Below, one piece after another: positions 1-64,000 of a DNA stretch of 64,000 nt; the stretch's first letter is position 1; each line of letters begins with the position of its first letter. The notes under the pieces are model-generated. The model saw only the letters and a program-made list of their open reading frames with translations. It was not told the DNA's origin and searched no databases. Position numbers and translations under genes: made by a program. Source of the DNA: Spirochaetia bacterium (GTDB taxonomy: Bacteria; Spirochaetota; Spirochaetia; DSM-2461); NCBI GenBank assembly GCA_963668315.1, contig OY764216.1, positions 4,416,001 to 4,480,000 of the forward strand. Direction: 5' to 3'.

Positions 1-459
1 GCCGGATGCGCCCGCGCCGATAACCAGGATATCCGCCTCGTACTTCTCTGTCCTGACAGGCTTATCCTCACTGACCGCCCTCTGAAAATCCCTCGGATCG
101 GCCCCTGCCTGCTCAATGGCGGAAGCCACCGCATCGAGCATGGCGTTACTGGAAATAGTAGCGCCCGATACGGTATCCACCGCGAGAGTCTGGGCTCCGA
201 TGATCCTTTGCTTCATCGTCTCAAGGGCTTTCTGTCCTATTCCTTCGGTCTCGCTCTGCTTGATAACTTCAATGTTCGTAATTTTGTGCTTATTGAAAGT
301 AACGGCGAAATCCACCACTCCTTCCCGTCCCTCCCCCTGGGCCGTATATGTCCCGGGAGTGAATTCCACCCCGTCTCCCCCGCAGCTGTTCAATAACAGA
401 GCCGCAAAAGAGAGAGCCGCGGTAAAAAGTATGATTTTTCCGATATATCCTCTTCTCAT
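1..459 (-). CDS. FMN-binding/FAD-dependent oxidoreductase lipoprotein (fumarate/urocanate reductase flavoprotein-like), N-terminal part, truncated at window start
   Basis: Not in the track; translated by hand from ATG at 459: MRRGYIGKIILFTAALSFAALLLNSC (lipobox), FTPGTY, FMN_bind motif VDTVSGAT, then Rossmann DILVIGAGASG at the edge; AGGAGG SD upstream. Confidence 0.88.
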   Translation of the reverse strand, partial: MRRGYIGKIILFTAALSFAALLLNSCGGDGVEFTPGTYTAQGEGREGVVDFAVTFNKHKITNIEVIKQSETEGIGQKALETMKQRIIGAQTLAVDTVSGATISSNAMLDAVASAIEQAGADPRDFQRAVSEDKPVRTEKYEADILVIGAGASG

Positions 460-499
460 CGTAACTTTTCCTCCTGATGTGATTCAGTCTATGGAGGGT

Positions 500-530
500 A
501 TGCTAAACCTTTGTCCTGGACTAAGGTCAA
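500..530 (-). promoter_or_regulatory. MerR-type promoter/operator
   Basis: TTGACC (530-525), 19-bp spacer, TAGCAT (505-500); dyad ACCTTTGTCC-T-GGACTAAGGT (507-527) in the spacer; MerR gene adjacent. Confidence 0.85.
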
Positions 531-563
531 GGATTCGATAAAAAAAAATCGATAAATAATAAT

Positions 564-1382
564 TCAAGTTGCTTCCACGGGCAGAACGGCCTCGATAAAA
601 GTTCTGTATTTTCCCGTGATTTCCCTTTCCGAAAGAAGAAGTCTCCCGTGTATATCGCCTGCCGGCCGGTATTTATGAGCATAGGCATAGTCCAGAAGGG
701 GCATCAGCTTTTCCTTGAGCAAAGGCTCCTCATTATTCGTCGTAATGACTCCGGCGACGCATTGGCAGGGAGGAAGGAACTCAATCTCCCCGGTGGCCTC
801 CAGACCGTAGTAGAGAAAATCCTCTTCCCGGAGAGCCAGCCCCCAGTTATGCTCCATATCCACCCGATTCAGATCTATCTCCGCGAGAGGAATATGCAGG
901 GAAAAGAAAGAATGGGGCAGAAGCTCCATCCATCGGCTTACCGTCTTCCTCAAATCATCCTCTACGAGAAGGTCATTGCCCCGGGTCTGCTGGATTCGGT
1001 AGATACCCGGCTTCTCCGTAAGAAAGCAGCGGTCCAGGGAAGCGTCAAGGCCTTCGAAATCCCGGGATATCTCCTCCAGCCTGACCAGCAGCCTTCTGTT
1101 CTCCTCGATCTCCCTTTCCAGATCACGCCTCTTTCTCTCTACGGATGAACGGATATCCGCCACTGTCGAATCGGTGGTTAACTGCGTCGCCTGCTTCAAT
1201 GGAAGATCCAGGCTGCGGTACCAGCGGCTCATGAGAATATTACGGCAGTCCAAATCGGTATAATAACGGTAATTATTGATCACATCCTTACGGGGAGAGA
1301 CAATGCCCCGCTTCTCATAAACCCTAAGAGTATCGGTTGTCACCCCCAGAATCTTGGCGAATTCGCCGATTGTATATTTCAT
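564..1382 (-). CDS. MerR-family transcriptional regulator with GyrI-like effector domain
   Basis: MKYTIGEFAKILGVTTDTLRVYEKRG MerR HTH, NNYRYY wing, coiled coil; ATG at 1382 with GGAGAGG upstream preferred over the track's TTG at 1409. Confidence 0.9.
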   Translation of the reverse strand: MKYTIGEFAKILGVTTDTLRVYEKRGIVSPRKDVINNYRYYTDLDCRNILMSRWYRSLDLPLKQATQLTTDSTVADIRSSVERKRRDLEREIEENRRLLVRLEEISRDFEGLDASLDRCFLTEKPGIYRIQQTRGNDLLVEDDLRKTVSRWMELLPHSFFSLHIPLAEIDLNRVDMEHNWGLALREEDFLYYGLEATGEIEFLPPCQCVAGVITTNNEEPLLKEKLMPLLDYAYAHKYRPAGDIHGRLLLSEREITGKYRTFIEAVLPVEAT

Positions 1383-1472
1383 CGCTGATCTATCCTCTCC
1401 CACCCTCAATTTTGCAATCTCCGGCCAATAACATTATAATACTTAAATAAAGAAAAAACGGGAGTCATTTAT

Positions 1473-3626
1473 ATGAGTAATATTGCCGATTATTCGGGTG
1501 AACCGAATAAAGATTCTCGCGATGTGAGGAAAATCAGCAGAAGGCACAGTCTCAGGCGCAAACTGGCCATACCTATGCTGATTCAGATCGTGGCGGCCCT
1601 TGTGTTCGCCCTGGTCGCTGCGGGCTCCATTATGAAATCACGGGAGATGGCCGGCCATTCAGCCAGTCTTCCCGGAATAGAAGAGTCGGTCGAATCGGTG
1701 CGCTACTATTTCAATGAATACTCCGGGAAGAAAATTCAGGATCCCGTCCTTTTCAAAAAGCTGACGGACAGCATAGCCGATCTGACGGAAAAACTATCCG
1801 AGGAAACCTATACCTCCGGCTGGGCCGAGAGCATAACCGCGATCGGGGAAACCGTAGGGCAGATGGAAACTCTCAAAGAGACGAATCAGCATGATATCGC
1901 CAGGATTATCCGCCTGACGGAGAACGCCATCAATCCCGCCGCCGATTATCTGCAGAACATTGTTGCACTCCTTAGCGATCCCAGGACCTCCGGCGATGTG
2001 GGAACCATGGAACGGCAGGTAATCCTGGGGGCGAACTCCTCCATTGCACTCAGCCTCTCCATCCAGGCGAAATTGTACCATATTTCCTATGATCCCATGG
2101 CCAGGCAGGCACTTCTTAAAATAGTTGAAGACGCCCTGGAAAATACAAAAAAGGACATTGAACAGCTCAGAGGAACAGCCTTTGCCGGCCTTCCCGAATC
2201 CAATTACGCCATCCTGGAAGAAATCAGGGAACTCGCAGATAAATACATAAAGAACCTGAATGAGTTTGACCGGCTCCTGGGGCAGACGGAAGAGGAAATA
2301 GCCCGCCTGTCGGAAGCGCTGGCCTCCATAGGAGCGGATCTTCAGCAAGCCACCTACTCCACGACATTTATCTCCCTGCTGCTCTTAACGATCGTCTCTT
2401 TCTTTACCACCCTTCTGGGAGTAACCATAAACGGTTCGGTCCGGAAGTCCGTAACAAGAACGGCGACGGAAGTGGCCGAAGCGGTGGAACAGGCCGCCCG
2501 CGAACGGGATACGACGATACGGGTGCCGGTGAACAGCCGGGACGAACTGGGTCGGATATCCCATGATATCAATGATATGTTCTCCGCCTTTCAGGATGCC
2601 ATAGAACAGATCTCCCGGGAGAATGCCGATCTGAGCAAGGATACCGAGTCCCTGGCGACAAACAGTCAGGAATCGGCTGCGGCGGCTACCCAGATCGCGG
2701 CGAACATGAATTCCATCCGCGACCGGATCAAACAGCAGGCCCAGGCTATCGCCGATGTTCAGGAGGCCATGAACGCCATAGTGGAAGGAATTGACCGGGT
2801 CCATGATTCCGTCAGCGACCAGTCGCTCAGTGTGTCCAAAAACTCCGCGGCGGTGGAGGAAATGGTCGCCAATATCTCTTCCGTGGCGCGAATACTGCAG
2901 AAGAATACGGCCCTTGTGCAGGATCTCCTGAAAGCGGCCGGAGTGGGCAGTTCCTCCATGGAAGCGGTCTTTGAGAAAATGAATACCATCACCGCCGATT
3001 CGGCGGGCCTCCATGAAGCCACGGACGTGATCCTCTCCGTAGCCTCCCGGACAAATCTGCTGGCCATGAATGCCGCCATAGAAGCGGCCCATGCGGGGGA
3101 AGCGGGACGGGGTTTCGCCGTTGTGGCGGAAGAGATCCGTAAACTGGCGGAAAGCTCGGGCAGCCAGGGCCAGAAGATTTCCGGCGTACTGAATCAGCTT
3201 AAGGATTCCATAGAAATGGTGAATACCGAATCCCGGGAGGCGACGGACCGCTTCAGGAATGTGCTGGAACTGACACGCCAGCTTGATGAGTACGAGGGAA
3301 ATATCAAAAACGCCATGGATGAACAGTCGGTGGGGGGAAAGCAGATGCTTGAGGCAACCCAGGAAATCTCCGATACCACGGTGAAAGTCAAAGGGGTGAC
3401 CGAAAACATGCTGGAACAGAGCCGGAAAGTGGGAAAGCGGGCGGAGGCCCTCTCGACCCTTTCCCGGGAGATCGAGGGAGCCGTCCAGGAAGTGGCCTCG
3501 GGAACGGAAGAGATCAGCATCTCAGTGAATCAGGTAAACGATCTGGTGGACAGTACGCACAGGAGAGCCGAAAGAGTGGCCACCGCCACCTCGGTCTTCA
3601 GGATTTCCGGGAAGGATGCGCAGTAA
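1473..3626 (+). CDS. Methyl-accepting chemotaxis protein
   Basis: Two TM segments, HAMP (SRDELGRIS), signalling hairpin [35 protein letters not shown]. Confidence 0.95.
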
Positions 3627-3627
3627 C

Positions 3628-3654
3628 CCGCCCTCCCTTTCAAAGGGAGAGCGG
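3628..3654. terminator. Hairpin between convergent genes, possible bidirectional terminator
   Basis: CCGCCCTCCCTT-TCA-AAGGGAGAGCGG stem-loop; no clear U tract. Confidence 0.4.
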
Positions 3655-3662
3655 ATTCCCGG

Positions 3663-4514
3663 CTAGACCAGAGAACGGATAGTTTCCTCGAGAGACCGGG
3701 GTTCACGGCCCAGGAGATGTGCCAGGTCACCGCTTTCAATATCCAGTGTCCCTTCGGCTATGGACTGATCCAGGGCCGTATAGAATCCGGCTGTTCCCTC
3801 ATCCATTCCCGCTGCAACGAGTCCCGCCGTACGCTCTTCGGGGCTGACGATTTTATGCACCACCGTTCTGGAGAATACCGCCGACGCCGCCGACGCCAGA
3901 TCATCATAGCCCCAGGGAGTTCCTGCCAGTTCATAGGTTTTACCGCTGTGGCCGTCACCGGTCAGGACAACGGCGGCCGCTTCGGCGTACTCCTTCCTTG
4001 AAGCGGATGCGACCCGGCCCGTCCCGGTGGCCGTGGCGATAACTCCCGACTGCCCGGCGTACTCCACATCGGCCACGTAATTCTCCGTGTACCAGTTATT
4101 CCGGAGGATCACAAAATCGATCCCCGCCTTTCTGAGGTATTCCTCGGTCTGCTTATGCTCCGGAGCGAGAATATTGGAAGAACTTTCCGCTCTGGTTATG
4201 CTGGTATAGATGACTTGTTTCACCCCGGCGGCACCGGCGGCATCGATGACATTTTTATGCTGGTCAAAGCGTTTACCCACTTCCGAACCGGAAACAAGCA
4301 GAACTTTGTCTACTCCTTCAAATGCCCGTTCAAGGGCATCCCTGTCTTCATAACCGGCGATTTTCACATCTACCCCTCTCTCTTTGAGGGAAGCCGCCTT
4401 CTCTTCATTCCTCGCTATCCCTCTGACAGACGAAGGGGATACACCCTTCTTAAGCAGAGATTCTATCAGGGCCGAGCCAAAATTACCGGTTGAACCTGTT
4501 ACGGCATATTTCAT
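3663..4514 (-). CDS. NAD(P)H:quinone oxidoreductase, NmrA/atypical SDR (QorB/YtfG-like)
   Basis: VTGSTGNFG Rossmann motif, QHKNVIDAA, LRNNWYTEN; divergent HxlR regulator as in ytfG/ytfH. Confidence 0.88.
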   Translation of the reverse strand: MKYAVTGSTGNFGSALIESLLKKGVSPSSVRGIARNEEKAASLKERGVDVKIAGYEDRDALERAFEGVDKVLLVSGSEVGKRFDQHKNVIDAAGAAGVKQVIYTSITRAESSSNILAPEHKQTEEYLRKAGIDFVILRNNWYTENYVADVEYAGQSGVIATATGTGRVASASRKEYAEAAAVVLTGDGHSGKTYELAGTPWGYDDLASAASAVFSRTVVHKIVSPEERTAGLVAAGMDEGTAGFYTALDQSIAEGTLDIESGDLAHLLGREPRSLEETIRSLV

Positions 4515-4534
4515 TTTATACTCCTTGAATTATT

Positions 4535-4568
4535 ACTTACTATAATATAGTACTTATTTATAGTAAGT
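4535..4568. promoter_or_regulatory. Candidate HxlR/QorR operator
   Basis: Perfect 11-bp inverted repeat ACTTACTATAA (4535-4545) / TTATAGTAAGT (4558-4568) between the divergent genes. Confidence 0.65.
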
Positions 4569-4610
4569 GACAAGCTCTTTTTTTTATGATATGCTGAAAT
4601 AAGGAAAAAA

Positions 4611-4955
4611 ATGATGGATATGAAACTGGATTATGATGTTTTCGCCTCCAACTGTCCCTCCCGGGAGGCTTTCGATAATATATTTGGAAAATGGGGAATG
4701 CTGATTATCGCTTCCCTGAAAGAGAGTCCCGCCCGATTCGGCGAACTCTCAAGGAAGGTGGAAGGAATCAGCGAAAGAATGCTCTCCAAAAACCTGAAGG
4801 CCCTGGAAAAGGAAGGACTGGTCAACAGGAAGGATTACGGAGAAAAGCCCCCCCGGATTGAATACAGCCTGACAGAAGCGGGCATTAAAATCGGAGAAGC
4901 TGTTCAAGAGGTAATCTCCCGGCTCTACGAAGCCCTGGAGTCGGTGGAAGATTAA
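4611..4955 (+). CDS. HxlR/DUF24-family winged-helix regulator
   Basis: N-terminal CP motif, GKW, RFGEL, GISERMLSKNLKALE, PPRIEYSLT. Confidence 0.92.
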   Translation: MMDMKLDYDVFASNCPSREAFDNIFGKWGMLIIASLKESPARFGELSRKVEGISERMLSKNLKALEKEGLVNRKDYGEKPPRIEYSLTEAGIKIGEAVQEVISRLYEALESVED

Positions 4956-5854
4956 AAGTGGCCGTGGAAATCCTTTACTGAGGTAAAGCCGTTCTCCTCC
5001 ATATAAGAGACGATTCCCTCCAGAACCAGCAGAGGCGTCTGTGGTTCCACAAAGAGTGCCGTGCCCACCTGAACGGCGGAAGCTCCGGCCAGCAGGTACT
5101 GAACCGCATGGTCGGCTGTGAAGATTCCTCCCAGTCCGATGACGGGGATGGAGACGCACTGAGCGATTCGGTAAACGCTGGCCACTCCCACCGGTCTGAC
5201 GGCGGCTCCGGAGAGTCCGGCGGTACCTGCGGGTATAACCGGTTTGCGAGCCCTTGTGTCGACAACCATTCCCTTGAGGGTATTGATGGCCGAAACAGCA
5301 TCGGCGCCGCCCGCTTCGGCAGCTTTGGCTATCTCTCCTATATCGGTGACATTGGGAGTAAGCTTCATGATTAAGGGCTTGTCCGTCAGGGAGCGCAGCT
5401 TGCCGGTCAGCCGTTCCACCTGGACGGGATCGGTACCGAAAGCCAGCCCGCCCGCCTTGACATTGGGACAGGAAATATTGATTTCGTAACCCCAGTGGCA
5501 GTCCAGCTCTTCGCATTTGCCCACCAGATGCAGATAATCGTCCTCTTTCTTACCGCCGATATTCAGCACGGCGGGACAGGGCATGGCCTTTAAAAAGGGG
5601 GCTTTCTCCTCCCTGAAACGCTCCCACCCCGGGTTGGCAAGACCGATGGAGTTGAGCATACCCGAAGGAGTCTCCACCATACGGGGAGTATCGTTTCCCG
5701 GCCTGGGCTCCAGCGTCAGGGCCTTGGCATAGACGGCGCCCAGCCGTGAAAGATCCACAAGCCGGCCATACTCCTCGCCGAAGCCGAAAGTGCCCGAAGC
5801 CACACCCACCGGGTTTGGCAGTAGGGAGGAGCCGATTGTTACGGTTAAGTCCAT
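4952..5854 (-). CDS. pyrD: Dihydroorotate dehydrogenase 1B, catalytic subunit
   Basis: NPVGVASGTFG, MLNSIGLANPG, EINISCPNVK, KLTPNVTDI, GLSG; overlaps pyrK. Confidence 0.95.
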   Translation of the reverse strand: MDLTVTIGSSLLPNPVGVASGTFGFGEEYGRLVDLSRLGAVYAKALTLEPRPGNDTPRMVETPSGMLNSIGLANPGWERFREEKAPFLKAMPCPAVLNIGGKKEDDYLHLVGKCEELDCHWGYEINISCPNVKAGGLAFGTDPVQVERLTGKLRSLTDKPLIMKLTPNVTDIGEIAKAAEAGGADAVSAINTLKGMVVDTRARKPVIPAGTAGLSGAAVRPVGVASVYRIAQCVSIPVIGLGGIFTADHAVQYLLAGASAVQVGTALFVEPQTPLLVLEGIVSYMEENGFTSVKDFHGHF

Positions 5855-6609
5855 TTTAATATCCTCGAATCAAAAACCGGGCCGTCCTGACAAACCCTTA
5901 AGAATTTCTGGGGTAGCACCACCGGAATGGCGCATCCCTGGCAGGCTCCGATACCGCAGGCCATGACTTCCTCAACGGAAACGGCGCAGGGACTTTCCGT
6001 TTCCAGGGCCAGTTCATGGAGACCTTTAAGCATGGGTTTGGGCCCGCAGCCGTAGAAATGACTGTTGATCAGATCGTCCCGGCTTCTCAGGTACTCTATC
6101 ACATTACCGGAAAAACCGGTCGAACCGTCGTCGGTACAGATGACCGTTTCACACCCGGCGGGCAGATGCACCCGGGGAACAAAAAACTTGTCCCGGAACC
6201 CCAGGACGAGCAGGGGTCTCAAACCGGCCCGTGCCAGGGTATCGGCGAGAAAAAGCACCGGCCCCGTTCCTATTCCTCCCCCCGCGATAACGGGACGCCT
6301 TCCCTCTGCGGGCAGGGGAAAGGTTCCCCCCAGGGGCCCCAGAATATCCATATGGTCGCCGGTTCGCAGCCGGGTCATCAAGGTTGTGGCCGGACCGCGT
6401 TTCTGAAAGATAAGGGACGCCCTCCTTTCGGAGGGATCATAGGCCGATAGAGCAAAAGGCCTTCTGAGAAGGGGATTCTCCCCGTCCCAGCAGCGCAGGG
6501 TGAGGAACTGACCCGGCTCGGGTACGGGTCCCTTCCAGGTAAAGACCAGCTCATAATAATCCCGGGCCGATTCGCGGCAGCTAATGACCTCTGAATGAAA
6601 CTGTTCCAT
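5845..6609 (-). CDS. pyrK: Dihydroorotate dehydrogenase 1B, electron transfer subunit
   Basis: PGQF, LLRRPFAL, GGGIG, CGPKPML, 2Fe-2S motif MACGIGACQGC...VCQDGPVF. Confidence 0.95.
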   Translation of the reverse strand: MEQFHSEVISCRESARDYYELVFTWKGPVPEPGQFLTLRCWDGENPLLRRPFALSAYDPSERRASLIFQKRGPATTLMTRLRTGDHMDILGPLGGTFPLPAEGRRPVIAGGGIGTGPVLFLADTLARAGLRPLLVLGFRDKFFVPRVHLPAGCETVICTDDGSTGFSGNVIEYLRSRDDLINSHFYGCGPKPMLKGLHELALETESPCAVSVEEVMACGIGACQGCAIPVVLPQKFLRVCQDGPVFDSRILKWT

Positions 6610-6612
6610 GAA

Positions 6613-7050
6613 TCAGCCGCTGATGACTCTCTTCCAGTCGTCCTGGGAGAGATTCTGCTTTTCGCGGATATCACCGACAAAAGTCATCAGATGACTGAGC
6701 TTCTGAGTGGTTTCCTGGCTGATGGCATGCTCGATTTTACAGGCTTCATCATCGGCCTGATCACCGCTTAACAGCAAAACGTCCTGGAGGAAGCTTTTAA
6801 GAAGCATATGACGGCCAGTTATCTTCTCGGCCTTTTCCAGGCCCTCCGCCGTCAGGTTGATATAGGAATTTTTCTCATAAACGACCAATCCCTTATCACG
6901 CAGATTCCGCAAAGCTCCCGTGACCGAAGGCATCTGAACATTCAAATGGGCAGCAATATCCTTAACCCGGGCGACCCGGTGTTTCTTCTCCAGTATGAAA
7001 ATAGCTTCCAGATAATCTTCAAGACTGGACGTAAGCTTGTTCTTCTTCAT
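6613..7050 (-). CDS. DtxR/MntR-family metal-dependent regulator
   Basis: LEDYLEAI, ARVKDIA, PSVTGAL, RH, EACKIEHAIS; ATG at 7050 preferred over TTG at 7086. Confidence 0.92.
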   Translation of the reverse strand: MKKNKLTSSLEDYLEAIFILEKKHRVARVKDIAAHLNVQMPSVTGALRNLRDKGLVVYEKNSYINLTAEGLEKAEKITGRHMLLKSFLQDVLLLSGDQADDEACKIEHAISQETTQKLSHLMTFVGDIREKQNLSQDDWKRVISG

Positions 7051-7194
7051 ATTTTTTATATTATCAGAACAATATATAAATAGCAATCACTAACTTTGCC
7101 AAGGGAGAATGGGACGCGGCCCTGAAAGATACGCCATGATCTTAATTGCATTTCCCCCTTCCCTGAACTACTCTTTGTTATAGAGGTATCCAAG

Positions 7195-7719
7195 ATGAAA
7201 TTCAGGTATTTGTTTTTTATTCTTCTTTTAGCAAGGATCACCCTTTTTGCAGAAGAGAGGGGGGTAACCATGATTTCCCCGGAGCCGGATAATTTTCCCT
7301 ACGCCGAGAGAGCGGCGGACCCCGCTCTTACGGCAAAGCCCCTCTCCTCCGATGAACTCCTCCTCCGCATCCGTCTTAACAGGCTCCACAAAATTGCCGG
7401 CTATTCAACCCTGGCCGCGGGTTTGCTTACAGGCCTGACGGCTCCCCTGGGGGACGACGGCTTTATCCACCCGTCTCTGGGAGTAACCACGGCTTCCCTG
7501 AGCGCCGTAACCCTGGGACTGGGCTACGCCGCCCACAGGGGGGAAGGGAAAAGCGGGATCATGTCCCCGGCGGATAAGATCCACGCCCTGCTGGGAATCG
7601 CAGGCGGTGCGATGATGGTTGCCGCCCCCTTTGCGGCGCCCTCCGACTCCCATGTCATTCTGGGTGGAACGGGGCTGGCCTTTATGGGAATTGCCGTGGG
7701 ATGGGAACTCGTCTATTAA
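7195..7719 (+). CDS. Membrane protein with four His-bearing TM helices (cytochrome b561-like)
   Basis: Signal-like N-terminus; HKIAG, HPSLG, HALLG and HVILG each begin a hydrophobic helix. Heme binding is inferred. Confidence 0.6.
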   Translation: MKFRYLFFILLLARITLFAEERGVTMISPEPDNFPYAERAADPALTAKPLSSDELLLRIRLNRLHKIAGYSTLAAGLLTGLTAPLGDDGFIHPSLGVTTASLSAVTLGLGYAAHRGEGKSGIMSPADKIHALLGIAGGAMMVAAPFAAPSDSHVILGGTGLAFMGIAVGWELVY

Positions 7720-7735
7720 GGAAAAGGAGAACATC

Positions 7736-8197
7736 GTGAATAAAAAAATCTATGGGGTCCTGATCCTGGCCCTGTTTGCTTCTTCCCTTTTCGGGGAAAC
7801 AAAAACAATAGCTCTCGTCTACGAGAAAGCCACCGGCGTCAATCGCCACGCCCTGCAGTTCATCCTCGAAAACAAGCGCAGCCTGGGGGATGTCAGTTTT
7901 CTTCCCATCGACCTCTCTCAGGATACGTCTCCGGCGGATGCGGACCTGTACATCCTTCTGAATACGGGCGTCTCATCGGGCACCGACCCTCAGCTCGCCC
8001 GTTTCAGAGAGGCAATTTCAGGTGAGAAGAGAGTGGTTCAGCTTAATTTTTACCGGGACAGAGAGGTAGCTGACGTGATAAATGAACCGGCAGAGGGGGG
8101 AGTTGACGTTATAACGGCCGCATCCGCCTGGGGCGGCCGCAAAGCACGTAACATGCATAACCAGTGGATCCTGATACTGAGCGGGATTCTGAACTGA
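7736..8197 (+). CDS. Exported hypothetical protein with a flavinylation-like DVITAAS motif
   Basis: GTG at 7736 after AAGGAG; signal peptide (KKIYGVLILALFASSLFG); alpha/beta pattern; C-terminal GVDVITAAS. Confidence 0.6.
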   Translation: MNKKIYGVLILALFASSLFGETKTIALVYEKATGVNRHALQFILENKRSLGDVSFLPIDLSQDTSPADADLYILLNTGVSSGTDPQLARFREAISGEKRVVQLNFYRDREVADVINEPAEGGVDVITAASAWGGRKARNMHNQWILILSGILN

Positions 8198-8211
8198 CGA
8201 CATAAGGAGAA

Positions 8212-9498
8212 GTGTCCATGTTGCTTGTTCTGATTTTTTACTTAATCATCCCCCTGATTCAGATTCTGACATGTGTGACTGCCGTTAAGGGACTCGGGAT
8301 CTGGGGCGGAACGGGAGAGCTGATTAATATCATCTCCTCCGTCACCGCCTATCACTGGATGCTCGCCAACCAGATTTTCGCCGTAAAATTGAACTGGTTT
8401 CAGAGGATCATCCCCTATGACAGACGTATCCGCATTCATATCCTCGCTTCCGCGGGAGTGGCGGCCGCCGTTGTCATACACAGTGTCTATAAGATTTTCA
8501 TGGGGTATTATATAAACCCGGTGACCCTGCTTCTCTCCGTCTGCGTGGGATTTCTTTTTCTCACGGCGGTACTTTGGATTCCTCTGCCCGGTTTCAGAAA
8601 ATTCCGCCGGGCCGCCGTAAGCCGTATGGTAAAAAAGGAGCACCAGGGCTCCTATGACCTGTTCAAAGCCGTGCATACGGGACTGACATTCCTTCTTTCC
8701 GGGGTCATTCTCGTACATGTTCTCTCTTCAGGTACGTTTGCCCTGCTCCCTTCTCCGGCCCGGGGCGGTTACATTATCCTGTTTCTTACCGGTTTCCTTA
8801 CGATGATACTGTCAAAAACGGGAGCCTTTACCGAAACCGGAACGGTGGAAGAAATTTCCCTTAAGGAAGGAATCGCCACATTGACCCTGAACGGCCCCTT
8901 CAACCGAGTGAGAAAGTCCGGTCAGTTCGCCTTTCTGAGAAAAGGCCGATCGGGATTTTTCCAGAGGGAACACCCTTTTTCCTATCTGAACAGCGGCGGG
9001 GAAGAGCTGAATCGTTTCGCCTTCCGGCTGATCGGCCCCTTTACGGGGGAACTCGCCCGTCTGAAAAAAGGAGACCCGGTTGGGATACGCGGAGGATTCG
9101 GTAATTTCCGTCCCACCGGGGACAAACCGGTCTGTCTGATAGGTTCGGGAATCGGAATCGTCCCCTTGATAAGCCTTTTAAGAGAGTGGGATTCCCGTGA
9201 GAGGGAGACCAGGGTCGAGGCTTTTTTCTCGGTGAATTCCCGGGGAGAGATCCCCCTCTACGAGGATCTCATGGGAATAATGGAAAGGAACGGGAACATG
9301 GGTCTCCATCTTCTCGTATTCGATGAAGACTCCCGCCTGTTCGACAAAGAATATTTCCGGGAACACCTGAAATCGCCCCGGGATTTTCACTACTACGTCT
9401 GCTCCTCACCGGCGGTAAGATCCGTCGTACTGGGGATTCTCAAATCACTGGGGATAGGAAGAAGCCGGATTCATTACGAAGCATTTTCCTTCGGCTGA
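8212..9498 (+). CDS. Ferric reductase-like transmembrane protein fused to FAD/NAD(P)-binding domains
   Basis: TM region with His pairs (RIHIL...IHS, AVHT...VHV), GQFAFL, EHPFS, GSGIGIVP, YVCS, HYEAFSFG. Confidence 0.85.
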   Translation: MSMLLVLIFYLIIPLIQILTCVTAVKGLGIWGGTGELINIISSVTAYHWMLANQIFAVKLNWFQRIIPYDRRIRIHILASAGVAAAVVIHSVYKIFMGYYINPVTLLLSVCVGFLFLTAVLWIPLPGFRKFRRAAVSRMVKKEHQGSYDLFKAVHTGLTFLLSGVILVHVLSSGTFALLPSPARGGYIILFLTGFLTMILSKTGAFTETGTVEEISLKEGIATLTLNGPFNRVRKSGQFAFLRKGRSGFFQREHPFSYLNSGGEELNRFAFRLIGPFTGELARLKKGDPVGIRGGFGNFRPTGDKPVCLIGSGIGIVPLISLLREWDSRERETRVEAFFSVNSRGEIPLYEDLMGIMERNGNMGLHLLVFDEDSRLFDKEYFREHLKSPRDFHYYVCSSPAVRSVVLGILKSLGIGRSRIHYEAFSFG

Positions 9499-9518
9499 TC
9501 GGGCTTCTCTCTCCCCAG

Positions 9519-9947
9519 GAGACTGTCGGGTTTAAGACCGTAGGAATTTATACGCTGAGCCTATTATTTTATAATATCCACAGGGGAACAGGCAAAGCAC
9601 AATATCATTGAGGATGCATAGGCGATCAGCAAACCTGAAAGTTTTGTGACCAGCCCTCAAAGGATGTTAGCTCTCCTGCTTAACAGCTACAACCGTGGTT
9701 GATGCCGAGGGTTCCCAATTGGTTGCGGGAGCTCGTGTAACAAACGCCGGCGTCGATAGAAAGGAACTGACTGCCAATGTGGAATCCATACCGGCAGAGA
9801 TAGGTACCCCAGACAAGATACGGACAAACCATATAAAGCAGGGCCAGAGGGAAGATCACTCTGACTACTTTTTGCTCTGGATCGGAATCTCCGGGCGTAT
9901 CTCCGGATCTTCTCGATCCAAAATAAAATCTTAAACCCGACAGGCTC
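9519..9947 (+). mobile_element. Internally deleted IS1182-like element (429 bp, non-autonomous)
   Basis: Terminal IRs GAGACTGTCGGGTTTAAGA / TCTTAAACCCGACAGGCTC (18/19), flanked by CCAG / CTAG; internal fragment VVDAEGSQLVAGARVTN...KELTANVESIPAEIGTP resembles IS1182 transposase. Confidence 0.75.
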
Positions 9948-12002
9948 CTAGGAGGAAAAAATCGGATTTAGCTGATCCTTCTTCCCGTAGTCGGGATTTC
10001 TCTTAAGAAGCTCCTCGGCGATTTCCCTGGCTTTGCCCTTGTCACCCATGGCAAAATAGACATTGGCCAGATGAAAATAGGCATCCCAGTAGGACGGATC
10101 CTGCTCGATAACCTTCTCCAGCTGGACAACGGCCTTCTCATTCTCTTCCATGGCTATATACCCCAGAGCCAGATTATAGCGGATCAGCGGATCGGACGGT
10201 GTGGCGGTCATGGCCTTCTCATACCACTGAATACTGCTTTCGTACTGCTCCATATGAAGGAAGACACTGCCCAGATTGTTCCAGACAAGCACATTCTTCG
10301 TATCCGCCTTGTAGGCTTCCTGCAGATACTGCAGGGCGGTCATATAATCGCCGCGGCTGTCGAGTATCTTGCCGAGATTGATTCTCGGCAGAGCGTAGGA
10401 AGCGTCCAGGGCGGCGGATTTCTTATAGATTTCCAGGGCCTGATCTTCCAGTCCGACACCCTCCGCCGCCTGCCCCATGGTATAGAGATAGGCCGCGTTT
10501 GTCGGCTCGGCCTGCACGGCTTTGGTAGACCAGCTGAGGGAAGAGGAGTAATCCCCCATTTTCATATAGCATATGGCCATGTTGGACATGGCATCGGCCC
10601 TTCCCGGATCAAGTTCCAGAGACTTCTCGTAACTGTTAACGCCGTTTATATAGTCTTCGGAAAGGGTATACACACCGCCCAGAGAACGGTAGTACCGGGC
10701 GTCCTCCTTAATCTGCGTCGCCAAAGTCAGATAGTGGATGGCCTGCCCCAGATTACCCGTGGTGGTAAAGGCTTTTCCCGCTTCAAAGAAGCTGGCCGCA
10801 TGATCGGGTCTCAGCTGACAGCTTTTCAGGAAAGAAGCCAGGGCGTTCTGTTTGTCACTCAGCCTGTTCTGGGTCAGTCCCATGGCGTAATAGTTGCCCT
10901 CGTAGGCGCTGTTGAGCATTTCCACCTTCTTGAAGGAGTTCAGCGCTTCTTTATAGAGCTGATTCCGGTACTGGAGGATACCCAGGGAGTAGTAGATCTC
11001 CGGACTGGTCCCGTTCAGGCCGGCCGCCTTCATATAATTCTCAATAGCCTCAAGGTCATCGTCTTCGCTCTCAGCGATCTGGCCCAGGTAATAGTAAGTC
11101 TCCCAGTCCTCGGGATCCTCCCTCAGCGCCTCTTCCAGATACTCCTTGGCCTTATCCCGGTTGGCAGGATTATCACGGTTTTCGTCAAACCAGCTCTGTC
11201 CCAGAAGGGAATGGGCCCGTCCGTTATCCGGATCCATCTCCAGAACCTGATTCAAAAGACGGCGGGCGCCGGCATAATCGCCTTCATCCAGGGCGTCCTC
11301 GGCCTGATCGAGAAGGGACTGGACTCTCTTTTCCTGATCCTCCCTGGCTTTCCGGTCGGCTTCGCTTTCGGCGGCTTTCTTAAGCTCTTCCGCTTCCCTC
11401 TTCAGGTTCTGCGCCTCGTAGGAACCGGGGTCTATGGATAGGGCCTGCTTGGCCAGATTTATCGCCCTGTCGTATTCCTTGTTATCGAGAGCTTCCCGGG
11501 CCTGGTCAATAAGGTCGGAGACCTGCTGCTCCTTGAGAAGCTGTTTTCTGCGGGCTTCCTCTTCCGCGGCCAGCCTTGCCGCCTTCTCCGCGGGGGACTC
11601 CTGATTCTGGTTCTGATTCTGCAGGGTGCTGCTCAGCTCCTGCAGCCCCTTGGAAAGCTCCTCATTCTGCGCTTTCAAAGCGTCAAGTTCGGCCTGGCGG
11701 GCCTCTTCATCGACCTGTTTGCGCGCCTGGAGCACGGAATCCCTCAGGTCCTTTGCCTCCTGATCCCGGGGATCGCTCAGCAGGAGGTCATTGATAAGAT
11801 CAAGGGCCATATCATACTCGCCCTGGTCGGCATATTCGGAGGCCAGGATAAGCATATTGGCCCTCCTCTCAGCCGCTTCATCGGCCTGATTAACCGTTAC
11901 ATCTCCCCCGTCGCCGCCTCGGCCGCGCAGGAAAAAAAAGAGCCCCGTTCCCAGTAATAGGGCCAGGGCAGCTCCTATGATTATCACTTTCTTGTTATCC
12001 AC
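9948..12002 (-). CDS. Membrane-anchored TPR-repeat protein
   Basis: N-terminal TM anchor, coiled coil, many TPR repeats. Confidence 0.9.
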   Translation of the reverse strand: MDNKKVIIIGAALALLLGTGLFFFLRGRGGDGGDVTVNQADEAAERRANMLILASEYADQGEYDMALDLINDLLLSDPRDQEAKDLRDSVLQARKQVDEEARQAELDALKAQNEELSKGLQELSSTLQNQNQNQESPAEKAARLAAEEEARRKQLLKEQQVSDLIDQAREALDNKEYDRAINLAKQALSIDPGSYEAQNLKREAEELKKAAESEADRKAREDQEKRVQSLLDQAEDALDEGDYAGARRLLNQVLEMDPDNGRAHSLLGQSWFDENRDNPANRDKAKEYLEEALREDPEDWETYYYLGQIAESEDDDLEAIENYMKAAGLNGTSPEIYYSLGILQYRNQLYKEALNSFKKVEMLNSAYEGNYYAMGLTQNRLSDKQNALASFLKSCQLRPDHAASFFEAGKAFTTTGNLGQAIHYLTLATQIKEDARYYRSLGGVYTLSEDYINGVNSYEKSLELDPGRADAMSNMAICYMKMGDYSSSLSWSTKAVQAEPTNAAYLYTMGQAAEGVGLEDQALEIYKKSAALDASYALPRINLGKILDSRGDYMTALQYLQEAYKADTKNVLVWNNLGSVFLHMEQYESSIQWYEKAMTATPSDPLIRYNLALGYIAMEENEKAVVQLEKVIEQDPSYWDAYFHLANVYFAMGDKGKAREIAEELLKRNPDYGKKDQLNPIFSS

Positions 12003-12007
12003 AGAAA

Positions 12008-12757
12008 TTACTCCTCGATATCGGAATCTTCATCCTCTATGACAATATCTTCGGTTCCGGCGCCGAGAACTTGAGTCTCCTCGCCCACCCCCTCGAGGGA
12101 TGCCAGTATTTCATCCAGCAGAGCCTGCTGTTTGGCCGCTTCTTCCGCCGCCAGACGCTCGGCCTCCTGCCTGCGGGCCTCTTCGAGAGCCGCCTGCTGC
12201 GCCGCAAGCTTCTCCTTTTCCGCCTCGTCGGCCATCTTCTGGGTAAGCAGGGCTATCATCCTTTCAATCTCGCTCCTCTGGGATGTCAGCGGTTCGAGAC
12301 TCAGATAGGCCGTGTAATCGGCCACGGCTCCGGAGTAGTCTCCCAGGGAGAGATAACAGTTGGCCCTGTTGAGGGTCGCGCCGGAACGGTATTCCGATGA
12401 ACCGGCCGCGATTTCCGAATAGAGGGTTACGGCGTCCTCCTTGCGGTTCATGGTGTAATACATGTTCGCCAGGTTGAAAGCCAGGTTTTCCCTGTGTATC
12501 CCGTAAAGGGTCATTCCCTGTCTGAGGGCGGCTTCCGCCTCATCGTAACGGTTCTGTTTCTGATAGACAGCCCCGAGAAGCAGGTAGACATCATCCCGGG
12601 AAGGTTCCTCCGCCTGCGCCTTTTTAAGAGCCGTTTCTGCAGCGTCAAGACGGGATTCCCGGTAAGCCTCCACGGCGTCGTCATAGGACCTCCCGGCGAG
12701 AAGAGAGGCCCAGAAACCGCATAAAAGGATCAAAGAGAGCCATTTTTTTCTATTCAT
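12008..12757 (-). CDS. Exported TPR-repeat protein
   Basis: Signal peptide, TPR repeats, coiled coil, acidic tail. Confidence 0.85.
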   Translation of the reverse strand: MNRKKWLSLILLCGFWASLLAGRSYDDAVEAYRESRLDAAETALKKAQAEEPSRDDVYLLLGAVYQKQNRYDEAEAALRQGMTLYGIHRENLAFNLANMYYTMNRKEDAVTLYSEIAAGSSEYRSGATLNRANCYLSLGDYSGAVADYTAYLSLEPLTSQRSEIERMIALLTQKMADEAEKEKLAAQQAALEEARRQEAERLAAEEAAKQQALLDEILASLEGVGEETQVLGAGTEDIVIEDEDSDIEE

Positions 12758-12859
12758 AACCTTTTCCGCCTCCCATTTATTTGACTAATTCCCTGAAAGG
12801 GATTAACCTAAATACATTATAGAGCAATAGCTATTATCTTACTACTTTATCGGACGAAT

Positions 12860-14248
12860 ATGGATACAATTGTTATCATTATTTTGGCATCGGTTCTCTT
12901 CGGCGGACTGGGTGTTTTCATTTACTTCATCATTCGCATGATTCTCAAGCCCCAGCAGGTGGGCAGTCTTGCCACCATGGTCAACCAGGGAAAAACCTCC
13001 CAGGCGATACGGGTGGCGAAGCAGCTCCTGCAGAAGGATGCGAGGGATTGCGAAACCCATTACCTCCTTGGGAAAGCCCTGCTGCAGGACGGTAAGGACG
13101 AGCTGGCTCTCATGGAATACAAGACGGTCAACCAGATCGGCGATTTCAAGGGGAGCCTCAAGGAGTCCCTGTTCCGCCGGGAAATGGCCGACCTCTATCT
13201 CAAATTCGATCAGAACGAAGAGGCGCTCAAGGAGTATCTTCTTCTCATACAGAAGGAACCGAACGACGCGTCGCACTATTATAAGGCGGGTTTGATATTC
13301 GAAAAGCGGAAGAAACCCGTGCAGGCATTGAATTACTATAAGAGAGCCATCAATATTGATCCCGGCAACAGCGATGCCTATATGCATCTGGGAATGCTTC
13401 TTTATGCCGCCAAGAAGGAAAACGACGCCAAAACGGTTCTGGAGAAAGCCCTCAAGCTGAACAAATCCAATCATCAAGCCTACTATTTCCTGGGGAAAAT
13501 CAACAAGGACCAGAAGAATTATTCCTCCGCCATAGAGTATTTCGAACAGGGGCAGAAAGATCCGGTCTTCAAGATCAAGTGCCTCATAGAGCGGGGCATC
13601 TGCCTTATCATGATCAAGAATTTCGACCAGGCCATGACAGACCTGGAGCGTGTTCTCCGACTGATAGAAACGGAGAAGGCGGGGGAACGGGAGATTCTTT
13701 TCGCCCGCTACTTTTTGGCCATGTGCTATGAGAAAAACAGGAAACTGGATCAGGCGATAAGTCAGTGGGAGACGATCTACACCAAGGATAAGAATTTCAA
13801 GGATGTGGCGGAGAAGCTCAGCCAGTTCCAGGATCTCCGCTCCGACGACGTCATGAAGGATTACATGACCGCCACCAACGCCCGGTTCGAAGACCTCTGC
13901 CTGGCCGTGGCCGATCAGCTTAACCACAGCGTGACCGACGTACAGACGGTTAAACAGGGGTTGCGCATCTTCGTGGTGGAAAAAAACACCGGCCAGTGGA
14001 GAAACGCCCGGAAGTTCCCCAAACTCATGCTGTTCCTCAGGAACACATCGAACGTGGATCTGCCTGTGATCCGGGATTTTCACGAGGATCTGACCAATTT
14101 CAAGGTGACCCGGGGCATGATCTTCTCGGGAACTCAATTTACCCGTTCGGCCATGGAATTCGCCGAGCCCAGACCTATCGAAATCTATGATAAGGAAAAA
14201 CTGCTGGCCCTGCTCCATGAAGTGAACAAAAAGGGCAAGGAAAAATGA
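12860..14248 (+). CDS. Membrane-anchored TPR protein with C-terminal Mrr-like restriction-endonuclease fold (degenerate)
   Basis: N-terminal TM, TPRs, C-terminal FEDLC...RGMIFSGTQFTRSAMEFAEPRPIEIYDKEKL resembling Mrr_cat. Confidence 0.8.
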   Translation: MDTIVIIILASVLFGGLGVFIYFIIRMILKPQQVGSLATMVNQGKTSQAIRVAKQLLQKDARDCETHYLLGKALLQDGKDELALMEYKTVNQIGDFKGSLKESLFRREMADLYLKFDQNEEALKEYLLLIQKEPNDASHYYKAGLIFEKRKKPVQALNYYKRAINIDPGNSDAYMHLGMLLYAAKKENDAKTVLEKALKLNKSNHQAYYFLGKINKDQKNYSSAIEYFEQGQKDPVFKIKCLIERGICLIMIKNFDQAMTDLERVLRLIETEKAGEREILFARYFLAMCYEKNRKLDQAISQWETIYTKDKNFKDVAEKLSQFQDLRSDDVMKDYMTATNARFEDLCLAVADQLNHSVTDVQTVKQGLRIFVVEKNTGQWRNARKFPKLMLFLRNTSNVDLPVIRDFHEDLTNFKVTRGMIFSGTQFTRSAMEFAEPRPIEIYDKEKLLALLHEVNKKGKEK

Positions 14249-14919
14249 AAATTCTCTGTGTTGCCGACCATGTTGACCCTCTGGTGTACTCCAGCAGCAT
14301 TAAGGAACGCTTCAAGGATGTGGATCTTGTTCTGGGCGCGGGAGACCTCCCCATCAGCTATTACGAGTACATCATCTCCTGCATGAACAAGCGTCTCTAC
14401 TTCGTTTTCGGCAATCACAATCTCAAAAGGATGTCCCATTTCAAGGGCAAGGAGCCCTTCTCCGACATAGGCTCCTCCATGGACGACGGGATTTCCAACA
14501 ATTTCGGCTCCACCTTCATCGGGGGGAAAGTTCTCTACCTGAAGGACAAGGATCTGATTATCGCCGGGCTGGGGGGCAGCATGAAGTACAACAAGGGTCC
14601 CAACCAGTTCACCGAATGGGGCATGTACAGGCTGATGTTCCGCCTTGTTCCCAGGCTTATCTGGAACAAGATAGTTCACGGCCGTTATCTGGATATTCTC
14701 CTCACCCATGCATCACCCCGGGCCATTCACGACAAGAAGGACCGCTGCCACAGAGGCTTCAGAGCCTTTCTCTGGTTCATGAGAAAATTCAAGCCGGCCT
14801 ATCTCATTCACGGTCATATTCATATATACGACCAGACCACCATCAGAAAAACACGATACCTGGATACCATAGTGCTCAACGCCTATGACCATATCGTCGT
14901 AGATTATAAAAGGGATTAA
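14245..14919 (+). CDS. Calcineurin-like metallophosphoesterase
   Basis: ADH, GDL, GNH, THA and HGHIH motifs; ATGA overlap with the upstream gene. Confidence 0.9.
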   Translation: MKILCVADHVDPLVYSSSIKERFKDVDLVLGAGDLPISYYEYIISCMNKRLYFVFGNHNLKRMSHFKGKEPFSDIGSSMDDGISNNFGSTFIGGKVLYLKDKDLIIAGLGGSMKYNKGPNQFTEWGMYRLMFRLVPRLIWNKIVHGRYLDILLTHASPRAIHDKKDRCHRGFRAFLWFMRKFKPAYLIHGHIHIYDQTTIRKTRYLDTIVLNAYDHIVVDYKRD

Positions 14920-14924
14920 TTACT

Positions 14925-15875
14925 ATGTCAGATGCTTACATCAGAGATCAGATTGATCAGGACTTTGACAAAGCGAAAGGAAAAGCCCTCTTTGAAAGTA
15001 TTTTCAATATCATGAGGCCTGAGAAGAGAGAACTGCTCTCTTTCTACAGCATAAAGGAACTTATCAAGCCCCGCTCCGAAACATATCAGGGAATGAAAGT
15101 TGTCAACATCAGCGATATCGTGGGAAGCGAGGGCAGGTATAACGATTTCAACAAGACCTTCCTCCCCAAAAGGGAGCATTTGAGAAACCGCTGGACCAGC
15201 ATCGACTCGGCCTATTACAAAGACGTGAATCTGCCTCCCATCAAGCTGTACAAGCTGGGAGACGTCTATTTCGTCAGAGACGGCAACCACCGGGTTTCCG
15301 TCGCCAGGACACAGGGGATAGAAGCTATCGATGCGGAAGTGACAGAACTCTCCGCCCATATCCATATCACCAAGGATATGACCATGGCGGATATCAAGAA
15401 GGAGCTGATCAAGTACGAAAGAAAACGCGTGCTGAAGTCGACCAAACTGGATAAGGCCATCGATATGGAAGAGATTCACTTTACCGCTACGGGCCGCTAC
15501 GATGAGCTGCTGCGCCATATTCTGGGACACAAATACTACATAAACCAGGACAAGAAAGAGGAGATAAGCTTCTCCGAAGCCGCAAAATCCTGGTACGAGA
15601 ATATCTTCAAGCCCATCAAGAATATCATACAGGAAAACAACCTCGTCTCCCGCTTCCCCGGCAGAACCGAGGCGGATATCTATATGTGGGTGGTCAAGCA
15701 CTGGGACATGCTCAAGAACAAATACGGCCAGGACTACCCGATGGAGGAAGCCGCCGTGGAATACTCCAATATATACGGGAAATCCAAAAGGCAGCAGTTT
15801 CTCGCCCGGGCGAAAAAGGCTTTGAAGAAGCTCATTACCCGCGAGGACGTTCACTCCACCGACGAGGAGAAGTAA
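14925..15875 (+). CDS. ParB/Srx-like domain plus DUF4032-like protein
   Basis: IVGSEGRY, LPPIKLYK, YFVRDGNHRVSVAR (ParB/Srx signature), C-terminal HKYY...FPGRTEADIY. Confidence 0.78.
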   Translation: MSDAYIRDQIDQDFDKAKGKALFESIFNIMRPEKRELLSFYSIKELIKPRSETYQGMKVVNISDIVGSEGRYNDFNKTFLPKREHLRNRWTSIDSAYYKDVNLPPIKLYKLGDVYFVRDGNHRVSVARTQGIEAIDAEVTELSAHIHITKDMTMADIKKELIKYERKRVLKSTKLDKAIDMEEIHFTATGRYDELLRHILGHKYYINQDKKEEISFSEAAKSWYENIFKPIKNIIQENNLVSRFPGRTEADIYMWVVKHWDMLKNKYGQDYPMEEAAVEYSNIYGKSKRQQFLARAKKALKKLITREDVHSTDEEK

Positions 15876-16525
15876 GGTCCCTCACGGTAGCAGGTCATTC
15901 GTGACCGGTCGAACATCATCAGATAAAAGGAAGCACCGGTTCCGTCCAGATAGTCGGCGGGAGAAAATGTCTCGCCCACAGGAACGGTGACAGGGGCTTC
16001 CTCTCCGTCCTCCCCCCCGGAAAGGAGAAACCAGGTCCCTTTCGACGCCGTGACGAGAGCCGTCTCCTTTTCTGTGTCGATATGGGTCTGGAAAGATCCC
16101 GCCTCCTCCTCGGAAAGCCATCCTTCCAGGTCCAGACGCCTGCGGTCTTCCCGTCCTCCCTTATCCTCGAGGATAAGCTCATAGGCTCCCTCTTCAAAGG
16201 GCTCAGACCGGGTGGACCTGAAACGGCTGCTTCCCAGCCAGGTCACCCCGTCTTTCTCATATTTACTCCAGGCGGATGAATCGACTTTCCATGTCAGCTC
16301 CCTGTCCGCCCGGGTCAGGCGCAGTTCGGCAAGATCCCCGTCGCCCTCTTCGTCATCAACCTGGACATAAAGCATGAGTTCCCGGGAAAAACCTTCCCCC
16401 CCGGAATCTTTTACCGTGACCGGCATCCACCAGACATCCCTGACGGCGGGAGGATTATTGGTGCATCCGGCCAGCAGGACGGCGAGTAGAATCCCGGTCA
16501 GGGCGCGTCTATTCCGCCGCTTCAC
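15851..16525 (-). CDS. Hypothetical lipoprotein
   Basis: KRRNRRALTGILLAVLLAGC lipobox; overlaps the SelB-like gene. Confidence 0.75.
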   Translation of the reverse strand: MKRRNRRALTGILLAVLLAGCTNNPPAVRDVWWMPVTVKDSGGEGFSRELMLYVQVDDEEGDGDLAELRLTRADRELTWKVDSSAWSKYEKDGVTWLGSSRFRSTRSEPFEEGAYELILEDKGGREDRRRLDLEGWLSEEEAGSFQTHIDTEKETALVTASKGTWFLLSGGEDGEEAPVTVPVGETFSPADYLDGTGASFYLMMFDRSRMTCYREGPYFSSSVE

Positions 16526-17702
16526 GGATATCTCCCCGATTCACCAGAAGACCGTCCTTCTCCATCCAGTCCAGCAGGATAAGCAGCTCCCTCCGGCTCA
16601 GAGGAGAATGTTCCCGTATGTCCCCCAGAGGGGCGGGGCCATGATCCCTGAGGAGACTCAGGATATCACCGGAAAGCTTACCGTAGGCTTCGGCGGTCAT
16701 AACAAGCCCCTCGGCATAGCGCACAAGGCCCATCCGTCCCATGGCTTCCCAGTTTTCCCGGGCCCCCCGATCGGAGGATTTATCCGGATTCCCATAGCCC
16801 GCGCCCTCCTTCAGAAGGAGAAGCTGCCTCCTGGCCATGGGCGAAAGGGAATCCTCCCGGTCCGCCCCGGGCAGAAGATACCATCCGCCCGACTGGACAA
16901 GTTCACCCCGTTCCAGCATCATATCGCGTACATGCCGTTCCAGAGGCTCCTTCCCCTCCCGTTCGGAAGTCCCCCCCATGGCGGAGGCCTTCTTGCGGAT
17001 TTTGGCGGACATCTGCTTGTACCGGGAAGAACGGATGAGCAGATCCTCCCCCGCTTCGCACCGGGGGAGCACCACATCGGCATACTCCCGGGGCTTCAGG
17101 GCGAATCCGTGCAGCCCCAGTTCAAAGGCGAGGAACTCCCGGAAAAGATCGTCCTGGTCCTTCCAGGAGGAGAGGGCCTTGCCGGCGAAATTCCGGTCCG
17201 CCCGGCTCACTTCCCCCCTGGCGACCAGCATAAGAGGCTCGTCGATCCGGAGAAAATGGTACCAGGCGCCCTTGATGCCCAGAACAGGTTCGGAAAATTC
17301 CGCCCGGGCCAGGCATCCGGTAAACTCGAAGTTCACCTTGACCATCTTCTTGCCCAGGGGGTCCCGGACAAGGGTGGTCACCGTTCGGGATGAATCCCCG
17401 GCGTACTCCGTGCCCCGGGGGCAGTAAAAAAGGGCTTTGCGGCAGGAACCGCTGTCCCAGTCCCGGGGAAGTATCCGGTCGCCCTGTCTGACCTGATGAT
17501 GGGCCAGTCCCTTGACCGACAGCTCGTATACCCCCGCTGCCAGAGGCTTGGCTTCCTTGAGGCGGACCGGTTTGAGCGAAGGCCAGTGAACCGCCTTACG
17601 CCCCGGCAGAAACCCGCCGTTCAAAGCCTTAGCCGAAAGGGTGAATCCTCGGGAACCTTTCATTACCGACTTTATCCTGTAACCGGGTACATTTCTTTCC
17701 AT
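16509..17702 (-). CDS. SelB-like protein (domain II-like N-terminus, C-terminal winged helix) lacking the GTPase domain
   Basis: LSVKGLAHHQVRQGDRIL resembles SelB/EF-Tu domain II; C-terminal GDIREHSPLSRRELLILLDWMEKDGLLVNRGDIR resembles SelB WH4; no P-loop; ATG at 17702 preferred. Confidence 0.6.
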   Translation of the reverse strand: MERNVPGYRIKSVMKGSRGFTLSAKALNGGFLPGRKAVHWPSLKPVRLKEAKPLAAGVYELSVKGLAHHQVRQGDRILPRDWDSGSCRKALFYCPRGTEYAGDSSRTVTTLVRDPLGKKMVKVNFEFTGCLARAEFSEPVLGIKGAWYHFLRIDEPLMLVARGEVSRADRNFAGKALSSWKDQDDLFREFLAFELGLHGFALKPREYADVVLPRCEAGEDLLIRSSRYKQMSAKIRKKASAMGGTSEREGKEPLERHVRDMMLERGELVQSGGWYLLPGADREDSLSPMARRQLLLLKEGAGYGNPDKSSDRGARENWEAMGRMGLVRYAEGLVMTAEAYGKLSGDILSLLRDHGPAPLGDIREHSPLSRRELLILLDWMEKDGLLVNRGDIREAAE

Positions 17703-17742
17703 ATATTTACTATACAATCCTTTTCGTCATATTATAAGGGGG

Positions 17743-19542
17743 ATGGAAGAAAAACTGACTCTCCGGGACGCAGCCCGGAAACTGGGAGTATCACCCGCCA
17801 CCGTTCAGAACTGGTGCCGTACGGGTCTTCTACCCTCCCTGACAGACAGGAGTGTATCTGATTTTCTCAATGATAGGAATAGGGAACCCCGCCTTACCAG
17901 CCGGGCGAACAAAAGCCGGTCCCGAAGGGCCTTTTCTCCATCGGAATACGGGTCGGGCGATCTGAAATCCATACCGGCCTTCGTAAGGCAGCAGAAATGG
18001 ACCTCAGAGGAAGCCCTCTACTACGCCTTTGAAGACCTCACCGGACGGTACGGGACTCCTCCCCGGAATCCCTTCTTCTCCCGGGAGATGGACGCCTGGA
18101 AAGAAAAGATAGCCCCGGCGGAAAAGAGCGGGCGTCCCCCCTATCCGGAGGCCATTCTTTCGGTGGAAGACTTTCCCGGCTGGCTCTACCAGACTCTTCA
18201 GAAAGAAGGGATAAAGTCGGCCAACGGCTCCTACTACACCGCCCCCGATCTGGTGGAGGACCTCCTGGGACACGTCCTGAGCGGCAAAGAGGGGGAAACG
18301 TTTTTCGATCCCTGCTGCGGTACGGGGGGCTTTCTCCTTCCCGCCGCCCGTTTCCTGGGCGATCCGGAGAGGGTCTGCGGCCAGGACAGGGATCCCCTGG
18401 CCGTCCGTCTGGCCCGCCTTAACCTGATGAGGCTTTTTCCTGAGCGTTCCTTCGATCCCTCGGTCTATCGGGGCGATTCGCTCCTCCGTCCCCACCGCCT
18501 CCTCAGGGAGAGGACCTTCAGCGCCATCGCCACCAATCCCCCCTGGGGCTCCCGTTTTTCCCCCGAGCAGAAAGCCCTCCTTCTTTCAAAGTACGCTTTG
18601 AGCTCGGGGGAATCGGCCTCCCTTTTCATTCTGGCTTCGCTGGACTGGCTGTCTCCCGGAGGCAGGGCCTGCCTTCTCCTTCCCGAAAGCCTCCTCCACC
18701 GGCAGCGTCACAGGGATATCAGAGACAGGATAGGAGAGAAGACGGAGAGAATCGACTGGTACGGCCACAGATTCACCCGTGTGCAGTCTGAATGCTTCGC
18801 CCTGACCCTTAACGGCAGTGCCCCGGGGAAAAGCCGTCTGACCATACGGACCGGAGAGAAGGAGTACGAACGGGAAAAATCCTCCTTCGCCGGCCGGCCT
18901 TTCCATCTGTGGGACATCTTCACCTCCCCCGAAGACGGGGAGATATTCGGAAAGTTATTCCAAAGGGAACACCGCCTCCTCGGGGAGGGGGCCCGATGGG
19001 GCCTGGGAATCGTCACCGGAAACAACGGGGAAAGACTTCTGCCTGATTCCGGGGGCCGCCCCATACTGAGCGGACGGAATATCTCCCCCTTCAACATAGG
19101 GGAACCGGAGCTCTTTATCGATTATGACGACGTACGGCTCCATCAGAAAGCACCCCGGGAGCTCTATGACAGCCGGAAGATCGTTTACCGTTTCATCGCC
19201 TCCCGCCCCGTGGCCGCCTGGGACGACCGGGGCTGTCTGACCCTCAACTCGGTAAATTTTCTGATCCCCGGCGATGAGATCGATCCGGTCATAGCCGTTC
19301 TTCTTCTGAATTCAGACCTGTACGGAGAGTATTTCGAAAAAACCTTCCATACCCTGAAAATCCTTCGGGGCCAGCTGGAGACCCTGCCCGTCCCCCTGCT
19401 GACCCTTCGGGAGGAGGAAGAGTTGAAAGCCCTCTATCCCCGCATCAGGGAAAATTATCCCCGGAATAGAGAAAAATTGAACCGTCTGACCGCCTCGCTG
19501 TTCGGATTGACGGAAAAGGAGAGACAGCACATTGAAGGATAA
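17743..19542 (+). CDS. Orphan N6-adenine DNA methyltransferase (gamma class, TaqI-like C-terminus) with N-terminal HTH
   Basis: Reads on the + strand (ATGGAAGAA at 17743, TAA at 19540-19542) although the track says '-'. GSYYT, FFDPCCGTGGF, ATNPPWG, GLGIVTGNN, KIVYRFI. Confidence 0.9.
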   Translation: MEEKLTLRDAARKLGVSPATVQNWCRTGLLPSLTDRSVSDFLNDRNREPRLTSRANKSRSRRAFSPSEYGSGDLKSIPAFVRQQKWTSEEALYYAFEDLTGRYGTPPRNPFFSREMDAWKEKIAPAEKSGRPPYPEAILSVEDFPGWLYQTLQKEGIKSANGSYYTAPDLVEDLLGHVLSGKEGETFFDPCCGTGGFLLPAARFLGDPERVCGQDRDPLAVRLARLNLMRLFPERSFDPSVYRGDSLLRPHRLLRERTFSAIATNPPWGSRFSPEQKALLLSKYALSSGESASLFILASLDWLSPGGRACLLLPESLLHRQRHRDIRDRIGEKTERIDWYGHRFTRVQSECFALTLNGSAPGKSRLTIRTGEKEYEREKSSFAGRPFHLWDIFTSPEDGEIFGKLFQREHRLLGEGARWGLGIVTGNNGERLLPDSGGRPILSGRNISPFNIGEPELFIDYDDVRLHQKAPRELYDSRKIVYRFIASRPVAAWDDRGCLTLNSVNFLIPGDEIDPVIAVLLLNSDLYGEYFEKTFHTLKILRGQLETLPVPLLTLREEEELKALYPRIRENYPRNREKLNRLTASLFGLTEKERQHIEG

Positions 19543-20041
19543 AATCAGACTCATCGTCTTTTTGGGAAACAAGGGAAAGCAATACGAGAAAACCCGCCAT
19601 AACGTGGCCTGGCGGATCGCCGACGACCGTCCCCGCAGCTGGCAGGGCAAATTCAACGGGCTCTGGTGCAAAGAGGGAATCGGAGCCGATCAGCTGATAC
19701 TCCTGAAGCCGCAGACCATGATGAACCTGTCCGGGGATTCGGTGAGAAAGGCCGTGGACTTTTTCAAACTGAAGCCCGATGAGATCCTTGTGGTCCATGA
19801 CGAGCTGGAGCTGCCCTTCGGCGATGTCCAGGCCCGTTTCGGGGGAGGACTGGCCGGACACAACGGCCTCCGGTCCATAAAACAGCAGCTGGGAACGGCC
19901 GACTTTCACCGGCTGCGCGTGGGCATAGGGCGCCCTCCCCACGGCGATGTGAGCCGCTGGGTGCTCTCGCCCTTCTCCCCTTCGGAAGAGGGGGAGATGG
20001 AAGATGTGATTGCAAAAGCGGAGAGGGAGCTTTTCAGCTGA
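19532..20041 (+). CDS. pth: Peptidyl-tRNA hydrolase
   Basis: LGNKG..YEKTRHNVAW, LKPQTMMNLSG, VVHDELELPFG, GHNGLRSI, RLRVGIGRP. Confidence 0.95.
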   Translation: MKDKIRLIVFLGNKGKQYEKTRHNVAWRIADDRPRSWQGKFNGLWCKEGIGADQLILLKPQTMMNLSGDSVRKAVDFFKLKPDEILVVHDELELPFGDVQARFGGGLAGHNGLRSIKQQLGTADFHRLRVGIGRPPHGDVSRWVLSPFSPSEEGEMEDVIAKAERELFS

Positions 20042-20786
20042 GCTTCGACTCGACCTCTTCCAGAAGCTTATCCACCTGATCACGCGGCATGGTGCTCAGG
20101 TAGGAAAAGTTCTTGCCCGCCGCCCGGATAAGCATATCCTTGGCCTGGGCCCACTCTTCATGGTGGCAGTGGATAAGAGCCCGGTTGTAATAGGCGTCGG
20201 GGAAACGGGGCAGGTCGGGAAGAAGGGCTTCATAGACCTCCAGGGCCTTGTCCCACTCTCCCCTTCTGACATAGGTGGCACCCAGATTGTCCCGGATGAC
20301 CGCTTCCGAAGGATCGTAGTCCAGGGCTTCGAGATTCACTTCCAGAGCCCTGTCCAGATCGCCCTTTTCCAGGAGGAAGTAACCCAGGTTTCCGTAAAGG
20401 ATGCCCGTTCGGTACCCTTCGGCCAGAAGTCCCTCCAGACTCTCAATCGCCTCATCCAGCTCTCCCCTCTTCCACTGAATCAGGGAGTAATAGACCCGGG
20501 CCTTGCTGGGGTTGAATTTCTTGGCGGTGAAAGTCCTCAGGGGAGAGATGATGCTCTCCGCCTTTTCAGGACAGCCTTCCTTCAAAAGCACATAGGCGCA
20601 TGTCAGTTTCTGTTGGGGCCCCATGGGAAATTTCAAAGCCCGCTCCACGCCTTTGACGCCCTTGGCCTTATCTCCCTTGCTGTAGGCTTTTAAAGCCGGA
20701 ATCATCAGAAGGGTCCCGAAATTTTTCAAAACCCCGTACAAGATCAATAGACCGATTAAAAGAAGTATCAGCTGTCCAAAACTCAT
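20034..20786 (-). CDS. Membrane-anchored TPR protein
   Basis: ATG at 20786 (MSFGQLILLL, TM) followed by TPR repeats; the track's upstream extension overlaps the malic enzyme gene. Confidence 0.82.
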   Translation of the reverse strand: MSFGQLILLLIGLLILYGVLKNFGTLLMIPALKAYSKGDKAKGVKGVERALKFPMGPQQKLTCAYVLLKEGCPEKAESIISPLRTFTAKKFNPSKARVYYSLIQWKRGELDEAIESLEGLLAEGYRTGILYGNLGYFLLEKGDLDRALEVNLEALDYDPSEAVIRDNLGATYVRRGEWDKALEVYEALLPDLPRFPDAYYNRALIHCHHEEWAQAKDMLIRAAGKNFSYLSTMPRDQVDKLLEEVESKLS

Positions 20787-20794
20787 ATTATTCC

Positions 20795-22078
20795 CTACTC
20801 CCAGTATTTCTCCATACGGTCCCTGAGCTCTTTCCGGTAGGCATCCCAGTCGGTGATGGGCTCTTTGGCCAGTCCCTCTTCGCAGGCGGCTTTGGCCACG
20901 GCCAGGGCCTCCCACTCGATGACCCGGGGATCGAAGGGTTTAGGTACAATATACCCGGGACCGAAGGAAAAGTCAGCACCGCCGTAAGCTTTTTTCACCG
21001 TCTCGGGTACGGGCTCCTTGGCCAGAGAGGCCAGGGCTGTGGCGGCGGCCATCTTCATCCCCTCCGAAATGGACGTGGCTCTGACATCCAGGGCGCCGCG
21101 GAAGATAAAGGGAAATCCCAGGACATTGTTGATCTGGTTGGGGAAATCGCTCCGACCGGTGGCCATGATCACGTCGGGCCGCGCCTCAAGGGCGAGCTCG
21201 GGACGGATTTCCGGGTCCGGGTTGGCCATGGCGAAAACGATGGGATTCTCCGCCATGGTCTTGATCATTTCCTGGCTCATCACATTGGCGGCGGAAAGGC
21301 CGACGAAACAGTCCGCGCCGACAAGGGCATCGGCCAGAGTCTTCAATTCCGTATCCCGGGCGAACTCCACCTTCTCGGCTCCCAGCTTGTCCCGGTCTTT
21401 CCTTATGATGCCCTCCCGGTCGCACATGAACAGGTTCTCCCTCTTCACGCCGGCGGCCAGAAACATCTTGGCGCAGGAGATCCCCGCCGCTCCGGCTCCG
21501 TTGAAAACGACCTTCATCGTCTCCAGAGGCTTGCCGACGACCTCGGCCGCATTGATGATACCGGCCGTACAGATAATGGCCGTCCCGTGCTGGTCGTCAT
21601 GAAAAATGGGAATATCGCACATTTTCTTGAGAGTCTGCTCGATTTCGAAACACTCGGGGGCCTTGATATCCTCCAGGTTCACCCCTCCGAAGGTGGGCTC
21701 CATCATCTTGACCGCCTCGATAATCTTCTTGGGATCCGACTCATCCAGCTCGATATCAAACACATCGATATCGGCGAACCTCTTGAAAAGGACCCCCTTG
21801 CCCTCCATAACCGGCTTGCTGGCCAGGGCCCCCCGGTTTCCAAGCCCCAGAATGGCCGAACCGTTGGAAATGACCGCCACCAGATTCCCCTTGGCCGTGT
21901 AGCGGTAGGCATCCTCGGCATTATCGGCGATCTCCAGGACCGGTTTCGCCACGCCCGGCGTATAGGCCAGGGAGAGATCGTCCGCCGTCTGGCAGGACTT
22001 GGTGGGAACCACCTCTATTTTACCGGGCTTACCGTTCAGGCAGTGGTAGGCCAGAGCTTTCTCTTTCAATTCATCCAT
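20795..22078 (-). CDS. NAD(P)-dependent malic enzyme (short form, no PTA domain)
   Basis: LSLAYTPGVA, SKPVMEGKGVLFK, NLEDIKAPECF, FHDDQHGTAI, GAGAAG, TGRSDFPNQINN; ATG at 22078. Confidence 0.93.
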   Translation of the reverse strand: MDELKEKALAYHCLNGKPGKIEVVPTKSCQTADDLSLAYTPGVAKPVLEIADNAEDAYRYTAKGNLVAVISNGSAILGLGNRGALASKPVMEGKGVLFKRFADIDVFDIELDESDPKKIIEAVKMMEPTFGGVNLEDIKAPECFEIEQTLKKMCDIPIFHDDQHGTAIICTAGIINAAEVVGKPLETMKVVFNGAGAAGISCAKMFLAAGVKRENLFMCDREGIIRKDRDKLGAEKVEFARDTELKTLADALVGADCFVGLSAANVMSQEMIKTMAENPIVFAMANPDPEIRPELALEARPDVIMATGRSDFPNQINNVLGFPFIFRGALDVRATSISEGMKMAAATALASLAKEPVPETVKKAYGGADFSFGPGYIVPKPFDPRVIEWEALAVAKAACEEGLAKEPITDWDAYRKELRDRMEKYWE

Positions 22079-22336
22079 TATTCTATTTCCTTGTCTATCA
22101 ATGATTTCGCGGATCATCTCACAGATGCCGCTGATTTTATTTCTCTCATCTCGGGCGGCCCCTCCGGGCCGGGCTTTCCGCTGCAATGGGCTTATCTCCC
22201 GCGCTTATCCGGCTCTGACACCGCCGCCGGGCTCGGGAGGCCCATTTCCACTTCTATCCCTTCCGCAAAGTACGTGAGTACCGAGCATTCGATTCAACGC
22301 AGGAGCGGCGGGAAAAGCGAATCTCTGCGGAAAATT

Positions 22337-23473
22337 TTAGTCCCAGGAGAGATCGTAGCCCAGCTTATATGTTGCGTTCAGCTCGGTCATGACCTTCTGA
22401 AGGGCTACCGGTACGGGGCAGCCGTGTTCCATGCGGTACTTGCGTGCCAGATGCTCCTTCTCGCCGGCGGTGAAAATTCTCTCTTCCCCGGGAGCCACTT
22501 CCGAAGCCCGAAGATCGCGCATAATGTTTCCGGCCACTTTCCTGAACACGTCCTGGCCCATGAAATTTTCCGTATTGATGGCCAGGAAGAAGTGGCCCAG
22601 GGGATAGGGGATCCGTTTTCCCTCTTCGTCGAATCCGTTCAGGGACTTCAGAAAGGCACCGTCCTGCAGGGCGGCGGAAAGTACTTCCACCACGGTGGCG
22701 TAGCCGAATCCCTTGTATCCGGCGGTCATCTCGCCCAGTCCGCCCAGAGGGGCCAGAGCGGCCTTACCCTGGGTCAGGTCCACAAGGATCTGATCCGTAT
22801 CGGTACGGGTATTGCCCGTTCTGTCGATAACCCAGCCCGGGGGCAGTTCCTTCCCCGCCCGGCTGTACAGCTCTATCTTTCCCCGCTGGGAAACGCTGGT
22901 GGCGCAGTCCAGGATAAAATCGAACTCCTCGTCGGTGGGAAGACCGATGGTCAGGGGGTTGGTACCCAGCATGTTCTCCACGCCGAAAGTGGGGGCGATG
23001 GAGGGGCGGGCATTGGTTCCGGTCATGCCTATCATGCCCTGGGCCGTGGCCATGGAAGCGTAATATCCGGCGATGCCGTAGTGGGTGGAGTTTCGTACGG
23101 CCACCATACCCATGCCGTGGGCTTTCGCCTTCTCGATAGCCATCTCCATGGCTTTTTTGGATACCACATGGCCCATGCCGTTATTTCCGTCCAGAACCGC
23201 AGTGGTTTCGGTCTCCTTGACAATGTCGATTTTCGTTGTGGGATTGAGGATGCCCCAGTTGATTCTATCAATATAGATGGGTTTGAGCCTGCCGATACCA
23301 TGGGAATCGATGCCTCTCTTGTCCGATTCGATCAACACGTGGCCGATGATCTCCGCGTCCGCCGCCGGAACGCCGTTAGCGATAAGGGCATCCTTCATAA
23401 ACTTTTCCAGGAAGGGAAAATCTATCCATTCGCAATTCTTGTAACTGTCTCCGTAACTTTCGTACCAACCCAT
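22337..23473 (-). CDS. Ldh_2-family (malate/L-lactate/sulfolactate-type) oxidoreductase
   Basis: RGIDSHGIGR, DGNNGMGH, NSTHYG, LGTNPL, LDCATS, GYKGFG. Confidence 0.9.
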   Translation of the reverse strand: MGWYESYGDSYKNCEWIDFPFLEKFMKDALIANGVPAADAEIIGHVLIESDKRGIDSHGIGRLKPIYIDRINWGILNPTTKIDIVKETETTAVLDGNNGMGHVVSKKAMEMAIEKAKAHGMGMVAVRNSTHYGIAGYYASMATAQGMIGMTGTNARPSIAPTFGVENMLGTNPLTIGLPTDEEFDFILDCATSVSQRGKIELYSRAGKELPPGWVIDRTGNTRTDTDQILVDLTQGKAALAPLGGLGEMTAGYKGFGYATVVEVLSAALQDGAFLKSLNGFDEEGKRIPYPLGHFFLAINTENFMGQDVFRKVAGNIMRDLRASEVAPGEERIFTAGEKEHLARKYRMEHGCPVPVALQKVMTELNATYKLGYDLSWD

Positions 23474-23490
23474 GGGGTCCTCCTCTCTAT

Positions 23491-24267
23491 TTAAACCGTT
23501 TCTATTTTGAGACCGGTCTTTTCAAAACTTTCTTTCAGGGACTCATCCAGAGCCCTGTCGGTGATGACCAGATTCACCTGATCCAGCTCCACCGTCTTAA
23601 AATGGGAAATCCGCCCGAACTTCGTGCTGTCCGCCGCGACAATGACGTCTCCCTGACACTGCTCCACCATGGCCCGGGTCACCTCCGCCTCCTGGGAGAC
23701 CGGAGAGGTGAGACCATTTTCCAGAGAGAGCCCGTCCGTTCCGATAATCACCCTGTCCACGAATACACGGCGGATGAATTTCAGGGTATCCTCCCCCACC
23801 AGGCACTGGGAGGGATAGCGGTAGTAGCCCCCGGGAATGATAACTTCCGGGCCTTCGCTGCTGGGAAGGACCTGCAGAACAGCCATGTTGTTGGTGATGA
23901 TGCGCAGATCCTTTCTTCCCGAAAGAGCGGCGGCCACATAGCGGGTGGTGGTGCCGGAGTTGATGAAAATGGTTTCCCCCGGCTGGACAAGGCGGGCGAC
24001 CTGGGATGCGATGGCATCCTTCTCTTCCTGTCGGGACTTTCCCTTCTCTTCATAGAAGGACTCCCTGTAAAGGAAATTCCGAGCCCTGGCGCCTCCGTGG
24101 GATCTTTCCAGAACGCCCTTCTTCTCCAGAAGGTCCAGATCCCGTCGTATGGTAATAGGGGAAACATCCAGAAGGCGGCTCAATTCGTCCACCTGGGCGA
24201 AACCCTCTTTTCTGAGATATTCTTCTAAAACCGCCTGTCTCTCGGCGGGAATCATACTGCTTCCCAT
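23491..24267 (-). CDS. DeoR/GlpR-family transcriptional regulator
   Basis: ERQ, VSPITIRRDL, RSHGGA, FINSGTT, ITNN, ADSTKFG. Confidence 0.93.
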   Translation of the reverse strand: MGSSMIPAERQAVLEEYLRKEGFAQVDELSRLLDVSPITIRRDLDLLEKKGVLERSHGGARARNFLYRESFYEEKGKSRQEEKDAIASQVARLVQPGETIFINSGTTTRYVAAALSGRKDLRIITNNMAVLQVLPSSEGPEVIIPGGYYRYPSQCLVGEDTLKFIRRVFVDRVIIGTDGLSLENGLTSPVSQEAEVTRAMVEQCQGDVIVAADSTKFGRISHFKTVELDQVNLVITDRALDESLKESFEKTGLKIETV

Positions 24268-24315
24268 ATGATCAAATCATATCACCCAATACGATCAGAG
24301 TCAATCATATATGAT
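24266..24315 (-). promoter_or_regulatory. Sigma70-like promoter of the DeoR gene with overlapping palindromes
   Basis: TTGACT (24304-24299), 17 bp, TATGAT (24281-24276); dyads ATATGAT-CAA-ATCATAT (24266-24282) and ATCATATATGAT (24304-24315). Confidence 0.65.
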
Positions 24316-24476
24316 CATTTAACATCAGGAAATCACAATATCCCTGGGAAAATCAAAGGCCTGTTAATTTAAATGATCTTATTTAACCGAATATAAACAA
24401 AAAAAACAGGATTTTATCTTTTCACAAAGGGCAGAAAAATCTTGAGAATTCAGGAAATTTGGACTATCATATTTTC

Positions 24477-24863
24477 ATGAGCCCCTTAAAGAAGCTTCAA
24501 AATGTCCGGCAGCGGCCGGAAGAAGGATTCCGTCTCTGGTTTGCCAATGAATATTTTGATGTCATCATATGGTATGAAGAGGAAGGGGGCTATATGAAGG
24601 GATTCCAGTTCTGCTACGGGAAACCGCACAGCGAAAGAGCCTTTACCTGGGAAGTGGATTCCCAGAGCCACCATTATGTGAAGGAAGCCCGCTCACAGGG
24701 AACGGGAATACTCAGAGGCGACGCGGGGGCTCTCAGCCTGAATGCTTTGAAACAGCTGCAGGCATTTCGGGGAGAACTGCCCGTCCCCCTCATGAATTTT
24801 ATCATTAAAAAGTTACTGGCGGCCAGGCAGGGCCAGGAAGAAGCCGCCCGGGCCTCTTCCTGA
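24477..24863 (+). CDS. Hypothetical protein
   Basis: ORF in an intergenic slot; ATG at 24477 follows TTGAGA-17-TATCAT; motif RLWF...FDVIIWY...GFQFCYGK. Confidence 0.7.
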   Translation: MSPLKKLQNVRQRPEEGFRLWFANEYFDVIIWYEEEGGYMKGFQFCYGKPHSERAFTWEVDSQSHHYVKEARSQGTGILRGDAGALSLNALKQLQAFRGELPVPLMNFIIKKLLAARQGQEEAARASS

Positions 24864-24867
24864 AGCG

Positions 24868-26355
24868 TCACTCCCAGTCAAGGCAGCGCTCGACCGCATG
24901 CTTCCATCCCTCATAAAGATCCGCTCTTCTCGTCTCTTCCATGACCGGAATGAAGCGGTGGTCCTCCTCCCAGATATCCCTGAGAACATCGACGGAGGGC
25001 CAGAACCCCACGGCCAGACCGGCCAGGTAGGCCGCTCCCAGAGCGGTTGTCTCAATCGACGCGGGGCGGACCACTTCGGAATTGAGAATATCCGCCTGGA
25101 ACTGCATCATGATATTGCTCCGGGAAGCCCCGCCGTCCACCTTCAGGGTCCGCAGGGATAGACCGGAATCCTTCTCCATGACTTCCAGAATATCGCGGCT
25201 TCTGTAGGCAATGGACTCCAGAGCGGCGCGGCAGATATGGGCCTTGTTCGCGCTGCGTGTCAGGCCCACCACTCCGGCCCGGGCCATCATGTCCCAATAG
25301 GGGGAGCCCATTCCCTGAAAGGCCGACACCAGGTATACCCCCTGGGTATCCTCCACCGTCTCGGCCAGCCTGTCGCATTCCGGAGCGGAAGAGATAATGC
25401 CCAGGTTGTCCCGAAGCCACTGAATGGTCGCCCCCGCCATGAAAATGCTCCCCTCCAGAGCGTAGGTGATTTTGCCGTCAATGCCCCAGGCGATCGTGGT
25501 CAGAAGGCCGTTCTCCGAGACCACCGGCTTCTCCCCCGTATTCATCAGCATGAAGCAGCCGGTCCCGTAGGTATTTTTCACGCAGCCCTCGGTCAGGCAC
25601 ATCTGCCCGAAAAGGGCGGCCTGCTGGTCCCCCGCCACGCCGGCGATGGGGATTTCCGCCCCCACCACATCTTTATCGGTCATGCCGAGAATTTCGCTGC
25701 AGCCCTTGACCTCGGGCATCACCGAACGGGGCACGCCCATGATCTTGAGAAGCTCATCGTCCCAGTCCAGGGTGTGGATGTTGAAAAGCAGGGTACGGCA
25801 GGCATTGGAGTAATCGGTCACGTGGACCTTTCCGCCGGTGAGATTCCAGATAAGCCAGGTATCCACGGTACCGAAGCAGAGTTCTCCCCTCTCGGCCCTC
25901 TCCCGGACGCCTCCCACATTATCGAGCATCCAGCGGATCTTGCTCCCGGAAAAATAGGCGTCAATCTTAAGTCCCGTCTTTTCCCGAATGACCGCCTCAT
26001 AGCCCTTCTCCTTGAGCCCGTTGCAGAACTCGGCCGTTCGGCGGCACTGCCAGACGATGGCGTTGTAAACAGGCTCCCCCGTCTTCCGGTCCCAGAGAAG
26101 GGTGGTCTCCCTCTGGTTGGTGATGCCGAAAGCGGCTACCTTCTCCCAGTCGACCTTCTTCTCTTTCACCAGCTCCCGGAGCATGTCCAGCTGACTGTTC
26201 CATATATCGAGGGGATTATGCTCCACCCACTTTTCCCGGGGGTAGATCTGGGGGTACTCCTTCTGGGAAACCCCCTGGATGACTCCCTGTTTATCAACTA
26301 GCACCGCCCGGGAACTGGTAGTTCCCTGATCCAGCGCGATAACATATTCCTTCAT
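24868..26355 (-). CDS. glpK: Glycerol kinase
   Basis: [59 protein letters not shown]. Confidence 0.96.
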
Positions 26356-26461
26356 AATCGGTACCTCCCAAGTAAGACGCAGCCATTATAAACCGGGTTG
26401 AGAGAATCTGACAAGGAAAAAGTGCAGAATCAATCAGAATCGTTCACTTTCGCCCATATTC

Positions 26462-27097
26462 CTACAGAATGGCCGCTGCCCTCACGGGAGAACCGTCCGC
26501 TCCTGAAATAGGCAGAGGAAACGCCGAGAAGGAAAATCCCGAACGGGGCAGCTGCTCCAGTCCCTGAAGGTTCTCGATGATAACCATTCCGGCGCCGAGC
26601 AGGATCTTATGATTGGGAAGGGCCGGAGCGTCCATGGCATCGGCGGAGATGCAGTCAAAACCGATTCCCTTGAGTCCGAGGGATGCGATGAAACGGGCGG
26701 CTTCCAGAGTCAGGACGGGAAATCTTCCGAAATAGCCGGAGCTGTTCCAGAAACGGCTCCATCCTGTCTGCACGAGCAGATACTCGGCCTGCCGCAGGGT
26801 ACTTTCCAGGGAAAGGACGGTCTGTTCGGTAATGACGCTCCCCTCCCCTCCGGCGGCATTCAGAACGCAAGCGGGTCCCGTAAAGTATCCCAGCGGAAAA
26901 TCATCCAGGCAGCGGCCGTCGGGCAGAAGATGGGAAGGGGCATCCATATGGGTGCCCGTATGGCTGTAAAAGGTGATTTTCTTCTCCCGGAACCCGTCGG
27001 CCTCCAGGGTGCATCCTTCGGCGAATACGGGCTGCTCGGTCCCGGGATAGACAGGCATATTTTCATCAAGGGGGTGGCTCAGATCAATAATGTTCAT
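26462..27097 (-). CDS. Cyclase-family metal-dependent hydrolase (kynurenine formamidase-like)
   Basis: DLSH, HTGTHMDAP, GFDCIS, IIENL, GADGSPVRA. Confidence 0.9.
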   Translation of the reverse strand: MNIIDLSHPLDENMPVYPGTEQPVFAEGCTLEADGFREKKITFYSHTGTHMDAPSHLLPDGRCLDDFPLGYFTGPACVLNAAGGEGSVITEQTVLSLESTLRQAEYLLVQTGWSRFWNSSGYFGRFPVLTLEAARFIASLGLKGIGFDCISADAMDAPALPNHKILLGAGMVIIENLQGLEQLPRSGFSFSAFPLPISGADGSPVRAAAIL

Positions 27098-27169
27098 TCT
27101 ATTCCTCCGGAGTAGGTTTTACCAGAACCATAATTTACTCTAAAACCCAAGAAACAGAAACCCCACTTA

Positions 27170-27311
27170 GTGTTCCGAATTACTGACATATCCAGGCAGC
27201 CGCTATATTCCCGATGATAATGAATTGAATTAGCCCTCGAGGATGGCAGTATTTTGATACCCCGCATCCAAATGGAGTAGTTCACTCTTAGATGTCAGTA
27301 ATTCGGAACAT
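27170..27311. mobile_element. MITE-like element (142 bp)
   Basis: Perfect 19-bp IR TGTTCCGAATTACTGACAT (27171-27189) / ATGTCAGTAATTCGGAACA (27292-27310); TA at 27168-27169 and 27312-27313. Confidence 0.65.
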
Positions 27312-27625
27312 TATCAGAGGGCCACACCCTATCGCTGCATAGTTCACTAATAACTGTTCACTTTTATCCTATTTCCAAAAAATGATAAGGCTTAATATGT
27401 TTTCACAAAAACGATTATAATTGTAAATTATTGCTAATCCCAACAATTTCAGAAGCGCCGGAAACGGCCCGGCTGGAGGCCATCCCCGGTACGTCCTTCC
27501 CATTGGACACGAGCTATATGAATAAGCGGATAGACTCGGTTGATGCCAATTTCAACCTACTGGGCGTCAATCCCGTTCTGGAACACGGGAACGATTCCAT
27601 CGGCTATTCCTGGACGTTTCCCCTC

Positions 27626-28960
27626 TTATTTCACAGACGATTTAATCAGCCCTTCATAAGCATAAAGGGCTGCTCCGCATGCCGCTTCCTCTTTGAGATC
27701 GGAGAGAAAGAGACGGCAGTGAAATAACTCTTCAATAAGGCGGCGTACCAGAGGATTCCTCCGGATTCCGTTCCCGGAACCCACGATATGGCGAAGGATT
27801 TCCGGCCGATCCAGACTGTTTTCTTCCAGTAGATCCTTCAGTTCCCCGACCATCGCCTCGGCAAAAGCGTAAACAAGATGGGACGTGGTCAGATTATCCA
27901 GCTCAATATTCCCAATAGATCCCCGGACATCGGGATTTTCCCTGGTGCCGTTAAAAAAGGGTTCCACCCTCAAAGGAACGGGGGGAGAATGAAAATCCGC
28001 CTTATCAATGATTTCCAATATCTCCCTTTTTGACAGGGGTTTACCAAAAAAGGAGAGGACATCGCCCAGAAAATCCATCAGCATATCGAAGGACTTTCCA
28101 CCCGCCAGCGTCGCTCCCACCACCAGACATTTCCCGGGATAGGGTCTCACTTCCAGGCCCTTAAGACAAGAGGGAGGCTTGTCCATTAAGAGCGAGACCT
28201 GCCCTCCCGTACCAAGATTCAGAAGAAGGGACTCCTCTCGGCCCTCCATGGCGCCGTAGAAGCTGGCCTGGTTATCTCCCATGGATTGAAAGACCGGAAC
28301 TCCTTCCCCGTCCCATCCCATCTGATAATGAAAAGAAACGCATGCCGGCAGGAAATCAGTATGTCCCCACAAGCTCCGGATCTCATCCAGGCAGAAATCC
28401 CCCGCGTCCGGATCATAAAGCCCGAAACCGGCTCCTTCGCTCGGATCGATTGTCGCTTCGGTCAATCCGCAGAGCCTCATGCCCAGATATCCCCCTATGC
28501 TGACAATCCGGTAAGGGGAATCGGGGGCGAGACCCTTCAGAAAATTGTAGTAGTGGGTAGCCAGGGCGTAACCGGAGTAAACGGACTTTCCCGTCCTATC
28601 TTGTATGAGTTCCCGGGCCGATTTCCCCGCCGGCTCCACAGGAACTGCCGCCCGGTTGTCCTGCCAGGTGTAGAGAGGTCCAGAGGAACGGCCGTCCCCA
28701 TCGACATAAAGAAACCCGTGCATCTGACTGCTAATCCCGATACAGGCGATTTTCCCTTTCGCCTTTCCTTTCAGATCGGCGATAATCGATTCGGCTTTCT
28801 GCAGGATCACGTCGGGATTCTGGGTTCTCTCCCACTCATGGGGCGACGGGATGTCCGCTTCGCTGTTAACCGAAACGGCCTCCACCATTCTTTTCCCGGG
28901 AACTTCCAGAAGGACTCCCGCGATTTTTGTCGTGCCTATATCGATTCCCAGGATATACAT
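27626..28960 (-). CDS. FGGY-family carbohydrate kinase (sedoheptulokinase-like)
   Basis: GIDIGTTKI, SSQMHG, LYTWQD, GDNQASFYG, NLGTGGQVS, GSGNGIRRN. Confidence 0.85.
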   Translation of the reverse strand: MYILGIDIGTTKIAGVLLEVPGKRMVEAVSVNSEADIPSPHEWERTQNPDVILQKAESIIADLKGKAKGKIACIGISSQMHGFLYVDGDGRSSGPLYTWQDNRAAVPVEPAGKSARELIQDRTGKSVYSGYALATHYYNFLKGLAPDSPYRIVSIGGYLGMRLCGLTEATIDPSEGAGFGLYDPDAGDFCLDEIRSLWGHTDFLPACVSFHYQMGWDGEGVPVFQSMGDNQASFYGAMEGREESLLLNLGTGGQVSLLMDKPPSCLKGLEVRPYPGKCLVVGATLAGGKSFDMLMDFLGDVLSFFGKPLSKREILEIIDKADFHSPPVPLRVEPFFNGTRENPDVRGSIGNIELDNLTTSHLVYAFAEAMVGELKDLLEENSLDRPEILRHIVGSGNGIRRNPLVRRLIEELFHCRLFLSDLKEEAACGAALYAYEGLIKSSVK

Positions 28961-28967
28961 TTCGCCC

Positions 28968-30158
28968 CTAGCGGTACGATTCCAGCAGCTCTTTGAAAGC
29001 GGGGAAAGACCGGCGGATCATCTGCTCGTCCACGCAGTAGGAAATTCTGACAAATCCGGGCGCTCCGAAACCGGTGGCCGAAACGAGAAGAAGATTTTTA
29101 GCCTTCGCCCGTTCGCAGAAGGCGTCGGAATCGGTCTCGGGGGCTTTGATAAAGAGATAGAACGCTCCGTCCGGATTAAAGCACTCGTAACCCATTTTCG
29201 TCAGTTCCCCATAAAGCAGATCCCTGTTTTTTCTGTACAGATCGATATCTCCCGTCTGGCCGGCGCACTTCTCGATAACCTTCTGAAACAGGCTGGGAGC
29301 ACAGACGTACCCCAGGGCTCTTCCCGCACCGCAGATCGCCGCATAAAGTTCCTTGCTGCCGGCCGCTTCGTCGGGAACGAGAACATAACCGATACGCGCG
29401 CCCGGCAGGGACAGGGATTTGCTGTAGGAGTAGCAGACCAGGGTATCGGCGTAATATTTCGTTACGAAGGGAACTTCCCTTCCGTCATATACGATTTCCC
29501 TGTAAGGTTCATCGGAAATGATAAAAACGGGATGTCCCATCTCCTCTGATTTTTTCGTAAGCAGTTCGGCAAGGGCTGCAATGGTCTCGGAGGAGTAGAC
29601 GATACCGGACGGATTGTTGGGAGAGTTGATGATAACCCCTTTGGTATTTTTCGTTATGCGCTTTTCCAATTCGGCAAAGTTTATCTGGAAATCCTTCGTT
29701 TCAGGGGGAACGACCACAAGTTTGGCGCCGGCTCCCTCGACGAAAACGCTATACTCCGGGAAGAAGGGAGCGATGGTGATAAACTCATCCTCCGGCGAAG
29801 TGGTCAGTGCCTTGAAACAGAGGGAGAGAGCGGCGGCGGCCCCCATGGTAAGATATAAATTATCCGCCCCGAAGGAAGTTCCGAACCGTGTATTCAGGTC
29901 CTCTGCGATAACCTCCCTGGCTTTCCCATCGCCCTGTGCCGATGTATACCCGAAAAGTTCACACGAAGAAAGAGAGGCCATGAGCTCTCTGATGGTTTCG
30001 TTTACGCTGTCCGGTGCGGGAACAGTGGGATTTCCGATACTGAAATCATAAACCTTTTCCGGTCCTACGATAGCGGCCTGTTTTTTTCCGTATTCGAACA
30101 GCTCTCTAATGGCAGACCGGTTGCTGCCCAACTCATACATTCTCTCAGATACAATCAT
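28968..30158 (-). CDS. PLP-dependent aminotransferase class I/II (aspartate aminotransferase-like)
   Basis: DFSIGNP, INSPNNPSG, SDEPY, SYSKSLSLPGARIG. Confidence 0.92.
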   Translation of the reverse strand: MIVSERMYELGSNRSAIRELFEYGKKQAAIVGPEKVYDFSIGNPTVPAPDSVNETIRELMASLSSCELFGYTSAQGDGKAREVIAEDLNTRFGTSFGADNLYLTMGAAAALSLCFKALTTSPEDEFITIAPFFPEYSVFVEGAGAKLVVVPPETKDFQINFAELEKRITKNTKGVIINSPNNPSGIVYSSETIAALAELLTKKSEEMGHPVFIISDEPYREIVYDGREVPFVTKYYADTLVCYSYSKSLSLPGARIGYVLVPDEAAGSKELYAAICGAGRALGYVCAPSLFQKVIEKCAGQTGDIDLYRKNRDLLYGELTKMGYECFNPDGAFYLFIKAPETDSDAFCERAKAKNLLLVSATGFGAPGFVRISYCVDEQMIRRSFPAFKELLESYR

Positions 30159-30351
30159 CTATTTTTCCTTTTTATGTTTTATTTTATCTATTATTCCCAT
30201 CTCAAAATCCCGCTCGGTCAAATCCGGCTGCAGATTGACTGCCCTGCTTCCGGCGGAGAAAATAACGCTTTATTCTGCGGAACAGTAACAAATTATTTTC
30301 AGAGTGTCTACTCAAAAAAGGGGCTGTCCCATAATGGGATTTCCGGATTTT

Positions 30352-31149
30352 TCAGCTGTAGTGCCTGCCCGTCTCTTCCAGCAAGGTACGCACGATCCTC
30401 TCCAGAACCGGAATCAGCCGGTCCGCTTTCTCCCGATGATAGGCGAAGGGAGGCTGCTCCTCCATATAGTTATACTGGGCCAGCTCAAGCTGCAGAGCAT
30501 GCTGATGCTTTTCCGGCTGACCGTAGGCGCGTGTGATATAACCGCCCTTGAAACGACCATTAATCACCCAGGAGTAGCTCTGCTTTCCGCAGCAATCGGC
30601 CAGGGATTCCTGAACCCGGGGCAGACAGCTGGCTCCGCTGTTGGTTCCCAGATTCAGATCGGGCAGCCGCCCTTCAAAAAGCCGGGGAATACGGGACGCG
30701 ATGGAGTGGGCGTCGAACAGGACGGCATAACCGAATTGTCCCTTAAGCTCATCAAGAACCGACTGTATTTTGTTATGATAGGGATACCAGATCTCTTTCA
30801 AAGACCTTTCCTTCTGTTCCGAGGAGAGCTCTTTTCCCGGAAGAAAGGCGGGAGTGCCGTTAAACAGAGTGGCGGGGAACAGTCCGGTTGTGGCGGTTTG
30901 ATACAAGGGCTGATCATCGGCCGGGCGGTTGAGATCGATCATCATGCGGGAGTACCGGGCGGTAAGGATATGGGCTCCCATGTCCCGGGCGAACCGGTAA
31001 AGAACCGGTATATGCCAGTCCGTATCGGGCAGCAAGCGGGCCTCATCGCTCAGTCCCGCGGCCACCTCCGGATCCAGTTCCGTTCCGCCGTGGGGAATGC
31101 TGATGAGCAGGGGAATGCTGCCCCCAATATATTCGTAGGAATCCATCAT
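30352..31149 (-). CDS. hutG: N-formylglutamate deformylase
   Basis: ISIPHGG, DTDWH, SR..IDLNRP, PYH, DAHSI, NGRFKGGYITR, QLELAQ; next to hutF. Confidence 0.92.
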   Translation of the reverse strand: MMDSYEYIGGSIPLLISIPHGGTELDPEVAAGLSDEARLLPDTDWHIPVLYRFARDMGAHILTARYSRMMIDLNRPADDQPLYQTATTGLFPATLFNGTPAFLPGKELSSEQKERSLKEIWYPYHNKIQSVLDELKGQFGYAVLFDAHSIASRIPRLFEGRLPDLNLGTNSGASCLPRVQESLADCCGKQSYSWVINGRFKGGYITRAYGQPEKHQHALQLELAQYNYMEEQPPFAYHREKADRLIPVLERIVRTLLEETGRHYS

Positions 31150-31264
31150 AAAAAGCTCCTTTTCCGGTCATGGATAAGACAGTCTATTTATCTTGATCAA
31201 ATAGATTTATTACTATAAATTATCAGAAGAGATTATACAACAATCAGGAGATAATAGATACCAG

Positions 31265-32623
31265 GTGAAGCGTTATTTTTGTACTCATGCCCTGCTTTCT
31301 TCGGGATGGAAGGAACAGGTATTAATCGATGTCAATTCCGACGGATATATCGAATCAATAAAGGGCGGTGAGGAAAAACCCGCCCATGGCGAAACCATAC
31401 AAGGCTGGGTGATCCCCTCCATGGCGAATCTTCATTCCCACGCCTTTCAGCGTGGCATGGCGGGCCTCGCCGAAGTGGCGGGAAATCCCCAGGACAGCTT
31501 CTGGACCTGGCGGGAACAGATGTACAGCCTGGTGAATCAGCTGACCCCCGGACAGGTGGGTGTGATAGCAAGCTATCTTTACCTCTCTATGCTGAAGGGG
31601 GGTTATACCCAGGTCGCGGAGTTCAATTACCTCCACCACGATCCCCGGGGAAATCCCTACTCCGAAGACCTGATGGCAGCCGAGCTGATGCGGGCGGCGC
31701 AGACTGCCGGCATCGGTCAGACACTGCTTCCCGTTCTCTATACCTACTCCGGATTCGGCTCCCAGCCGGCGACTTCCGGACAGAAGCGGTTTATCCAGTC
31801 CACCGAATCCTATCTCAATCAGTTTTCAAACCTGGAAAAGCAGATGAATCACCCCCTGAATCAGCTGGGGATCTGCTTCCACTCCCTGCGGGCGGTGAGC
31901 ATAGAGCAGATTTCTCAGGTACGGGGCGATCTCTCCGTCGAATATCCCGTGCATATCCATATCGCCGAGCAGATGAAAGAGGTCAACGACTGCCTCGGCT
32001 GGAGCGGCCAGCGCCCGGTGAGCTATCTTGCCGATCGGGTGGATCTGGATTCCCGGTGGTGCCTGGTTCATGGGACCCATCTGGATGAAGGGGAGATTAG
32101 AAGGATTGCCCAAAGCGGTGCCGTGGTAGGGATCTGCCCCACCACCGAAGCCAATCTGGGGGACGGCCTTTTTCCCGCCGTGGAATATTTTGAAAAGGAG
32201 GGCCGTTGGGGCGTCGGATCGGACAGCCATGTCTCCCTGAGCGCTCTGGAGGAACTCCGCTGGCTGGAGTACGGGCAGCGTCTTATTCATCAGAAGCGGA
32301 ACCGCCTGGTCAGCCGGGGAAATCCCGTCGTCGGCGAAGTTCTCTGGGAACAGGCCGCCCGGGGAGGCGCCCAGGCGTGCGGCGTAAAAATGGGACAGCT
32401 GGCCCCGGGCATGCGGGCCGACTGGCTGGTGCTGGCCGATGACGAATGGCTGGGCGCGGTCAGGGACGAACAGCGGATGAACCGGTGGCTCTTCGCCGGG
32501 ACGACCCAGGAAATCCGCGATGTCTATGTGGCGGGTACCCGGGTGATAGAACAGGGCCGCCATCCCCGGGAAGAAGAGCTGAACGAACAGTTCGCCCGGG
32601 TGATGTCTCAGCTGATAAGCTAA
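31265..32623 (+). CDS. hutF: Formimidoylglutamate deiminase
   Basis: NLHSHAFQRGMAG, DSFWTWRE, VAEFNYLHH, HSLRAV, HIHIAEQ, CPTTEANLGDG, GSDSH. Confidence 0.95.
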   Translation: MKRYFCTHALLSSGWKEQVLIDVNSDGYIESIKGGEEKPAHGETIQGWVIPSMANLHSHAFQRGMAGLAEVAGNPQDSFWTWREQMYSLVNQLTPGQVGVIASYLYLSMLKGGYTQVAEFNYLHHDPRGNPYSEDLMAAELMRAAQTAGIGQTLLPVLYTYSGFGSQPATSGQKRFIQSTESYLNQFSNLEKQMNHPLNQLGICFHSLRAVSIEQISQVRGDLSVEYPVHIHIAEQMKEVNDCLGWSGQRPVSYLADRVDLDSRWCLVHGTHLDEGEIRRIAQSGAVVGICPTTEANLGDGLFPAVEYFEKEGRWGVGSDSHVSLSALEELRWLEYGQRLIHQKRNRLVSRGNPVVGEVLWEQAARGGAQACGVKMGQLAPGMRADWLVLADDEWLGAVRDEQRMNRWLFAGTTQEIRDVYVAGTRVIEQGRHPREEELNEQFARVMSQLIS

Positions 32624-33849
32624 AGGATGAACTCACCCTTTTTCATCACCCGTTTAACCCGGTTGACGCCGAAGTTGTAAACCAGATATTCATACCCGGG
32701 GGCTTCCAGGAAGATGAGATCGGCCTGTTTTCCCTTATGGATCGAGCCGGTTTTGTCCGACAGACCCAGGGCATAGGCCGCATTGATGGTGGCTCCGTTC
32801 AGGGCCTGCTCTATGGTCAGCCCCATTTTCAGACAGGCCAGGGTAATGATCATGCCCATGGAGTGGGTATGGGAGCTGCCGGGATTAAGATCGGTGGCGA
32901 GGCTCAAAATGCCCCCCTCCCGGATAATCTTTTTTCCGGGAGCGTAGGAATCGCCCATGAGGAAGAAAGTCGTACCGGGAAGCAAAGTAAAAACCGTGCC
33001 CGCCTCGACCATGTCCTTTATCCCCTTGTCCGAAATGTACATAAGGTGATCGGCCGAAACAGCCCTGAACTCTGCCGCCAGCTCCGCTCCGCCCAGGGGG
33101 ACGATCTCATCGGCATGGAGGCGCAGTTTAAACCCCAGCTCCTTCGCGGCGGCAAGAATCCGGCGGGTGTCCTCAATCTCGAAGACGCCCTTTTCGCAAA
33201 AGACATCGCAGTAATCGGCAATCCCCTGCTCTTTGACGGCGGGAAGCATCTCTTTGATGAGAAGATCCATATAGCCGCCCTTGTTTCCCTTGTATTCCGG
33301 GGGGATTTCATGGGCGCCCATAAAGGTGGCCCTGATATCGAGAGGACTGATTTCCCGGAGCTTTTTAATGACCCGCAGCTGCTTCAGCTCCGTTTCCAGG
33401 TCCAGCCCGTAGCCCGATTTGGCCTCAACCGAAGTGGTGCCGTGCCGGGTAATCAGCTTAAGATCGTCCAGAGCGGAAGCAAGGAGTTCCTCTTCGGAAG
33501 AGTTGCGGGTTGCCGTGACGGTGTTGTTTATCCCGCCGCCGGCCGCCGCGATATCCATGTAGGTTTTCCCCTTGAGCCGCATATTGAACTCGCCGCATCT
33601 CTCCCCGGCGAAGGGGATATGGGTATGGGGATCGGTAAATCCCGGAAGGACGACCATTCCCTGTGCATCGACTATTTCATAATCCCCGGGGACGCTCTGG
33701 GAGGAGGGAATAATCGATTTGATCAGCCCCTCTTCGATCAGAAGCGAAACATCAGAGTGGATATCCAGACGTTCCATATCCGCCCCGGCGGCAAAAGATT
33801 CTGCTCCCGGGGTGACCAGCTGCTTTATATTGACTATGGCTTTTTTCAT
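32620..33849 (-). CDS. hutI: Imidazolonepropionase
   Basis: DPHTH, GGGINNTV, EAKSGYGL, DVFCEKG, HADE, SADHL, ATDLNPGS. Confidence 0.95.
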   Translation of the reverse strand: MKKAIVNIKQLVTPGAESFAAGADMERLDIHSDVSLLIEEGLIKSIIPSSQSVPGDYEIVDAQGMVVLPGFTDPHTHIPFAGERCGEFNMRLKGKTYMDIAAAGGGINNTVTATRNSSEEELLASALDDLKLITRHGTTSVEAKSGYGLDLETELKQLRVIKKLREISPLDIRATFMGAHEIPPEYKGNKGGYMDLLIKEMLPAVKEQGIADYCDVFCEKGVFEIEDTRRILAAAKELGFKLRLHADEIVPLGGAELAAEFRAVSADHLMYISDKGIKDMVEAGTVFTLLPGTTFFLMGDSYAPGKKIIREGGILSLATDLNPGSSHTHSMGMIITLACLKMGLTIEQALNGATINAAYALGLSDKTGSIHKGKQADLIFLEAPGYEYLVYNFGVNRVKRVMKKGEFIL

Positions 33850-33909
33850 GCACTCCTCCGAACTTTAGTTAATGTTCCCATTCTTTGACATGGACCGGTT
33901 GAACCTACC

Positions 33910-35937
33910 CTAACGACGTTCTCTGACCAGCTTCTCAATCATCGCCCCATCGGCGACATAGGGCATGGTGATGTGGGACTCTTCCGTCTTCCCGTTAAAT
34001 TCACGGCTCGTTTCCATGGCCGGTTCATTCCGCGCCCAGCTTCTCCGGGCCACTCCGGCCATGACATCCCAGGTCATAGCCCTTTCGAGGATAAAATCGG
34101 CCTCTTCCGACCCGTCCAGGAGCATCCCGAATCCGCCGTTGATGCTCTTTCCGATTCCCACGCCGCCCCCGTTGTGGAGGGTGACAAGGGTCATACCCCG
34201 GGCGGCGTTACCGGCGAATGTCTGGGTGGCCATATCGGCCATGACGTTGGAGCCGTCCTTGATGTTGGAGGTTTCCCGGAAGGGGGAATCGGTTCCGCCC
34301 GTATCGTGGTGGTCACGACCGAGCATCACCGGGCCGATCTCGCCGTTTCTGACCATCTCGTTGAACTTGAGGGCGATCTTCAGCCGTCCCGCCGCATCCT
34401 GATAAAGAATCCGGGCTTTCGTACCCACCACAAGCTGATTTTTCTCCGCGTCCCGTATCCAGATATAGTTGTCCCGGTCCTGGAAGCGTCTTTCCGGATC
34501 GATACAGGAAGCCGCCGCCTGGTCTGTTTTTCGCAGGTCTTCCTCCTTGCCGGAAAGGCATACCCAGCGGAAGGGTCCGTATCCGTAGTCAAACAGGACC
34601 GGTCCCATGATATCCTCCACATAGGAGGGCCAGATAAACCCGTCAAGGTCGTTCTCACCGTTGCGGCAGATCGCCGGGATTCCCGAATCGAACACGGCCT
34701 TCATGAAACTGTTGCCGTAATCGAAGAAATAGGTTCCCCGATTTGTCAGTTCTTTAATGGCCTGATAGTGGCGGGCCAGAGTCTTGTCCACTTCCTTCCG
34801 GAAAGCGGCTTTATCGGAGGCGAGAAGCTCGGTCCGTCCGGCAAAGTCCATACCCGCCGGACAGTAGCCCCCGTCGTACACGTTGTGGCAGGAGGTCTGA
34901 TCGGACAGGAGGGGAATCTCGATATCGTTCTCTACGGCGTACTCGAGAAGATCGACGATGTTGCCGTGGTAAGCGATGGACAGGGCCTCGCCCTTCTGAC
35001 TCGCCTCATCGGCCAGACGGAACGCTTCGGCCGCCGACTCGGTAACCTCCCCTACCCAGCCCTGGTCGTGGCGCGTCTTGATGCGGGAGGAATCCACCTC
35101 GGCGATGATGCCCACGCCCCCGGCGATTTCCACGGCCTTGCCCTGGGCACCGCTCATGCCGCCCAATCCGGAGGAGATAAAAAGCACCCCTTTGAGATCA
35201 CCGTCATCGGCTACGCCCAACTGCTTGCGGGCGGCGTTCAGCAGTGTGGAATAGGTTCCGTGAACGATTCCCTGGGGTCCTATGTACATCCATCCGCCGG
35301 CGGTCATCTGACCGTAATTGGCCACTCCCAGAGCCTCGGCACGGTTCCAATTCTCCCCGTCGTCATAGAGACCGACCATCAGGCCGTTGGTGATCATCAC
35401 CCGGGGGGCCTTCTTGTGGGACTTGAAGAGCCCCAGGGGATGGCCCGAATAGAGAACCAGAGTCTGCTCTTCGCTCATTTCCCTAAGGTACTTCTTCACC
35501 AGATGGTACTGCATCCAGTTCTGGAAAACCCGGCCCGTTTCACCATAGGTCACCAGCTCGTAGGGATAAAGGGCGATATCAAAGCAGAGGTTGTTATCGA
35601 TCATCACCTGGAAGGCGCGGCCCGCCAGGGTTCGGCCCTCATACTCATCGACGCTTCTCGCCTTCAAATCCCCCCGGGGACGAAAGCGGTAGCCCACGAT
35701 GCGGCCGGTGGTCAAAAGCTCTTCCAGAAATTCCGGGGCCAGATCGGCATGCCATTTTTCCGGGACATAGCGGAGGGCGTTCCTGACGGCCAGGACTTTC
35801 TCGCTCTCCCTAAGGGTCAGCTCCCGCATGGGGGCGCGGCGAATCCCCTCGATAAAAGAGGGACGTTCGGGCAGTTCGGTAAAAATCTGTTCCAGGGTAA
35901 AGCCGTCGGCTTCGGGTATCTTATCACTTGTTATCAT
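33910..35937 (-). CDS. hutU: Urocanate hydratase (long, about 675-aa type)
   Basis: MIDNNL, PYELVTYG, YGQMTAGGWMYIGPQGIVHGT, GLGGMSGAQ, SDQTSCH, GPFRW, GRDHHD; ATG at 35937 with GAGGA upstream. Confidence 0.96.
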   Translation of the reverse strand: MITSDKIPEADGFTLEQIFTELPERPSFIEGIRRAPMRELTLRESEKVLAVRNALRYVPEKWHADLAPEFLEELLTTGRIVGYRFRPRGDLKARSVDEYEGRTLAGRAFQVMIDNNLCFDIALYPYELVTYGETGRVFQNWMQYHLVKKYLREMSEEQTLVLYSGHPLGLFKSHKKAPRVMITNGLMVGLYDDGENWNRAEALGVANYGQMTAGGWMYIGPQGIVHGTYSTLLNAARKQLGVADDGDLKGVLFISSGLGGMSGAQGKAVEIAGGVGIIAEVDSSRIKTRHDQGWVGEVTESAAEAFRLADEASQKGEALSIAYHGNIVDLLEYAVENDIEIPLLSDQTSCHNVYDGGYCPAGMDFAGRTELLASDKAAFRKEVDKTLARHYQAIKELTNRGTYFFDYGNSFMKAVFDSGIPAICRNGENDLDGFIWPSYVEDIMGPVLFDYGYGPFRWVCLSGKEEDLRKTDQAAASCIDPERRFQDRDNYIWIRDAEKNQLVVGTKARILYQDAAGRLKIALKFNEMVRNGEIGPVMLGRDHHDTGGTDSPFRETSNIKDGSNVMADMATQTFAGNAARGMTLVTLHNGGGVGIGKSINGGFGMLLDGSEEADFILERAMTWDVMAGVARRSWARNEPAMETSREFNGKTEESHITMPYVADGAMIEKLVRERR

Positions 35938-35970
35938 AGGGTCCTCGCAATGTGTCATCAGACGAAAAGT

Positions 35971-37545
35971 CTAGTAAATACTGAAATCGCCATAATTCTC
36001 GCCCTGGAGATCTATGCTATTCTTCTCGGCCGCTCGATAGGCGGTACGGGCCAGCTCCTGGCTCCTGATCAGATCCCGGGCCGTTACAAGATCGTTCCCG
36101 AAAATCCGGTCCTCATCGGCATGGTCGATGTGCTCCCTTATCAGGGTATGGCACTCTTCCAGGATCAGGGTCGAATGGAGAGGCCTTCTGAAATCAAAGG
36201 CCTGGGCCGCCGTTAAGAGCTCCACGGCCAGAATATTTTCCAGATTGGTGATGACCCGATTGAGCTTCCGGCTGCTGACCGATCCCATGCTCACGTGATC
36301 CTCCTGTCCCAGGGAAGTGGGAATACTGTCGGCGCTGGCAGGGAAACAGAGCGTTTTGTTCTCCGTTACCAGGGAGGCCGAGGTATACTGGGGAATCATG
36401 AATCCCGAGTTGATACCCAGATCCTTCATAAGCAGTTTGGGAAGACCTTCCGCTCCCATCAGAAGAAGGTAAGTCCGTCTGTCCGAGATATTTCCCAGCT
36501 CGCTGACTGCCACGCAGGCATAATCCAGGGGAAGGGCCATGGGCTGTCCGTGGAAATTACCCCCGCTTATCGCTTCCGATTCGCTGAGGATAACCGGGTT
36601 GTCCGTGACGGAGTTCAGTTCGATGGTCAGCATCTCTTTGAGGTGGAGATAACAGTTACGGGAAGCCCCGTGTACCTGGGGCATACAGCGCAGGGAGTAG
36701 GGATCCTGGACCCGGTCGCAGAACTCGTGGGATTTGAGGATTTCCGAACCTTCCAGCATCAGCCTCAGACGCTCGGCCACATACTTGTTCCCCTTGTAGG
36801 GACGCAGCTCATGAAGCTTCGGGGTAAAGGGTTTCACCGATCCCAGCAACGCTTCCAGGGTCATGGCGCCGATGATATCCGCCGTATCCAGGCAGTTCTG
36901 AAACCGTTCCAGGGCCCTGACGGAGTAGGCGCAGATAAACTGGGTGCCGTTAATCAGGGCCAGTCCCTCCTTCGGTCCCAGGGCCAGAGGTTCCAGCCCG
37001 GCCGCTTTAAGGGCTTTTTCCGATTCAACGGTTTCCCCGTTAACTTCGACCATTCCCAATCCGATCAGAGGCAGAAAGAGATGGGACAGGGGCGCCAGAT
37101 CCCCGGAGGCCCCCACCGATCCCTGATCGGGAACAACGGGAATGACGTTATTGTCGATATGCCAGATAATCCGCTCCAGGGTCTTGGGATTGATTCCCGA
37201 GTACCCCTGAGACAGGGCATGGCACTTTATGATCATCATGAGCTTGGCCACTTCGGTGGGAACGGGCTCACCCACTCCGGCGCTGTGGCTGCGCAGGATA
37301 TTATACTGGAGCTGTATCGTATCCTCCGGAGCGATTTTGGTATTACACAGCGGGCCGAATCCCGTATTGACCCCGTAGACGGTATACTCGCTCTCCACAA
37401 TGCCCTTCACGGCAGCGAAATTGGCTTCTATCCTGCCGGCGGCGTTCCCGGCGATGACGCCTTTACGCTTGCCTCTGGCGATCTCCAGCGCCAGGCCCGG
37501 AGTCAGTTCTTCTTCTCCGTATTTGAAAACCGGTTCATTTCCCAT
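35971..37545 (-). CDS. hutH: Histidine ammonia-lyase
   Basis: YGVNTGFG, SVGASGDLAPL (MIO-forming ASG), KEGLALINGT, QDPYSLRC, GGNFHG, QEDHVSMG. Confidence 0.96.
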   Translation of the reverse strand: MGNEPVFKYGEEELTPGLALEIARGKRKGVIAGNAAGRIEANFAAVKGIVESEYTVYGVNTGFGPLCNTKIAPEDTIQLQYNILRSHSAGVGEPVPTEVAKLMMIIKCHALSQGYSGINPKTLERIIWHIDNNVIPVVPDQGSVGASGDLAPLSHLFLPLIGLGMVEVNGETVESEKALKAAGLEPLALGPKEGLALINGTQFICAYSVRALERFQNCLDTADIIGAMTLEALLGSVKPFTPKLHELRPYKGNKYVAERLRLMLEGSEILKSHEFCDRVQDPYSLRCMPQVHGASRNCYLHLKEMLTIELNSVTDNPVILSESEAISGGNFHGQPMALPLDYACVAVSELGNISDRRTYLLLMGAEGLPKLLMKDLGINSGFMIPQYTSASLVTENKTLCFPASADSIPTSLGQEDHVSMGSVSSRKLNRVITNLENILAVELLTAAQAFDFRRPLHSTLILEECHTLIREHIDHADEDRIFGNDLVTARDLIRSQELARTAYRAAEKNSIDLQGENYGDFSIY

Positions 37546-38044
37546 AGGACATCTCCTTACTGTTTCTCAGCTCTTCGAGCACGATTTCGCTGAGTGAATT
37601 TTGACTCATCAACTCCTCAATCTCGCCAAGGGCGACCAGCAGTTTCCCGCTGTTCTCCCCCTTGGAAAGGATGAGGTTCATATTCTTTTCCATTGATTTC
37701 CAGATAGGCGTTATCTGCGCCTGAAGAGCCCGGCCCTTCTCGGTGAAGCTGACGATTTTGACTCTTTTATCGACATCGCTTTTCTCGCTTCTCACCAGTT
37801 TTTTCTTTTCCAGAGCCGTCACCAGCTGACTGGCCGCGGACTGGGTCGTCTCAAGCTCCTGGGCAATGCTGGAAACGGGAACATCGCCCTTTTTGTCCAA
37901 AAGGAAGAAAAGAGGAAACCAGGAGGGTTCAAAATCGATTTCGAGGGACTTGTAAATTTCACAGATCTCATTGAGAAAGCTCTTTCCGGCCCTTGAGAAT
38001 CGGGTACCCAGCATCAGAGAGCCTGTGTTCCTTATCATTGACAT
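37535..38044 (-). CDS. MarR-family regulator heading the hutHUI operon
   Basis: LGTRF, FEPSWFP, IAQELETTQSAASQLV, DKR...FTEKG; overlaps the hutH start; ATG at 38044 with GAGG upstream. Confidence 0.88.
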   Translation of the reverse strand: MSMIRNTGSLMLGTRFSRAGKSFLNEICEIYKSLEIDFEPSWFPLFFLLDKKGDVPVSSIAQELETTQSAASQLVTALEKKKLVRSEKSDVDKRVKIVSFTEKGRALQAQITPIWKSMEKNMNLILSKGENSGKLLVALGEIEELMSQNSLSEIVLEELRNSKEMSYGK

Positions 38045-38067
38045 AGGTGATAACCTCTTAACTATTT

Positions 38068-38085
38068 TACTTAAGTACTTAAGTA
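38068..38085. promoter_or_regulatory. Candidate MarR operator
   Basis: Perfect 18-bp palindrome TACTTAAGTACTTAAGTA just downstream of a minus-strand TTGAAA-17-TAAAAT promoter. Confidence 0.7.
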
Positions 38086-38304
38086 TTTTAATAGAAGCCC
38101 GGAATATTTTCAAGGGATTTCGATAAAATACCAATAGCCGAATTTATTCGGCCCCTGATATCCCGGGCTACTCCCCCTACTCCCCTCTCAAATGTAAAAA
38201 GAACAGTTAGTGAACAGGTTTATCGTTTTTTCATAATAATTTCTTCCGGGGCAAGTACTAACCCCTCGGGTCAGCATCATCCTTCCCTGACCCGGAACCC
38301 GGAC

Positions 38305-39198
38305 TTAGTACCAGTCGTGCTTTTCGCCCCGGTCAAGTGCATTGATCCGGGTCATCTCATTCTCTGTCAAGGTAAAGCCGAAAAGATCAAGGTTCTCCCT
38401 GATATGAGCGGGATTGCCGGAACCGGGGATCACCACAACGCCCTTCTGCAGATTCCAGCGGAGAATCACCTGAGCCGAAGAGACGCCGTGGGTCTGAGCG
38501 ATGGCAGAGATGGTCCTATTTCCCAGCAGTTCCGCCGTAAAGCCCCGTCCTCCGAGGGGATACCATCCCTGAACAACGATGCCCAGCCCCTGGATATAGG
38601 GAATCACATCGTTTTCCTGATAGTAGGGATGAATCTCATTCTGCACCAGTGCGGGAGTGATCTCCACCTGGGGCAGGAATTCCTCCAGCTCCTCCACGTA
38701 CCAGTTGGAAAGCCCGATGGAACGGATTTTTCCCTCGGCGACGGCCTTCTCCATGGCTCTGTACGCCTCTACATCATGCTCTCCGGGGTGGTGGAGCAGC
38801 ATCAGGTCGATATACCCGATATCCATCTTCATCAAGGCTTCGTCGATGGCTTCCGATGCACGGGCGAACTGATTGGGATAGAGCTTTGTGGTGACAAAAA
38901 TCTCTTCCCTCTCTATGCCGGACTCCCGGACTGCCTTCCCCACGGCGGCCTCGTTGTGGTACATGAAAGCCGTGTCGATAAGCCTCCCCCCGGCTTCCAG
39001 CAGCGCCGCGATGGACACGGCGCACTCCCCGTCGGACAAACTGTAGGTGCCGAGCCCCATGACGGGCATTTCATAACCGCTGTTCAACAGTACCGATCTG
39101 GTCTCAAAATCAAACAAACCAACCTCCTTATCTCCCCTTTCCGCCGCGCAGGGAAACATCGCGGTCACCAGAAAAAGCAGGAAAACCGTTCTTTTCAT
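38305..39198 (-). CDS. Aldo/keto reductase (2,5-diketo-D-gluconate reductase-like) with a signal-like N-terminus
   Basis: GLGTY, IDTA..Y.NE, FVTTKL, DLMLLH, IGLSNW, QNEIHPY, AQVILRW. Confidence 0.9.
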   Translation of the reverse strand: MKRTVFLLFLVTAMFPCAAERGDKEVGLFDFETRSVLLNSGYEMPVMGLGTYSLSDGECAVSIAALLEAGGRLIDTAFMYHNEAAVGKAVRESGIEREEIFVTTKLYPNQFARASEAIDEALMKMDIGYIDLMLLHHPGEHDVEAYRAMEKAVAEGKIRSIGLSNWYVEELEEFLPQVEITPALVQNEIHPYYQENDVIPYIQGLGIVVQGWYPLGGRGFTAELLGNRTISAIAQTHGVSSAQVILRWNLQKGVVVIPGSGNPAHIRENLDLFGFTLTENEMTRINALDRGEKHDWY

Positions 39199-39243
39199 CC
39201 ATCCTCCTTCAGCCCGCCGGAGGGCGGGCTCCTTAAGTCGTTC

Positions 39244-40218
39244 CTAATTCAAATTCTCACTGAAAAATCGATCTATCTTTTCAAAGGGAATCACGTCGCG
39301 GTTGTCGTACAGGTCGGTATGCACCGCATCGGGGATAAGCAGCAGTTCCTTGTTATCCCCGGAGAGCTGTGCAAAGGCATCCTTACTGAAATAGCAGGAG
39401 TGGGCCGCCTCACCGTGAACGACCAATACGGCGCTGCGGATCTCACTGCTGTAGCGAAGTATGGGCATATTGAGAAAAGAGAGAGAAGAGGTGATATTCC
39501 ATCCTGCATTGGAATTAAGGGAGCGCTTGTGATACCCCCGGTCCGTCTTGTAATAGGTGAAATAGTCCTTTACAAAGAAGGGAGCCTCTTCGGGAAGTTC
39601 GTCCGGAACTCCCCCCGCCCTGGCGTAGGCGCCCTCTTTATAATCTTCCGTCCTCCGGGCATTCAGCTGTCTGCGCAGTTCATAGCGATCGTCCGGACTC
39701 ATCGAATCAAAATAGCCCCTGGCTGTCACCCGGGTCATGTCATACATGGTAGACGCGACAGTCGCCTTGATGCGCGTATCAATGGCCGCCGCGTTCAAAG
39801 CCATACCGCCCCAGCCGCAAATGCCGATGATCCCGATTTTGTCAGGATCGACCCTGTCCAGGGTGGAAAGAAAATCCACCGCCGCGGAAAAGTCCTCCGT
39901 ATTGATATCGGGGGACGCCACATACCGGGGCATCCCGCCGCTTTCCCCCGTATAGGAGGGGTCAAAGGCCACGGCGAGATAGCCCTTTTCCGCCATTGTC
40001 TGAGCGTACAGACCGGAAGCCTGCTCCTTCACCGCCCCGAAGGGACCGGCCACGGCAATGGCGGATAAGCGCCCGGAGGCCTCCGCCGGCTCGTATAAAT
40101 CGGCGGCGAGGGTTATCCCGTAACGGTTGTGAAATGTTACTTTACTGTGTTTTACCTTGTCGCTTTTCGGGAACACCTTGTCCCACTCTTCTGTCAAATC
40201 CCACTCTCGGGTGTCCAT
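39244..40218 (-). CDS. Alpha/beta hydrolase (YcjY/COG1073-like)
   Basis: GPFGAVKEQ, FDPSYTGESGG, GICGWGG (Cys nucleophile elbow), HTDLYD. Confidence 0.88.
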   Translation of the reverse strand: MDTREWDLTEEWDKVFPKSDKVKHSKVTFHNRYGITLAADLYEPAEASGRLSAIAVAGPFGAVKEQASGLYAQTMAEKGYLAVAFDPSYTGESGGMPRYVASPDINTEDFSAAVDFLSTLDRVDPDKIGIIGICGWGGMALNAAAIDTRIKATVASTMYDMTRVTARGYFDSMSPDDRYELRRQLNARRTEDYKEGAYARAGGVPDELPEEAPFFVKDYFTYYKTDRGYHKRSLNSNAGWNITSSLSFLNMPILRYSSEIRSAVLVVHGEAAHSCYFSKDAFAQLSGDNKELLLIPDAVHTDLYDNRDVIPFEKIDRFFSENLN

Positions 40219-40272
40219 GAATCGGTACCTTCCTTCCTAATGACTTGTGACTCATTAATGTGATATACTCAG

Positions 40273-40303
40273 ATCGTACAACCTAAAGCTGACTTGAGGT
40301 CAA
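40273..40303 (-). promoter_or_regulatory. MerR (AdhR/NmlR-type) promoter/operator
   Basis: TTGACC (40303-40298), 19-bp spacer, TACGAT (40278-40273); dyad ACCTAAAG-CTGA-CTTGAGGT (40281-40300); divergent MerR gene. Confidence 0.85.
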
Positions 40304-40334
40304 GTGAAAATCTGATTTCCGGGAGAACCTGACA

Positions 40335-40796
40335 ATGTATTCCATCGGTGAAGTATCGAACATGTTCCAATTATCCGTTCCGACCCTGCGCTATTATGAC
40401 CAGCAGGGATTATTTCCCAATCTCAAAAGGACCAAATCAGGACTGCGTTCCTTTGACAGTCATGATATCGAAAGCATCAGGATTATCGAGTATCTGAAAA
40501 AAGCCGGTATGTCTCTCAAGGATATACGGGTCTTTATCGACTGGTGCCATGCGGGTGATTCCACCCTGATCGAACGGCGGGATATGTTCCTGGATAGACT
40601 GGATTCGGTTAAGGCCGAGATTGAGGAACTGAACCGGGTTCAGGATTTGCTGACATTTAAATCCTGGTACTACAGCCAGGCGGTGAAGGAGGAAACGGAA
40701 GAGCGGATTAAAGAGGTTAAGCCCGAGGAGATGCCCGCTGATATCAGAAGGGCCTATGAAAACACACATGCCGATCTGCCCTGCTGGAAAGCATAG
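40335..40796 (+). CDS. MerR-family regulator (AdhR/YraB-like)
   Basis: MYSIGEVS...TLRYYDQQGL, GMSLKDI, GDSTLIERR. Confidence 0.92.
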   Translation: MYSIGEVSNMFQLSVPTLRYYDQQGLFPNLKRTKSGLRSFDSHDIESIRIIEYLKKAGMSLKDIRVFIDWCHAGDSTLIERRDMFLDRLDSVKAEIEELNRVQDLLTFKSWYYSQAVKEETEERIKEVKPEEMPADIRRAYENTHADLPCWKA

Positions 40797-40800
40797 GCTC

Positions 40801-41796
40801 TCAGCCCATGCTTTTCTTCGCCCACTCCGTGTCTTTCAGTATCGCCCTTCCGACGCCGATCAGATCCGCCTTCCCTTCAACGAGCAATCTCTCTGCCCCG
40901 TCGGCGTCGATAATGCCCCCGGTGAGCATGACCGGAATGGATACTTCTTTCCTGATCATCTCGGTCATATCGGAGAAATAGCCCTGTTCCTCTATCCCGG
41001 GAATTCGATATCCGTTCATTCCTCCGGAAATATCCAGAAAATCCACTCCGCTCTCTTCCAAGAGCTTCGAAGCGGCAACGCTGTCTTCCAGGGTGGAACC
41101 GCCCTCCCTGTAATCACAGCCCCCGAGGCGCAGGGCGACGGGATAATCCGGTCCGACGACATCCCTCACGGCTTTTACAATCTCGATATGAAGTCTGACT
41201 CTGCCCTCTATCGTCGAACCCGTATACTCGTCGTCTCTTTTATTTATTAAAGGTGAATAAAACTGATTGAGAAGGTAGCCATGGGCGGAATGGATTTCAA
41301 CGCCGTCGAAACCCGCATCCCTGGCCCTTCCGGCGGCCCGGGCGAAATCGGAAACAAGATCCTGTATCTGCTCCCCTGTCATCTCTTCCGCAGCCCTTCC
41401 TTTTCCCTCTTCGGCTCCCTTTCTGAAGAAAGGACTGGCGCTTACGGCCGCGCTGCCGGTCAATTCGGGATCGGCCTGACCTCCGGCGTGACTGATCTGG
41501 GCCATGACAGCCGTATGGTTGCCATGAATCACATCAACGAGCTTTTTCAAACCGGGAATATCGCTGTCCCGTGAGATGGACAGCTGCCCCTTATGGGCCA
41601 GCCCCTGCCTGTTGATATAGCTGTGTTCCGTGATAATCAGGCCGATATACCCGCCCCGAGACTTCTGATCATAGTAATCCAGAAGATCCTGTATCACCTT
41701 GCCATCCTCTGTTTTCGCCGTAGCCATGGGAGGCAGAACCAGGCGGTTGGGTAGTTTAAGCTGATTGACCGTAATAGGCTCTTTTAGAATTCTCAT
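40801..41796 (-). CDS. NADH:flavin oxidoreductase (Old Yellow Enzyme family)
   Basis: NRLVLPPM, QISHAG, AGFDGVEIHSAHGYLLNQF.SP..NKR.DEY. Confidence 0.93.
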   Translation of the reverse strand: MRILKEPITVNQLKLPNRLVLPPMATAKTEDGKVIQDLLDYYDQKSRGGYIGLIITEHSYINRQGLAHKGQLSISRDSDIPGLKKLVDVIHGNHTAVMAQISHAGGQADPELTGSAAVSASPFFRKGAEEGKGRAAEEMTGEQIQDLVSDFARAAGRARDAGFDGVEIHSAHGYLLNQFYSPLINKRDDEYTGSTIEGRVRLHIEIVKAVRDVVGPDYPVALRLGGCDYREGGSTLEDSVAASKLLEESGVDFLDISGGMNGYRIPGIEEQGYFSDMTEMIRKEVSIPVMLTGGIIDADGAERLLVEGKADLIGVGRAILKDTEWAKKSMG

Positions 41797-41837
41797 GTTT
41801 TTCTCCTTGGATTATCTCAATTTACCTGCTCGGAAGA

Positions 41838-42536
41838 TCAGAACCCCTGAACATTATTCGAACAGCGGGACAAAAGCTTTTCCCTGTCAGGAACGATGAT
41901 CCTGTTTCTTGCCGTTTCAATGATATGGGACGTACGTAATTCTTTTAATGCCCGTTCGGTATGTGCCTGTGATGCGCCTATGATATTAGCCAGATTTTTC
42001 TGTGAGAAGGGGATTTCGTTACTCTCACTCTGCATATTCGTAATATAGAGGTAGAGTACATCGCAGATTCTTGTCGTGCTTCGGTCGTATGCCTGACTGA
42101 CCGAATCATAGAGCAGATAGCCGATGAACTCGCAGTCCGATTCTAGCAGAGATACGGCCAGTTCCGGCTTTTCCAAGGACATTCGACGCAACTCGGCATA
42201 GGAAAATTTATAAACTTCCCAATCCGTAAAAGCCCGGAGAATCAGCTCAAAATCCATCAGGCTGTTATGAGAAACCACTCCGATGGGAAATAGGGAACCG
42301 GGACCGAGAAGCATCATCGATTTTTCGTTGCCGTTCTCATGGCCAATCGCCATTTGCATAATCCCGCTTTTAATATAATAGGCCGTATCATTAATCTTTC
42401 CAAACTGCGTTAAAAAGGCCCCCTTCCCGTATGTGGCATATTGGGTATTTTGTCCTTGTATATAAGACTCGTATTGGCTGACCTTGTTGAAAAAATAGAG
42501 ACTCGGGTTTACTGTCTTTTCCAGAGTGTCCTCCAT
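41838..42536 (-). CDS. Crp/Fnr-family regulator
   Basis: cNMP-binding beta-roll (YYIKSG, ENGNEK) and C-terminal HTH FSQKNLANIIGASQAHTERALKEL. Confidence 0.85.
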   Translation of the reverse strand: MEDTLEKTVNPSLYFFNKVSQYESYIQGQNTQYATYGKGAFLTQFGKINDTAYYIKSGIMQMAIGHENGNEKSMMLLGPGSLFPIGVVSHNSLMDFELILRAFTDWEVYKFSYAELRRMSLEKPELAVSLLESDCEFIGYLLYDSVSQAYDRSTTRICDVLYLYITNMQSESNEIPFSQKNLANIIGASQAHTERALKELRTSHIIETARNRIIVPDREKLLSRCSNNVQGF

Positions 42537-42750
42537 TTGGCTGTACTTTTATGATAATTTGATAGTTATTAATGGACAAGGGGTAAATCTCCGTCTGAAA
42601 ACACAAAATGATTCTGTCTTTCCGCTAGTCCCATAATACCTTTTTCCTTTCCTGCCTGTAACCATCAAATGAGGGAATAATAATGATTTTCTTTCGGTAT
42701 GATGGGGAATCAATATTTTTTTACTCATTTCATTCAGGAGGTAATTAAAA

Positions 42751-44402
42751 ATGAAAAGAGCGTTTAGTCTACTGCTGATGGTGCTGATAATGGCCGTCAT
42801 AGCCTCATACTCCAGGGAATCGGGAGATTCGGCCGGAGCGAAAAAGATCTCTTATCAGCCGGGGACCTATTCTGCCACCGTCGTCAGTATGAAAGGCGAC
42901 TTGACCGTTGAGGTAGGAGTCGATTATTCCGCAATACAGTCAGCGGTGCGACGGTCACCTCTATGGCTATTCTCCGGGCCTCAGAACTGGCTTTGGCTAA
43001 GTCGGGAATCAATGTCGATCTTTTGAAGAAGAGGACGGAGAAACCGGCGCTGAAGGAAGGGCCGGATGAGAATTACGATGTGGTGATTGTCGGTTCCGGC
43101 GCTTCGGGACTTTCGGCAGCAATAAGAATCGGAGCGGAAAGTGATCTGAAAGTTCTGGTGCTGGAGAAGCTGGCCTATTACGGAGGTTCGTCCCGCGCTT
43201 TCGGAGGAGGTGTCTGGGCCATGGGATCAGAACTGAACAGAAATGTCGGCATAGATTCGACTGCGGACGAATACATCGCCTTTATGGAGAAACGTTCGGG
43301 AAAGTCCCTGGACAGGGCGCTTCAGACAAATCTCCATGATATAGCAGGTTCCACCTTTGACTATCTGGTAGATCATGGATTGCCTGTGGATATTACGACA
43401 CCCAGCCTTGGTCACCCGGACTCAAAACTTGCTGTGCCATGGGCGTTGAAAAATGCGGAATTGACCTATCAGACGAGCGAAGGCGGCAGAGATATTTTGG
43501 AGTCCGTGGCAGAGACCGCCCGAAGTCTCGGTGTTGAAATCAGAACCAATGCGAAGGTCACATCCCTGGAAGTAGAAAAGGGAGTAATAAGGGGCGTGGC
43601 TGTTGAAGGTCTGGATAGCGCCTACACAGTCCATGCAGAGAAAGTGATCCTTGCCACCGGCGGATTTACCAGAAACCGGGACATGGTTAAGGAGTTCACT
43701 CCGGAATATGAGCGGGTGATGCCTTTTACCGGAGCCGGAAGTACGGGGGACGGGATTGAGATGACAAGATTCCTGGAACCCGAGATAGTCGGTGACGGCA
43801 TGATGGGCATAACCGGAGTAAATATGAACCATGGGGCATACGGCTTATTCGGGTGGCTTGGCTGGCATCCGCAAATTTTTGTGAACAAAGAGGGTGAACA
43901 GTTCGGTATGGAATCAACCTTCTACAGCGAGACACTGCCGCTGGTAAACAAGCAAACGGACGGTATGTGCTTCGGGATTGCGGACAGTACCAATTCCGCT
44001 GCAGATGTATTTGAGAAAGCATCCGGTCCCTATGCGGACTCTCATGCCGCATCCGGTGTTGTCGTAAAGGCGAATACAGTGGAAGAACTGGCGGACATAC
44101 TAAAGATTGACAAAGAGAACGTTGTCGCAGCCGCCAAGGCAAACGACCTCACGGAAGCCCCGTTTTACGGGATCAGACTCTTTCCGCTTTTCATAGGCTC
44201 CATTCCGGGACTCAAGGTTACGGAAAACTGCCAGGTTGTAAACCGCGGGGGAGAGGTCATTCCCAATCTCTATGCCGTAGGAGAGCTGACATTCGGCAAC
44301 TACTTCAATAATATTTATCCCGCTTCCGGATCCGGAATAGGTATCGCTCTTTACAGCGGAGCCCTCGCCGGCGAGCATATCGTAGAAGTACTGACGAAGT
44401 AA
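42751..44402 (+). pseudogene. FMN-binding/FAD-dependent oxidoreductase, frameshifted by an internal deletion; FAD domain ORF 42963-44402 intact
   Basis: Frame 1 gives a signal peptide plus YQPGTY...AIQS; frame 2 resumes NTVSGATVTSMAIL then DVVIVGSGASG, LATGGF, LYAVGE; about 33 aa missing relative to the paralog at 1-459. Confidence 0.8.
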
Positions 44403-44687
44403 ACACCTTCCATCAAGCAGGGGATTGGGAAAAGCCCTTCTGGATCACGAACAAAGAGGCTGTCCAAAACTCAAATGATATTTGCGACAGCCCCTCTAAA
44501 ATAGTGGGAGAGAGTTTTATGAAAAAAGCATCACATAAGAGCTTTTTGCTCCTATGCCCGGGACTGTTCCAATCCCTCTGCTTATGGGTATAATATAAAC
44601 CGGTATCGTTTCAACAGGATTACCGGCCCATTACAAATGGGTAATAATGATGTCCCCTACCCCGCCTGAATGGTAAGTTCTATGTCC

Positions 44688-45506
44688 TTATCGGGATTGC
44701 CTATCTTGTGCTTTTCTGATGATCCTTTTTGAATAACGGAAAAACAGATTAGGGAATATCCTGTTCAGATGATATACGAGCTTTGAAGTGGTTCCCGGAA
44801 TAATACGATAGGAGCCTTTCTCAATTTGCCTCATAACAAGACGAGCGAGAACCTCCGGCTGCATAAGCTTGACCGTCCCTGATATTTTATGGGTGATAAG
44901 GGGCTTTGTCAGATTCTCATGATGATAGGAAGGGGTGTCCGTATCGGGAGGAAGAACCAGGGAAACCCGGATTCCGAACCTGGAGAGCTCCGAGCGAAGG
45001 ACATCGGATAGCCCCACAACGGCAAATTTAGATGGGCTGTAGCCGGTATAACCGTAAACCCCCAATATACCCGCCATGGAGGCAATATTCACGATATGCC
45101 CCGCCCTCTGTTCCATCATATGGGGGACAGCTGCCCTTATCATGCGGGCCGTTCCCAGATAGTTTGAATCATTCTGGCTCTCTATCTCTTCCACGGCCGT
45201 ATTCTCTATCTCTTTGCACAGAGCGAATCCGGCGCTGTTCACAAGGACATCAATCTTTCCGAAAGTCCCTATAATGAATTGAATAAACTCCAACACGGAT
45301 TCGTTATCAGTCACATCCAATCTATGAAAATAGACTCTCCGATCCTCTTCCGGAGACAGCTCTTCCAGTTCTGCCGCCGTGTTTCCAAGAACGTCTTCCC
45401 GGCGGGCTCCGATAATGACATGGGCTCCCTTTTTCACATACTCTACAGCCAGGGCTTTTCCTATGCCGCTGGAGCCTCCGGTAATGGCGACAACTTGCTT
45501 TTTCAT
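44688..45506 (-). CDS. SDR oxidoreductase (3-ketodihydrosphingosine reductase-like)
   Basis: TGGSSGIG, NSAG, GVYGYTGYSPSKF, PPDTDTP...ENLTKP. Confidence 0.85.
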   Translation of the reverse strand: MKKQVVAITGGSSGIGKALAVEYVKKGAHVIIGARREDVLGNTAAELEELSPEEDRRVYFHRLDVTDNESVLEFIQFIIGTFGKIDVLVNSAGFALCKEIENTAVEEIESQNDSNYLGTARMIRAAVPHMMEQRAGHIVNIASMAGILGVYGYTGYSPSKFAVVGLSDVLRSELSRFGIRVSLVLPPDTDTPSYHHENLTKPLITHKISGTVKLMQPEVLARLVMRQIEKGSYRIIPGTTSKLVYHLNRIFPNLFFRYSKRIIRKAQDRQSR

Positions 45507-45524
45507 TATATCCCTCTCGTCAGA

Positions 45525-46670
45525 TTATCGGTGTATTCCAACGGATCTATCTAATCCGCTGCGTAGGCGGCTATAATTTTCTCCCAGGATTCGGCAGCAG
45601 GTTTTCTCAAAGAGCTCCGGTTCGCTACCCCCTTCGATCCCCTTTATGCAAATAAGCAATTCGTTCAGCTGATTGTTATAGAGAGCATCGGAACCGAAGA
45701 GAATCCGTTCAGAATCGGCATTTCTCACAATCTCAGCGATCAGGCCGGCGGATATACTTGAGGTTTCCAGCCAGAGATGAGGATAGTTATGATAAAACCG
45801 GATAAGGGATTTCACATCGGGACGGTTAATCCCGTAATTGACACAATGGGCGAGGACAAAGGTACAGCCGTATCCCTCTAACAGTCGGCTTCTTCCCTTT
45901 TTATCATAATAATTCCGGGGCAGGCCATAATGGCCTCCCGATTTATCGAGCATATAGGGAAACTTCTGTACTTGCCTTTCCCCGGCGACAATGTTGCTGC
46001 GGCCTCCATGGAGCAGTATATAAAGACCTCTCTTCTCCGCTGTCCTGTATAGGATATCGAGCTTCCCGGCTATCTCATCGGGATTATCCTCCGGATAGGG
46101 GTAGAATCCCTGCAAGTTGGGATGCATTTTAATACCGCAGATGTGAAACTCCCGCTTCTGCCGCTCTATCTCCTCCTCAATGCTCTTCCCGTCTATCCCG
46201 TGTATATCCAGAGAGCCCAGAAAATCCCAGCGGTAACTCTGTCCGTAAAGCCTGAAGATATCGTCAATCCTGTTAAAAGGCGAGACGGCCAGCAGAATGC
46301 TCTTCCGAATACGGGAAGCATTCATCTCATCCAGAATCCTCTTGCCCCCAATAAAGGCATAGGAATCTTTTATACTTCTCTCTACTTCGGAGGGCAGAAA
46401 AGAAAAGGCGAACTTTGACAAAATCGTGTCAGCCCGGTTATGGTTAAGATTGGTCACAAAACCGCCGTCAAGATAACCTTCCTTTACAGCTTCATAGGGC
46501 TTTCCGTTGGATGGGAACTCCCATAAATCCATATCGGCGGGACGGAACGATTCCAGGTCCAGACAGTTCATGACCTCCAGAGGATGGGTATGGGTGTCGG
46601 TTATTTCAAGATTATACGTCTGAAGAAGAGTCTCTAGGATAGGATAATACTTCTTATACAACTTAAGCAT
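45525..46670 (-). CDS. Amidohydrolase_2-family metallohydrolase
   Basis: DTHTH, GIKMHP, LLHGG, LAHC, LETS, RILFGSD. Confidence 0.8.
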   Translation of the reverse strand: MLKLYKKYYPILETLLQTYNLEITDTHTHPLEVMNCLDLESFRPADMDLWEFPSNGKPYEAVKEGYLDGGFVTNLNHNRADTILSKFAFSFLPSEVERSIKDSYAFIGGKRILDEMNASRIRKSILLAVSPFNRIDDIFRLYGQSYRWDFLGSLDIHGIDGKSIEEEIERQKREFHICGIKMHPNLQGFYPYPEDNPDEIAGKLDILYRTAEKRGLYILLHGGRSNIVAGERQVQKFPYMLDKSGGHYGLPRNYYDKKGRSRLLEGYGCTFVLAHCVNYGINRPDVKSLIRFYHNYPHLWLETSSISAGLIAEIVRNADSERILFGSDALYNNQLNELLICIKGIEGGSEPELFEKTCCRILGENYSRLRSGLDRSVGIHR

Positions 46671-46703
46671 AATCGATTGTATATTATATTAAAGACAGTA
46701 TCC

Positions 46704-48038
46704 TTATCTGTCAACGTTAATCCGGTGAGAGCTGTCATGTCGCAAAATGAACAGGGTGGAAAAAACTATCGTGACCAGCTCCGTCACCGGAGCGGCCAGC
46801 CAGACTCCGGTCATGCCCCACAAAGAAGGAAAGACCAGAATGCATATCAGCAGAACAATCAGCCCCCTCGAAGCGGAAATGACAGCCGATTCCCGGGCTT
46901 CGCCGATTGATGTGAAATAGAATGAGGCAATAACATTGAATCCCATGAAAAGAAAAGCCAGGGAATAGAGGGGTATCCCTTCTTCTACCATTTCACGGAC
47001 GGCCGTATTTTTTACAAACAGATTACTGTAGGAACCGGAAAAAAGATTCAGCAAAAGCAAAGTCACCAGCCCCAGTATGAAAACGTAGATGATGGTAACG
47101 TTCCTTGCTTTCCGGCTCAATATAAACTCTTCGGCGCCGTAGGAGTAACTCATGACAGGATTGGCTCCCTGGCCGAAGCCCGAAACAATCATACCGAAAA
47201 GAAAAGAGACATAACCCACAATGGTAAAGGCGGCGATCCCGTTGACTCCGACTTCCCTGAGTATGACATGATTCAACGCAAACATGGTTATACTCATAGA
47301 GAGCTGGCCGATAAACTCGGAACTGCCGTTTAAAAAAGTTTCTGTCAGCACCTTTCGTGAAGGAGAAAATTTCCCGAATCTGAATATGGCCGATTTTCCT
47401 CTGAAATAGAGCAGCATGCAGACAAATCCTGTCAATACAGAAAACAATGACCCATAGGCGATTCCTTCGATCCCCCGGTCCAGAACGGCGATAAACAGAT
47501 AGTCCAGAACAATATTGACAGCAATCGCGAGAATAGTGATCTGCATAAAAGCTTCCGGTTTGCCCTCAATCCTGATAAACATTCCGAGAACGGTATTCAA
47601 TACCATAAAGGGATAGACAAATAGCATGATGAAGTAGTAACGATAGAAAAATGATCTCACCCCTTCGTCCCCGATGAGCCGGTCAGCCATTGAGGCAAGA
47701 GCCAACAGAAATACCCCGCTCATCATCAAGAGAGTGATAACCGCCGTCGCCGCAGTCTGATTAAATACGGCGATGCTCTCCTCCCTTTTCCTGCCTCCGA
47801 GCCATTGCCCCGCTATGACACTGCCCCCTACCCCGATCATAATTCCAAATCCCAGATACAGGTAAAGAATGGGTAGTCCCAGATTGACGGCGGCGATGGC
47901 ATCCTTTCCGATATAGTTCCCGATAAACAACCCGTCGACTATCGTAATCAGTGAGGTTAAAATCATGGCGACAATGGAAGGTACGGCATACTTCAAAACA
48001 GTTTGAGGGATGTGGTCATTCATCTTTTCAAGATTCAT
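46704..48038 (-). CDS. MATE efflux transporter (MepA-like)
   Basis: About 12 TM; IVDGLFIG, AIAAVN, NIVLDYLFI, G.QP-like GANP, GVWLA. Confidence 0.92.
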   Translation of the reverse strand: MNLEKMNDHIPQTVLKYAVPSIVAMILTSLITIVDGLFIGNYIGKDAIAAVNLGLPILYLYLGFGIMIGVGGSVIAGQWLGGRKREESIAVFNQTAATAVITLLMMSGVFLLALASMADRLIGDEGVRSFFYRYYFIMLFVYPFMVLNTVLGMFIRIEGKPEAFMQITILAIAVNIVLDYLFIAVLDRGIEGIAYGSLFSVLTGFVCMLLYFRGKSAIFRFGKFSPSRKVLTETFLNGSSEFIGQLSMSITMFALNHVILREVGVNGIAAFTIVGYVSFLFGMIVSGFGQGANPVMSYSYGAEEFILSRKARNVTIIYVFILGLVTLLLLNLFSGSYSNLFVKNTAVREMVEEGIPLYSLAFLFMGFNVIASFYFTSIGEARESAVISASRGLIVLLICILVFPSLWGMTGVWLAAPVTELVTIVFSTLFILRHDSSHRINVDR

Positions 48039-48114
48039 TTATGGGATCTCCTTAAGTCATAAAATTCTCTTGAGTGTAGAAGGGAATACTTTATTTATCT
48101 TCTGAATTCCTGCT

Positions 48115-48954
48115 CTATTTCACGGGAATGAAAATTCCCATTTCAAAATAGTCCTTCTCACAGTCGGCCATTTTATAGGAATCAAAACCGATCCGGTCAT
48201 CCAATTCATAGGGGCATTTCGGAAGCCAGACATTGAAAATACCTTTGTAGGCTTGAAAGATCTCTCTGGAAGAGCCTTCGAACCGGTATGCGGCGAACCG
48301 CCCTCCCTCGATAATTCTCCCCTTATCCCGGATCTCCCCGTCTTTAACGGTCATACAGATATCATAAATGCATCTGTCCTTGTCGGTGATGTTAGGATCG
48401 TCATAGGTTATCTCGATAAACCGAGTTTCTTCGGTCGCCAGGTGGCCGTACCGGCTGACAAAATCCGCCCAATGTTCGGGCATATTCCCGTAGCACCCGA
48501 TGTACCTTTCATAAAGGACAGGGAAATCCCGCTCCTCCCTTATGGTCATCCTATCGTCATAATAGGAAAAATCCCGGTACGTGACGTCCACATCATACAG
48601 GGGGTGCCTCCTGTCAAGGGCGTTCTCCCTCTTAAGTTTCCTGTATTCCGCGGGAGAAAGACTGTGATGTTTCTTGAAGGCGGAACTGTAATTGGACGAA
48701 CTGTAGCCATAGTCCAGACTGATATCCGTGATGGTTCTGTTTACATCCGTACCCAGGCGAAGGGCGCTTTTTTCCATTCTCAATCTTTTTACGAACGAAT
48801 AAATGCTCTCTCCCGTTTCGGCTTTGAAGACCCTGTTGAAGTAGTATTGGGAGAAATGGCAGTGGTTAGCGATATCCTCCACGGTAAGCTCGCGGGTCAG
48901 ATTCCTGAGAATGTAATCTATCCCCCTGTTTACCACGCGGTTCGTGATGCTCAT
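48115..48954 (-). CDS. AraC-family regulator with GyrI-like domain
   Basis: FSQYYFNRVFK, RLRMEKSA, GYSSSNYSSAFKK; C-terminal YDDP...YDIC. Confidence 0.92.
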   Translation of the reverse strand: MSITNRVVNRGIDYILRNLTRELTVEDIANHCHFSQYYFNRVFKAETGESIYSFVKRLRMEKSALRLGTDVNRTITDISLDYGYSSSNYSSAFKKHHSLSPAEYRKLKRENALDRRHPLYDVDVTYRDFSYYDDRMTIREERDFPVLYERYIGCYGNMPEHWADFVSRYGHLATEETRFIEITYDDPNITDKDRCIYDICMTVKDGEIRDKGRIIEGGRFAAYRFEGSSREIFQAYKGIFNVWLPKCPYELDDRIGFDSYKMADCEKDYFEMGIFIPVK

Positions 48955-49218
48955 ATAGCTATTATGCCTCTCAGGAATTCAACATGGGCGACCCGCGCTG
49001 TTGTCCATTGAAAAAATCACCATAAAGATACCTTCGACGATTAAAAACAACAATCGGGAAATCATGCAGAAGATTTCCCGATTCTATCGTAATATACAGT
49101 TATTTTCAATTTCCTTGCTAATGGCTTTTTTTTCAAAAAAAGAGTCCCGAAATATATATTCGGACGACCGGGCGTCATTCTTTTCTGTATATTCATGCAT
49201 ATTTTCATTCAAGGAGAG

Positions 49219-51273
49219 ATGACCCAATTGAAAAAGAAACATTCTCGATTCAGAGGTACGACGGTTCTGCTAATTACGCTCCTAGCAGCCCTGGCAAGCG
49301 GTTGCCCGGACGGTACGACCAACAGCCCGGTTAGGGAGACCTACACGGTCAGCTATGACGGCAATGGTGCCGTCACCGGTTCGGTTCCGGTTGACACTGC
49401 ACTCTATGGGGAAGGTGATTCCGTTACGGTACTGGACAATACCGGCAACCTTGGAAAAACCGATTTTTCCTTCACAGGCTGGAATACGGCGGCTGACGGC
49501 AGCGGCACGGCCTACTCTGCCGGAAGTACGTTTGCTATGGAAGCCGCCGATACGACGCTCTACGCCCAGTGGCTGTCGCAAAAAGTCACACTGGCCATAT
49601 CGATTCCTGCAGAAAACGGCTATACCAGGGAGCAGACGTTTACGGTCAGTTTCCTTTTCAATAAGGATGTGACCGGTTTTGACAGCAGTGATATAATCAT
49701 ATCGAACGGCACCCTCTCCGGCTTAACGGGAAGCGGAAAAACCTATTCAGCCACAGTTACAGCAGATGCTGAAGGCGCCGTTGTTATTACAGCAGCGGAT
49801 AAGGCGGCCACCGCCGACAACGGCTACAGCTCGGAGCTTACCGCTTATACCGTCCATTACGACATAACAGCACCTGCCACAGTGACTCCGGTGATTACCG
49901 CCATAGGCGGCGGAAAACTGACCATGATTTGGAATGAACCAACCGATGATCCCAGTTTTGACCACGTCCTTGTCAGTTATGATGACAGTCCTCAGGTAAA
50001 GGTCGATAAGGGAACTACCTCCTATACCTTCAGCGGCCTTTCAATAGGAGAATCCTATTGTCCGCTGATCTATACGGTAGACGCCGCGGGCAATACAACC
50101 GAATACCCCGGTGAGGGTTTAAGCGAGTATATGGAAGATGATGTTTTCAGAACCCTTTACCATGTGAAGAACGCATCTGATCTTACGGCAATGGCTAATG
50201 ATCTGAACGGGTACTACATCATTAATAATACTATCGATCTTCAGGATATCTCCAGCTGGACACCGATCGGCACAGAAAGTGCCCCCTTTACCGGTATTAT
50301 TTCAGGAGGAAACAGTAGCTGGAGCAGCAGACGTATCACGAATATGAAGGTATCGGCCGGAAACTACAGAGGCCTTCTGGGTTATGCGTCTTCTGCCTAT
50401 ATACACAATATTGAACTCCGAACCTCCAGTATAGCCGTTGCAGACGGGAATCAGTACTGCGGACTTCTGGCAGGGTATATGAAGAACTCCAGGGTTATAG
50501 ACACATGGATAGAAGGCAGCGTAGGTTCCGGCAACTACGGCTCCTATATAGGAGGGGTGGCCGGCTTTATCTCTGGTACTACAATAGATACCTGTACAGC
50601 TTTTATCGATGTAAAAGGAAATCAGTACTGTGGAGGAATTACCGGGGCTACAGAAGGCAATTCAGCAGTAAATCTGGCCGGTGTAATCAGCAGCAGCTCT
50701 CCAGGTCTTTCCGGAGCAGTGGGCATAGCCGGCCTTGTAGGACTTGCAGGAAGCGGTACTCTGGCAATAAGCGAATCTTATATATATATGAATATTTCTT
50801 CAGCATCTGAAGCCGCAGAGAAAAAATATGCGGCAGGCTTATGCGCAATAAATGAAGGCAGTCTGATAATTCACGACTGTTTTGCAATGGGAAACGTAAG
50901 CAATACAGGGGGCAGCTATACCGGAGGTCTGATTGGATACGGCAGCGGTTCGGTGACCTGTACAAACTCATATTGCGACGGAGTAATTACCGGCGGCACT
51001 GGTACAGGTGGATTATACGGATATATCGAAGGTCCTGCAGTAACATCAGGATGCTTCTTCTCTCCAAGAACAGGACAGACATCTGTAAAGGGAGATATCA
51101 ACGGCGATGGAGTAGCCGACGGTAACGGCGAAGGCGAACTATATGACAGCAGCTACCCCGGCTACACCGGCTCAATGAATGGTATTGTCGCTGCAGGAGG
51201 CTGGAGCACTGATATCTGGAATGACAGCGTCTTCAGTTCTCCATTATTGAATAATAATATAATTCCATTTTAA
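49219..51273 (+). CDS. Surface lipoprotein with InlB B-repeat, Ig-like, FN3-like and GLUG-type repeats
   Basis: ATG at 49219 after AAGGAG; lipobox LASGC; YTVSYDGNG...FTGWNTAADGSG...LYAQW; VTGFDSSDI; WTPIG, IGGVAG, TGGLIG. Confidence 0.85.
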   Translation: MTQLKKKHSRFRGTTVLLITLLAALASGCPDGTTNSPVRETYTVSYDGNGAVTGSVPVDTALYGEGDSVTVLDNTGNLGKTDFSFTGWNTAADGSGTAYSAGSTFAMEAADTTLYAQWLSQKVTLAISIPAENGYTREQTFTVSFLFNKDVTGFDSSDIIISNGTLSGLTGSGKTYSATVTADAEGAVVITAADKAATADNGYSSELTAYTVHYDITAPATVTPVITAIGGGKLTMIWNEPTDDPSFDHVLVSYDDSPQVKVDKGTTSYTFSGLSIGESYCPLIYTVDAAGNTTEYPGEGLSEYMEDDVFRTLYHVKNASDLTAMANDLNGYYIINNTIDLQDISSWTPIGTESAPFTGIISGGNSSWSSRRITNMKVSAGNYRGLLGYASSAYIHNIELRTSSIAVADGNQYCGLLAGYMKNSRVIDTWIEGSVGSGNYGSYIGGVAGFISGTTIDTCTAFIDVKGNQYCGGITGATEGNSAVNLAGVISSSSPGLSGAVGIAGLVGLAGSGTLAISESYIYMNISSASEAAEKKYAAGLCAINEGSLIIHDCFAMGNVSNTGGSYTGGLIGYGSGSVTCTNSYCDGVITGGTGTGGLYGYIEGPAVTSGCFFSPRTGQTSVKGDINGDGVADGNGEGELYDSSYPGYTGSMNGIVAAGGWSTDIWNDSVFSSPLLNNNIIPF

Positions 51274-51297
51274 GCTAAGAATATCTCTGTTTAACAC

Positions 51298-51334
51298 GGC
51301 CGACCCGGAGTAATTCCCGGTTCGGCCTTTTTTT
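51298..51334 (+). terminator. Rho-independent terminator
   Basis: GGCCGACCCGG...CCGGTTCGGCC stem followed by T7. Confidence 0.8.
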
Positions 51335-51393
51335 AATGCTGGTCAATATTTTACGAATTCAATATAATCTTACTGCATAAAGGCAGCAGGATT

Positions 51394-51686
51394 ATGTTAG
51401 ATTTAAGTACCAGGTTCAGTTATTTTCTCAGTTTCTTCATTGCCGCCGGCGGGATGTTCTCGGTGATTGCGTCCGTGATGCTGATCATCGTGATCCGTGA
51501 GAAAAAACTGATCCATTATCTGCAGGCGGGCTTTTTCTTTATATTCGGATTCTGTATCCTCTGCGACCCCTATTACCGTCTCGGAACCGAGAACCTTGCC
51601 CCTCACCTGCTGTACATCAACTACCCTATCGTAATGCTTATAGGCCCGCTTTTCTTTCTCTACTTTAAAAGCCTCTTTGACCGGAG
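51394..51686 (+). pseudogene. Membrane-anchored AraC regulator, 5' part (interrupted by transposon)
   Basis: Hydrophobic N-terminus ...GPLFFLYFKSLFDR ends at the CGGAG target duplication; in frame with the 3' part once the element is removed. Confidence 0.85.
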
Positions 51687-51778
51687 TGTTGAATCACACA
51701 TTATCCTGACCAAAACTTCCAGATTATTCTGGAATCCAAATTATTTTAACAGCTTCCCCGAAAGGGAAGCCATAAATC

Positions 51779-52084
51779 TTAGAACGGCAAACTTAACTGT
51801 CCGTCAAAATCCGCATCAGGATCAAGAGAAAGTTCATCCCACTCCTTCTCAAGTATCTCCTCAATTACCGGTACAGAGACCTTTCCATAATAGAGAGCTC
51901 TCTCACAGGCTGCCTCCATTCTCACCGGCGAGACCTTAAACGTCAGATCCAAAAACCGACTGACCTCTTCATATTTCTCATGGCACCACCTACCCCACAA
52001 CATATAGGCTACCTGCCTGGTTTTCTCCATGAAAAGATAAGTTTCAGGAGGAGTAAAGCGAAAAAAAGTTTTCCCATTATCCAT
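51779..52084 (-). CDS. Transposon ORF4, resembles the IS21 IstA C-terminal helical segment
   Basis: RMEAACERALYYGKVSVPVIEEILEKEWD; CAGGAGG SD upstream; lies inside the element ends. Confidence 0.65.
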   Translation of the reverse strand: MDNGKTFFRFTPPETYLFMEKTRQVAYMLWGRWCHEKYEEVSRFLDLTFKVSPVRMEAACERALYYGKVSVPVIEEILEKEWDELSLDPDADFDGQLSLPF

Positions 52085-52098
52085 ACGGCTTCCTCCTG

Positions 52099-52902
52099 TT
52101 AGATGATTTCGGTCTGAGCGATGCGAACATGTTCCGCGGAAACGAGCTGACTTTTTTCTTTCGCCGCCGCCATCATAGCTCCCCTGGCGATGGTGTTAGC
52201 CCGTCTTAGAAGTCCTCCCGATGTTTGATGGATAGCAAGAATGGCTTCATCTGCGAATAGGGGCTTCTCCATCCCGGCCAGATGAAGATGATGTTCCAGG
52301 TATCCTTTCATATGCTTCAGATTCAGACTGTCCAAATGGGAGCGCCCCACGATACGCGATGCCAGGGGTTTGGCGGAAATAGCCATGAGTTTGTCTATGA
52401 GCCCGTCCTGCCCGCAGAGAATTATGGGCATAATCGGGTTTGAATCAAAATCAAACTGACAGAGAGTATGAAGCTGGTTGAAGACCTTGGACTTAAGAAG
52501 ATGGGCTTCATCTATAACGAGAATGGGGACTTTTTTCTTTGAAGCAATGTCTTTTATGATATCCCGGACATTTTTCATCGCGATAGCCAGCTGAAATGAA
52601 CGGTACTCCTCCCCAAACTCCATAAGAAACTGCCGTAAAAGCTCCATCATACTGCCCGATGTAGCGACCAGCGAGATAATCTTGTACTTCCCCGGGTGGA
52701 ACTTACTACACGCCAATCTCAGAGATGTGGATTTCCCGGATCCTACTTCCCCAGTGATGAGAGAGATAGCTCCCAGCTTTACGGCGTATTCAAATCTGTC
52801 CAAAAGGGGCGGTAGTCCAGGCAGCATATAGAGATCATCCAATTTGATTTTCTGAGAATAGGGCTCCTGTGTTAATCCGTAAAAATGCTTTATATCAATC
52901 AT
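52099..52902 (-). CDS. ExeA/GspA-like AAA+ ATPase (transposition helper)
   Basis: HFYGL..EPY, Walker A GEVGSGKS, Walker B ILVIDEAH, IILCGQ; overlaps the transposase stop. Confidence 0.9.
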   Translation of the reverse strand: MIDIKHFYGLTQEPYSQKIKLDDLYMLPGLPPLLDRFEYAVKLGAISLITGEVGSGKSTSLRLACSKFHPGKYKIISLVATSGSMMELLRQFLMEFGEEYRSFQLAIAMKNVRDIIKDIASKKKVPILVIDEAHLLKSKVFNQLHTLCQFDFDSNPIMPIILCGQDGLIDKLMAISAKPLASRIVGRSHLDSLNLKHMKGYLEHHLHLAGMEKPLFADEAILAIHQTSGGLLRRANTIARGAMMAAAKEKSQLVSAEHVRIAQTEII

Positions 52903-54184
52903 CGTTTTCTTCCTCCGAGAATAGTTGTCCGCCGCTATAGGGATTGGAATTCAGATCAGCTTGAATCTCTGAACGTTTGACCTGGCTATTGATATGCACG
53001 TCCATAGGTTTAAGAAATCCTCTGGATTTATCGGCAATAAAGATTTCTACCCGGCTCATATCCGATTCATCGTAAGAGAGGTAGACCTTCTGCCCTGCCA
53101 GACCGATGGGTGCCTGGTATAGTTTTCCCTCGATACTGACCGATCTGTCATTGGTTACCGTTCTGAGCAGTCTCTTACGAAAATAATCATTCAGATTCTC
53201 CGGAGCCGATCGAAGAAGGGTTAGTGATTTCAAATAACGGTCCAGAGGTTTCTCCCGGATTGAAGAGTGTTTCCTAATATGATAATTCTCATCAATGAAA
53301 GCAGCGAGATGCCCGTTCAATTCCTCCAATGTCAGTTCTTCCGGAAGGGCTTGAAGAACCTCCATCCTGACCGTCCTGTTAAATCTTTCGATTTTCCCTT
53401 TCCCTTGAGGGCGGTAGGGCTTCGCATACGTCAGAACAATCCCCAGAGAAGCGCAACCGTATTGAAGCTTATGGGATTTGAAATAAGCGCCGTTGTCCGT
53501 GTAGAGTTTACGGGGAAGGCCACGCTTAACCAGGGCTTTCTTCATACAGTCGATAAAATTGTCCACATTCTCCCGTAGATAGAACTGGGCATGGGGAATA
53601 AGACGGGAATGATCGTCGATGATGGCGAACATATAGGATTTTCTACGGCGGCCCTCATGAATGACATAAGGACCGTGCATACAGTCCGATTGCCAGAGGT
53701 CATTGGGAAACTCCACTTCGAACTTCAACATATCTTCCTTCTGCTTCCTCTCCTTACCCAGTCCATGTTTTTTCAGAATTCTATAGATGGATTGGGAGGA
53801 GGCGTTGAAGTCGGGAGGAAGTACATTTCTTTGCCGGGCCAGCCTCATCAAGACGGGAACGGATGCCTTCATAAAATCCTTTCTCAGATTAATGAAGGCC
53901 AGTTCTGTTTCCCTGTCCATAATGCGGCATCCGCCCTGGTCCCCCCGGCTTTTGGGATGCAGACTCTCTATTTGCCGACCGCTGGATTCATACTTTCTGA
54001 GCCAACTGAGGATAGTCGCGCGGCTGATATAGGTACGGGTGGAAAAAGGGATATTCCACTCCCTAGCCGTCAATTTATCAAGGACATCCCTTTGCATACC
54101 CCAATCTTCTCTGCTCAGATCCAGTAAAGGATAGATCACAGAAAACCGGAAGGCGGCTACTTTTTCTCGTTCTTCTTTGGTCAT
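52895..54184 (-). CDS. DDE transposase (rve core, N-terminal HTH, Mu-like C-terminal domain)
   Basis: LWQSD, IIDDHSR, LYTDNG, PYRPQGKGKIERF, RTVTNDRSVSIEG. Confidence 0.93.
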   Translation of the reverse strand: MTKEEREKVAAFRFSVIYPLLDLSREDWGMQRDVLDKLTAREWNIPFSTRTYISRATILSWLRKYESSGRQIESLHPKSRGDQGGCRIMDRETELAFINLRKDFMKASVPVLMRLARQRNVLPPDFNASSQSIYRILKKHGLGKERKQKEDMLKFEVEFPNDLWQSDCMHGPYVIHEGRRRKSYMFAIIDDHSRLIPHAQFYLRENVDNFIDCMKKALVKRGLPRKLYTDNGAYFKSHKLQYGCASLGIVLTYAKPYRPQGKGKIERFNRTVRMEVLQALPEELTLEELNGHLAAFIDENYHIRKHSSIREKPLDRYLKSLTLLRSAPENLNDYFRKRLLRTVTNDRSVSIEGKLYQAPIGLAGQKVYLSYDESDMSRVEIFIADKSRGFLKPMDVHINSQVKRSEIQADLNSNPYSGGQLFSEEENDD

Positions 54185-54212
54185 AAAACCTCCTAAAACG
54201 TTTTATTTCCAT

Positions 54213-54701
54213 TTAAGGCGGTATTTTATTAGTTGTCACTGCAAAGCTAAGGTAGGTCATGCAGAGAGCTACCGATTTCACATCATGATTTATCGAATGT
54301 GAGGGGAAGCAGAACCGATTCTGAACGCTGTCTGAAAGGAAAAGGGAGAGATCAAAATTCAGTCCCTGAATAGCAGCTTGTTTCATCAGTCCCCGATACC
54401 AGTATTGCTGCCTTTGACGGCTGAAGGATGTGAACCAGGTATGGGATTCTAACTTATGAGAAAGGCTTCGATAAATTTCTGTAGCGGTTGATTGAAACCT
54501 GGGGAAATATGCAACAGGCCTGGCCGTATGTACCGCTCCGCACTCGGGACAGCGGAATCTTTTGAGGTAGAGTCCTTCCGGAAATTCGTCGAAATAACGC
54601 AGTACATAACCATGCCCCCAGATCCTGAAACTTTGGCAGGAAGGACATCTTCTTGGTTTCCTCCAGACATAATTCTTATGTTTCTCTTTAAGGACAGCCA
54701 A
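54213..54701 (-). CDS. Transposon ORF1, zinc-ribbon protein (DUF6431-like)
   Basis: CPSC...WGHGY..RY...RFRCPECG; first ORF of the element; start codon uncertain. Confidence 0.75.
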   Translation of the reverse strand: MAVLKEKHKNYVWRKPRRCPSCQSFRIWGHGYVLRYFDEFPEGLYLKRFRCPECGAVHTARPVAYFPRFQSTATEIYRSLSHKLESHTWFTSFSRQRQQYWYRGLMKQAAIQGLNFDLSLFLSDSVQNRFCFPSHSINHDVKSVALCMTYLSFAVTTNKIPP

Positions 54702-54873
54702 ATCCGTCCGAAAATAAATTATGATTTATGGGTTGGGATAGCCGTTCTTGCAGGAACAATAGGCTATCCCTTTTTTATCGATAATTTATTTTGTGAAAAT
54801 GAAGTATAAAAATATTTTATTGTGGAATATTGATAGAATAATCTGATAGATTAATGTTGGATTCTACACGGAG

Positions 54874-55666
54874 ATTCAAAATAACGCGAAGGCACCTTCT
54901 GTTTCTGCTTCCGACGCTGATTACAGCCATAGCGTTCATTCCCTACTACATACTTCCCGTAGGGACAAAGCTTGCATTATTTCCTATAGAACAGCAACCG
55001 AAGGGCTACTTCAGAACGATAGGTGTAATATCCGGATATGTCTTATTCCCGTGGAATGCGCTCTGCTGCGTCTTTTCCATCAAAGACAGCCTCAGTATTC
55101 TCGGGAAAAAAAATAAAACCTTCTGGATCACATTCATCTTTATCATCGCCGTGGTAGCAGCATCAATCTTCTTAAGCTGGGTAGACACCCGTGAAAATAT
55201 GTTCTTCTATAAAACAGCTATTGTCATAATGACTTTTCTGGTCATAGTTCTTGCCGTCATTACAGCGTCCGACCCGAGTTTTTACATCCGCATAAGAATG
55301 CAGACCAGCGTCGCGAAATACACCCGTTCTAAGCTTGCGAGCTTGAATGTGGAAGCCCTGATCTCACACATAGATGATCTCATGGACTTTGAACACCTCT
55401 ACCGTGATTCGGAACTCAGCCTTTCGGCTCTCAGTGAAAGGCTGGAGATAAGCCCGCATCAGCTATCTGAAATTATCAATTCCCATTTTGGAAAAAACTT
55501 CAACAGCTATATAAACGACTTCAGGATCGAAGCCGCCAAGAAGATGCTCATGACGGAAACCGGGTCCAGTATCCTCTCTATCGGTCTCGCCTGCGGATTT
55601 AATTCAAAGTCCAATTTCAACTATGTATTCCAGAAATCCGTCGGGATGACTCCCACGGCATATTGA
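54874..55666 (+). pseudogene. Membrane-anchored AraC regulator, 3' part
   Basis: TM helices then KYTRSKL, LYRDSELSL, HQLSEIIN, NFNSYINDFRI, GFNSKSNFN. Confidence 0.88.
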
Positions 55667-55941
55667 ACAGCACATTAATCCGGAACTTATTATAGTGAGC
55701 CCTCCAGTCAATACACCCCTATGCTGCCATTAAGCTCTGGCTATAATGGTATATCCTATCCGGTGATTTTCCTCCCGGACTCTGATGGGGACGTTAGGAG
55801 TGGGAGAACTTGATATACTTCTTAATCCTTTAACATTTATGCCAATCTTAATCGTTTCGTGCTCCGGGGAAAAGTGAAATCCCGGCTGGGAAATGGACTC
55901 CTCTGGTCTGAATTGAAGATTTCAAAGACCCCGTATTTCAT

Positions 55942-57077
55942 CTACATTTTCGGTGCAATTTTTTTGCAGAAAAACAGCAGAATCGATGAAATAAACATGG
56001 CGATAAGGAAGGGGGTTCTCACACTCTGCCCGGGAATGAAATGGGACAGAGAGTCGATGATAATGGGCGAAGCAAATTGCCCGAAAAACATGACAGCGGT
56101 CATTAAAGCCATGGCTGAACCGGATTTTTCTTTTTTAATGGACATAGCCAGATTCGAATTGATCAAGGGAAAAAGTAAACCCAGAGAAAAACCGATCAGT
56201 GCGACACCTACAATAAGAAAGGGGATGGTATGTCCGGTGAATAGGGCAAAATAACCAATCACATAGGAAGCTACGGCAACCAGAGGGGATAATGATTTAA
56301 AGACTTTAAGTATCCTCACCAGAACCACTCCGGTAAAAAAACGACGGCAGCGGCCTGAAACGCCATGATGGAGCCAATCATAGATGTGGGCAGTAAATTC
56401 TCCTGTGCGCAGACAAGGGAGAAATTAGAGGTAAGAGCATAGAAAACAACCTGGGTAATAAACATGGCTCCATAAAGAGGCCATAATGTTTTTACATCAT
56501 TTCCCTTGAGCTTATTCTCTTTTGCGTTCTCTATTTTTACATTGGGAAGAAAAATCAAAACCATGAGAAATACGGGTAACCCGATAAGGTAAACAAGGAA
56601 GCTGCAGCGCCAATTAATAACCACAAGCACGCTGGAAAAGATCATGGCCAGAACCGCTCCCAGATTATTCATACTGGAGGAGTATCCCATTAATGTTACC
56701 TGTTCCGACTTGTCGAATGAATAAGAGATAAGGCTGGTACACAAAGGCATAAGTAAGCCGGTTCCCAATCCTAAAATAAAGCGAAACAGCAGTAGCTCAT
56801 AAATGTTCTGAGCCAGTCCCGCACAGGCTCCGCCCGCGATATATAAGAGAAGTCCGGTTACCGCGATAATTCGGGAAGAGAATCTGACCGAGAAGACTCC
56901 ATAAAGCAGAAAGGCCATCATAATGGCTAAAGAGGGAAGCGTGATAATCTGCTTGACCAGAAAAGGATCGGCCTCTGTAAAATAAGCGCCGATCGCTCCC
57001 AGGGTAGGAGAAACCGCGGCTCCGGCCATTACGGTTATCAAAGATAAGGACAGTATGGTTGTTTTTAATTTATTCAT
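55942..57077 (-). pseudogene. MFS transporter, frameshifted at a T7 homopolymer
   Basis: Two overlapping ORFs (56316-57077, 55942-56328) form one MFS protein; the break lies at A7 (56335-56341). Confidence 0.8.
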
Positions 57078-57518
57078 TTAATTACCTTCTGAATTGTTTT
57101 TTGCATTTCTTGACATTTGCTGAAGCTGATATAAGAATTGTCTTGAATCCTTGTCGTCCATATCTGCCGTTATCATTTCCGTCCAGGTATTCAGAATCTT
57201 TATGATCTTAGGTTGTGTTTCCCGCCCTTTGGCCGTAAGAAAAACTTTGACAGCCCGACGATCGGTTTCATCCTTTTCCCTATAGATAAATCCTTTCTGT
57301 TCGAGATTCTTCAAAATACGAGTTGTCAATCCGTTATCAATATGAAGGGAATCGGATAGAGATTTTTGATTCACCCCTTCCTGCTCACTTAAATTGACAA
57401 TATAGATATACTCAGAACCATTCAGTCCTAAAGGTTTAAATTCCCTATTGAAATAGATTTGAGCTTGTCTGTGGAGGATAGAAATCCACTTTCCTATACT
57501 TGGATCTTCTCGTTTCAT
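57078..57518 (-). CDS. MarR-family regulator
   Basis: IGKWISILHR, NQKSL, LEQKGFIYR, DRRA..VFLTAKG; ATG at 57518 with GAGGGG upstream. Confidence 0.92.
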   Translation of the reverse strand: MKREDPSIGKWISILHRQAQIYFNREFKPLGLNGSEYIYIVNLSEQEGVNQKSLSDSLHIDNGLTTRILKNLEQKGFIYREKDETDRRAVKVFLTAKGRETQPKIIKILNTWTEMITADMDDKDSRQFLYQLQQMSRNAKNNSEGN

Positions 57519-57551
57519 GTTTTTATCCCCTCTCATAACGACACTGGCTTC

Positions 57552-57613
57552 TAATTGACTTATCAACTATTTTGCTGCGCCATCTTAGGTAGTTATAATT
57601 GATATGTCAACTA
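57552..57613. promoter_or_regulatory. Two candidate MarR operators
   Basis: TAATTGACTTATCAACTA (57552-57569) and TAATTGATATGTCAACTA (57596-57613), near-palindromic and similar to each other. Confidence 0.7.
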
Positions 57614-57813
57614 TATTAGAGACGTAGAAGCCCTTCAAGGGAAATGGAAGGGACAGAATTCATGTCAACAATTTTATACATTGCGGATTCCACCATCAAT
57701 CCATAGAAAAAAGAAAAGAATAAAATGAATGACACCATCAAAATATGGATGTATGCTGAAAGGACTAAGCAGTAATCCTATGAGAGGTCGAATTTTAGAT
57801 TAAGTCCTAAGTT

Positions 57814-59460
57814 ATGAATTATCAAACTAAATTGCGAAAAGAATTTATGAGTTTCTCCATTAAACTGATTCTTGTAGTTGCTTTTCTCTTTGCATCAGTA
57901 ACGGTGACGGTCAATTTAGTGAATAACAATATGAATAAAAATCATAGCCTTGCCCAGGTAAACAGATCTTTTTTAGATTTAAATGATAAAATAGCTTCGC
58001 AAATCGCATCGCATAACTCTGATAATGAGTATTTACAGGCGATACAGGAAAATCGTGTCAACAGAAAACTTGTTTCAAGCACGGACTATTCGTTTTCGCG
58101 AAAGATAAATATCCGGTATGATTATGATATTTACGATTTGAACATAAATCCGATATATCAGGAATCATATCATTTGCCACCGCGATATGAGATTTATCTG
58201 AGCATAATAAAAGATAGAGTGGTGGAGAATGTACCAGTAAAGTATATTTTGTATCCGAATTTCAGCACCCATACGGCAAGTTTAATCTATTATGGCGGAT
58301 TATATAAAGATACGAAGCTCATTGGCATTGATATGTACTCAATAGATATAAGCGACCTTGTTTACGTTTTATTGCCAAATAACGGGGATTATATCATTAC
58401 CGATCGTTTTGACAGCATAATCGCCACAAATAATTATAAAATATTAGATGACAGTCTTAACTTTACATATGCTAAAAACTATAAAATTGATGATACCCTT
58501 TATCATGTAACCAGTTTTAAACAGGAATATTATTCCATTTATTGTCTTGAAAAAAATATCAGTTTAAGAAAATCTTACTTGTTAGCATTCTCGATGCTGT
58601 TTGTCATATTGCTTGTTGTTGTCGTTTTCTCTAATAAAAGTGTGAATAGACTTGCGAAAAAAAATTCACAAAGCATAGAATCAATCATTACCGATGTCAA
58701 TATTGTTTCAAATGGCAATCTGCATCACAGGATTTCTGAAAATATCGAGGGTGATTTTAAAGATCTCGCTAAAAACATCAATAAAATGCTGAGAAAATTA
58801 AATAGAGAAATCAGACTGAATAAAGAGTTAAGCGAGACGAATATCATCTTTGAAAAAAGAAAGCTGGATGCACAATTCAATCCTCATTTTCTATACAATT
58901 CGCTGGAGACAATCCGCTATTCCATGCAGTACGATATAAAAGGGACGGAAAAATACATTCTCGATCTAAATGAGATTTTGCGATATTCCATATCAAATGA
59001 CATCAGCTATTCTTCAGTTAAGGACGATCTAGCCTATATAAGCAAATATCTGGAATTATACAAATATAGATTCACAGACAAATTAACCTATTCAATTCAC
59101 ATTTCCGACGCCATGAAAGACGTTTTAATTCCTAAATTGGCAATTCAGCCCTTAATCGGCAATAGTCTGAAGTCAGGATTCAGCAGCAGCCTTTATGTAA
59201 ATATCGATGTATCAGCAGATAAGGTGGACAATGTCTGTTATATCAGAGTAAGGGATAATGGAGTGGGCTTAACCGAAGACGTGATTAAAGAAATCAATGA
59301 AATTTGTAAGAATAAAAGCAATCGGACTAACCATATTGGCATTCATAATGTTTTACGCCGATTTATGATCCTGTATCACGATGCGAAGCTGAATGTCCGG
59401 CAGGATAGGGATTCGACCCTATTTGAGCTGAGTTTTAGAGAAGTTGATAGAAATGTTTAA
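57814..59460 (+). CDS. YesM-like sensor histidine kinase
   Basis: Two TM segments, HAMP, AQFNPHFLYNSLE, IPKLAIQPL, VRDNGVG, HIGIHNV. Confidence 0.9.
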   Translation: MNYQTKLRKEFMSFSIKLILVVAFLFASVTVTVNLVNNNMNKNHSLAQVNRSFLDLNDKIASQIASHNSDNEYLQAIQENRVNRKLVSSTDYSFSRKINIRYDYDIYDLNINPIYQESYHLPPRYEIYLSIIKDRVVENVPVKYILYPNFSTHTASLIYYGGLYKDTKLIGIDMYSIDISDLVYVLLPNNGDYIITDRFDSIIATNNYKILDDSLNFTYAKNYKIDDTLYHVTSFKQEYYSIYCLEKNISLRKSYLLAFSMLFVILLVVVVFSNKSVNRLAKKNSQSIESIITDVNIVSNGNLHHRISENIEGDFKDLAKNINKMLRKLNREIRLNKELSETNIIFEKRKLDAQFNPHFLYNSLETIRYSMQYDIKGTEKYILDLNEILRYSISNDISYSSVKDDLAYISKYLELYKYRFTDKLTYSIHISDAMKDVLIPKLAIQPLIGNSLKSGFSSSLYVNIDVSADKVDNVCYIRVRDNGVGLTEDVIKEINEICKNKSNRTNHIGIHNVLRRFMILYHDAKLNVRQDRDSTLFELSFREVDRNV

Positions 59461-60211
59461 TGTTGTCGTTTGCGAGGATGAGGATATTATCAGAAAGGGA
59501 TTGCTCTTCAGTTTCGACTTTCAAAGTCTAAACTTGAATGTGATGGCAGATTTCTATAATCCGGTCGCCTGCCTGGAGTATCTGGCTGATCATCCCGTGG
59601 ATATTCTGATTACCGATATAAAAATGCCGCTTATGAGCGGTTTGGAAATGATCAGCAGAATTGAAGATAAATCCAGTCTTGAATTTATAATATTAAGCGG
59701 TTACAGCGATTTTGAATATGCAAAACAGGCCATATCCCATGGAGTCACGGAATATCTGGTAAAACCCTTAAATCATGACTTGCTGAAAGTATCATTGGAA
59801 AAAGCCATTACTAATCTGAGCGATAAAAAACTATTGAAAAACGTTAAACATCAAATGAGAGACTTAACTGAAGTGTACAAGGATATTCCTTCCGAAGATG
59901 CCTTACTGCAGTCTATCATTTCTTTTATTAAAAAGAATTACATGAGGAAAATCGGCTTAAATGATGTAGCAGAAGCCTTAAACTACAGCGTTTCCTCCAT
60001 AAAAAATAAGCTAAAAGACAATAACCTGACATTCAATACGACTTTAAATCATTATAGAATATATAAATCAATTCAATTAATAAGCCTCAACGAATCACCG
60101 GTTTATCAAATTGCGCAGATGGTCGGGTTCAGTGATTACAAATACTTTTCGGCAAAATTTAAGAATTACACAGGATACTCCGTCACTGAATTAGTTCAAA
60201 AAACACGATAA
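59453..60211 (+). CDS. YesN-like response regulator (receiver plus AraC)
   Basis: CEDE, DILITDIKMP, LSGYSDFEYA, YLVKP, VGFSDYKYFS; ATG at 59453. Confidence 0.92.
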   Translation: MFNVVVCEDEDIIRKGLLFSFDFQSLNLNVMADFYNPVACLEYLADHPVDILITDIKMPLMSGLEMISRIEDKSSLEFIILSGYSDFEYAKQAISHGVTEYLVKPLNHDLLKVSLEKAITNLSDKKLLKNVKHQMRDLTEVYKDIPSEDALLQSIISFIKKNYMRKIGLNDVAEALNYSVSSIKNKLKDNNLTFNTTLNHYRIYKSIQLISLNESPVYQIAQMVGFSDYKYFSAKFKNYTGYSVTELVQKTR

Positions 60212-60315
60212 TCTGCCACAATTAGCTTTTTTTCACCTAATGTTTATCTTTTCTTGGTATATCGCGCTGCAAATTACAATAGTAGAATTAATTATATTCA
60301 TACAGGGAGTCGAAA

Positions 60316-61359
60316 ATGAAAAAAATTCTAATGATGACAATCGCAGCATTTCTGTTTATTAGCTTTAATGCTTTCTCTACAGGATCTCAGGATGATGGCG
60401 ACAACGGAGGGGCACTGGAAGAGCAAAAATTGATTGTGTATTCGCCTAACTCTGAAGGTCTTCTGAACGCCGTTGAAAAGCCCTTCGAAGAAAAATACGG
60501 CATCAAAGTGGAAATCATTTCTGCCGGTACAGGAGAATGTCTGAAACGCATCGAATCCGAACAGAACGATCCCCAGGGCGATGTCATGTATGGCGGAAGT
60601 TATGCCACAATCGTGGGCCGGAGAGATCTTTGGGCAGATTATGTCAGTAAAAATGATTCCAAACTGGAACCGGCATTTCAGAATGACAGCGGTTATGTTA
60701 CCAAAAACACACTGGACGGCAGCGTTATCGTTGTGAACAAGACGAAACTGGCGGAAAAACTGCCTGGCGTGACCATTACCGGATACGAAGATATCATCAG
60801 ATACGGCTCTCAGCTGGAGGGTCAGATTGTTTCCGGAGACCCGGCCAAATCTTCAAGTTCATTTGCCCATTTGACAAATATGCTGATCGATTTCGGCGGA
60901 TATGAAAGCGACGCAGCTTGGGATAAAGTGGCAGATATTTTCAAAAATCTGAAAGTATTGGGTTCCAGTTCAGCCGTGTGGAAAGGTGTGAGAGACGGTG
61001 AATATACGATCGGTCTATCCTATGAAGATCCTTGCCTTACGCTGATCAATGACGGCGCGGATGTAGAAGTTGTCTATATGAAGGAAGGCGTGGTCTTCCT
61101 CCCGGCCGGTTGTGCCATAATCAAAGATTGCAAGCATCCGGAAGCGGCCAAACTTTTTATGGATTTTATTACGTCTAAGGAAGTTCAGGACGTATATGGA
61201 ATGACACTGACAAACAGACCGGTCTACAAAGGAGTTCAGACCGCAGATTACATGAAACCCCTCGATCAGATTAATGTGAAAATTGAAGACTCTGAATATG
61301 TAACCGCCCATAAGCAGGATCTTGTTGACAAGTACATAGACATGATCACCAGCTTCTAA
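60316..61359 (+). CDS. ABC transporter substrate-binding protein (AfuA/FbpA family)
   Basis: Signal peptide, LIVYSP, AGTGE, DVMYGG, DPAKSSS, AAKLFMDF. Confidence 0.88.
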   Translation: MKKILMMTIAAFLFISFNAFSTGSQDDGDNGGALEEQKLIVYSPNSEGLLNAVEKPFEEKYGIKVEIISAGTGECLKRIESEQNDPQGDVMYGGSYATIVGRRDLWADYVSKNDSKLEPAFQNDSGYVTKNTLDGSVIVVNKTKLAEKLPGVTITGYEDIIRYGSQLEGQIVSGDPAKSSSSFAHLTNMLIDFGGYESDAAWDKVADIFKNLKVLGSSSAVWKGVRDGEYTIGLSYEDPCLTLINDGADVEVVYMKEGVVFLPAGCAIIKDCKHPEAAKLFMDFITSKEVQDVYGMTLTNRPVYKGVQTADYMKPLDQINVKIEDSEYVTAHKQDLVDKYIDMITSF

Positions 61360-61438
61360 GACTAATCGCAAATCAACTTTTCTGTGCCTGAAGAAAGCGA
61401 TCCCTTTCATCAGGTGCAGAATAAGGGAAAAAATCAGT

Positions 61439-62512
61439 ATGAGTGTAGTAATAAACATAAAAAACGCCTTAAAAGCATACGGGAAAAATGTCATTATTCC
61501 CGACTTGTCAATAGATATCAAAGAGGGAGAATTTTTCACCCTGCTGGGTCCGTCGGGATGTGGAAAAACAACATTGTTGAGGATGATTGCAGGTTTCAAC
61601 AGCATAGAAGGGGGAAATTTTTATTTTGACGACAGGATCATCAATGATTTAGACCCGAGCAAAAGAAATATCGGTATGGTATTTCAGAATTATGCCATAT
61701 TCCCCCATTTGACAGTGCGGGAAAATGTTGAGTTTGGACTTAAAAATCGCGGTTATGCCAAAAAAGAGATTGGACCGCTTGCCGATAAATTCCTCAAATT
61801 AATACAGATTTATGAATTCAGAGACAGAATGCCGGAAATGCTGTCCGGCGGCCAGCAGCAGCGTGTTGCTCTGGCAAGAGCGCTGGTGATTATGCCGGAT
61901 GTTCTGCTGATGGATGAACCATTATCCAACCTGGATGCCAAGCTTCGCCTCGAGATGCGCCAGGCGATCAGGAATATACAGAAAGAAGTGGGTATTACGA
62001 CAGTATATGTGACCCATGATCAGGAAGAAGCCATGGCCATAAGCGATAGAATCGCCGTCATGAAATCGGGAGTGATTCAACAGATAGGCAGTCCCCAGGA
62101 TATTTACCACCGCCCTTCCAACGAATTTGTCTCCAGTTTTATCGGTCGGACCAATATCGTTCCCGCCGAATGCGAAAAAAACGAAGTGAATCTGTTAGGT
62201 CACAAAATCTTCGTAAAAAACCTGGATTACAAGGGACAGGTGAAAGTCTCGATACGGCCGGAAGAATTCATAATCACCGAAGATGAAAACGCCATTAAAG
62301 CCGTAATAAAAGACACCATTTTCTTGGGTTTGAATACGCACTATTTTATGGAATTGCCGAATAAGCAGATAGTGGAAATTATCAAAGAAAGCATGATCGG
62401 CAATACGATGGAAACGGAAAAAACCGTATACCTTACCATCAATGTGGATAAGGTAAATGTATTTACAGAAGACGGTTCAAAGAATTTGGTGATCACCAAT
62501 GAAAAACAGTAA
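61439..62512 (+). CDS. ABC transporter ATP-binding protein (AfuC/PotA-like)
   Basis: GPSGCGKT, VFQNYA, LSGGQQQRVALARA, LMDEPLSNLD, VTHDQ. Confidence 0.95.
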   Translation: MSVVINIKNALKAYGKNVIIPDLSIDIKEGEFFTLLGPSGCGKTTLLRMIAGFNSIEGGNFYFDDRIINDLDPSKRNIGMVFQNYAIFPHLTVRENVEFGLKNRGYAKKEIGPLADKFLKLIQIYEFRDRMPEMLSGGQQQRVALARALVIMPDVLLMDEPLSNLDAKLRLEMRQAIRNIQKEVGITTVYVTHDQEEAMAISDRIAVMKSGVIQQIGSPQDIYHRPSNEFVSSFIGRTNIVPAECEKNEVNLLGHKIFVKNLDYKGQVKVSIRPEEFIITEDENAIKAVIKDTIFLGLNTHYFMELPNKQIVEIIKESMIGNTMETEKTVYLTINVDKVNVFTEDGSKNLVITNEKQ

Positions 62513-64000
62513 AATTAAAGTAAACATCTGGTCTTCTTCAACTCTGGGGCTGCTGGTCTTATACTCCATATTTCTCATCATACCGCTTATCGTGCTCCTC
62601 TCCGATTCCTTTATAGATTCGAGGACCGGCCAGTTTACGCTGGCCAATTTCCAGAGATTCTTCCAGAAAAAGTACTACTATTCTACCCTGTTCAACTCTT
62701 TCAAGGTTACGGTTCTCGTTACTCTTATCGCTGTAACTCTGGGAACCGTTCTCGCATATTTCTTTGCCCGTTTTAAGATAAGAGGAGCGAAAACACTTCG
62801 AATCCTGATTATCCTATCCAGTATGTCCGCCCCCTTTGTCGGTGCCTACTCCTGGATTCTGTTATTGGGCCGGAACGGGGTTATAACCAGGTTTTTTGAA
62901 AATCTTTTTGGTATAGCCATGCCTGATATCTATGGCTTCAGAGGGATTCTGCTCGTTCTGTCCTTGCAGTTATATCCTCTTATTTTCTTATATGTTTCGG
63001 GAGCATTATCCAACGTGGACAACTCCTTACTGGAGGCATCGGAAAATCTGGGTTGCACTGGCGTTAAAAGATTCTATAAAGTGATCATACCGCTGATTTT
63101 CCCAACCGTTTTAGCGGGTGGACTACTTGTGTTTATGAGGTGCTTCAGCGATTTTGGAACACCCATGCTGATCGGTGAAGGTTACCGAACATTCCCCATA
63201 ACGATCTACGATGCCTATATGTCGGAATTGGGCGGAAACAGCGGATTCGCAGCAGGGATCGCCATAATCGCGATCATTCTCACCCTGTTCATCTTCCTTA
63301 CCCAAAAGTGGATTTCAGAAAAACACTCTTTTACCATGAACAGCATTAATAAGATAAGACCAGTGAAAATCCATGGAATACGCAACTTGTTCATTCATAT
63401 TTTTGCTTATCTTCTGATCACCCTGTCCATAGCACCCCAGGTCTATGTAATTTACACATCCTTTAAAAAAGTCAATGGAACCGTATTTACAAGCGGATAC
63501 TCATTCGAAAGTTATTTCGAAGCTTTTTCCAAGATGGGAAGCGCCATAAGAAATACGATTATAATTCCTTTGACAGCCCTGTTTTTTGTTCTGGTAATTG
63601 CCATATTTATCGCTTATCTGGTAGTCAGAAAGAAATCGAAAATTACAGCCGTCATAGATACGGTGTCCATGATCCCCTATATAATACCCGGAATCGTTGT
63701 CGGTATCGCATTGGCAAGCGCCTTCAACCGCCCCCCTCTGGTTTTAACAGGCAGCATGACGATTATGGTCATAGCCCTTATCATCAGACGATTGCCTTAC
63801 ACCATCCGTTCAAGCGTCGCCACGTTAAGGCTCATACCTACGACTGTTGAAGAAGCGGCTCTTTCATTAGGGGCGAGCAATATCAAGACCTTCTGGAAAA
63901 TAACCATTCCCATGATGTCAGCCGGAATAATTTCCGGAGCAATTCTATCATGGATAACAATGATTTCTGAATTATCTTCGGCTATTTTACTGTACACCGG
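62499..64000 (+). CDS. ABC transporter permease (AfuB/FbpB family), truncated at window end
   Basis: Not in the track; ATG at 62499 (MKNSKIKVNIW...), PPFVG-like APFVGAYSW, two EAA motifs (LLEASENLG, VEEAALSLGA), DFGTP. Confidence 0.9.
   Translation, partial: MKNSKIKVNIWSSSTLGLLVLYSIFLIIPLIVLLSDSFIDSRTGQFTLANFQRFFQKKYYYSTLFNSFKVTVLVTLIAVTLGTVLAYFFARFKIRGAKTLRILIILSSMSAPFVGAYSWILLLGRNGVITRFFENLFGIAMPDIYGFRGILLVLSLQLYPLIFLYVSGALSNVDNSLLEASENLGCTGVKRFYKVIIPLIFPTVLAGGLLVFMRCFSDFGTPMLIGEGYRTFPITIYDAYMSELGGNSGFAAGIAIIAIILTLFIFLTQKWISEKHSFTMNSINKIRPVKIHGIRNLFIHIFAYLLITLSIAPQVYVIYTSFKKVNGTVFTSGYSFESYFEAFSKMGSAIRNTIIIPLTALFFVLVIAIFIAYLVVRKKSKITAVIDTVSMIPYIIPGIVVGIALASAFNRPPLVLTGSMTIMVIALIIRRLPYTIRSSVATLRLIPTTVEEAALSLGASNIKTFWKITIPMMSAGIISGAILSWITMISELSSAILLYT

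Follow-up and report, generated by a model that had tools for sequence, protein, structure and literature searches.

A probable Tn6049-type transposon in a Spirochaetia genome, with a small fourth gene related to the C-terminal domain of long IS21 transposases

The window (the whole 64,000-nucleotide stretch of Spirochaetia DNA that was analysed) contains a gene for an AraC-family regulator that is split by an insertion carrying four genes of its own. The features of the locus, in window positions, are the following.

51394..51686, plus strand: 5' part of the interrupted gene for a membrane-anchored AraC-family regulator (ORF list, excision check)
51682..51686, no strand: target-site duplication CGGAG, left copy (read from the sequence)
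51687..54868, minus strand: complete transposon, 3,182 bp, one of six identical genome copies, its ends also seen in an independent 98.4% copy
51687..51746, no strand: downstream (ORF4-side) end, TGT, 14/17 repeat; putative transposase sites 51693-51706 and 51716-51729, and a weak third, 51733-51746
51779..52084, minus strand: ORF4, 101 aa, separately encoded homolog of the helical domain at the C-terminus of long IS21 IstA, its fold possibly DnaD-like; ends QLSLPF; optional in the family
52099..52902, minus strand: AAA+ ATPase, 267 aa, ExeA/GspA-like (AAA_22), Walker A at 51-58, Walker B at 128-133 (domain search)
52895..54184, minus strand: DDE transposase, 429 aa, with HTH, rve core (D167, D230, E266), Mu-transpos_C barrel and conserved C-terminal GxLF tail (domain search, alignment)
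54213..54701 (frame open to 54725), minus strand: ORF1, 162 aa from the listed TTG, a DUF6431-type zinc ribbon, then a probable helix-turn-helix (homolog profiles)
54784..54868, no strand: upstream (ORF1-side) end, ACA; putative transposase sites 54849-54862, 54836-54849 and 54784-54797
54869..54873, no strand: target-site duplication CGGAG, right copy (read from the sequence)
54874..55666, plus strand: 3' part of the interrupted AraC-family gene (HTH_18, HTH_AraC; domain matches, excision check)

An earlier note on this DNA had read the TG...CA termini, the repeat and the CGGAG duplication correctly: the element starts with TGT and ends with ACA, and its inverted repeat matches at 14 of 17 positions. 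The span given there, 51682..54873, marks the insertion but takes in both CGGAG copies; the element proper is 51687-54868. In silico removal of the element and one CGGAG copy recovered the 361-codon AraC-family frame that had been foreseen (...LFDR/RFKITRR...). The genome copies and their target sites, whose collection had been proposed as a check, were gathered by a genome search: six copies of the 3,182-bp element were found, 100% identical and with the same ends in all, five of them flanked by 5-bp duplications that differ from one another. In a second study's run, a 98.4% identical copy shared both ends and had a different flank. These results demonstrated that the insertion is real and beyond chance, as an identical multi-copy unit with shared ends and differing duplications, and, as had been supposed, recent. 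The mobile unit is 3,182 bp long, and its insertion duplicates 5 bp at unrelated targets. Read depth on the element was ~4–6 times that of the flanks in one run. Neither an empty site nor an end-to-end joint was seen in four sets of assembled contigs, which drop rare forms, and promoter and terminator scans gave counts at chance level.

The motif ATTA(T/A)(T/C)(C/T)T, reported from both ends, occurs three times in one end, twice in the other and also twice in the interior. A profile built from the ends of related elements found two strong sites at one end and three at the other (9–12 bits), with only 2 of 5,536 interior positions at or above 8 bits. The relatives, whose ends were located by profile, have an end consensus in common and 4–6 bp duplications.

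All four ORFs (162, 429, 267 and 101 aa) are open and co-oriented on the minus strand, and the D-D-E triad is intact, its three residues being invariant in 40 aligned homologs. ORF1 matched PF20020 (DUF6431) at 19.2 bits, under the 26.6 cut-off; 36 of 38 ORF1 homologs matched it at E 0.01, and the top three matches of an Atlas search with ORF1 were DUF6431 clusters. Its helix-turn-helix is probable, judging from the matches of one distant member; the ORF1 profile matched no PDB sequence. Upstream of the listed TTG, the ORF1 frame has eight more open codons, and the residues that they encode match homologous N-termini, so that translation may really begin at a non-standard codon upstream of the TTG. 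A programmed frameshift between ORF1 and the transposase was ruled out, because the transposase has its own ribosome-binding site in the 28-bp gap.

In the locus survey, 146 of the 147 loci that extend far enough upstream keep ORF1, and the second core count is 145 of 145. We conclude that ORF1, transposase and ATPase are a fixed core, kept across many phyla. Proteins of the family numbered 3,265 at E 1e-40 among 7,999 scored, and 123 plasmid records had a match at 80% cover. In a scan of genome contigs, the single transposase protein gave no match and an alignment query gave matches. At E 1e-60 the transposase had no match in 300 sampled genomes of the host phylum, a search that scored only 5 of 24 candidates in the element's own genome and so does not measure absence. 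The expectation that homologs keep both accessory genes held for ORF1 and failed for ORF4, which is carried by 17 of 160 loci, with other small ORFs or nothing in that slot elsewhere; a sister element in the same genome has three genes and lacks ORF4.

The four-gene layout is not new: it is that of Tn6049 (Cupriavidus metallidurans CH34; also Pseudomonas aeruginosa plasmid pHS87a), which is named but barely studied. Tn6049, at 3.5 kb against 3.2 kb here, has the same order of cysteine-rich ORF, DDE transposase, GspA/ExeA-like ATPase and small ORF, a transposase gene whose end is overlapped by the ATPase gene, TGT...ACA termini bearing short imperfect repeats, 4–6 bp duplications and many copies at unrelated sites; on two plasmids we found its TGT...ACA ends with 5- and 6-bp duplications. 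In contrast, the sequences are distant, with transposases matching at 26% over 449 aa (E 1e-41; profile match 99.9%, 401 columns), ATPases at 26% over 215 aa (E 1e-18), and ends that diverge after TGT. The first ORFs are alike in position and CxxC...CxxC spacing, with a profile probability of 1.3% and no DUF6431 match for the Tn6049 protein. The fourth ORF of Tn6049 did not match the ORF4 profile and weakly matched another family of that slot; since this slot differs between members of the family, the mismatch weakens identity with Tn6049 but does not speak against kinship. The earlier note had held that a match to a described family with this layout would speak against novelty; a named element of this kind exists, although Tn6049 is uncategorised, and according to one paper its transposition module fits no known category. 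The literature excerpts searched contained no mechanistic study of Tn6049 and no formal definition of Tn6049-like transposons.

The view of the element as a compact, poorly classified, ATPase-assisted DDE transposon other than IS21 was confirmed. IS21 (IstA + IstB) resembles it in having a DDE transposase with a C-terminal barrel, an AAA+ helper, TG/CA ends and repeated end sites. However, the IS21 model scored the transposase at 58.8 bits against a cut-off of 160, IstB had no match among the Pfam/NCBIfam results at E 0.1 (the ATPase matched an ExeA-like model best), the DUF6431 gene is an extra core gene, and the IstA C-terminal domain is here a separate gene. IS481 was the best NCBIfam match of the transposase (198 bits, under the 224 cut-off), and databases label the relatives, Tn6049's included, as IS481 transposases. 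IS481 has TGT ends and a single transposase gene without an ATPase, whereas the transposase here is ~110 aa longer, has a Mu-type barrel and belongs to a set of three to four genes. The Tn6049-type family is widespread yet usually filed as IS481 or as an integrase plus ExeA; IS1604 and Rv2812/Rv2813 of Mycobacterium tuberculosis are possible relatives. Tn7-like elements, Tn5053/Tn402, phage Mu and Tn552 combine a transposase with an ATPase regulator and have TGT...ACA ends, a 5-bp duplication and several transposase sites per end. Unlike Tn7-like elements and Tn5053, the element lacks TniQ/TnsD, TnsA, resolvase and cargo, and unlike Mu it has no phage genes inside: TnsA and resolvase gave no match and have no room between the element ends, and sequence profiles of TniQ matched none of the ORFs, the 38 ORF1 homologs or 33 ORF4 homologs. 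The Tn402 features are covered in one paper, and one survey describes TniQ/TnsD as ubiquitous in the Tn7 branch.

By analogy with Mu, Tn7 and IS21, the transposase would bind the repeated sites in both ends, nick after the terminal CA and transfer both ends to the target at positions staggered by 5 bp, and the ATPase would assemble on target DNA and switch the transposase on, perhaps via the GxLF tail. Judging solely by the missing TnsA, TniQ and resolvase genes, exit from the donor would most likely be replicative, through a cointegrate or by copy-out via a circle as in IS21, with host replication proteins needed. ORF1, consistently retained in the family, could encode a zinc-ribbon protein that binds DNA as a helper or regulator. 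This copy, intact and demonstrably active, would lend itself well to a first assay.

ORF4 lies 15 bp downstream of the ATPase gene and is probably co-transcribed with it. Its profile matched no PDB sequence; 16 of 16 longer matches carry an IS21-type PF22483 barrel and align with ORF4 at their C-termini. Of 56 genome loci, 46 have the domain fused to IstA and 4 have it free after the ATPase of the Tn6049-type family; in 4 more it lies beside a broken istA and in 2 at a contig edge. The GQ-aliphatic-x-F-x-F ending recurs in three IstA tails of the spirochaete class. By sequence comparison, ORF4 is homologous to the C-terminal domain of long IstA, and it presumably derives by capture from the 3' end of an istA gene of the long IS21 kind. 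We found no earlier description of this origin in the literature, and the published IS21 structures, so far as the excerpts describe them, do not cover the C-terminal helical domain of long IstA. Taking its identity, core mechanism and ORF4 origin jointly, we consider the element probably a recently active, autonomous transposon of the Tn6049 type. ORF4 is a small, separable handle on an unannotated domain of many IS21 transposases.

Does ORF4 have a role in transposition? It could be a passenger, the remnant of an IS21 element that had entered the end of a three-gene element and degenerated there: of the 121 loci whose right end was located, 73 have no fourth gene, complete genomes contain three-gene elements in multiple copies, and ORF4 is patchy on the transposase tree. 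However, homologs down to 24–44% identity keep an intact frame and their own start, place and orientation are constant (17 of 17 loci, plus 4 more in the IstA-domain locus survey), and dN/dS was 0.12–0.31 in four of five measurable pairs of the ORF4 family (fifth pair, 0.85). ORF4 is, on these sequence comparisons, mostly under purifying selection in a swappable fourth slot, and we regard a passenger as improbable.

The earlier note had proposed that the accessory proteins may handle target choice, and ORF4 does sit after the ATPase, where tniQ sits. A selector like Tn7 TnsE or TniQ, steering to replication forks or other mobile DNA, might also account for four of the six copies lying within 60 kb, three in or between other insertion sequences and one of the six inside the sister element. 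We give this reading little credence, since the five target sites have no evident common sequence, orientation relative to replication is 3 to 3 among the six copies, no TniQ match was obtained, the sister element sits in the same island without ORF4, and selection or local hopping could explain the clustering. The proposal of target choice was accordingly not borne out, and the ORF4 evidence points to a link with replication instead.

That link would be a tether: ORF4, with a DnaD-like helical core, would anchor the transposition intermediate at the replisome of the host by means of a sliding-clamp motif. We hold this reading tentatively, at somewhat below an even chance. The protein of the window has a five-/six-residue clamp motif near its C-terminus, QLSLPF being one residue off the Hda sliding-clamp motif QLSLPL. 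The strict published consensus was found in 12 of 33 aligned ORF4 homologs and 2 of 57 new ones; a looser pattern, itself first drawn from the ORF4 alignment, was found in 38 of the 57. One homolog (L021) has lost the tail, and the other two families of the fourth slot have no clamp-like motif (0 of 14 and 0 of 21). In complex prediction, ORF4 with the clamp scored 0.43 (best control, 0.00), on a mark that 116 of 157 solved complexes and 2 of 215 mismatches reached, only 18 of the 157, and both mismatches, doing so at 0.60 or below. Runs agreed in at least 97% of contacts, with a partner pLDDT of at least 74. The prediction lends weak support to clamp binding and may mirror likeness to solved clamp-peptide structures.

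Alternatively, ORF4 may regulate the transposase or ATPase: the detached IstA piece would bind the transposition complex, or mark it for proteolysis via its hydrophobic tail, and so damp or time transposition. Consistent with this are the origin from a transposase domain, the probable co-transcription with the ATPase, a tail that is often off the strict consensus, and the use of the slot by three unrelated small proteins. Yet the tail Q is nearly invariant and the tail switches between clamp-like forms of five and six residues; nor would an interface be expected to persist, because the element's transposase is only distantly related to IstA. With the weak clamp prediction added, we find a regulator rather unlikely.

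For the DnaD-like core of the tethering reading, a model of the ORF4 core was compared with 48,161 chains, and the DnaD structures 2zc2 (Z 5.4, rmsd 3.1, 51 aligned) and 2i5u (Z 4.5, rmsd 3.1, 48 aligned) ranked 3 and 4, with Z-scores in the tool's range for common helical arrangements and tied with a nucleoporin. Fold searches with full-length ORF4 were filled by its long first helix. With the core as query, Foldseek matched neither solved nor viral structures at E 0.001, and one phage DnaB/C C-terminal domain came up at E 4.5; no DnaD match in Pfam or PHROG was found among 33 ORF4 members. Four of DnaD's six most conserved residues are in register with ORF4. The three-helix core of the DnaD/DnaB C-terminal domain (DDBH2) superposes weakly, with A, A, I and L anchors at the same spacing; of its motif YxxxIxxxW, the 33 homologs keep I and L and not the DNA-binding Y and W, with no profile match. 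The modelled core is possibly DnaD-like.

Should ORF4 bind the clamp, one common module would couple two families of transposons to the replisome of the host; failing that, the element is simply an ordinary addition to the Tn6049 group. A broader proposal, which we think unlikely as a whole, is that the IstA C-terminal helical domain is a DnaD-like replication-restart module with a clamp-binding tail, captured as a separate gene by Tn6049-type transposons, and that the fourth slot is an exchangeable socket handing the transposition intermediate to the host replisome. Were it true, it would name the missing step at which the DNA synthesis that finishes transposition begins in resolvase-free, ATPase-assisted elements, IS21 included.

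The transposon's TG...CA ends, its 14/17 terminal repeat, the CGGAG duplication and the four open ORFs, which the earlier note had described, were all found at one location.

Window 51687-54868, minus strand: transposon of 3,182 bp with four open ORFs and CGGAG at both flanks.

The ends read TGT...ACA and match at 14 of 17 positions; the ORFs encode 162, 429, 267 and 101 aa. When the element was removed in silico, an AraC-family gene of 361 codons was intact again, as had been proposed. The host genome (5.62 Mb, one contig, G000:C1) holds six identical copies, five with 5-bp target duplications that all differ and lie in unrelated targets; they show the unit of movement and its duplication length. 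The sixth copy (G000:C1:3379136-3382317) lacks a duplication and has flanks unlike those of any other copy, consistent with a neighbouring deletion or with recombination among copies. Read depth in one sequencing run was 1,115 over the element (flanks, 191 and 262), and a second study's run contained a copy (52 differences, 98.4% identity) that shares both ends and sits beside a different flank. We conclude that the element is real and moved recently, the six identical copies bearing out the claim of a recent insertion. Four of them lie inside 60 kb (G000:C1:3320000-3385000), two merely 5 kb apart, which argues against long-range target immunity. With IS256-like and IS481-like elements and a primase-like gene as neighbours, this region looks like a mobile-element island. 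Relative to an origin placed at the dnaN gene and the skew minimum, three copies are oriented with the fork and three against it.

The 429-aa transposase, whose closest named homologs come from Spirochaetales, matched HTH, rve and Mu-transpos_C. Its best family model was IS481 (198 bits, below the cut-off of 224); the IS21 model gave 59 bits against a cut-off of 160, so the element is not an IS21, as had been argued. D167, D230 and E266, the triad that the earlier note called intact, were invariant across 40 homologs together with a C-terminal G-x-x-F; the GxLF tail was absent from 23 of the tallied sequences. The 267-aa product belongs to the AAA_22 ATPases (nearest model ExeA-like); of 139 homologs, 138 have Walker A and 137 have Walker B. 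ORF1 is assigned by sequence to the DUF6431 type: its own score fell under the cut-off, and 36 of 38 homologs matched. The ORF1 frame stays open for eight more codons upstream of the listed TTG (window 54702-54725, minus strand), an extension with isoleucine codons that matches the N-termini of homologs; a non-standard start codon could hold ORF1 at a low level.

ATPase matches on Cupriavidus metallidurans CH34 plasmids led to Tn6049, described as a 3.5-kb element whose 12 copies include an ATPase gene called gspA (PMC2864759) and, on pHS87a, with 12-bp TGT...ACA repeats and a 4-bp duplication (PMC4739549). Measured from records, it spans 3,517 bp, with duplications of 5 and 6 bp. In its records four genes follow one another as in the studied element, with homologous transposase and ATPase; the first ORF shares the cysteine spacing of ORF1 with a non-significant sequence match, whereas the fourth ORF lies outside ORF4's family. 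The layout is therefore Tn6049's and not novel, but "poorly classified" still applies, since the "transposition module could not be categorized" (PMC6210171); the Tn6049 passage in PMC13192273 adds nothing further. No paper on the mechanism of this family was found in the literature searched, which covered few subscription journals and neither ISfinder nor TnCentral. The element is a variant of the Tn6049 kind, known but uncharacterised.

The transposase alignment drew on metagenome loci (best 80 of 510) and genome loci (best 80 of 428); these loci are not independent, several being copies or near-copies. ORF1 preceded the transposase in 146 of the 147 loci that have space for it, and in 145 of 145 the ATPase came next. 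The family ends have a TGT start and a CnCACATTAA core in consensus. Where both ends and their flanks were available (80 loci), target duplications were of 5 bp (nine), 4 bp (seven), 6 bp (two) or absent (62); many of the last are probably short metagenome contigs in which repeated elements collapsed. Genes annotated as DUF6431, DDE transposase and AAA ATPase also occur in this order, mostly with a small additional ORF, on Acidithiobacillus, Ruminococcus, Streptomyces and Metabacillus plasmids. In a relative on a Streptomyces plasmid the small ORF (L185:3520-3798) lies between transposase and ATPase, not 3' of the ATPase.

For the slot after the ATPase gene, 159 loci were classed, with the right end located in 121. 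A fourth gene was absent from 73 of these 121, which have <200 bp past the ATPase; ORF4's family filled 16. Homologs keep ORF1 and mostly lack ORF4. A second family filled 13 and a third 18, and one locus fell into no such class. Including loci without a located end, the three families total 17, 14 (seven of them copies of one element) and 19. The two fourth-slot families other than ORF4's (small proteins at L019/L033/L103 and L056/L081/L095, about 90 and 60 aa) had no Pfam match and were under purifying selection in measured pairs. The host also carries a three-gene sister element of 2,884 bp in two copies, 95% alike, with a perfect 22-bp terminal repeat and a transposase 54% identical to that of the studied element.

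G000:C1:4501908-4504791: first sister copy, without duplication, adjoining an IS256-like fragment.
G000:C1:3320949-3327019: second sister copy, with a 4-bp duplication, its first ORF split by a copy of the four-gene element.

On the transposase tree, carriers of ORF4's family fall into two regions far apart (branch support values uninspected). Three genes are fixed in the family; given the empty or differently filled slots, the three-gene sister and the two tree regions, ORF4 is optional.

ORF4 matched no Pfam or PHROG family. Among 1.84 billion proteins, 19 other representatives of 71-138 aa were found at E 0.001; matches on plasmids came to three records, and in one of them the matched stretch closes an istA annotated as IS21. 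Longer matches of the ORF4 profile were IstA-type in 16 of 16, aligned over the final 100 residues. In two sets of 400 genomes, 56 returned loci were examined (excluding three copies of the host itself and an unpublished genome): the domain was fused to IstA in 46, free behind the ATPase of the Tn6049-type family in four, beside a broken istA in four and at a contig edge in two. ORF4 is thus homologous to the end of IstA, and its derivation from IstA is well supported. Most IstA proteins end in a NIRG motif in place of ORF4's tail; in three IS21 transposases from the host's class (L225, L226, L231) the last domain ends GQ-aliphatic-x-F-x-F, like ORF4, making this lineage a possible donor. No description of a free-standing IstA domain was found in the literature searched, which covered few subscription journals, and the IS21 structures described in PMC12486865 have a barrel and flexible tail at the end and leave an ORF4-type domain uncovered. 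In five ORF4-family pairs dN/dS was 0.23, 0.12, 0.30, 0.31 and 0.85 (two further pairs were saturated), and in the second study's 98.4% copy four of six ORF4 changes were silent among the differences listed (40 of 48). That this optional gene is a passenger seems improbable.

Mu, Tn7 and IS21 are models for end binding, 3' nicking and ATPase-licensed strand transfer. By analogy, the transposase would bind the ends and nick 3', the ATPase would license strand transfer and host replication would complete transposition, because the element encodes no TnsA, TniQ or resolvase. TniQ is called ubiquitous in the Tn7 branch by one survey (PMC10293859); ORF4 as a target selector, in an element inserted at unrelated sites, is a doubtful proposition. 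We tentatively suggest, as the likeliest of the roles considered but short of probable, that ORF4 ties the final replication step to the replisome. Its function is a guess, open to test.

ORF4 ends in QLSLPF. Published clamp motifs are Q-aliphatic-x-L-F and Q-aliphatic-x-L-x-L; QLSLPL of Hda binds the E. coli clamp tightly, and the Bacillus clamp binds six-residue motifs ten times more weakly (bioRxiv 10.64898/2026.05.27.728225). Clamp binding was reported for peptides from nine other transposase families, a set without IS21 and IS481 (PMC3971601). A loose pattern, defined after inspection of the alignment, occurred in 26 of 33 ORF4 homologs; among long genome ORFs it was present in 107 of 5,104, and among IstA proteins in 1 of 16. 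A later set of 57 homologs had it in 38. The strict published motif occurred in 12 of the 33 and only two of the 57. The predicted complex of ORF4 with the host's own sliding clamp, DnaN, scored 0.43 (best control 0.00), with contact agreement between runs of at least 97% and partner pLDDT of at least 74. Of 157 solved complexes, 116 reached the mark for such scores, as did 2 of 215 mismatches; scores at the mark of 0.60 or less belonged to only 18 of the 157 and to both mismatches. The prediction is weakly suggestive of an ORF4-clamp complex, and resemblance to solved clamp-peptide complexes could explain the score.

Likeness to the DnaD C-terminal domain was tested as a candidate. When the model of the 56-residue ORF4 core (pLDDT 94) was compared with 48,161 chains, 2zc2 came third at Z 5.4 (51 residues aligned, rmsd 3.1) and 2i5u fourth at Z 4.5 (48 residues aligned, rmsd 3.1); Nup120 tied with the DnaD structures at Z 5.5, and such values can mean a common helical arrangement alone. 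The six most conserved DnaD residues are A166, A170, Y180, I184, L185 and W188 (PMC2978336). At this spacing the first A is present in 32 of the 33 ORF4-family members, the second in 25, the I in 28 and the L in 31, and DnaD's DNA-binding Y and W are not kept. The model is suggestive of a DnaD-like core. A regulator of the transposition complex, the role that this IstA-derived protein might otherwise have, we consider unlikely.

At window 51717-51734, a perfect palindrome with 7-bp arms shares sequence with the downstream end's second repeat; on the coding strand a T run comes after it, making this a possible operon terminator. Directly upstream of the split araC, window 49195-51273 encodes a lipoprotein-like surface protein of 692 aa that matches Flg_new, Big_12 and fn3 and, weakly, GLUG/M26. 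A two-component system at window 57600-60200 has 30-40% G+C, against about 45% nearby, and this stretch may have been acquired.
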